Position numbers and translations under genes: made by a program. The notes under the pieces are model-generated. The model was not told where the DNA came from. It was given only the letters and a program-made list of their open reading frames with translations, and made no database searches. From Intoshia linei (taxonomy: Eukaryota > Animalia > Orthonectida), in assembly GCA_001642005.1 (NCBI GenBank), contig LWCA01000262.1, positions 1 to 35,672 of the forward strand: a stretch of DNA of 35,672 bases, in the 5' to 3' direction. Shown piece by piece: positions 1 through 35,672 of this stretch. How positions within the stretch are numbered: the first letter of the stretch is position 1; every line of letters begins with the position of its first letter.

Positions 1-327
1 AACATTTTACATGATTGAAAGTGGATTTAGTTGTGTAAGCAAAATATTCAAAATTCAAAAAATAGTAACAAAATTAATAGATGTCAAAGAAGAGATATTG
101 TAATCAAATTAACCAGAATTAAATCAAGAATTAAGGAGTTGGCATTTAATCACTAGGCGCAAGGATCACATAAAAATAAATTATTAAAAATTATTTACAT
201 TTTTTCCCTATTATTATTGATTTTATAATAATTATAGTTCATTTTATTATAGGTAATGTCCATTTAGAAATTTATGAATTAGGTGTAATGAGGGGAGATT
301 TGGTTTAAAAAAAGTGGAGAACCCCTG
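1..327 (+). mobile_element. 3' end of a decayed hAT (Buster/Charlie-type) DNA transposon: transposase C-terminus relic plus right TIR
   Basis: Positions 2-173 translate, with one frameshift and one premature stop, to TFYMIESGFSCVSKI.../SNKINRCQRRDIVIKLTRIKSRIKELAFNH*AQGSH. This resembles the Buster/Charlie C-terminus (Y..E.GFS...RN.L...D.R..L...P.I..L....Q...SH). The element ends in GGAGAACCCCTG (revcomp CAGGGGTTCTCC), followed by GATTAGAC, which fits the NNNTANNN Buster target site. Confidence 0.8.
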
Positions 328-599
328 GATTAGACTGTAAATACGACAAGGATAAATAGTTACACTATGCTGGGTTTTTGAGTTAAAAAAACAATACAAA
401 AAATGATAAATATGATTTAGAATAAAGTTAATAATATTGGAAAATATTTTCTATAATTTCTTCAAAAAGCTGATATAAGTCTATACCGATTAGGGAATGA
501 TATTCGATTAATCGAAAACCCCGTTAATCGCTTACAATAATCGGAGAAAAATAATCGGAAGATATTTCGAATAATCAGTGTTTCAAAAATTTATATATG

Positions 600-690
600 A
601 ATACTAAAATGCTTTTTAGACCGTGAAGTCATAACTTATTCTGATTGAAATTTTTTGTGTATGTTAACGTGTTTATATAGCTGAAACGCC
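600..690 (-). repeat. Fragment of the dispersed Helitron-like repeat family
   Basis: gaatactaaaatgctttttagaccgtgaagtcataacttatt...tttttgtgtatgttaac closely matches 3574-3645. Confidence 0.65.
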
Positions 691-1173
691 TCCTTTTAAT
701 ATACGTTTATAATTGCGACGCTCTGTAAATCGCGATTTATCAATTTCTATGGGTTATCTATCGTTCCTACTATTTCCCCTTCCTTACACTGAAAAAATAT
801 TTGAACAGACCACTCGGCAGTAAGTGAACCAATTGTGCTATAAAAACCATATTTACTAATAACGTATCATAAAAACATATTATTACTCCACATATATCAA
901 TTGTAATAGTTTTATCTTTCTATGAATTCGTTTGACATACGAGTTTATAAATGACTAACTATACAGTTTCTCAATCATGATCCATATTACCTCATACTCA
1001 AAAATTCCATTTTTCTAATGAGAACCAGGAAACACCTGCCCTATACATAATTTTTTAATAAAATACAATAAAAAATGAATTATAAATTTTAATAGCGATT
1101 AGTAATCACTTAATAAATTATTAGGCATACAATCATACATTACATTACTTTTCTTGATAAATTATATAGTACA

Positions 1174-2398
1174 TTACATTTGGATGGCATCTTTTCTTAG
1201 AGAGAGAGATTTTATTAAAATTACAGCTTCACTACGAAACTTTCCCCAATAAATCAAATTATTGGCAACATTATAAAATGGGTTGGCTGGGTCGCGCACT
1301 AATGGAGTAGGTGGTTCAAATTCTATATTTTTATATTTATCTAAATTATAGTTTGTGTCCCATTCAATTCTAAAATTATATTTATTAATATTATATACAT
1401 TGTACATTGTACGTATTTACCTTAATTCAATTTTTAGTACCAACTCGCAAAACTTTTGAATGATTCTGTATATATGGGATTTGTGTTCACTAGTTGCATG
1501 GTTTTAATTAAAATAAATTTTAACCTAGTACAATGTACGATAGAGATCCCAATGATTTAACCATGGAAACACCATCATTCAGATATAGTTACTAAGGTGT
1601 CATTAATCATGTTCTCAAATTTTATAATTTAGTTAATTTATATTGATCCACATTTTAACCCACCAATCATTGTAATTCATAAAAAATTTTATTTTTTTAA
1701 ATGTCAATTAATTTGCATTTCACGTCTTTTTGCGAATCCAGTTCAGTAACATTTAGCAATTAGTAGTGAAATAATGTAATAAAACCCTAACAGTTACTTT
1801 TTTACTGATTGTTTGTTTAGAATTGATTATACTGTTAAAGATTGGTAAAATTAATATTTTCATGCACTGTACAAAACACTATCAATGTAAGTAACTATAA
1901 AAATCTTTAAATGAATCGAAAAAGTACATTATTAAGTTTCGTAGGGAAAAAGAAATGTTCAGCCAAATACTCGACGAAATCAAGATAAATTGTCTAATAA
2001 ATGCAAACTGATTAGACGGGTAAGATGACGTTCAAATAAAATTTTTTTAGCATGTTCCGATGTGTGAAAAAAATATACTTAGCTAATCAGCCCACCATAT
2101 TAATAAGTTATTAATAATAACTAAAATAATACTACATTTTAATTTACAATTGCATTAAAATTGACAAAAATTACTTTGCACACAATTCATAAGCTCGAAC
2201 GACTAATAAACAAATTAGATACGAATTTGGTCGATAATTTGTTTTTATCCAATTAATTTTGTTTCTCCAATTTTTAACATATTTTATTGCTGTCTTTACC
2301 TATACAATTATTGTTATATGTAAAAAAATTAAATGTTTACATCTTCGTCAATGTTAAGTAGAAATTTTTTTTGTAATGTAACGATTCCTGGAGATAAT
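1174..2398 (-). CDS. OAS: 2'-5' oligoadenylate synthetase-like protein, C-terminal lobe (4 exons; 5' part unresolved)
   Basis: Exons 2398-2341, 2299-2175, 1489-1421 and 1369-1174, all GT-AG, splice in frame to LSPGIVTLQKKFLLNIDEDVKTAIKYVKNWRNKINWIKTNYRPNSYLICLLVVRAYELCANEHKSHIYRIIQKFCELVLKIELRIEWDTNYNLDKYKNIEFEPPTPLVRDPANPFYNVANNLIYWGKFRSEAVIL. This is colinear with OAS1_C motifs (FS.CF..LQ..F, K.LIRLVK.W, P..Y.LELL.V.AWE, L.I.W..YY, P.I.DPA.P..NVA, W..L..EA). The exact C-terminus is uncertain because a GT donor overlaps the stop. Confidence 0.8.
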
Positions 2399-2435
2399 CT
2401 AAATATATAAATGATGGCTACAGAATATATACTAA

Positions 2436-3165
2436 TCCTTACTAATATAAAGTAAATTATATAGTTAAAAATGATTGTCTATTTATTTATTTGTTACCAT
2501 TTATTTACAAAAATAATAAGAGTAGTTATAAGAATACCCATTTCTAATACAGTTTTTCGAGGGTGATGTTTCAACGCAAATTTTATTATCAGAAATTGAG
2601 TCCTTCAAAATCAAAAACCACAAATATCCTTTTTTATAAATTTCAAACGAGTCCTAGAATTATAAAAAATACACAATTTGATTAATATTTTAAAATCATC
2701 AACAGTATACTAAATTTCAATTTATATAAATTTTATATCTTCACGACCAAAACCACAAATAACGCTATTTTTTAAAAAATGAAAAATGTTCTAGATTTTT
2801 ATACACATAAACTGTGCGATAGTTTTTAAAATCATAAACATTATCATAGATCGCAAACCCAAAAAGATTCATTTTCACGGTCAAACTCAGATTGCCCTTT
2901 TTTTAAAAAATAAAAATAGTCCAAGAAATTTAAAAAAAATGCAGTTGATACAGTTTTATCTAGTTAACACACATAAAATTTTTCAGTCTGACCAAGTGAC
3001 GCCTTCATGGTCAAAAAAGCACTTTTGTATTCATTTTTTTTTGTTTCGAAACTATTTTAATAAAACAAAAAATTTAAAACAAATAACTGTTCTACAATTG
3101 AAAAATTGAGCTTATTCTGATACAGCTTATTCCAGTTTATAAAGATGCAAAATTTAAACCACAAA
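2436..3165 (+). mobile_element. Non-autonomous Helitron-like element with internal ~120-130 bp tandem units
   Basis: Starts A|TCCTTACTAATAT, a Helitron-type 5' TC end. The body matches 12142-12730 and the inverted copy at 3427-3963. Internal repeats of (g)tcaaaaccacaaat..ccttttt..aaa...gtcctagaatt..aaaa are visible. The 3' end is not recognised. Confidence 0.7.
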
Positions 3166-3426
3166 ATGCAAAATAAATATTGATCCTCCATTGAACGTCT
3201 ACACATTTACACTAAAAATATATGGGTAGAAATCTAATAAATTGATTCCTGCAGATTTTTTTTTCATTTTCAATACATTTTTATAATAAATTTTGTATAC
3301 AAAATTATTATGTATTACAAAACATTATTTTTGAAATTGTAGGATCAATATTTACATTTTCAATTTTTATTTTAATCAAAATTATTTGAAAAATATTGAT
3401 TGATAATATATTAACAATTATTTTTT

Positions 3427-3963
3427 ACCGGGAATGCGTAGATTTCAGTGGTTGAAATCTTGTATTTATATTAACTGGAATAATTTATCAGAATATTTAT
3501 TTTTTTTTCATTTTCGGACCGTTAATTATTTCACATTTTTTGTTTTAATAAAATATTTCGGAAAAAAATATATGAATACTAACATGCTTTTTTTGACCGT
3601 GAAGTCATCACTTATTCGGATGGAAATTTTTTGTGTGTGTTAACAGGATACAACTGTACCACCTGTAAATTTTTTAAAATTCTAGGGCTGTTTTCATTAA
3701 AAAAAAAAGGGTAATTTGGGGTTTTGGCCCTGAAGATATAATTTTTTTAAATTTTTCAACGTTTGAATTTCAAAAAGAGGGACAATTGTGGTTTTTGACC
3801 CGTAAGATATGAGTTTGCGAGGTTGAACTTTATCTTATTATATCCCCCGGAAAAAACTGTAATTGAAATGTGGATTTTATAAAATTCTAAGACGGGTAGT
3901 TATTGACATAAAGTGGAACACACACACAAACAAATATTGCGTAGCATATTATATAAGTAAGGA
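3427..3963 (-). mobile_element. Non-autonomous Helitron-like element (inverted copy)
   Basis: The minus strand begins A|TCCTTACTTATATAATATGC...TTTGTTTGTGTGTGTG, is colinear with 12142-12730, and ends at CGCATTCCCGGT. Confidence 0.75.
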
Positions 3964-4617
3964 TGAAAGGATTTTGAGACATTTTTAGAAAATATCGAAA
4001 TGCTGAGACTTCTCTAAAATTATGTTATAATCAATTATAATTGAATTACTGTTTTTCGACAAATTTAACTAAAACATTTTTTCAGTGTCCCTATATGATT
4101 TGTTAAAAATTAAATTTTAAATTTTAAAGATTGTAAAAATTATTATAAAAATGTTGGAAAAAGCTCATTTTATGGTTGGTGTAACGACTTTTTGCTAATG
4201 AGAGAATTTTTTTAGACACCTACCATTCAATGTTAAATAAATGATATAAGCCACTCACCTGGAAAAATTTCTTAAGCTGTAAATTATAATTTTAATCAAT
4301 GTCTATTATTTATTGGAATATATCCTTTAATTTATTTAATTTAGCAGTTTCTGTCAGATAAATATGGACAAGTTACAAAGCTATGCTCTGATATTGTCAA
4401 CATTATTCTGATGGAGGATTAACTGCAAATATTGCATTGAATAATAAAAAACTTTAACTTTGTAACTGAACTATCCATTTGCAATTGTAATTTAAATGTT
4501 GTTCCATTAAATTTTATTAGAGGTGTTGTTAGATACAATTGAAATTAACCAATCTCTAAGAACCGTGAAATTTGCTTATATTTATTATAACTTGGTTAAA
4601 AGTATTGATTTTAAATT

Positions 4618-7600
4618 ATGAGTCATTTTGATTTATCCAATAAATTAAAAGGTGTGGGCCCAACCATTGTACTACCCAAAAATTCTATCGATAACATTTC
4701 AGTTCTTCGCGATAAAACTGCTTTAAATGTTAATGATTCGGACACATTTTTGTTAAGATTTGCAAATACTTTTATTGAGGTAAAAATTAAAGTAAAATGT
4801 TAACATATTTAAGAAATATGACCGAGAAGAATTGCAAGAATTGCTCATGTGCCAGTCTTCAAATTGGTTGCTTTCTCAAGATGAATTCAAGTTTCCTATT
4901 GAGCAACCTGCCGGAATAATTTCGGATTTTTCTCATGAAAGTGATTTGGATGATGGTCTAGTTATTTTGTTTCCAGTTTTGAAATTTAACAAAGACCCAA
5001 AGATAATTGAAGAAAATCCAAATGATTTGTCTAACATTGAAAAATTCGATGTACGTGAAATCCATCAAATTATTAATGAACTTACTCACGCCATTTATGT
5101 TCTCAATCAAATTCCGTCTATTCAACTTCACAATGTACGTTATGGACATTTGTATTTTTCTTATTTTTTATTAGGTTTTTGATAAGAGTTCATCTGTTTC
5201 TATTCCTCCAGCCTTTTATGATACCAGAATTGGAAATATCATGATTGAAGTAGACTACATGATGAAATCTATTTGGCATGGAAGTCACTTTCCCTATGAT
5301 AAGAGAATCAAATTTTCAGAGAGGTGGAGAAAGAGCTTGGACGTAAACAAGTATGGTGTTTCTCACACCAAAAAGTCCATTGTAACCGAATTTATTAATG
5401 CAGGTATTTTTGTATCTACACTTGTACCATTTAATAACGGAAAATTTTTAGGATTGGTCGATATATCGATGGATTCTGACTATAAGAATGTGTTTGAGAC
5501 AATGTTTAATGAGAGTGAGGTGAACAATGAAACAGATGATGACATGGAATTTTTTATGAAACACGTTGATCATGTTTCGTTGATTTTAAGTTTTTATCAG
5601 GTGTGATAGACAATATATCAACCTCTTAATTTTATATTTAGAACAGTATTCGTAAATATAAGAATGCATATATAATAGACCCTGCTTCAACAATTGACTC
5701 CAAGATAAATTTAGACATGGAAGATTTAAACGAGTTTACGTATAATCGGTTAAATTCGAGACTTCAACTACAGACTCATCTTTTAAATAATCATTTAACA
5801 GATAAACGGATGATTGCGAGAAAGGTTCACTTGTTGAATTTGATATCATTTTTGACACCGTGTTTTATAAATTTACGTAAAAGACATTACATACCAAATA
5901 TATTCAATTTATTATCTAAAATGTCATCAGAAGAGTTAAAAACTGAACGTGAATTACCACCATTGATGTTGCAAAAAGGGTTTAGAGTTAACAATTTCAA
6001 ATACAAATCATATGAGTATTTTAATCTACATGGAGGTATTCAATTCGATATCGAAACCCCCGAAATACAGCATATTAATAAATCTTTTAATTTATTTTTC
6101 AATAAGCTTAATAAAGAAACTTCTTTATTCAACGAAAAGTTGCTAGAATTTCAACATCAACAAAAGGAAACAGCAAATCTTCCCATTGTTAAATTTGAAG
6201 GAAAATTGTAATCATTTATTTTCTAACGAGATTTAATGATGATTCACAAATGTTTCAATAATTTTTTAACATTTTTGGATGCTTCAAGTCAGTTCCAGGT
6301 CAATATTTCCATTTTTTATTGCATGAAAATTATATGTCAATATTTATTATTAATTTATTGGAAAATTTATTATTACTATATATTAAAAATGATACAAATA
6401 ACTCTGAAAATACGATTTTTTATCAAATTTTTAAAAGTGATGAAAGGTCTTAAAAAAATGATAAAAAAACCCTGAAAATAAGATTTTTCGTTAAATTTTG
6501 TCAAAAGTAATAAAAGGAACTTGAAAAAAAGTGGTTTTTGTTTAATTATGTCAGAAATCATAATAATATTTTAAAAAATAAAAAAACGACTAAAAATATT
6601 TTTTTAAAATTTTATCCAAAAATCATAAATTTAAAAAAATGTAGTATATTGTATACCTTGATAGTTACGTGTTTTTAAAATAATTTTTAAAAAATGATCA
6701 AATCACCCTAAAAATAAAATTTTTTATTAAATTATGTCTAAAGTAAGTAATTTTTGAAAAATTTAAAAATTATTCATTTTGAACATGTTAGAAGTTATTT
6801 TTGTACCACATATAAAAAATTTGACGGGACCGAACCTCAAAAATTTAATGAGAACATGTCAATATATAGTTTATATTATAAACCATTATTTTTAATGAAA
6901 AAATTTTAAGTGTCCAAAACACTAATTGATATATTTTAATGCCGGTTTTAATATGCACAAAATTAATAATACCCCAGTTTAAATAAGAATATTAATGTCA
7001 CATTTAGGTATTATTATTTTAAAATTGATATGGAGACGTTTTACATGCAAAGTCCACAAAAGCCAAAATGGGTTAACATTTTATCGGAAGAATTACTAAT
7101 TATGAAGAAAAAAATATTTCCAATGGATGATGGGCAATTGCATGATTATTTGAAGAAAATTGTTAATCCCAAAGTCACAAATATAAGAGTTTTTAAATAG
7201 TACACTACAATATATATAACGTGATTTAGAACTTATCTGTGGCATTGAAACTTTCTACCTGTCGGGGTATAGTATCAGTGTTTGATTCAATTTCTCATAA
7301 ATTGTCGACTGGCCGAATTGCTAAAATGGACGACAATGGTTTCAGTGCTATGCATTATGCAACAATGTATAATCAGCCTCACATCATAACAAAATTGATA
7401 CTGGCTACTGTGGATATTAATACAAAACGATCTACTGGGTTTGGTTCTGATGGTAATACTTTATATAGATTTTACATTAAACAATATTATAAGGTGCTAC
7501 TCCTCTTCATTTGGCAAGTGGTAGTGGTTCAGTAGCCTGTGTTTCTTGTTTACTTGCTAATTATGCAAACATTTTACTCAACGACAATCATGGATGGACC

Positions 7601-10600
7601 CCTATACATTATGCTGCGTATTACAACAATTTACCCGTAATTCGTCTACTTTTGCGTTCGATGGATACACTTTTGGAGATACAAACTAAAAATTCGTAAT
7701 TTTTTTCATTTTTATTTTTATAAAAACATAGACACAAATACACTCCCCTTTTATTGGCTGCGACGGCAGGGTCCATGGCTGTTGTGGAACTTTTATGTAA
7801 TTATGGTGCTTCATTGAACGTGGTGGATGGTAATGGAGACGGCATTATTCAATTGGCAGCTTTGAATATTCATACTAGTATTATTTCCCTTATCATGGAA
7901 AAATATGAATCTGTTTTGAACGTTTGGAATATATTAATTGGTAAATTAATGGGTAATTATAAAAAGTTATCAATTTATTTAGAAATGCTTTACAGTGAAA
8001 CCGAAAATCGAATAATGGCATCAATAAAGTGCTTAGAAGTTTTGTCTGTTGAATATGATTCATCCTGGAAACATCTTAAAGGCACTTATTTACTTTTTTA
8101 TGTAGTATTTTTACATATATTTTAGATGCGGTTGTTCCATTGGTGAAATTGTTACGCCACGAAAATTTTTACATTTGCAGCGTTGTTTTGTCTGTAATAA
8201 AAAATATTTCCAATGAACATGAGATCAGAAAAATAATCAGTGCAACAGATATATCCAAATGTTTAATCATTCTTTTATCTTCTAACAACGAGTTGATCGT
8301 GAGTAGGGCTGCTGTTGTCATGGTTTACCTTTATATATTTAATTAATTATTTTAAAAAGAAAAAAAATTTTTTTTTTTATTATTTTTTTTAGAGCGATTT
8401 AGCTACAGTTGCTGAAAACCGAGTTATTTTTGCTAGAGACGGTGCAGGTAAATTTCATTTGAAAGCATGTTATTGACATGGTATATTAAAAATATTTTTA
8501 GTTGATTTATTGCCATCATTGCTTATATCTGATGTTGAGGAAATTTTATCAAATGTAATTTCAGCAATTAAAAACTTGTGCATTAAAAATCCAAAGAGTA
8601 CTATTATATTGTTAATTACAAGTCAACATTTTTAGATCAAACTAAATTTATCAAAAATAATGTGATTGAACCGCTTATTGAGTTTTTAAACGTCATGTAT
8701 GGTATAGTTTTAATTTTTTTGTGTAAAATAAAATATTTGTTCATTAATTTGCATTTAATTAAATTTATAATTTTAAGTAAATTTACACGGGTCTGTTGCA
8801 CTCTGTATTGCTGAATTGGTACGGAATCATTCAAACAATCAAAGCAAGTTTTTACAGGCTGATGTCATCAAGTTTAATTTTGCATTGTTTGTTTATTAAT
8901 TTGTAAATTTAGACACATGATTATGCTTTTGAGTAAATCATTCAATATGAAAACTCAAGTCAAAATTGCTATTGCCATTGAAGCTTTAGCCCATAATAAC
9001 CCAGATTCTCAGAAAAAATTTTTAGAGTGTGATACTCCTAAACTATTGTTATTGATGATGAAGGTACAATTACCCATATTAAGACAGTGATTCTGAAAAT
9101 TCTGTTTCTTGTCATTCCTTACGAATAATTAGAAATTAAAAAAAGGACAATTGGGGTTTTTGATCCGTAAGATGTGAGTTTGGGAGGTTGAAATATATTT
9201 TTTTAACACCCCGGAACAAACTGTAATTGAAATGTGAACTTTATAAAATTCTAAGACTGGTAGTTATTGAAATAAACGATAACACACAGACAAACGAAGC
9301 ATATTATATATGTAAGGATAACTTATGGGATAGTTTTTAAAATCATAAGAATTATCGTAAATTACAATCTAAAAAAAGTACATTTTCATAATAAAACTAC
9401 AGATTACCCTTTTTTTAAAAAATGAAATTAGTCCTAGAATTTTAAAAAAATTACAGCTGTTACAGTTATATCCAGTTAACTCATTTTTATTTTTACACTC
9501 ATACACACATACACATTATAGTTAACTTTATACTCAAAAAATTTTAATCTCACAAAGTGACGCCTTCATGGTTAAAAATGTATAAAAAATTATAGGAGCC
9601 TACAATTTCCCATCTGACCCGGGCTGCTGCTGGTGCTCCACGGTTCTGCACTTAGTTAAATCGTTAATTTTTGAGTAATTAATAATTAATGTTGAATTGT
9701 ATAAACGTTCCATTGAAGAGTGGATTCATACAATCTCCCAGTTTTATACCGACTGATCGTTTATTAAAACTAACAAATTCTGTTTTTTTGTATTTGCAGG
9801 GTGGTAGATAATAATAAATTTTGTTCTACCTCTCTGAAACAATTATAGAAATACACTGTACGAGTGGTTAAATCTAATAAATTTAAATTTAGAAATGGTC
9901 CATCGAAATGAAGGAAAGGTCTGCATTAGGTTTGATTATACTTTATTTACATGTTAATATAAAAGTTATGTGTAGCTATTTGGTCATTGGCGGGAAACAA
10001 ATTATCTCAAAAAAAGTACATTGCATCCAGAATAGGGACACCTCAATTGATTGACATGACTCTAAGTACATCTCAAATTTTGCACTTTATCAGTAAATTG
10101 ATCTAGTGTCCATTTGTAAACATTAAATTAGGTTGTTTATGTATGGACGCACTATCTCAGGGAGATTTTGAAAACCAGATAAAAATAAAAAACCATGACG
10201 GCATTGGACCAATAATCAGACTTTTGAGTATGTTTAAATTATTTCTGTTAACAATGAAATAGAGATTCATCAAAATGATTCGCAGTTATTACTAACAACT
10301 GTCATCAAATTAATTGGAACACTATGCTTGGGAGTTGCTCATCGATCAAATTATCAAACTCAAAGTAAAATTGCATCTGAAAATGCAATTCAAATTTTGG
10401 TCAAAATGATGAATAGTTGTGAAAATTTCAATGTAAAAATTGAAATTAGCCACACCTTGGCTTGTATTATTATGAACAACCCTACTAATCAAATGTTTTT
10501 ACGAAAAAAAACAAATTTTAATTTGTTTTTATTATTGAACATTGTTGGTTCAGATGAAGAAGTTTTTAATCACAATGTATCATTGTATTAATTTTTTAGG

Positions 10601-11928
10601 AGACACGCATGAAGGCTGGTTTAGCATTGGCAAATTTTGCATTTAATAATACAAGATTACAAGACAGTATAATAAAAATAGGCGGCATTCCTATGATTCA
10701 TTTTGAAAAATTTTTAACGTCTTCCAATGAATTGTACAAATGTAAAGTGGCCTTTATGGTATAAATTATTTATTTTATTTTTACCTTTTTTTTATTTAGA
10801 TTGTAGTTTTAGCCAAAGTAATCAAAGGTGTAAACCAAATTGAAATCACAGCTCTAGGTTTGAAAATACTTGTAGAATCTTTAAACGGAGATGATAGTGT
10901 CGTATTAAATGCTGGTATTTTTTATATTTTTAATTAAAGTGATTGTAAATTCATTTAGCTAGCCTATTATCTAGTTTGGAACACACTAGAGCTGGTATAA
11001 CCGATGCAATTTTAACGTTGGGTGCGATGGATCTTCTTATACCAAAATTGAAAAGTATTAATGAACAGGTTTTTGAATAATCAATTAATTCAAGACCATG
11101 TGTCATTTTGCATTTTATTAGCAATGTTTTATAAAATTAATGCAGATTCGTTCAGCTGTGGCCATTTGCTTGGGGTATATGACCTTCAATCGAACAGCTT
11201 CCCGAAAATTACTCAGTTATTGTCGCAATTCAAAATTTTTGTATAGAAAAATTATGTCAAATATCGGACCTGACCCGAAAATTTCAAAAAACTTTATCAA
11301 CGAATATGAAATAGCCCAAAAGATCGGTATTCCTAGTTTAAGGTAATGATGTAGTTCAAATTGACATTTTATTTATGCATCTTTAGCCTGGAAATTAATG
11401 GTGGACCACCAATTCGACATTCAGCGTATATTAAACACCATGGTATACTTACGTTTACTTTTTATTCGGTTTGTTGGTTACGATAGTTTTAATTCCATTT
11501 ATTATAGTAATAATAATTTGTATATGCAACCGAATTGTAGCATTTCCTAAACTTTAACCCGCGAGATAAATGATAAAACCACTAATTATAATAATCACCA
11601 TTTTCCTTTTGAAAATCATACAAACGTACATTGTACATGTGTGTGCTGTTCATTTGCTGGGCATACATTTTTTTAAATTCCTACATAATTGATTATTTTT
11701 ATGTCTTCTCGGTGGAAATTTGAGGAAATACTGGTTGCAGGTTGTCCTCCTTGTGATACAAACATTTCATTATTTATTTCAACTTAATGTAATTATTTAG
11801 TTAAAAGACCAGTTACATCGATATCTCAATACCATAAGGATGTCTATACAACCAAAAACACCAATCAGCTTTCAGAAAAACAGAAAAAAAGATTTATTAA
11901 ATCTGCCCCAGGAATCAATCAACTTTGA
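4618..11928 (+). CDS. ANKAR: Ankyrin and armadillo repeat-containing protein (multi-exon)
   Basis: The spliced translation is colinear with vertebrate ANKAR as recalled: FANTFIE|KYDREELQELL, DVREIHQIINEL..IYVLNQIPSI, PPAFYDTRIG..IEVDYMMKSIWHG, KTERELPP, YFNLHGGIQFDIETP, ankyrin repeats (GATPLHLA, GWTPIHYAA, TPLLLAA), ARM repeats, GVAHRSN, HTRAGI, LGYMTFN, GIPSLSLEINGGP. The predicted last exon is 11801-11928 and ends in TGA. There are more than 20 mostly short introns. Confidence 0.93.
9135..9580. mobile_element. Two back-to-back Helitron-like fragments in an ANKAR intron
   Basis: 9135-9318 is a minus-strand 5' end (A|TCCTTACATATATAATATGC). About 9325-9580 is a plus-strand internal fragment (gtcctagaatttt...ccagttaac...aagtgacgccttcatgg). 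Confidence 0.7.
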
Positions 11929-11991
11929 TATTTTTATAATACATGTTCTTTTTGTTTATATTAATTTACATTTGTGGTTCTTAATCTAAAT

Positions 11992-12120
11992 CAGTGGTTC
12001 CAGACTGTGGTCAAAAACTATATGCCTGAACTCCGTGAAATTCAAATATTTATTACAGAATTGCCAGATGTTGGGAATTTATCTTAAAGCCTAGAGCAGA
12101 GGTGGGAAAGTGCGGCCTTC
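11992..12120 (+). mobile_element. Cluster of orphan DNA-transposon left ends (hAT-like)
   Basis: CAGTGGTTCCAGACTGTGG at 11992 is preceded by ATCTAAAT, and CAGAGGTGGGAAAGTGCGGCC at 12097 is preceded by GCCTAGAG; both 8-mers fit NNNTANNN. A CAGAATTGCCAGATG motif lies between them. No matching right ends were found. Confidence 0.45.
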
Positions 12121-12141
12121 TGAACAATTTGAATTATTTTA

Positions 12142-12756
12142 TCCTTATATAAAATACTGTTTGTCTGTGGGTGTTATTTTTTATTTCAATAACTACGAGT
12201 CTTAGAATTTTATAAAGTCCACATTTCTGTTACAGTTTTTTCCGATGAAAGTAAAATAAATTTCAACCTCCCAAACTCACATATTACGGGTCAAAAAGTC
12301 CAATTGTCCTTTTTTGAAAATCAAAGGAGTTTGAGAATTTAAAAAAATATACATTCTGATACGGATTTTAACAGCATAAATTTAAATATAAAGAAAATAT
12401 ATCTTCAGGGACAAAACGACAAATTACCATTTTTTTTTAAATTTAAAACAGGCCTAGAATTAAAAAAAAATTACAGGTGGTACAGTTGTATCCTGTTAAC
12501 ACACACAGAAAAATTAAATCTAATTAAGTGACGCCTTCACGGTGAAAAATGCACTTTAGTACATATTTGTATTCATATTTTTTAATTTCGAAACTATTTT
12601 ATTAAAACAAAAAATGTGAAATAATTAACAGTCCGACAATTAAAAAAAGAGATCATTCTGATAGAGCGTATTCCAGTTGATATACATGTAAATACAAAAT
12701 TTCAACTCCAGAAATTTACGCATTCCCGGTGTCGTGGAATCGAATGACAAAACTAG
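12142..12756 (+). mobile_element. Most complete copy of the non-autonomous Helitron-like element
   Basis: The 5' end is A|TCCTTATATAAAATACTGTTTGTCTGTGGGTG. The 3' end is CATTCCCGGTGTCGTGGAATCGAATGACAAAACTAG (imperfect hairpin then CTAG). The base after CTAG is C rather than the canonical T. Confidence 0.7.
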
Positions 12757-13530
12757 CATTCTAATACATGGTTTCGAAATAATGTAGCATTATAATTTTG
12801 AATCCAGAAATGACATTTTCACGGGCAAACACGCATATTACCATCTAATATTTTGTAGTAAAAATCAGCACCGTACAAATTTTTTACTGTAAATTCTACA
12901 TTCATTATTTTAGAATTTGATTAAAAGTACAAGTATGAATAGTGCAAAAACATATCAACTAAGAATAAACACGCTTACTTATAACTAAAAATTTTTGTTC
13001 CAAACAGAATAGTTTAATCTAGGGTTTAAATATTAAAAAATTTAAATCTAAATAACATTATACATATATTATTGATATATAGTGCATTATCATACGAATA
13101 AAAAATGTTGATACATTAATATGTACAACTGCGTATTAAGTCTGAATTTAAGACGTACAAATAACTATTTCATAGTAAATCTTTTAAATTGAAATATATA
13201 AAAAGTAACAAAACGACGAAAATAATGCTTTACGTACAATATCGAGTATTATTCTTGAATCAATGTAACCCAGAATTAAAAAAATGTCTACTTTCTCAAA
13301 ATTTTTACCAATAAATAACCTTATTATTGACAATATTTTGAATTACAACGACTTTTGTCGAATGTGTTCTCATTTCAGAATATAAAGTATTATAAATATA
13401 TTCATAATTCGATATTAATCCAAAGTATGACATGAACAATGTTCATTGAACATTGATGTAGTCATGATGTTAACTAAAAATATTTCAATACAAAAAAATC
13501 AAACAACAAATGATTTATTTAGTATATACA

Positions 13531-14044
13531 TTAAAATGTATAACTTAAAATAACAATTTTATCGTGAAGAAATTTGGGCCGATAAGTAGAAGATGAATCT
13601 AGGATTTTAAAACCAATAAATCGTAACATTCTCAAAATTTTGTTAAAATGGAGATTGGTTGAATCAATACAAAATAAGACAATTTTGCATTTATCATAAG
13701 AATTTTCGATTTTATCAATAAATGTAATTAGAGCATCTCTAGATCCTTTAATAAGAAATTCATTATCAACCATGACGTATATGGAGTCATTAGAAATTTT
13801 AAAACAAGTTTCGTCAGGAATTATGCATTTCCAGTTTATATACCGATTTTCGTTTGTGTTTGTTTTTATTGTAATAATACCGTCAAAAATACTGCAGTGG
13901 CCCAGCGTCACGTTGCTTAGTAGTCATGAACATTGAGTCGTCCCTAGAAAAGATTTAAATTACAGTACAAAAATCATACTTTGAATTCTCTATATTTAAC
14001 ATTGATGTTTCTATCAACTCTTTCAACTTTTTATGTTGTAACAT
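13531..14044 (-). CDS. OAZ: Ornithine decarboxylase antizyme (ORF1 + ORF2 joined by programmed +1 ribosomal frameshift; about 158 aa)
   Basis: ORF1 starts at ATG 14044, has a 36-nt intron at 13979-13944, and reads ...RDAGPLQYF-TGA (41 codons). The +1 frame continues DGIITIK...GSRDALITFIDKIE..YDKCKIVLFCID...KILRMLRFIGFKIL...P......ILSYTF, matching the ODC_AZ domain (GSK.....LL..AEE, L...F.FLGF.I). Confidence 0.93.
13882..13903 (-). other. Programmed +1 frameshift site GGG CCA CTG CAG TAT TTT TGA C
   Basis: TTT at 13888-13886 and TGA at 13885-13883. The upstream GGG CC context parallels the metazoan antizyme GGG CCN .. .. .. TCC TGA site. Confidence 0.9.
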
Positions 14045-15056
14045 TTAATTTAAGAGCAAATACAGCTGCGACAATTTAACTTTATCACTGTGCGATCAAT
14101 CTTTTATAATTTAGTTTCTATACTTACAAACAACGTTCCACATCTATAATAGATCAAGAACTGATTCTATCAATTTGTGAATATCAAATCCAAGGATATC
14201 ATATCCAACTTAGAAATAATTCCTTGGACCAATTTTGTTTTTTTAATTTATGCGTTTATAAGTATTGTTTATTTATTTGTTACGTTGAAATACTAGGATC
14301 AAAATTTACATTAAAATCAATATCTACTTTTTGGAAACGTATATAGTATATACGTATGCGTATAACTTATTAAAATGTTTGTATTTAAAATATAGACATA
14401 GTTTACCAGAAACAATTTTATTATGACCAAAAATGTACTTGAGTAGTAACTCTAAAATTATTCGAAATAACAAGGTGTATTTTTCTGGGTATAGGCCAAA
14501 TAAAATTAGTTTTTAACGTCATTATTATGTTTCTATTCTGATGTTAGATAAATAAACTACACGTTATTATTGAATAATATGTATTTTAAATCTGATAATT
14601 TATCAGTGATAAATGTTGTCTATTGTGGTCTATTTTAATTTAAAGATAAACTTTTGAAATTCACTTCAATGATCGCAAAGTATGTGTGTTTAACCGTAAA
14701 CTTAATTTAAGTCTTAAATTATACAATTAATTGTAAATTGGATTGTTTGCTGAAATTAAATTTTTATCAAATGAAAAAATTTCGACGCACTGAACCAAGG
14801 TATTTATAGGACGGAGATCTAAATTAAAATGAAAACTAACATGATTTTCTTGTAATCATTTTGTAACATTACATTGTACCTATTTTATCGCAAGTTTATT
14901 CCAGTTGATAAAAAGCCCACTTTAACTTTAAAAATTTTTTTACATGATTTAGATTTTGTCTAATTTTTCTATATCAGAACACTTTCAACCCTGCATTATA
15001 ATAATATCACCTAAAATCCGAAAAAATTGGATTCAATATTTTATTTAAATACATTG

Positions 15057-15872
15057 CTAATTTTCAATATTAATAAAATTAATTTCTAAATAAGTAAAAT
15101 TTAATACATTAATAATGTAATATGATAAAAATTTACCCTCTACAAAATATGCCATATTTTAATATATTAGCATATAAAACTTACTATTTAAACGGTCTTC
15201 TAAATTGATTTTGAATGAATTAATTAGTTAACGATTACATACAATTTATGGCATATGGACAAAATGCGTCCCCCGATACTTTTGATCCGTGATACAATGA
15301 ATACACGGATATTAGTTATATGATTTTACTAAAATCATAACTAGGATGTCAAATTTTTTAGTGGACCCTCTTTATTGTAATATTTTATGAATGATAGTAT
15401 ATGAAAAAATATAACATTACTTACTATAATTAAAGCAAATGTAATATTAAAATTAATGAGTCAAGCATATATTTTTATTTTAGGTATACTTCCTGATTAA
15501 TAAAGTAGGTAAAGTAAATTTAAAATACAATGATATTTTCACATAAATGTAACAATTAATATTAACAAAAATTACCTACTAGATTATATTTATATATTGA
15601 CGAATATATATGTTTCATTTACATTCTACAAATTGAATTTATTAACAGTTTTAATATTAATTTACTCATCATATTAAATATATTATTATCATATCATATT
15701 AAAAATTATTATTAAATTGAAAAAAATAAATAAAATACCCACTAAACTTTAAAATTAAAACTAGCCAAAAATATAATATTTAATATTACAAGCTTTAAAA
15801 ATAATTTATAAAAAATAATAATTATAACATAATTTAATGTAATTTTTTAATAATTACTTAAATTATCTCCGT
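15057..15872 (-). other. Microexon array of paralog A (seven 3-nt exons, two 15-nt exons)
   Basis: AG|exon|GT at 15872-15858 (15 nt), 15792-90 CTT, 15741-39 TGG, 15625-23 AAT, 15578-76 TAG, 15492-90 GAA, 15423-21 TAA, 15199-85 (15 nt), 15139-37 AGG, and terminal exon 15085-15057. Confidence 0.8.
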
Positions 15873-18800
15873 CTATAAATGTATGGTTATGTATTATTAT
15901 TTATAATACCTTGTAAATTATTATCTTGGCAACTATTGTCTGTACAATTCTCTAAAAAATTAGTAAAATATAAAAATTCAAACCTTTGCAAATCTCACCA
16001 TCGAGGTAGAATCCAGATTTGCACAATAAACACGTTTCTCGATTGTCTTTACAATTGCTGCAATTTTCTATAACACATTCTAAAATTTATAATGTAATTA
16101 TATATATTACTATTAATAAATTACTTTCACATCCTTTTGGAATAAATTTGTATCCTTCTCTGCAATTTGTACATAATACTCCATTAGTTGATATACATCC
16201 TTCTACTTCTTCGATACCTAGAAATGTATACACATCTTGATAGACAAACTTTTGCACGTTGAACCGTCCTTCACAAAGCCATTCAAACATATTGAACATT
16301 TCGTTAGTTTATTTTCGTAGCAGTTTTTACAATTGGCAATTTCACAAACTACATATTAGTTTATACATGAAATTGTACGGATTGGAATCATTTACACCAG
16401 TGACCACCAAACAATTACAGGCAAACCTGACCTGCCATTTTATAAAAATTATTATTAATCAATGATTAGTAATTATTATGACCCTCATTAACTTAATAAA
16501 CTTGTGAAATGCGGATATTGTGCTGTTGATGATGCAACTATTAATACTATAATCACATCTAGACAATTAGAAACTTATTATTAATGCAAATATTAGTAGA
16601 ACAAATCAATATTTTTAATGTTCGATTTTTGTCTGTTTTTTATCATTTTGTTTGGAAAGTAAATCAAAACGTTAGTGGTAGTGATTATGCTCGGGAAAAT
16701 AACAGAGACGCAAATTCCCGGGTTTCCCAAATAAAATTGTTGAACAAATTAAAAAATAAATAATATGCAACATTTTGTTGAAATATGAATGTAAAGGTGA
16801 TAAAGCAGTGGGTAAGGTTTGAAACCAAATGAAAATGAATAAACATAAACTATAGATGAAACAAACAAATAATTCCATTTATAAAACAAATGAAAACCAC
16901 ATTAAAAAATAATTAATTAATCAAACAATTGATAGTTGAGCTGATGTGTAGTGAGGGCAATAGCTAAAAGTGAATTTAATATGGAGATGTTAAGAATAAT
17001 ATGTTTTACAAAATTTATAAGTAACGAAACGAGAACCCGTTTAAAGGACAAATCTATAAACATGTTATGTGTTTTAAAACACTTTTTAAATATTATCACA
17101 TAAACACACGTATCAAATAAATTTTTTTTATATTTCTCGGAAAATCACAATCACTAGGTAGTGGTCACTGATCAATACCTTCACATGTAGTTTCGTTTAC
17201 AAGTGTAAACCCATCAGTACATTTCGTACAAAATAGGCCATTGCACTTGGTGCAATTTTGAATTTCAGAACAATCTAATTAATAATTTAAGATATTTATA
17301 TACATATTTATCTGATTTACCTGTGCATGTTGAATTTTTTAGATAAAATTCTTTGTAGCAATGTAGACAGGTTATACCGTTACAACTATAGCATATTGAT
17401 TTGTCGCATTCTAGAAATGTAGAAAAGTTACATTTTAGTTTAATATACAGTGCATCAGAGCTACTTCACCTTTTGTCTAGAACGTCCCATTTTATACGTT
17501 TTTTTGTGACCCGAATTTTAAATATTATCGAAATACTGCTATTTAATCGTTAGACCCAAACCTGATATGGTTGTGAGATATTGAATAATATACACTGTAT
17601 ATCCTTAATAAAGATATTGTATGGATTCCTTACATACATGTACAGGACACTGTACATTGTACAGTCAACTCTCTCTATAAGAACAACTCAAAAGACTCAA
17701 CTCAACTACAAAAGAAGACAACTACAATACTTAGAGAGAGTCGAAAATTAGTGTAGTGCATAATAAAAATGTTAGCACATTAGAGCAGAAAATGTACTAT
17801 ATATTGAAAACTGTTTTTATAGACAGTGTTCTTATAGACAGAGTTTACTGTATATAAAGTAAAAATTTCTAAATATTTATGTGTTTTAAATATTTATTCA
17901 GAAAACATACGACCCAGAAATTTCAAATATAAAAATTATAAATGAGTTTTATCCGACTTGGATAAAGATCTGGTCTGGTCTCTAATAAAGTGTCAGATTC
18001 ATGGCCAAAACCCTAAATTACCAAATTTTTTTTATAAATGAAAAAATAATAAAGAAATTCATAGAATTTTAAAAAACACAAATTCTCAGATATTTTTTAA
18101 AATCGTGAGCATTATCATAAATTATATCATAAATAACTGACATTTTCACAGTCAAAACCGTAAATGAACAATTATATTGAAAAATTAAAAACCTAAATGT
18201 TCTAGAATTTAAAATATCTCGCAGCTAATATAGAGATTTCCAGTTAATATACACAAAAAATTTCTATCCCTGAAAGTTACTCATTCACAATAAAAAAATA
18301 AATACTATTTTATCTTTTTTTGAAAGTTTACCTACTGGTTTCTACTAAATTACAAAATAAGCAATATAAATGTATAAAATCCAATAATTCATTTTTTGTA
18401 AAAGAAAATTGGTTGCTTTAATGAGCAACCGAAAAAATCGTCGCGGTTTTGAAAAGATTCCATCATATAAAATTTATATTATAAATAAACGATAGTTTCA
18501 CATTATAAATAATCTAAGATAGAAAATGATACGTGCGCATATTTTCTCTGTCGTTAGAAAAAAATCGACATCACAACTTGTACAACTATTTGGTTTTTGA
18601 TTCATGCATGTTTTACAACTAGGATCACATTCTAAAAATGGGAATTTTCAAATTTTAAATTTTTACTTATATAATATGCTGTTTGTCTGTGTGTATGTGT
18701 GTTATCGTTTATTTCAATAACTACCAGTCTTAGAATTTTATAAAGTCCACATTTCAATTACAGTTTTTTCCGGGAATTTTAGAAAAATACATTTCAACCT

Positions 18801-21800
18801 TCAAAACATCTTACGGGTCAAAAAGCCCAATTGTTTTTTTTTGAAAATCAAACGAATTCGAGAATTTAAAAAAGTATATACTCTGATACGGATTTTAAAA
18901 TCATAAATATTATCATAAATTTAAATTAAAAAAAATATATATCTTATAATAATTATGAAATATAATAAAAATATGTTAATAATAATTTGACTGTTTTTAC
19001 TTTATTTATAATATTATACACACATTGTATCTAATAAATTAAAAAAATGGAATAACAATTGTTTTTAATTCTTTACACAAATGTTAACAAAACAAAATTA
19101 ACATGATATAATTCACTTTAAAGTAAAACATAATTTGATATGACGGTTCAACCTGAAACAAGTTTAGGAACCACTCCTTTAAAGGATTGATAATAGTGAA
19201 TAGTATGATTTTTAAGTTAGATTTTCAACGTGAATTTATTTTTTGTGTAGAATAAAAATGTGCCCTCGACAGAGCTATGTGCTGTTTGTACATAGTACAT
19301 AACAGTCAACTTAGTTTTATAAAAATTTACATTACTTTCACATATATTTGACGTCACAGGTGGATTGGTTTTATAATATCCATCCAAACAAACGGTGCAC
19401 AAATCTGGAGCAGTGCTACATTCTTTGCAAGGTTTATTACAAGCTACAACAAATGTTATTAGAAAATGATAATAAATTATTTTTTATTGTTTCGTGGAAT
19501 TGATATTAAAAGTTCAAGTACCATAACATTCTTTGGTTGTCGGTACAAAGTATCGCCCAGATATACATGTTTTGCAAGTTTGATAATTTACTTCACATTC
19601 AGCACACGTCGAATTACAGTCTAATAAAATGTACAGTATTCATGATTAATCCAAGTCAAAGTTATAAAATGATAAAAACAATAATGTAAATCTAAATTAA
19701 TTGGCAAATTACAATATTATAAGCTTATATATTATAGGTATTTCTTCTAAAACTAATTTCATCTCATACTACATAACAGAAAAAGCATTAAAAATGTTTC
19801 ATGGAAAACGAAATAATTGTTTGAAAAATTTTTTTAACATTATGAACTCTGAAATACGTTTTATCAGATTTACAACATGACACTACAAGGCATTGCAGGG
19901 GACTGTGGCATTAGAAAAAATGCATTAAATTTTTTTGAGGATATTCTGTAGTAAGCGCAATTGTTTCTCTTATATTTTCATTTATAAGTAAAAATATAAA
20001 CGTGACTATATATAATATGCATACGTTTTTTCAAAACATTATGAATTTATATAAAAATCACCTCTACAATCAAATGATGCGTTTGGTAAAGTTATTTTAA
20101 GTTGATTTCTTCGACACTCTAAACATTTAATATTAAATTTTAATATAATATTAATAATTTAAAAATTTTTAAAAGTATGTTCGACGTTGATACGGCACTG
20201 ATAGTGTGTAGCATATTGTTCAAAGAGACACAAATACATTTTGCTTTTTTACAAAAAATTTTTAGTTAAATTAAATATGCCCTTAGCCTACTTATAAGTA
20301 CATTGTATATTGTATTATAATACTTTAATAATAGTTTTAAATGGGAACAGTGGTTTTTTACAAAAAATAACCAATAAACCTTTTAAAATGTGCTGTTCAT
20401 AACAAACCATAGAATTATTGGAAAATAATCTAATTATAGTAGGAGTCTTGCAATGCGATCTGAAGCACAAACTTAAAAAGTTCATCCATAACCATCATTC
20501 AATAACGGCCATTAATGAACTTGCGCCGTATTGCAAAGTTCTACTTGTAGTCTATGTTTATTCAAAGTATAACATAGTACCTGCACAGTATCCTGCACGG
20601 GTATTGGTATCATAAAGAGTTAGAGTTAAATTGCAACCTAAAATATTTTTATATTACACATCGTACGCTCTTGATATATGTTAATAAATTGTACTTTCGC
20701 ATTGATCAGTGATTGTATTTAAATAAGTGGACTCATTACAAGATGTACACTTATTGGCTTTTACCGCACACGATTTACACGATGTATTACAAACTAAATA
20801 TAAAAAGTTTTAAAAAGATAGTATATTTTGTTACGTGAACAGTTCCCTGCAGATGTAGTGCTATTACTAATTGTCAAAAATTCATTATCAGTACAACCTA
20901 TTAAATTATAGCCGATTAAAACAATAAAATAAAATAAAAACTGACGCAGGCTCCGCGTGGACCTTGACTTGTTGCATTATTGGTGGATAGCACCAAAAAT
21001 TGGTTTTCAGTGCAGTCTAAATAAAAAATATGTAAATATCAACAGAATTTTTACTTTTACACTTTCCCGTGGTCAAATTTGTGTTTATAATTGTGTAATA
21101 TTCATTAAGTTTGCAAACTAAACATTAAGTTGAATACTTAAAATATATACATAGCAGATGGTAATCTGTATAACCATCAACCTAAGAATGTATGAACCGA
21201 TCCGGTCCGCCTTAAAATGACCGTAATTCATTTACTGAGAATTAAAAAATATTCAGTATTTTAAAATAATAATACATATGAATTTTAATACGAAATTAAC
21301 AAATTATTATAAACAGAAATTACTTTGAGAGCCCTGATATGTCTGACATGAATGTGAAAAAAGTTTATCAGCCCCTTTTATATAGAAAAAATTTATTATA
21401 CTTACCTCCACATGTAAAATCTTCTAACAACACTTTGTCGTCAACACAACTGGTGCAGTGGTCTGATTCTTCTATGCAAGTTTTGCACAATATATCGCAA
21501 TCTATTATTTTAATGCTTTAATGATTGTATATATACTACGTATATATGTATATTGTATTGTATAATAATTTATTTTAATATTTACTGATTTGAAAACAGA
21601 TTTAAAGATATACAGATGTACTACATATCAAACTTGAATTTCCACAATTTTTGCATCGATCCCAGAGGTTTGGCAACCTTTTGCGTCTTGTGGGTCACGT
21701 TTTTATATCAAAAAATTCTTCGGTCCCCGTTTTTGAAAATTTACACATGATACATTTCAATTTTGACTAAAGAGAAACGATTCTAGTGTATTCAACAAAA

Positions 21801-24173
21801 TAATATTCAGGGCATATGAAAATTCAGAATTAAAATGATTATAATGAGCCAATTATAATAGAAAATGTTTAAAAGTTTAAAAGTTAAAGATTTTTTAACA
21901 TTAATTATTTTTAATTTTTAATTAGCATTCAGAAAAATGGTTCATTATCTCGAAGGCACGATTGTACGACCTTTGTGTATATGTCTAACAAGATTTATTA
22001 CAAGTTTCATTGATTATATTACAAGTTATATTAGTAATTTTTAGAAAAGGTGTATTTATCTTAAAGGCTGTACGTATTATTATTTTTTAATGGCTAATAA
22101 TAACGTTCTATAAGTCAATCGCACCCAGTCTTTTTGATTTTGCAATGCGTTTCATATAGTTAAAATATTCGAATCCCTCATAATTTTGTTATAATAATTA
22201 TTTACCTTTACATTCCGACAAATCAGTTAAATATTCATTATCCAAACATGAAGTACAGCTATATGATTTGAAATTGCAAGTTTTACAACTTGTGTCACAA
22301 TCTATAAAAATAAATTGAATAAATTAATAAATTAATAATAAATTAAAAAGAATCGTTTTAGTTTATATAACAGTATATGGCTTTGCCGACGAAAGACGTT
22401 TGCAGATATTTTTCATTATTTTATTAATCACAAAATTAAATTTAATTTTTTATATTATATTAAAAATTGTTTTAAAATAAATTAACAGACTTTTGATAAT
22501 TCACTTACCAAAAATGCAAATAATCTAAATACACTTCAATTATTTTCGAAATGTTAATGGGAGTTATATTACAGTTGTATGTTAAATTTTAGTAAATGTG
22601 TAAAAACTCGAAGTAACCAATTTTTGTATTTCAAGTATATAAATTCATTCTTAATTTTTTAGAAGTGTATGATGAATATTAAATTTACATTTTTCATTAT
22701 AATTCAAAAAATTTAATAAAAAGTGACGGACGAAATATTAAAATTCGTTTGACCGGTAATATGTAGATTTCTGAGTTTAAATTTTTTTCTCTAGGTTACC
22801 TGGAATAAACAGAACCAGAGTAATCTTTTTTTAAATTATAGGATCATCCTTTACTTATATAAAATTAAGTGTCTGTGTGTTACCTTTTATTTAAAAATTA
22901 ATTATGAATAAATGAGTATATAATAAATTTGTTTTTCGACCGTGAAGGCGTACCTTTTTGAGATTTAATTTTTTTGTGTAAGTTAACTGGAATAATTATA
23001 TTAGATGTAATTTTTTTAAAATTCAATGACTATTTCATTGGTTTTTTATTTTTCAATAATTGGTAATTTGTGGTTTTGACAATGAAGATAGAAAATTTAA
23101 ATACAAAAATTGATGACACTGCAGTTATTTTGAAAACTGTATGAGATTGTGAATTTTTTATAATTCAGGGATTCATAAATAATAAATAATAAATTATTTT
23201 TTATTCAATTATTGGGCGGCCAAAACTCATGTCGTGGGTCAGCTTTTGGATCATTCGTTTAAAATGAATATTAAATGATAATTTTATTTTCTTGTACCGT
23301 AACATTCTCCAATCGATGCAGTCTCATTGGTATAAATTAAGTACTGATTAGTTTGACATTCTAGATATTTCAAAATTTAATGAATTTAAATTGATTATGT
23401 ACCGATGCATGTACCATTTAAGATGTATCTATCATATTGACAATTTATGCATGATGTTTCTTCTATGCCTATGCATTTATTACATGTTTCGTGGCAAACT
23501 ACAAAAAATCTTAAAACTGAAAATCGCGTAATATAAACCATAACAGATACCCAATCTTGTTGATTTATCTGTTATAACCAGAGAGTTTTCTTCAGGGCAA
23601 ACTAATTTTGAATTTCAAATTTTATTTAAAGCTGGATACGTGTACACTTTCCAGTATTCAAAAATTGTGGAGATGTACAACTTGTGCAATCGGTATATGT
23701 TTGATTTTGACACGTTAAGCAGTTTTGGTGACAACCTAGAATGCGATTTAAATTAAATTAAAACAATATTTTACATGTAAAATCTATAAATATATATCTA
23801 TTATAATAAAACCTTCACATCCACCATCTATGTTCAAAAATTCAGTATCTTTGCAACTAAGGCAATTGATTGCATACTTCTCGTTACAACTTTGACAGGT
23901 AGCATGACAGTCTATATTATTTTAATTGTATTTAAAATTTAAGTACGTGAACAAACTGAAAACCATTCCATAAAATCCATTTTTGTATACCATTTGTATT
24001 GATTTTCAGAGCAATCTAAATTAAATTAATTTTCTGATTCACCAAGATGTACTTTGTGATTCTGAACCCATTATACCTGATACTATACCTGTGAGGGCGT
24101 ATGAAAGAGATTCACCATTCGATCCGTTATATAAGCAAAGTATAAATCCAAAAATGAAAATATTTTTATGCAT
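15057..24173 (-). CDS. Secreted furin-like cysteine-rich repeat protein, paralog A (about 34 exons including 3-nt microexons)
   Basis: ATG 24173 begins MHKNIFIFGFILCLYNGSNG (signal-peptide-like). Exons encode CHATCQSCNEKYAINCLSCKDTEFLNIDGGCE, CHQNCLTCQNQTYTDCTSCTSPQFLNTGKC, CSEIQNCTKCNGLFCTKCTDGFTLVNETTCE and similar repeats. Introns checked are phase 1. The predicted stop is TAG at 15059-15057. No protease or transmembrane domain was seen. Confidence 0.82.
17662..17850. mobile_element. MITE, pogo/Tigger-like (Tc1/mariner superfamily), 189 bp
   Basis: TIRs CAGTCAACTCTCTCTATAAGAACA / CAGTAAACTCTGTCTATAAGAACA (22 of 24 match), with TA on both flanks. Confidence 0.85.
17995..18300 (+). repeat. 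Internal fragment of the Helitron-like family
   Basis: Two tandem units plus the tccagttaatatacacaaaaaattt block shared with 2700-3020. Confidence 0.6.
18663..18945 (+). mobile_element. 5' half of the Helitron-like element
   Basis: ttacttatataatatgctgtttgtctgtgtg...tcttagaattttataaagtccacatttc is near-identical to 12142-12400 and to the reverse complement of 9135-9318. Confidence 0.75.
22847..23170. repeat. Rearranged Helitron-like fragments (5' end on +, internal part on -)
   Basis: atcctttacttatataaaa...gtgtctgtgtgttacc is followed by the inverted internal segment gaccgtgaaggcgt...gttaactggaa...ggtaatttgtggttttgac. Confidence 0.6.
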
Positions 24174-24355
24174 TTAAAAAAATTTACAATTGAATTAAAT
24201 AAAGTTGATAATGTACATAAACGGAAATATATATAGTGGAACACCTGTTTATGAAAGTTACCAATAATTATTGTAGTTTATTTTATATTTTTGCTACAAT
24301 CAGCAACGTATTAAATCCAACTTCGATATAAATAAAATTATAAAAATAATATTTA

Positions 24356-25461
24356 TTAATAATGCTTTTTATTTACAATTTTATTTATTTTGATAAACGA
24401 TATTTCTAAAATATAAAATAAATTATACTTATTACTTTAAATATATTACCCTCTAAAAACATTATACATATAAGTACTGATGACAAACAAATGAATATTG
24501 TATTTAGTGTAATAATATAAATACAATAGAAATAACCAGTTATGGGAAAGTGTTGAATGTTGGAAGGCTACACTGACGTCACAAAGAACGCCGTTAGAAG
24601 TAAATATTTTGTAATTTTTTTCATCGGTTAAAAGCTGGTCGGCTTAAAAACACATGAATTGGAATTACATCCCATAAAAAAGTAACATGATTGCTAAAAT
24701 CTGGTAAGATTTACTTAATTTTTGTTCTAAATTATACAATTATTTAAAATTGCTCAGAAGACCACATTAAATCGCGAATTAAACTCTACTTTCCCATATC
24801 TGCAATATATCACATAATATGCAAATAATCTAGATAGAAATTTTAATATTTTTCTATGTTTACCTTTCAAGCGTCTTACTAAATAACATTTTAAATTTAA
24901 ATAATATTGATAACTAAAAATGAGAGAAAGTAAAAACAATACTTACTATGATTTATTATTAATATTAAAAATATAATACAGCATTCAATTAAATATTTTT
25001 ATTTTATTGTATACTTCCTAATTAATACAGACAATAAAAATCAATTTAAAATACAATGATATTTTTACATACATGTAACATAATTAATATCAAAAAAATT
25101 ACCTACTGTATTATATTTTTATAAATTTATGAATTTAATTTAGTGTACGGTATAATTGTAATTTACATTCTATAAATGAAATATATTAAAAAATACAATG
25201 TAATGTTTAAATTAAAACAATTAAATAAAATAATTTACCTACTGAACATTAACATTAAAACAAATAAAAAATATATTATTGAATATTACATGCTTTAGAA
25301 TAGATTAAAAAAATGAGCCAAAGAAAAAAACATACATTAGCCATGGTTATGCATTTACCTTCTAAAATTTATTAAATTAATATTATTATTATGAATAATT
25401 TAATAATTATATTAATCTGCAAATAATATAAAAGTTTTATTATTACTTGAATTGTGGTCAT
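24356..25461 (-). other. Microexon array of paralog B (eight 3-nt exons, two 15-nt exons)
   Basis: AG|exon|GT at 25461-47 (15 nt), 25361-59 AAG, 25292-90 CAT, 25241-39 TAG, 25169-67 AAT, 25105-03 TAG, 25017-15 GAA, 24945-43 TAA, 24878-64 (15 nt), 24452-50 AGG, and terminal exon 24405-24356. Confidence 0.8.
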
Positions 25462-28400
25462 CTATAAATTTATTATAAAATGTATTCACTACATTTTTAA
25501 TCTAACCTTGTTCATTATTTTCTATGCAATTATCGTCAATACAGTTCTCTAAAAAAAATAATAAAATTAAAAATTAAAACCTTGGCAAATGTTTTCATTG
25601 AGATAAAATCCAACTTTGCAATATAGACACGTTCCGCGACTGTCTTTACAATTTCCGCAATTTTCTACGCTGCATTCTAATTTTCATATTGTAATTAATT
25701 ATTTTATGAAATTACTTTCGCATTCATGTCCAAGAAACTTGTACCCTTCTTTACAATTAGCACACAATACTCCATTAGTTGCTGTACATCCGTCTACTAG
25801 TTCGATACCTAGAAATGTATACATGATTTAATAGGCAAACTTTAAACTTTTGCAATCTGCGCCGTCTTTAACAAACCCGTCTAAACACACTGAACATTTT
25901 AATAATTTGTTTTCATAGCAGTTTTTACAATTAGAAATTTCACAAGCTAAAAATGATTTGAATTTTTAATCTCTTAAATATTTTGTAATTTCTGCATTTA
26001 TACCATCGCATTGAGTTTCATTTATAAGTGTAAAGCCATCAGAACATTTCGTACAAAATAGACCATTACACTTGGCACAATTTTGAATTTGAGAGCAAAC
26101 TTAAAATTAAAATATTTTATCAACTTTAAATACCGATACATAATCCGTTTTGCAGGAAATAGTCTTTGTAGCAATGTAAACAAGTCACGCCATTACAGCT
26201 ATAGCACTTTGATTTGTCACATTCTAAAAATTTTCATTTTCATACATAAAAATTTTAATTTAAAAAATGATACCTGCGCATGTGTTTAGAGTGGTCAAAT
26301 AAAAGTCAACGTTACAACTATCACATCCACTTGGCCCTACCGCATCACACGTTTTACACGAAGAATGACATACTAATAATATGTATTTTATTTCAAACAG
26401 TAGCCATTACCTTCGCATATCTTACTACCGACGAAAACTGTAGGGTTTAGATAATACCCATCTAAGCAAGCTGTACATGTGTCTGCATTCGTTTCGCATT
26501 CTCTGCAAGGTTTGTTGCAAGCTATATTATACTTTTATAATTCGACAGTCCAGTGTTTCTTGTATGGAGTCCAAAGACCCAAGGAGTATAATTTTCAAAA
26601 GGGGTTCACGAAATATTTTGTATTATTTATGTATAAATCGTTATGATTTAAATAACATAATGTTATGTTAATAATTATCACAAAAATGTAATGTTTATTA
26701 ATTTGTTTTTATTGTCAAATTTATCCTACGTTAACCTTATTGTTGGTAAAATGATAATACCCAAACATTTCTTTAATTCATCTACAAAATAACGACCAGT
26801 AATGCACAATTTGCAAGTGTGAATTGTTCCTTCACATTCAGCACAAGTTGGATCACAGTCTATATTAATACATATTACATTATACAGTGTTGTGCTCTGA
26901 GATACGAGCTATTGAGCAACTCAATGAACAATATTGTGCATCTAAATACGGACTAGTGTGCATTCACATACAGATAATTATTTTAAATACATTTTCTGGA
27001 TAACTTAATTTACAAGATGTTGCTTAAATTTAATTGTTAATAAAATGTTTTCAAAGTTTTCATTACTTGCACAATACATCGTATGTACCTCGTATCTCGG
27101 TGCACAACTCTGTAATACATATAAATTAAACATTTTTAATAAATTAAAATTAAATTGAATAATTTATTGATAATTTTAATTGTTGTCCGACCCATTGAAA
27201 AGTCACCGTAGAAAATATAAATTTATTATTACTAATAATGTATTAGTATATGTATTTGTAAAAACTACCTATACAATGAACGTGTGATATGATATAATAC
27301 AATGAACCGTTGGCGATTGTCTGTTTTAGTTGCGTTCGCTTACATTCTAAATTACTATAAAAAATAATTCAAATTTATTTTATAATTAATTTCTCTCAGA
27401 CTGAGCCATTATTGATTAGCCGGCCAGTTTGACTGGTCTAAAAAATTAACTACACCCTACAAAAAATTTTACACTAAAATATTTTTGTAATAATTAAGGA
27501 TTTAGAATACCATATACAATTAAATCTTAAAACTTTTATAGTTGGGACAGTCTTTATTATATTATTTAATCTACTCAATACACAGGTATTAAAAATGTAA
27601 AATAATATCACCTTCACAGTAACCTGCACGCGTTTCATCGTTATATATGGTTAGTACCAAATTACATTCTAAATATATGTAAGTTATTACAAATATTATA
27701 TTAAAATGTATTTTAAACTATAATTACTTAAATATATATGTTGCATAGAATGTGTACAACTGTGAAATATACACATTACACGGGCAAATCGTAGAATGTA
27801 TTTGACTAAGAATGTGTCTTAGACGCCAATTCAGAGTTAAATACATAATTGATGCTTTCCTAACAACGAATTTACCAATTCAGTTAAATTAATAAGCTCA
27901 TGTTTATTTTTAAATTGATTTGTATTTGTAAAACTTTCATTTAATTAATATCAAACCATTTAATTACGATTTTTTTTGAACCAAACTTTCAAGAGGGGTT
28001 TTTAAGATTTTTAGAAAACAAAATAATTGATTAGTTATCAAATGATTTCTGTGTCAAATATCGTGTTTCCAATTATAAATTTTATATTTAATAAATTGAA
28101 TTAATTATTTTTTTGTTTTATAAAATTGACAGTGGTAGAATTTAAAAAGCCCAATACGTAGTACTGTTTTTCGCAGGGATGTTGAAATATATTTTTCAGA
28201 TTCCGAATTTAAGTCCTTCAGGGTCAAAAACCCAATTTGCCCTTTTGTTTCAAAATAAAATCAACCCAAAATTTTAATACAACATAAATTCTGGAATGCG
28301 CTGTAAAATCATCAACATTGTCGTAAATCTCAGCGTCAGAAACGCACACATTCTTGGTGAAAACCACAAATTACCATTTGTTTTAAAATGAAATGTCCTA

Positions 28401-31400
28401 AAATTTTATAAAACATAAATTCTGGGATAGTTTTTAAAATTATAAACATTATCATAAATATGAATTTTCACTTTCATTTTCATTTTCACAAAAATAACTT
28501 TTAATATATTATAGACCAATATTTTTCAAATGTTTAATTTAAAATGTAACTATTCATCCTACAATAACAAAAAAAGTGGGAATTGACAGTATACATTGTA
28601 TACTATACATATTTGAAATACCAAAATATGCATTTTAATTTCATAAATTGATTCCTTCGATTTTATTATTATTTATACACTCATTTCTCACTTTTAATAA
28701 GTTTAGAATCAAATGAAGTATGACTGTTATTATTATTTTAAATTTTGAAATTTACTTCAACGTTGGATAACATTTCTTCACCCGAAAAATGTATTTAAAC
28801 AGACTGAATCCGTTAATTATCGATAAAAAATATTTTCAATTTCAAATTAATCAAGCTAGTATATTATATAACCATGATTCCCACCAGGGTTTTAATATGA
28901 AACCTTCACAACTTGTAGTAAATGTTCGTAAATATTTAGGCTCGAAACAGGAAGTACATATATTTGCTTTTTTTTTACACGTTCTGCATGATTCATCACA
29001 ATCTAAATATGTATAAGATTAAAAATTTAATTATTTCAACTAGCTATGTTTATATTGTATACCATTAGTAAATGACATAATAAAAAAAGATTTTATCAAG
29101 AAATTAATACAATAATTCAGTTTTTCTTAGCCTTATTATTAGTGTTATCGATGTCTTTTATGTGAATGTAAAACGTGCAAATAATGTAAAAGTTAATTGA
29201 TTCATACTAATAGAATTACTCATAATAGTCAAAATTGACTAGGAAACCTCCATTATTCCATTTTGGGTACATTAATTTTTATTGTCTTGATAAAGTACCT
29301 GACTACAGTAATTTCTAGTATTTTAATAGTACAGTATTTTAAATTTCAAGGAGAATAATTTGTCATCGAGTCAACTTTATAGTTATAAAATTCTTGACAA
29401 AAACTTACTATTTTAATTTGAAACATTACAAGAAATGTATTATTAGGAAAAAGCTTATTTTATAGCTTGAAATTTGAAACAAAAAATCTATCAATATTCA
29501 TGATTCTCTGAACCAATACATGTAAAATTTTAATTTTTCTCAGGGATGATAGATAATAATATAGATTTTATATTTATCATATAAATTACATAGAAAACAA
29601 TTAACAATATCTGAAAAAATTTTCCATTTTTAAACATGGGCGAGATAAATGTTAAACTGAAATCGGTGAACCCAATGGTCCACTGCTATAATCTATATTA
29701 CATTGATCTGTAGTTGTTATGAACAAAACCCAAAAATTTTCTTGAAATGACCCATTTTGTAGGTTTGTATTAACTAATTATATAACTTACTTAAAGAGCT
29801 TAACCAAAAACGAGACAATATGGAAATTTAATATAATGGGCACTAATAAATCAAACAATTATTTACAAAAAAAAATAAAAAATAATAGTAAATAAAACAT
29901 AATTATTAATTACATATTATAGAATGTATAGACGACACGATATTTAAATAAATGATAAAACCACAATTAATTAAGTTATTACGAAATTAAATTATTAGTT
30001 CACTAAAATAGATATTACCTCTACAAAATCCAGCAGATAGTTTATTATCAGTAATTGTCAAAAATTCCCTTTCAGTACACTCTTATAACATTAAATTATA
30101 TAAAAAAATAAATTACCAATACAAATTCCACGTGGACCCATACCTGGTTCACTGTTATTAGAAAATACTAAATGTTGATTTTCACTGCAAGCTAAAATTT
30201 TTAAGTTATACACAATTTGACTTTATTTTACAAACACACTTTCCCCTTTTTAGTTCTTTGTCTATAATTGTATAATATTGGTTAATTGCACAAACTAAAA
30301 TACTAAAGTATTACATTTTAAGAGTATTTTATAAATCCATATTAATAATTTAACTGCATATACGAGTTAATTATTTTCTGAAAGTATTGACGGGTAATCA
30401 TTTGTACATTTTGTAAGATTAGAACGACATATACACTTAAGGGTTGTGAATTTAAAAAAAATTGAAAAAACGAAAAATTTTATCTCATTTGTAATGATAG
30501 TTCTTTATTAGGAAATAGGGATTTTAGGGTCCACGCCGAAAAAATATTGTCGACCACTATTACATATATACATCAATTTTAACAGTTTAATTTTAAAAAT
30601 TGCATTCTTGAACTCGTTACAATTACATTTATCTGTCTAGTCATTATAATTGTATTTTAAACTAAAAATAAATAAAACAATTTTTTTGAAAAATTATTTA
30701 AAACAACCCAGAAGGCCCAATTTCTTAATTTGTATAAAACAATTATTAACTAACCTCCACATGTATCATCTTCTAATAGTAAATTCCCGTTTTCACAGCT
30801 AGTGCATTTGGTAGATCTTTCTAAGCATGTCAAGCATGATTCATTACAGTCTAAAATGTGAAAAATAAAAAACGTTTAGACCTAAGACATGACCCATAGT
30901 GGGTTACGTGCCACCATATAGCAGGCATTCTCAACCCTTTTTTGCTGTAGACCCTAAGATGATATTACAAAAAACCTGTGGACCCCCAAAAAAATTAATA
31001 ATAATGATAATGTTAAATGAATCATTACATATGGGTGAAACTAATGATGGTCGAAAGACATGGAGTACTCTATTTTTGCAAGATGATAAACTAGATGAAC
31101 TATTAATATTAACCTTTAACTCATCAATGTTCCCAAAATGAAACATATTTTTCAAGTATTGTTTACAGTGCATTATTAATTGTTTACTACATATTTTATC
31201 AGATCAATAAAAAGTCTATATTATCTATCTTCCGTGTAAAAAATTAATATTTTATAACCCTTGATTGATGTTTCATAGAATCATAAATATTGACTGATTT
31301 TTTGTCCCATTTTCAATTTGAAATTTAAAGCTTCTTTTAATAATTAGAAACTTGGCTCAGTCATAAATTTTAATAAAATAATTAGATAAAACCGCTGCTC

Positions 31401-33115
31401 CTAAAATAGAACAATGGAGATTTCCCAATAAGTTTTTATACTTGTAAGTAATTTAATTTAGTTAATACAAAAGAATTTATTTTTACATGATTTGCACGTT
31501 TTATATTATTATTTCTGAGCCTTTACGTTTTAAAAACGACTCTATGTTACTGAAAATGTCTATAATATGTAATAAATGTATATAATGTTCATGGAACCCC
31601 AAAAAAGAGTTATGGACCCCGTTGATAATGGCTGCTATATAGTGCCACGAAATGTTTTTTAATTGTAAACACGGTCAGGTACAGGAACTGTAAAATTGCA
31701 TAAATAATAATTCAAACAGGAATTTCTGATCGTACTGCAGAACTCTATTGACCACCTTACAAAAATTGACATGTGAAAAGATTCAATTTAATGTTTAATT
31801 TCATAATTTTAATTTTAAAAAATTTCATTTTTATTATTTTTCCATATACGCTTTCAAGTTTTATAAAAATAACCTTATATACTGATCCTTATCGTACACA
31901 ACTTTAAACCCAAAAAATAGTAAAAATACATTTTACCGTACATACCCTTACATTATTAATTTATACCTCCACAGTGATATTGATCATTCAAATATTGTTT
32001 AGCAGTACACGATGTACACCGAATTGAATTGAACTCGCAAGTTTCGCAATTATCATTACATGCTACACATGTCACATTACATTAAAAAAATATAGTATTA
32101 CGTTTGCATGTTCCACGGTCTAAATACATTTTCTTTTCACATTCTAGAAAATTTATATTAAAAATAAGCTTATCGTCGTATACCGATGCATGTATTTTTG
32201 AAAATGATTCTATCGTCTGGGCAGGTTGTGCATTGATGAAGTTCTACTCCAAAACACGTCTTACATGTCTCGTGGCATTCTAGAAAATGTACATTAGTGC
32301 ATAATAATTTCACTTATAATAAATGTAAAGTATACCATAACAGCTACCAGATCTCGTAGTTTCATCTATAATTACCAAATAATTCGATTCAGGGCAGTCT
32401 ATTTGTACTTTTAGTGATAGAATACGTCATGTATTAATATTTATTATTCCATATTAGCTATGGCTGCATTAGTTTTCAAATTAAAAAATTTGAAAAAATT
32501 TTTATGTGGGAAAAATCGTATTATGTATGTTTTGTCTTTGCATTCCCGTTTCATTGATATCAATAAAAAACATTAACCTTTTAATTAATATCATACATTG
32601 ACATTTTGAATATATTATGATTGTATGGCTGTCCGTACCAAAATATTTAAAGGACCACTTATTCTATATTTGATATAATGAATTAATACCTAAACAATGT
32701 CCATTTTCAAAGTATTTTGGGTTCTCACAGCTAGTGCAACCACTTACTTCCGCATTTTTACACGTTTTACAATTATCATGGCATGCTAGTATATACAATT
32801 AAAATTATATAAATTAAAATTAAACCATCACACGTTTTAATTTCACTCAAAAATTGATCAGTGTGACAAGTCAAACAGTTCGTTATATAATGCCCGTTAC
32901 ACGTTAAACAATAAAAGTGGCATTCTATGTTCATGTAAATAAATTAAAAAATTTTATACGCTCACACTTTGGTAACCAATGTAATGGGTCAGCAGATCCA
33001 AAATATTCATATTCACCTGATTCACAATCTAAAATGTCAGTTCCTGTTTCATAAATACAATACCAGATGATCCATAAAATAATAGACAAAACAGAAGTAC
33101 TAGTCCAAATTTCAT
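24356..33115 (-). CDS. Secreted furin-like cysteine-rich repeat protein, paralog B (tandem duplicate of A)
   Basis: ATG 33115 begins MKFGLVLLFCLLFYGSS (signal-peptide-like). The exon series is colinear with paralog A (e.g. CSQIQNCAKCNGLFCTKCSDGFTLINETQCD; CSVENCGNCKDSRGTCLYCKVGFYLNENICQ). The predicted stop TAA at 24358-24356 lies only 182 nt upstream of the paralog A ATG. Confidence 0.82.
26885..27112. mobile_element. MITE, Tc1/mariner-like, 228 bp
   Basis: TIRs CAGTGTTGTGCTCTGAGATACGAG / CAGAGTTGTGCACCGAGATACGAG (21 of 24 match), with TA on both flanks. Confidence 0.85.
28165..28460 (+). repeat. Internal fragment of the Helitron-like family
   Basis: Tandem units (cttcagggtcaaaaacccaatttgccc; aaaaccacaaattaccat...gtcctaaaatttt...gggatagtttttaaaattataaacattatcataaat) are shared with 2600-2860. 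Confidence 0.6.
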
Positions 33116-33567
33116 TTAAATATAATTATATAAATATATATAAATATTTTATAAAGTAAACACAATTATAAAATAAAGTAATGTGTATTTTTATCAACAT
33201 TTCTGAAATGATTATGGACTATAATTATGATTATAATCAGTATAAAAATTTAGTGGTAAATATAAATACATCAGGGTTGTCAAATTGGTGATATTAAAAT
33301 AATTTGATTATTTGTTAATTATAAAAATTAAAACTTAAATATTTATTATTTTTTGTTTTTTTTTGAAAATTGATAGCTCTTGCAATCCCGGGAATGAAGT
33401 GCGTACAATGTACATTGAGGGGAAAAATCATGTGAATTATTAATCATCAGAATTTAAAAAATATTAAAAATACACATACCTCCCCACAATTTTACAGAAA
33501 AATTTTTTTACCATCAAATTAAAACAGTAACAGAAGGGTTAAACAAAATAAAGTTGACTTAATTTTT

Positions 33568-35376
33568 ATGTTGAAGGTAAACTATGTGTAAACTTAATCA
33601 CAAATTAATTAGATTAAACCATCAAAGTTGGTACAGATTGGAGTAGGTTCGCTTGTATTCGCATTTTCAATTGGACTGTGTAAAAATAATAAAACCTGTT
33701 GGTCAGCTGTCATGTCAGTAGCACAAATGATACCAGCAGAAACCAGTCACAATCTAACCATAAAATTGGCATCATTCAAAATTGTACCACATTCAAAATG
33801 TAATGAAAAGTGTGAAAGATTATCAGTAGATTAATGATACAATAATTTTTACTTTTTTTTAAATTAGAACAACATTTTGAATTTAAGATTTGATAAACCA
33901 ATAGGACTAGCTGCTGGTTTCGATAAACAAGGCCAGGCGATGGGCAGTTTGTTAAAAATTGGATTCAGTTTTATAGAAGTTGGTACTATTACTCCATTGC
34001 CACAATATGGTAATCCAAAACCCCGCTTGCATCGTCTGGTTAAAAACAAATGCATTTTAAATAGGTGATTTATATTATGGTGGTTTTCAAGATCAACAAT
34101 ATTTATCAAACTCCCTTCCCTCGTGAAAAATTTAATTTTCCACGATTCAGTGTACGTGTATTGAGGGTTATTTAAAATTTTGTTAATCAACTTTCTTGAA
34201 ATTCTCAGACTCTTAGTAGTTTCTCCTACATTTATATTCTATATACGGGCAACGTTTTTTCATGTAATTTTTGTCCTAATCACCGATCCGCGTTGTAAAT
34301 TTTTGTTTGGTTATGAACTGGGTACGAACTTATAATGCCCTGTTTCCTATCCAAGTTACTGATATTTATTAAACATGACACCGACTATTATACACATTAA
34401 TAATGACAATAAAAATCCAAATCTGTAAAACATGAATCAAAAACTTTTTTATTTTTTAATTTTTTAAATGGCCTTTATTGTGTACACGGCTCACCGATGG
34501 ACTCTATTTTGATTCCCTTATTGTATCCGATCATTTATAAAACATAAACCAAAAATTAGATTTGGATTCAATAGTGACGGTTACACAGCCGTTGCTGAAA
34601 GATTGGCTAAATTCAAATCAAAAAATACTTCGAAACCCATATTTGTCAGTATAGGGTGTAATAAAACTTCAATTGACACAGACAATGAAATAACGGATTA
34701 TGTTAAAGGATATGAAACATTTTGCACACTTGCCGATGCTATCGTAATTAATATTTCCAGTCCCAACACTCCTGGACTTCGACAAATTCAAAAATCTGAT
34801 AAATTAGAAAAAATTATTACTTCTATTCAAAATTTAAATTTTGTTAAAACACCACCCATATTTTTAAAGTTGTCTCCTGACATTTCAAATGAACACGTTG
34901 AAAAAATTGCAAATTTTGTCATGCAAAATAGTGGTAAATGTAAAGTTGAAATTGCTGGTTTTATAATATCAAATACTACTAAACAAAGAGATTTCGATAT
35001 GAAAAATAATAAAGAATTCCGTAAAGTCATGAAGGAAGGTTACACGGAAAATGGAGGTTTGAGTGGTCCGCCTCTAAAAAATATATCTACCGGTCTTATT
35101 CGAAACGTGCACAAACTGACAAACGGTAAATGTATCATTATTGGTGTGGGCGGTGTTGAAAATGGTCAAGACGCTCTGGATAAAATAGAATCTGGTGCTT
35201 CTCTAGTTCAGATATACACAAGTTTTGTGTATGGTGGCCCTCCTACAGTTGACAAAATAAATTTGGAACTTGATGATTTATTAAAGTAAGTACAGATAAA
35301 TACATTAATTAAGAAAATTCATAGAAAAAAAGGATACAATCATATTAGACAAGCCATTGGATCAAGAAATAACTAA
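33568..35376 (+). CDS. DHODH: Dihydroorotate dehydrogenase (quinone), mitochondrial class 2
   Basis: Five predicted exons (33568-33576, 33613-~33825, ~33868-34064, 34560-35285, 35325-35376). Motifs seen: N-terminal hydrophobic anchor, [82 protein letters not shown]. Confidence 0.96.
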
Positions 35377-35672
35377 TCATTTTAAATCATTTTTCTAAAA
35401 GATGGTATATATTTTAATAATAAATAATTAACCTAGCCGAAGTAAGCATTATCTTATACGTTTCCGGATATTCTACCATTACATTCAAAAAATCTCGCTT
35501 ATTGAGTATGAATAATTGACTATAAAATTTTGAACAAACTGTAGCTGTTCGTTTATTTGATTCGGAAAAATCCATTAAACTAGTTTAATTCGAGAAATAT
35601 CTTATTTGTCAATATTTGATTACCGAAACTGTCAGTATTTTAATAAAAAATTGTCAGTATAAATATTAAAAT

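Follow-up and report, generated by a model that had tools for sequence, protein, structure and literature searches.

Cysteine-rich gene A and its candidate microexon tail

The window analysed here, a 35,672-nt stretch (contig LWCA01000262.1) of the AT-rich 41.6-Mb assembly of Intoshia linei, carries on its minus strand a long Cys-rich gene (gene A) and the tail of a paralog (B). The product of gene A is best explained as a secreted protein, with a predicted signal-peptide exon followed by furin/VSP-like CXXC repeats, about 20 in number, each encoded by its own ~96-nt phase-1 exon. The tail alone would lie in micro-exons (~27 of several hundred codons), the body exons being ~96 nt long. The exons of gene A on which the argument turns, those of the tail being candidates, are as follows:

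24089-24173, minus strand: candidate first exon, an ATG and a hydrophobic, signal-peptide-like stretch; 85 nt (28 codons plus one base) up to a phase-1 GTATAG donor; direct reading
15984-16079, minus strand: last full Cys-rich (furin/VSP-like CXXC) repeat exon, 96 nt, phase 1-1
15910-15951, minus strand: 42-nt exon (ENCTDNSCQDNNLQ), phase 1-1, with homologues at 25507-25548 in B and at L019:6130-6171 in paralog C
15858-15872, minus strand: 15-nt exon (DGDNL), GTAATT donor
15790-15792, minus strand: 3-nt microexon CTT, AAG acceptor, GTAATA donor; CAT in B, synonymous (Thr) in the spliced frame
15739-15741, minus strand: 3-nt microexon TGG, TAG acceptor, GTATTT donor; TAG in B, synonymous (Leu) in the spliced frame
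15623-15625, minus strand: 3-nt microexon AAT, same bases in B
15576-15578, minus strand: 3-nt microexon TAG, same bases in B; no stop in phase 1
15490-15492, minus strand: 3-nt microexon GAA, same bases in B
15421-15423, minus strand: 3-nt microexon TAA, same bases in B; no stop in phase 1
15185-15199, minus strand: 15-nt exon (KDRLN); B homologue at 24864-24878, 15 nt
15137-15139, minus strand: 3-nt microexon AGG, same bases in B (24450-24452)
15057-15085, minus strand: proposed terminal coding piece, 29 nt, EINFINIEN and a TAG stop; its homologue is the beginning of the terminal exon of B (EISFIKINK...)

The bodies of genes A, B and C resemble furin-like and Giardia VSP-like CXXC proteins in being built of C-x3-C-x2-C...C-x2-C modules of ~32 residues, but they differ from these families in carrying one module per phase-1 exon and in that all Pfam scores stay below the curated cut-offs: Cys-rich exons, queried singly, reached 12-15 bits against Furin-like_2 and VSP (PF15913, PF03302) and TNFR_ELAPOR1, for cut-offs of 28-31. 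With the last Cys-rich exon as query, a phmmer search of 1.84 billion representatives returned only distant repeat proteins, at 38-41% identity for the best, and none of these relatives is encoded in the window. The furin-like and VSP-like families have no counterpart of the gene A microexon tail.

The 3-nt units of gene A all have a GTA donor and, in order, the acceptors AAG, TAG, TAG, TAG, CAG, TAG and TAG; the introns between the first six would measure 48, 113, 44, 83 and 66 nt, and one further tail intron 221 nt. The first-pass annotation had described this minus-strand series of AG-NNN-GT motifs, and every unit was found at the position it gave. Spliced in phase 1 and translated in silico, the series also yields the peptide that it had predicted, ...QDGDNL-TLELGI-KDRLN-K-EINFINIEN-stop, with no internal stop codon.

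The density of the motif is far above what base composition would give. Tail A (15057-15866) holds 10 AG-NNN-GT, compared with 1.21 +/- 1.06 in 2000 dinucleotide shuffles and with 2 on the opposite strand, and 7 AG-NNN-GTA, compared with 0.51; no shuffle equalled either count. An eleventh motif, AG-AGG-GTCCAC at 15371, is probably no exon: its donor is weak, it is missing from B, and the first-pass annotation left it unused.

Paralogous tails and arrays elsewhere in the genome

The tail of paralog B, at 24356-25548 on the minus strand, has the architecture of the gene A tail, as had been claimed from the sequence at first reading. Its candidate exons are:

25507-25548, minus strand: 42-nt exon
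25447-25461, minus strand: 15-nt exon
25359-25361, minus strand: B-only candidate unit AAG, inside an 85-nt insertion and missing from A
25290-25292, minus strand: 3-nt unit CAT
25239-25241, minus strand: 3-nt unit TAG
25167-25169, minus strand: 3-nt unit AAT
25103-25105, minus strand: 3-nt unit TAG
25015-25017, minus strand: 3-nt unit GAA
24943-24945, minus strand: 3-nt unit TAA
24864-24878, minus strand: 15-nt exon
24450-24452, minus strand: 3-nt unit AGG
24356-24405, minus strand: terminal exon

Tail B contains 8 AG-NNN-GTA, for 0.76 in dinucleotide shuffles, none of which reached 8. All 10 internal exon lengths are equal in A and B (42, 15, six times 3, 15, 3), and nine of the 10 homologous introns are unequal in length (113/69, 221/64 and 45/411, for example). 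The six consecutive microexons differ at two bases only (CTT/CAT and TGG/TAG); as both changes are synonymous in the spliced frame, A and B would both read TLELGI. The 15-nt exon at 24864-24878 of B shows a one-base shift and a compensating deletion relative to A, so that its length stays 15. Given that the introns of A and B are also ~80% alike, base conservation alone cannot single out the exons.

Paralog C (contig C207) is a more distant relative, whose last Cys exon reaches only 48% identity at the protein level and whose tail DNA has no similarity to that of A. Five AG-NNN-GTA units lie directly 3' of its homologous 42-nt exon, in the same position as in gene A; dinucleotide shuffles of tail C gave 0.46, and none reached 5.

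About 10 other loci bear strand-specific arrays of the same motif. Over these loci (55 kb), YAG-N3-GTAW occurs 184 times in sense and 7 times in antisense, compared with 5-24 times for each other spacer from 0 to 30; sense:antisense counts at single loci are, for example, 34:0, 41:1 and 33:0. On the minus strand of the window the same pattern occurs 31 times, compared with 5-17 times for other spacers. The flanks of the units match the ordinary splice consensus of the species, with T at -1 in 70% and A after GTA in 75%, and the three inner bases have ~31% G+C, the flanks ~13%. Array exons would be overwhelmingly exactly 3 nt long, in uninterrupted runs of 5-12 with a median intron of ~78 nt. 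The arrays are limited to a few clustered loci: genome-wide, the excess of TAGNNNGTAA (5982) over TAGNNGTAA (5404) is only ~10%.

Judged by eye, a signal-peptide first exon is recognizable both in gene A (24173-24089) and at C1428:22871-22934, where it heads an array and ends in phase 1; a scan of the other arrays gave this one convincing case and many AT-rich false positives. Gene A appears to be one instance of a gene design present at about 10 loci, at least one of which would open with a phase-1 signal-peptide exon.

The arrays are not a DNA repeat, since those of different loci have no common sequence and neighbouring introns within them resemble one another no better than unrelated introns do (mean score 19.7 vs 19.2, P=0.16). 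TRF found no tandem array in the tails, which, together with the dissimilar introns, rules out a tandem repeat or minisatellite. What different loci have in common are scattered transposon-like pieces outside the arrays; together with the introns and the TRF result, this speaks against an origin of the arrays by recent tandem copying of a unit made of one intron and one triplet.

Evidence for the proposed joining and translation of the triplets

If adjacent triplets are spliced together in the phase of gene A, the third base of one unit and the first two bases of the next form a codon that spans one intron. We counted stops among these junction codons and obtained the expectation by permutation. 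In tails A, B and C alone, the open phase-1 frame over ~20 junction codons is weakly significant. In the other arrays, 2 of 198 junction codons are stops where 11.6 are expected (P<5e-5), and the deficit appears in both the first set (2 of 136, P=0.002) and an independent second set (0 of 62, P=0.012). It vanishes when units are skipped, with 7 stops vs 7.6 expected for one skipped unit and 4 vs 5.2 for two, and control triplets 15-25 nt off give 15-21 stops per 198. Stop avoidance that holds for adjacent units and is lost at skipped joins argues that the array triplets are most likely joined one to the next and translated.

The proposal that the motifs are 3-nt exons has therefore gained support from exon lengths and silent changes in the paralogs, from the units of paralog C, and from stop avoidance at junction codons. 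We assign a probability of roughly 0.78 to the view that, in gene A, the AG-NNN-GTA units downstream of the last Cys-rich exon are genuine 3-nt exons in constitutive use. A secreted Cys-rich gene would then very probably have its tail written one codon per exon, an extreme kind of splicing, in a run of 3-nt exons common to two paralogs and ~10 other loci. As to mechanism, each of the short AT-rich introns (44-113 nt, one of 221 nt) may be recognized by intron definition, and the introns of the tail may be removed successively, leaving one triplet per step. Because every gene A exon is phase 1-1, each triplet would complete one codon with two bases and open the following codon with one, so that the tail would gain one residue per exon (...DGDNL-T-L-E-L-G-I-KDRLN-K-EINFINIEN). 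From the sequence we infer that the triplets are spliced, in what order this happens and exactly which piece is the last exon. A search for sequencing runs with 15000-24000 as query listed no RNA run.

Several other readings of the same motifs deserve consideration. It is possible, though unlikely, that the triplets are real exons used as alternative cassettes, giving tails of variable sequence as proposed for schistosome micro-exon genes (MEGs). All units are symmetric (phase 1-1), so any subset of cassettes stays in frame; B has the extra candidate AAG at 25359-25361 that A lacks; and MEGs are known for alternative splicing (PMC10399815). Yet stop avoidance in the arrays is confined to adjacent joins and is absent at skipped ones, from which it would follow that selection sees the all-inclusive product. 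Somewhat less probable still is that the splice sites are used and the array is non-coding in gene A, either in a spliced 3' UTR or beyond an earlier end such as intron retention after 15858 (...DGDNLSNY-stop). Read-through past an unused 15858 donor does meet a stop after 3 codons, a simple alternative 3' end, and the spliced tail has no recognizable domain, membrane anchor or GPI signal. However, the read-through tails of A and B are unequal (3 and 11 codons), TLELGI is kept through silent changes and RL..EI.FI.I is kept downstream, the length of the 15-nt exon is held through a compensated frameshift, and all three paralogs keep exon lengths divisible by 3. The frame-specific stop avoidance in the other arrays also speaks against a non-coding array.

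That the YAG-NNN-GTAW units are some other strand-specific signal resembling joined splice sites, for instance sites at which a protein or an RNA binds, or the units of a small-RNA cluster, we regard as improbable. C. elegans 21U-RNA loci are AT-rich, one-strand small-RNA clusters, and the units here are likewise clustered on a single strand in very AT-rich DNA; but the ordinary introns of these genes have, at their 3' and 5' splice sites, the very consensus that makes up the two halves of a unit, the spacing of the units equals intron lengths, and arrays begin after signal-peptide exons of matching phase. Moreover, stops are avoided in a single frame through covariation of bases that lie over 40 nt from each other, a pattern that calls for both joining and translation. 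Chance clustering can be rejected with near certainty: the words TAG and GTA are abundant in AT-rich DNA, and the genome-wide triple pattern shows no excess over a backward control (212 vs 482; 61 vs 50), but an 8- to 15-fold local excess over shuffles in three paralog tails, strand ratios of up to 41:1, enrichment at spacer 3 alone and conservation of the motifs between paralogs are all at odds with it.

Returning to constitutive 3-nt exons, we consider it rather likely that they define a gene class with a short intron inside almost every codon, a design that can also be grafted as a tail onto ordinary genes, and that the spliceosome routinely and constitutively handles long runs of such exons. 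If so, splicing of these runs would have to be strictly intron-defined and probably ordered, and such coding sequence would be invisible to gene finders and read aligners. Should RNA confirm the constitutive use of six to twelve consecutive minimal in-frame exons, they would mark the lower limit of exon size, would be hard to square with exon-definition models and with U1/U2AF footprints on neighbouring sites, and would allow a direct test of the order in which introns are removed; part of the proteome, namely secreted parasite products, would then have gone unseen by current annotation and alignment software. The tails of A, B and C offer a predicted product within ~900 bp, a compact test object of a size suited to PCR, and the adjacency-only stop avoidance is a purely genomic test applicable to other genomes.

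Comparison with known short exons and splice-site arrangements

The closest known kind of gene, by analogy of exon design, is the schistosome MEGs. Both are parasite genes with a secreted product, a signal-peptide first exon and then very short symmetric exons in multiples of 3. Unlike MEGs, the Intoshia linei genes would have exons that are overwhelmingly exactly 3 nt, in runs of 5-12 and all in phase 1; MEG introns extend up to 5 kb, whereas the median in the arrays is ~78 nt; the skip control favours constitutive over combinatorial use; and the run in A, B and C is a tail grafted on a long conventional Cys-rich gene. Gene A does not consist mostly of symmetric micro-exons (multiples of 3, at most ~36 nt), and other loci (C1697, C1593, C2698 and others) appear to have most of their coding sequence in micro-exons. 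The first reading knew of no described run of six or seven consecutive single-codon exons. Our literature search found no paper describing runs of consecutive 3-nt exons; the novelty is tempered by the 3-81 bp exons reported for S. mansoni MEGs (PMC10526429).

Isolated 3-nt microexons occur in animals, as in micro-Ex8 of Drosophila homothorax (PMC7392893) and the 3-base exon of MAP4K5 (PMC8632122). Like the units described here, they have canonical AG and GT flanks, add one residue and keep the frame; unlike them, they occur singly, have long introns on either side and are in many cases subject to alternative splicing.

Recursive splice sites (ratchet points) join AG directly to GT around a zero-length exon in long introns of Drosophila. 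They are similar in that adjoining 3' and 5' sites allow stepwise removal of a long interval. They differ in that the Intoshia linei arrays would keep three bases per step, which are apparently translated, and in that the intervals are short rather than tens of kb. With introns of 44-221 nt and no enrichment at spacer 0, recursive splice sites were rejected as an explanation: at the other array loci spacer 0 occurs 11 times in sense and 12 times in antisense, compared with the 184 and 7 of spacer 3.

Tails of the Cys-rich genes

The assembly that holds the window contig (C261) comprises 41.6 Mb in 3520 contigs with a G+C content of ~26%, and intron lengths in the window agree with the published median of 57 bp for Intoshia linei (PMC6543705). 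Two paralogous Cys-rich genes lie in tandem:

Gene A: about 24173 to 15057, minus strand, tandem paralog of B
Gene B: upstream of A, end at 24356, minus strand, tandem paralog of A

The bodies of A and B are series of ~96-nt exons, each phase 1-1 and each encoding one CXXC-rich module of ~32 residues; single modules gave sub-threshold Pfam matches (VSP, Furin-like_2 and TNFR_ELAPOR1). The first exon of A supplies an ATG, a hydrophobic signal-peptide-like stretch and a phase-1 end. Exons were queried singly in similarity searches, and the spliced model was joined and translated in a script; the database search found no annotated or transcript-derived protein of gene A.

On the minus strand, the tail of A consists of a 42-nt exon, a 15-nt exon, six 3-nt units of the form AG-NNN-GT (CTT, TGG, AAT, TAG, GAA and TAA, in this order), a second 15-nt exon, AGG and a 29-nt terminal piece. 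The first-pass annotation had read these units as 3-nt exons building the C-terminus of A in phase 1, and each unit that it listed is present where it was placed. The reported spacing of 44-113 nt holds for the six units (introns of 48, 113, 44, 83 and 66 nt), as do the GTA donors (7/7 3-nt units of the tail); a YAG acceptor is found in 6/7. The joined model reproduces the proposed phase-1 peptide, with the final TAG as its first stop. AG-NNN-GT occurs 10 times in the tail vs. 1.2 in dinucleotide shuffles, AG-NNN-GTA seven times vs. 0.5, and the motif occurs 1-2 times on the opposite strand. The predicted spliced tail is hydrophilic, and no anchor signal was found in it.

Paralog B carries the same series of units, in line with the like architecture noted earlier, and its internal exon lengths equal those of A (42, 15, 3, 3, 3, 3, 3, 3, 15 and 3). 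Homologous A/B introns are of unequal length in nine of ten cases (37/45, 65/154, 113/69, 44/61, 83/85, 66/69, 221/64, 45/411 and 51/44; the sole equal pair is 48/48), so indels are common in the tail region; the three-base spacing is nevertheless intact in every unit of A and B. The introns themselves are ~80% alike, and base conservation alone is therefore no marker of exons. Two base differences separate the six microexons of A from those of B (CTT/CAT and TGG/TAG); neither alters a residue once spliced, so that TLELGI is read in A and in B. In the second 15-nt exon, a one-base shift is accompanied by a compensating deletion that restores the frame and keeps the length at 15, and the downstream residues common to both genes follow the pattern RL..EI.FI.I. 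Gene B also has an extra, well-formed unit (25359-25361, minus strand, TTTTAG-AAG-GTAAAT) in an 85-nt insertion absent from A; its use would change Thr to Lys-Ala, and it is a possible newly born microexon dividing the 154-nt intron into 85 + 66 nt.

A genome search with the DNA of tail A matched only B; a search with the last Cys-rich exon retrieved a distant relative, gene C on contig C207 (48% identity in that exon). In gene C the homologous 42-nt exon (DCLSEDNCIGKDAR) comes after the last module exon, and directly behind it stand five AG-NNN-GTA units (AAA, TTT, TTG, AAC and GAG; five vs. 0.46 in shuffles), which are open in phase 1 and have introns of 37-83 nt. As the C207 tail has units without DNA similarity, the architecture predates the A/B duplication, and it has persisted beyond the loss of all recognisable intron similarity. 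Two further family members were seen. A module at G000:C1055:13590-13679 (minus strand; G000 is the assembly) is part of an 840-residue open frame with no interruption and would be an intron-poor relative of A, B and C. The 1.2-kb contig L021 (G000:C244:1-1191, plus strand) has five module exons close to those of C and ends ahead of the tail; it would be an additional copy or else an allele left uncollapsed in the assembly.

Arrays elsewhere in the genome

Scanning the genome for the pattern revealed no overall excess, with hits clustered on a few contigs. We examined ~150 kb (C1428, C1593, C1697, C970, C1164, C2698, C1321, C2340 and C197), where YAG-NNN-GTAW is strongly strand-specific (e.g. 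34:0, 41:1 and 33:0 per ~10 kb). In 55 kb of array loci, enrichment is confined to spacer 3, which occurs 184 times vs. 5-24 at each other spacer from 0 to 30, with 7 antisense; the window minus strand has a like peak at spacer 3 (31 vs. 5-17). The array loci were selected for the motif itself, and their units far exceed the number that selection needed. Flanks of the units match the ordinary splice consensus, and the three inner bases are much higher in G+C. That the arrays are DNA repeats was rejected on tandem-repeat, between-locus and neighbouring-intron comparisons. A dispersed repeat family of 75-90% identity, with G+C above its surroundings, lies within introns of gene A and interrupts microexon arrays on other contigs; its copies are probably those of a MITE-like transposon.

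Copies of the dispersed repeat (L006 to L009, stretches of other contigs)
Window 18650-19326
Window 12141-12731
Window 3322-3975
Window 9136-9483
L006:3659-4535
L007:1249-1956
L008:5377-6300
L009:1-400
L009:2676-3022

On C1428, a clear ATG and signal-peptide exon with a phase-1 end (L003:873-936, i.e. G000:C1428:22871-22934, plus strand) stands ahead of one exon of 12 nt and two of 3 nt, and the array beyond them continues up to the contig end. Most microexon arrays reach a contig end, which indicates that the assembly tends to break within them; the pieces may be parts of fewer, much longer genes.

Array loci, most of which reach a contig end
C1697:1-17900
C1593 (whole)
C1164 (whole)
C970:1-8000
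C2340
C2698:22000-41710
C1321:18000-23088
C197
C1428:22900-30193

Stop avoidance in junction codons and proposed splicing of the units

Splicing of neighbouring triplets to one another, with reading in phase 1, would forbid stops in the junction codon, which takes its first base from the end of one unit and its other two from the start of the next. Junction stops occur in 2/198 adjacent pairs vs. 11.6 under permutation of partners (P<5e-5): 2/136 in the first locus set (P=0.002) and 0/62 in a second set obtained later (P=0.012). The triplets themselves are stops at the rate set by composition in the first set (14/220 vs. 17.6 expected) and in 28/382 cases over both sets, and control triplets 15-25 nt off give 15-21 stops per 198. 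Joins that leave out one or two units show no depletion (7 vs. 7.6 and 4 vs. 5.2 expected), which argues against selection for combinatorial skipping. Bases >40 nt apart in array DNA thus co-vary, a pattern intelligible only if the units are spliced consecutively and translated in the phase of gene A. These comparisons support the interpretation of the units as 3-nt exons spliced in phase 1, to which we assign a probability of about 0.78.

Most likely, each short intron would be removed in turn in an intron-defined manner. On an exon of 3 nt, the footprint of U1 at the donor would overlap that of U2AF at the acceptor; simultaneous engagement of the flanking introns is probably impossible, and an obligatory order of removal is predicted.

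Known systems and neighbouring genes

The nearest known kind to such runs is the micro-exon genes of schistosomes, which encode secreted products and have long introns and exons reported at 3-81 bp (PMC10526429); isolated 3-nt exons are on record in flies and mammals (PMC7392893, PMC8632122). Our literature search turned up no publication that treats runs of 3-nt exons or Intoshia microexons. The new elements here are a microexon run attached to an otherwise conventional gene, the three-paralog comparison and the unit-skip control of stop avoidance.

Two neighbours of these genes were observed in the window. Two ORF pieces at 7239-8125 (plus strand), with ankyrin-repeat matches under the Pfam cut-off, are a portion of an unrelated gene on the strand opposite to A and B. 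Just downstream of gene A, an ORF at 13531-13911 (minus strand) matches Pfam ODC_AZ, ornithine decarboxylase antizyme, at 31.5 bits vs. a cut-off of 24.2; antizyme genes normally require a +1 ribosomal frameshift.

Follow-up and report, generated by a model that had tools for sequence, protein, structure and literature searches.

The window considered here, the whole 35,672-nt stretch of DNA that was analysed, derives from the orthonectid parasite Intoshia linei and carries two tandem neighbouring genes, termed A and B, both on the minus strand. Both end in an array of very short candidate exons, and these arrays sit on a single contig (C261) of an animal genome assembly of 41.6 Mb and 26% GC. 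The principal features are:

33114 (ATG) to 24356 (stop), minus strand: gene B as a whole, read from the DNA
25581..33114, minus strand: body of gene B, with the ATG at 33114, a hydrophobic N-terminus and furin/VSP-like Cys-repeat exons of 90-111 nt, all phase 1-1
ATG near 24172 to stop 15057, minus strand: gene A as a whole, read from the DNA

When the last Cys-repeat exon was used to search the protein database, gene B was recovered as A3Q56_02706, the hypothetical protein OAF69562.1 of I. linei, and the same search returned neither an annotated protein for gene A nor any transcript-derived protein with a microexon tail. As read from the DNA, each gene contains about 18 Cys-repeat exons, in A as in B 90-111 nt long and uniformly phase 1-1. 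The annotated gene B protein scores 46.5 bits against the Pfam VSP profile (PF03302; gathering cutoff 31.4), and the predicted product is of the VSP or furin-like Cys-repeat class. In both genes the N-terminus directly after the ATG is short as well as hydrophobic, and the product of gene B appears to be a secreted or surface protein with a putative signal peptide. Within its approximately 640 residues only the last 28 or so are predicted to be microexonic, the remainder coming from conventional Cys-repeat exons.

The predicted microexon tails

The tail of gene B, in the direction of transcription, is composed of the following parts:

25507..25548, minus strand: 42-nt exon, the last to contain Cys, phase 1-1, present in the public annotation
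25447..25461, minus strand: 15-nt exon, D-D-H-N-S; the annotated model runs past its donor into the intron
25359..25361, minus strand: candidate 3-nt exon AAG, in B only, with the top acceptor score within the array
25290..25292, minus strand: candidate 3-nt exon CAT (CTT in A)
25239..25241, minus strand: candidate 3-nt exon TAG (TGG in A; T-TA against T-TG, both Leu and thus synonymous)
25167..25169, minus strand: candidate 3-nt exon AAT (same bases in A)
25103..25105, minus strand: candidate 3-nt exon TAG (same bases in A)
25018..25102, minus strand: intron between TAG and GAA, with 84% identity to A in its interior against 74% for the coding exons
25015..25017, minus strand: candidate 3-nt exon GAA (same bases in A)
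24943..24945, minus strand: candidate 3-nt exon TAA (same bases in A)
24864..24878, minus strand: 15-nt exon, part of I-R-R-L-K (A counterpart 15199-15185; Arg and Leu codons changed synonymously)
24453..24863, minus strand: 411-nt intron holding a dispersed repeat (78% identity over 76 nt to contig C197); its A counterpart is 45 nt
24450..24452, minus strand: candidate 3-nt exon AGG, the eighth 3-nt unit (same bases in A)
24356..24405, minus strand: terminal exon, 50 nt, with the stop TAA at 24358-24356

Seven consecutive YAG-NNN-GTA units thus occupy 25361-24943 on the minus strand. Every tail exon of gene B is flanked by AG and GT(A), and those of 3, 15 or 42 nt are all multiples of three in phase 1-1, the exon symmetry that characterizes the micro-exon genes (MEGs) of schistosomes. 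The introns of the array are short and AT-rich (44-85 nt) with ordinary GTA...YAG signals, the 411-nt intron being the sole exception, and an AATAAA starting at 24357 overlaps the stop codon. A first-pass annotation of this DNA had proposed the exon series of gene B and a matching array in gene A. Its exon coordinates proved correct throughout on the minus strand, each with its AG and GT flanks, and the joined exons form an uninterrupted reading frame for the peptide it had listed. The array in gene A was likewise confirmed on checking the sequence:

15057..15951, minus strand: tail of gene A, comprising the series below
15951-15910, minus strand: 42-nt exon
15872-15858, minus strand: 15-nt exon
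15792-15790, minus strand: 3-nt unit CTT
15741-15739, minus strand: 3-nt unit TGG
15625-15623, minus strand: 3-nt unit AAT
15578-15576, minus strand: 3-nt unit TAG
15492-15490, minus strand: 3-nt unit GAA
15423-15421, minus strand: 3-nt unit TAA
15199-15185, minus strand: second 15-nt exon
15139-15137, minus strand: 3-nt unit AGG
15085-15057, minus strand: terminal exon

The microexon series of gene A, from 15792 to 15137, is therefore that of gene B minus the AAG unit.

A motif beyond chance

The pattern AG-NNN-GTA is far beyond chance. The two arrays, each of about 1 kb, contain 7 and 8 instances, against approximately 0.84 per kb in shuffled sequence. When YAG-N(k)-GTAW was counted for every k from 0 to 18 in both arrays and on both strands, the spacing k=3 was found 7 times in B and 6 times in A, and k=1, 2 and 4-8 were found not once; k=0 arises only as a by-product inside TAG units, and the opposite strand of the arrays contains no k=3 instance. 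Further, when the acceptors and donors of the microexons were scored with a matrix built from the splice sites of 28 ordinary introns in genes A and B, they fell within the range of real sites. Across the genome the strict triple motif is found 25 times against once in a reversed control, whereas a loose version is barely enriched (78 against 62), such that only the strict form separates signal from background. At one further locus, C1593, 38 candidate units are open only in the phase-1 frame, which has 0 stops where the alternatives have 4 and 2. Tandem duplication was considered as the origin of the arrays and is unsupported, in that the introns within one array show no mutual similarity.

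Conservation and coding signature

Comparison of A with B indicates which parts of the arrays have been retained. Among the shared 3-nt units, AG is kept in 7 of 7 and GTA in 7 of 7, and the microexon bases themselves are kept, position by position, in 7/7, 5/7 and 7/7 (19/21 in all), with both changes at the third position of a codon. In every 3-nt exon the bases e1 and e3 lie next to a splice site, a circumstance that alone could favour change at e2. The introns have changed considerably more freely: their lengths differ between B and A (69 vs 113 nt and 61 vs 44 nt, for example), large repeats have entered different introns of the two genes to give the 411-nt intron in B and one of 221 nt in A, and six of nine intron pairs have fallen to shuffle-level identity. 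The other three pairs are still similar, and slower divergence or gene conversion may consequently be the source of part of the A-B conservation. With respect to the unusually well conserved intron at 25102-25018, an Rfam search of the window gave no match, and the predicted folding of this intron, like that of its A counterpart, is no better than for shuffled sequence. Complete retention of AG and GT between the paralogs despite differing intron lengths had been claimed at first pass and holds for these units, as does the synonymous Leu difference (T-TG against T-TA).

For translation and for substitution counts the tail exons were joined computationally, giving 21 alignable codons between A and B. 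In the predicted phase-1 frame the joined tail has no stop in either gene, as against 9 and 5 in the alternative frames, and the differences between the genes fall 5/3/13 on codon positions 1/2/3. The corresponding pS of 0.64 and pN of 0.26 differ with a one-sided Fisher p=0.01, a small test on 21 codons, and the other frames show no such excess of pS. Since the 15-nt and terminal exons show the pattern on their own (p=0.03), constraint from neighbouring splice sites is not a full explanation for it. The large Cys exons of the two genes, with pS 0.53, pN 0.20 and differences of 55/42/83, behave much the same way, and by this measure the tail seems to be under as much constraint as the protein body. 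As DNA, the pair of 15-nt exons in A and B aligns slightly better with a 1-nt shift, which would place the shared bases in different frames. The first-pass annotation had held the arrays to be real and under selection; the conserved splice dinucleotides and exon bases, and a coding signature confined to the predicted frame, bear this out at the level of DNA, with the splicing itself a prediction from that pattern.

Gain or loss of single units

The one difference in unit number between the two genes is confined to a single interval, where B has 85 nt, AAG and 66 nt and A has a single intron of 65 nt. The first-pass annotation attributed the difference to the gain or loss of one whole exon. The B-specific unit is real in the sequence, its use in B being putative, and the A intron (15857-15793) indeed has no internal AG. 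Its splice sites score well against the 28-intron matrix, and by an estimate from background counts a motif this strict would turn up by chance in roughly 3-4% of 150-nt introns. The predicted peptide of B is S-K-A-L when AAG is included, and that of A is L-T-L; were AAG left out, B would have S-T-L, similar to the L-T-L of A, and the Thr codons (ACA/ACT) would then be synonymous. A single insertion or deletion of some 85-90 nt, taking in half of each intron together with the unit, would explain the difference between A and B. The flanking intron halves of AAG have no significant alignment to A.

A genome-wide search identified no other locus with the tail shared by A and B. Two more distant paralogs (C207 and C1069) nonetheless permit the comparison with other family members that had been proposed at first pass: each has a homologous 42-nt exon with 3-nt units of its own directly after it, the units differing in number. 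The two have in common the anchors tgtag-AAA-gta and, further on, TACTAG-gttgact, amid sequence that is otherwise unalignable, and between these anchors lie four 3-nt units in C207 and one in C1069. As judged from these genomic sequences, both the architecture at the same position in the gene and the change in unit number recur. The tail of C207 can be traced only as far as a candidate 9-nt exon; a repeat and a Tc1/mariner remnant intervene.

A proposed mechanism and its rivals

Taken together, these data make it likely, in our judgement, that gene B possesses a real microexon tail maintained by selection. The last 28 or so residues of the protein would be encoded by phase-1 symmetric microexons, eight of 3 nt and one of 15 nt, followed by a short terminal exon. 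The median intron of I. linei is 57 bp (PMC6543705), a length that fits intron definition. A 3-nt exon would be unable to hold the complexes of the 3' and the 5' splice site simultaneously, and for that reason the introns would most likely be removed one after another, by intron definition. Gain or loss of a single unit would give a one-residue indel and would also recode the split neighbouring codon, which is the predicted basis of S-K-A-L in B and L-T-L in A. Likewise, given that all units are 3n in length and in phase 1, inclusion or skipping of any one of them keeps the reading frame, and skipping could therefore change the tail in single-residue steps.

The most serious rival, which we regard as possible but distinctly improbable, is that the AG-NNN-GTA units are conserved stepping stones or decoys for splicing, which would aid removal of a region of about 1 kb while the main mRNA joins 25447 to 24405. 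That region far exceeds the typical 57-nt intron (PMC6543705). Any or all of the units (3n, phase 1) can be skipped in frame and the 25447-24405 join is itself in frame, and the coding signature of the terminal exon would survive complete skipping. Three units of B (AAG and the two TAG) moreover end in AG before GT and might act as zero-length ratchet sites, yet five of the eight B units are incapable of forming a zero-length exon. Stepping stones would also work without AG and GTA standing exactly 3 nt apart, yet the arrays have no instance at 1, 2 or 4-8 nt; and the identity of 19 of 21 NNN bases between the paralogs, with both changes at codon third positions, likewise speaks against this rival.

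Less probable still, and in our view quite unlikely, is that the public annotation is right, with a transcript that runs on into the first 'intron', is polyadenylated there and ends shortly after the 15-nt exon, and with downstream motifs that are non-functional and shared merely by descent. The public model of gene B includes the 42-nt and 15-nt exons, misses all of the 3-nt exons, passes the donor at 25447/25446 and reaches a stop 12 codons on, so that the annotated protein does end by read-through. A look-up of RNA sequencing runs for 24200-33000 listed none. In both paralogs a polyadenylation-like signal, AATAAA in B and ATTAAA in A, lies a few bases inside the first intron after the 15-nt exon, and on this basis a short isoform ending in that intron is possible. 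However, the read-through tail is unconserved (12 codons in B, 3 in A), and the motifs all persist in order although most of the introns between them have decayed to shuffle level. The motif is specific as to strand and spacing, the frame it predicts carries a coding signature, and arrays recur at this position in the two further paralogs, all of which argue against motifs without function. Gene predictors are not known to model 3-nt exons. That the arrays are decaying relics of a once-functional microexon tail, no longer spliced correctly in either paralog, is very improbable: the large repeats inserted within tail introns of either gene (411 nt in B, 221 nt in A) would suit such decay, yet no splice dinucleotide has been lost, neither copy has an in-frame stop, and pN is below pS.

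Comparison with known systems

A selected microexon tail of the kind favoured here has its closest counterpart in the MEGs of Schistosoma mansoni, which have exons of 3-81 bp and encode secreted products (PMC10526429). The likeness lies in very short symmetric exons, preceded by a conventional exon for the signal peptide (putative in gene B) and followed by a conventional 3' one, in a putative secreted protein of a parasite, and in a frame that is kept under skipping. MEGs are microexonic over most of their coding sequence, with introns of up to 5 kb and exons that mostly measure 6-36 nt. Gene B, by contrast, would draw only the last 28 or so of its roughly 640 residues from microexons, nearly all of these are 3 nt, the introns are 44-85 nt, and the body exons of 90-111 nt provide the bulk of the coding sequence. 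The bicycle and megacycle effector genes of aphids offer a second likeness in their serial microexons starting at codon position 2 and their secreted parasite products; in bicycle genes almost all internal exons start at that position (PMC9168663), and correspondingly every tail exon of gene B is phase 1-1 and the C1593 array has the same phase. Bicycle exons are small but not single-codon, however, and the proteins are wholly microexonic, with CYC motifs, and belong to insects, whereas the gene B tail lacks Cys, and with it the paired CYC motifs, and the organism is an orthonectid and not a hemipteran.

Two further comparisons concern splicing itself. Recursive splice sites, or ratchet points (AG-GT), resemble the arrays in that abutting 3' and 5' splice sites call for stepwise removal. 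Nothing of a ratchet point is retained in the mRNA, whereas every unit here has exactly 3 nt between AG and GT, never AG directly before GT as its spacing, and these bases are conserved with a coding pattern. Spliceosomal inclusion of isolated 3-nt exons is documented for vertebrates, for example in RPS24 and MAP4K5 (PMC12686416, PMC8632122). These vertebrate exons, usually regulated, occur one at a time with a long intron on either side rather than in consecutive series of seven or more. A literature search for work linking Intoshia with microexons or micro-exons returned none. At least seven consecutive single-codon exons, separated by introns of about 60 nt and making up the tail of a gene that is conventional elsewhere, is an architecture that fully matches none of the known systems compared.

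The broader proposition is that I. linei routinely splices runs of single-codon exons across introns of about 60 nt, and that exon number varies among paralogs of secreted proteins such that their tails are edited residue by residue; here we hold the case for and against to be evenly balanced. Were it true, no protein-coding architecture known from animals would be more finely divided, and current views on the minimum exon size that the spliceosome handles in series would be challenged. If the arrays are spliced, a metazoan spliceosome defines exons shorter than its own footprint, both repeatedly and accurately, and the order and mechanics of such splicing could be tested directly in a tiny genome. 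Annotation of I. linei, and probably of other parasites too, would in that case miss coding sequence and truncate proteins. The comparison of A with B further provides rare evolutionary evidence that selection maintains single-codon exons and that these can appear or disappear as units. The resemblance to schistosome MEGs on the one hand and to aphid bicycle genes on the other gives a hint that parasites may have adopted symmetric microexons convergently in their secreted proteins.

Conservation within, and similar arrays beyond, the proposed microexon tails

Between the tandem paralogs A and B, the intron separating the TAG and GAA microexons is more alike than the coding exons (84% versus 74% identity), and in this it is unlike the majority of the remaining introns, which lie at the level of shuffled sequences. 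The intervals in this paralog comparison are:

Window 25018-25102, minus strand: TAG-GAA intron, gene B
Window 15493-15575, minus strand: its counterpart in paralog A

A splicing control element or, alternatively, local gene conversion is a possible source of the similarity; the intron has no match in Rfam, and its folding was not better than that of shuffled sequence.

Motif counts place dense arrays of the proposed 3-nt microexon unit, YAG/NNN/GTA, on two other contigs of the assembly:

C197:1-10000 (L012), plus strand: dense array
C1593:4000-12000 (L014), plus strand: dense array

Both are strand-specific, with 27 units on the plus and 0 on the minus strand of C197, and 38 and 1, respectively, on C1593, where the phase-1 frame is the only open frame once the units are joined.

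Gene models and neighbouring sequence

The last 12 residues of OAF69562.1, the public model of gene B, are translated from what is most likely intron sequence (window 25447-25409, minus strand); the model itself has probably been cut short or given the wrong end. For gene A, the protein collection yielded no annotated product. The gene B stop and the gene A ATG are only ~185 nt apart (window 24172-24358), so the gene A promoter has to be located inside the gene B 3' end or very close to it. Further open reading frames are present:

Window 4800-8200, plus strand: further ORFs, with ankyrin-repeat-like stretches around 7239-8125
Window 13531-13911, minus strand: further ORF region

Probable mobile element sequences

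Window 24453-24863, minus strand: 411-nt gene B intron with a dispersed repeat, matching contig C197
C207, L011 7123-7164, plus strand: short open stretch, Tc1/mariner transposase-like

The intron repeat shares 78% identity over 76 nt with C197:4874-4949 (L004) and is probably a MITE-like element inserting into introns. A short element resembling it (core 'tttttgacc.tgaagg') occurs near window 28200-28300 and at L011 5600-5640 on C207. Downstream of the paralog C array on C207, the short open stretch is a transposon remnant that resembles the catalytic motif (..QQDNAP.H..) conserved among Tc1/mariner transposases.
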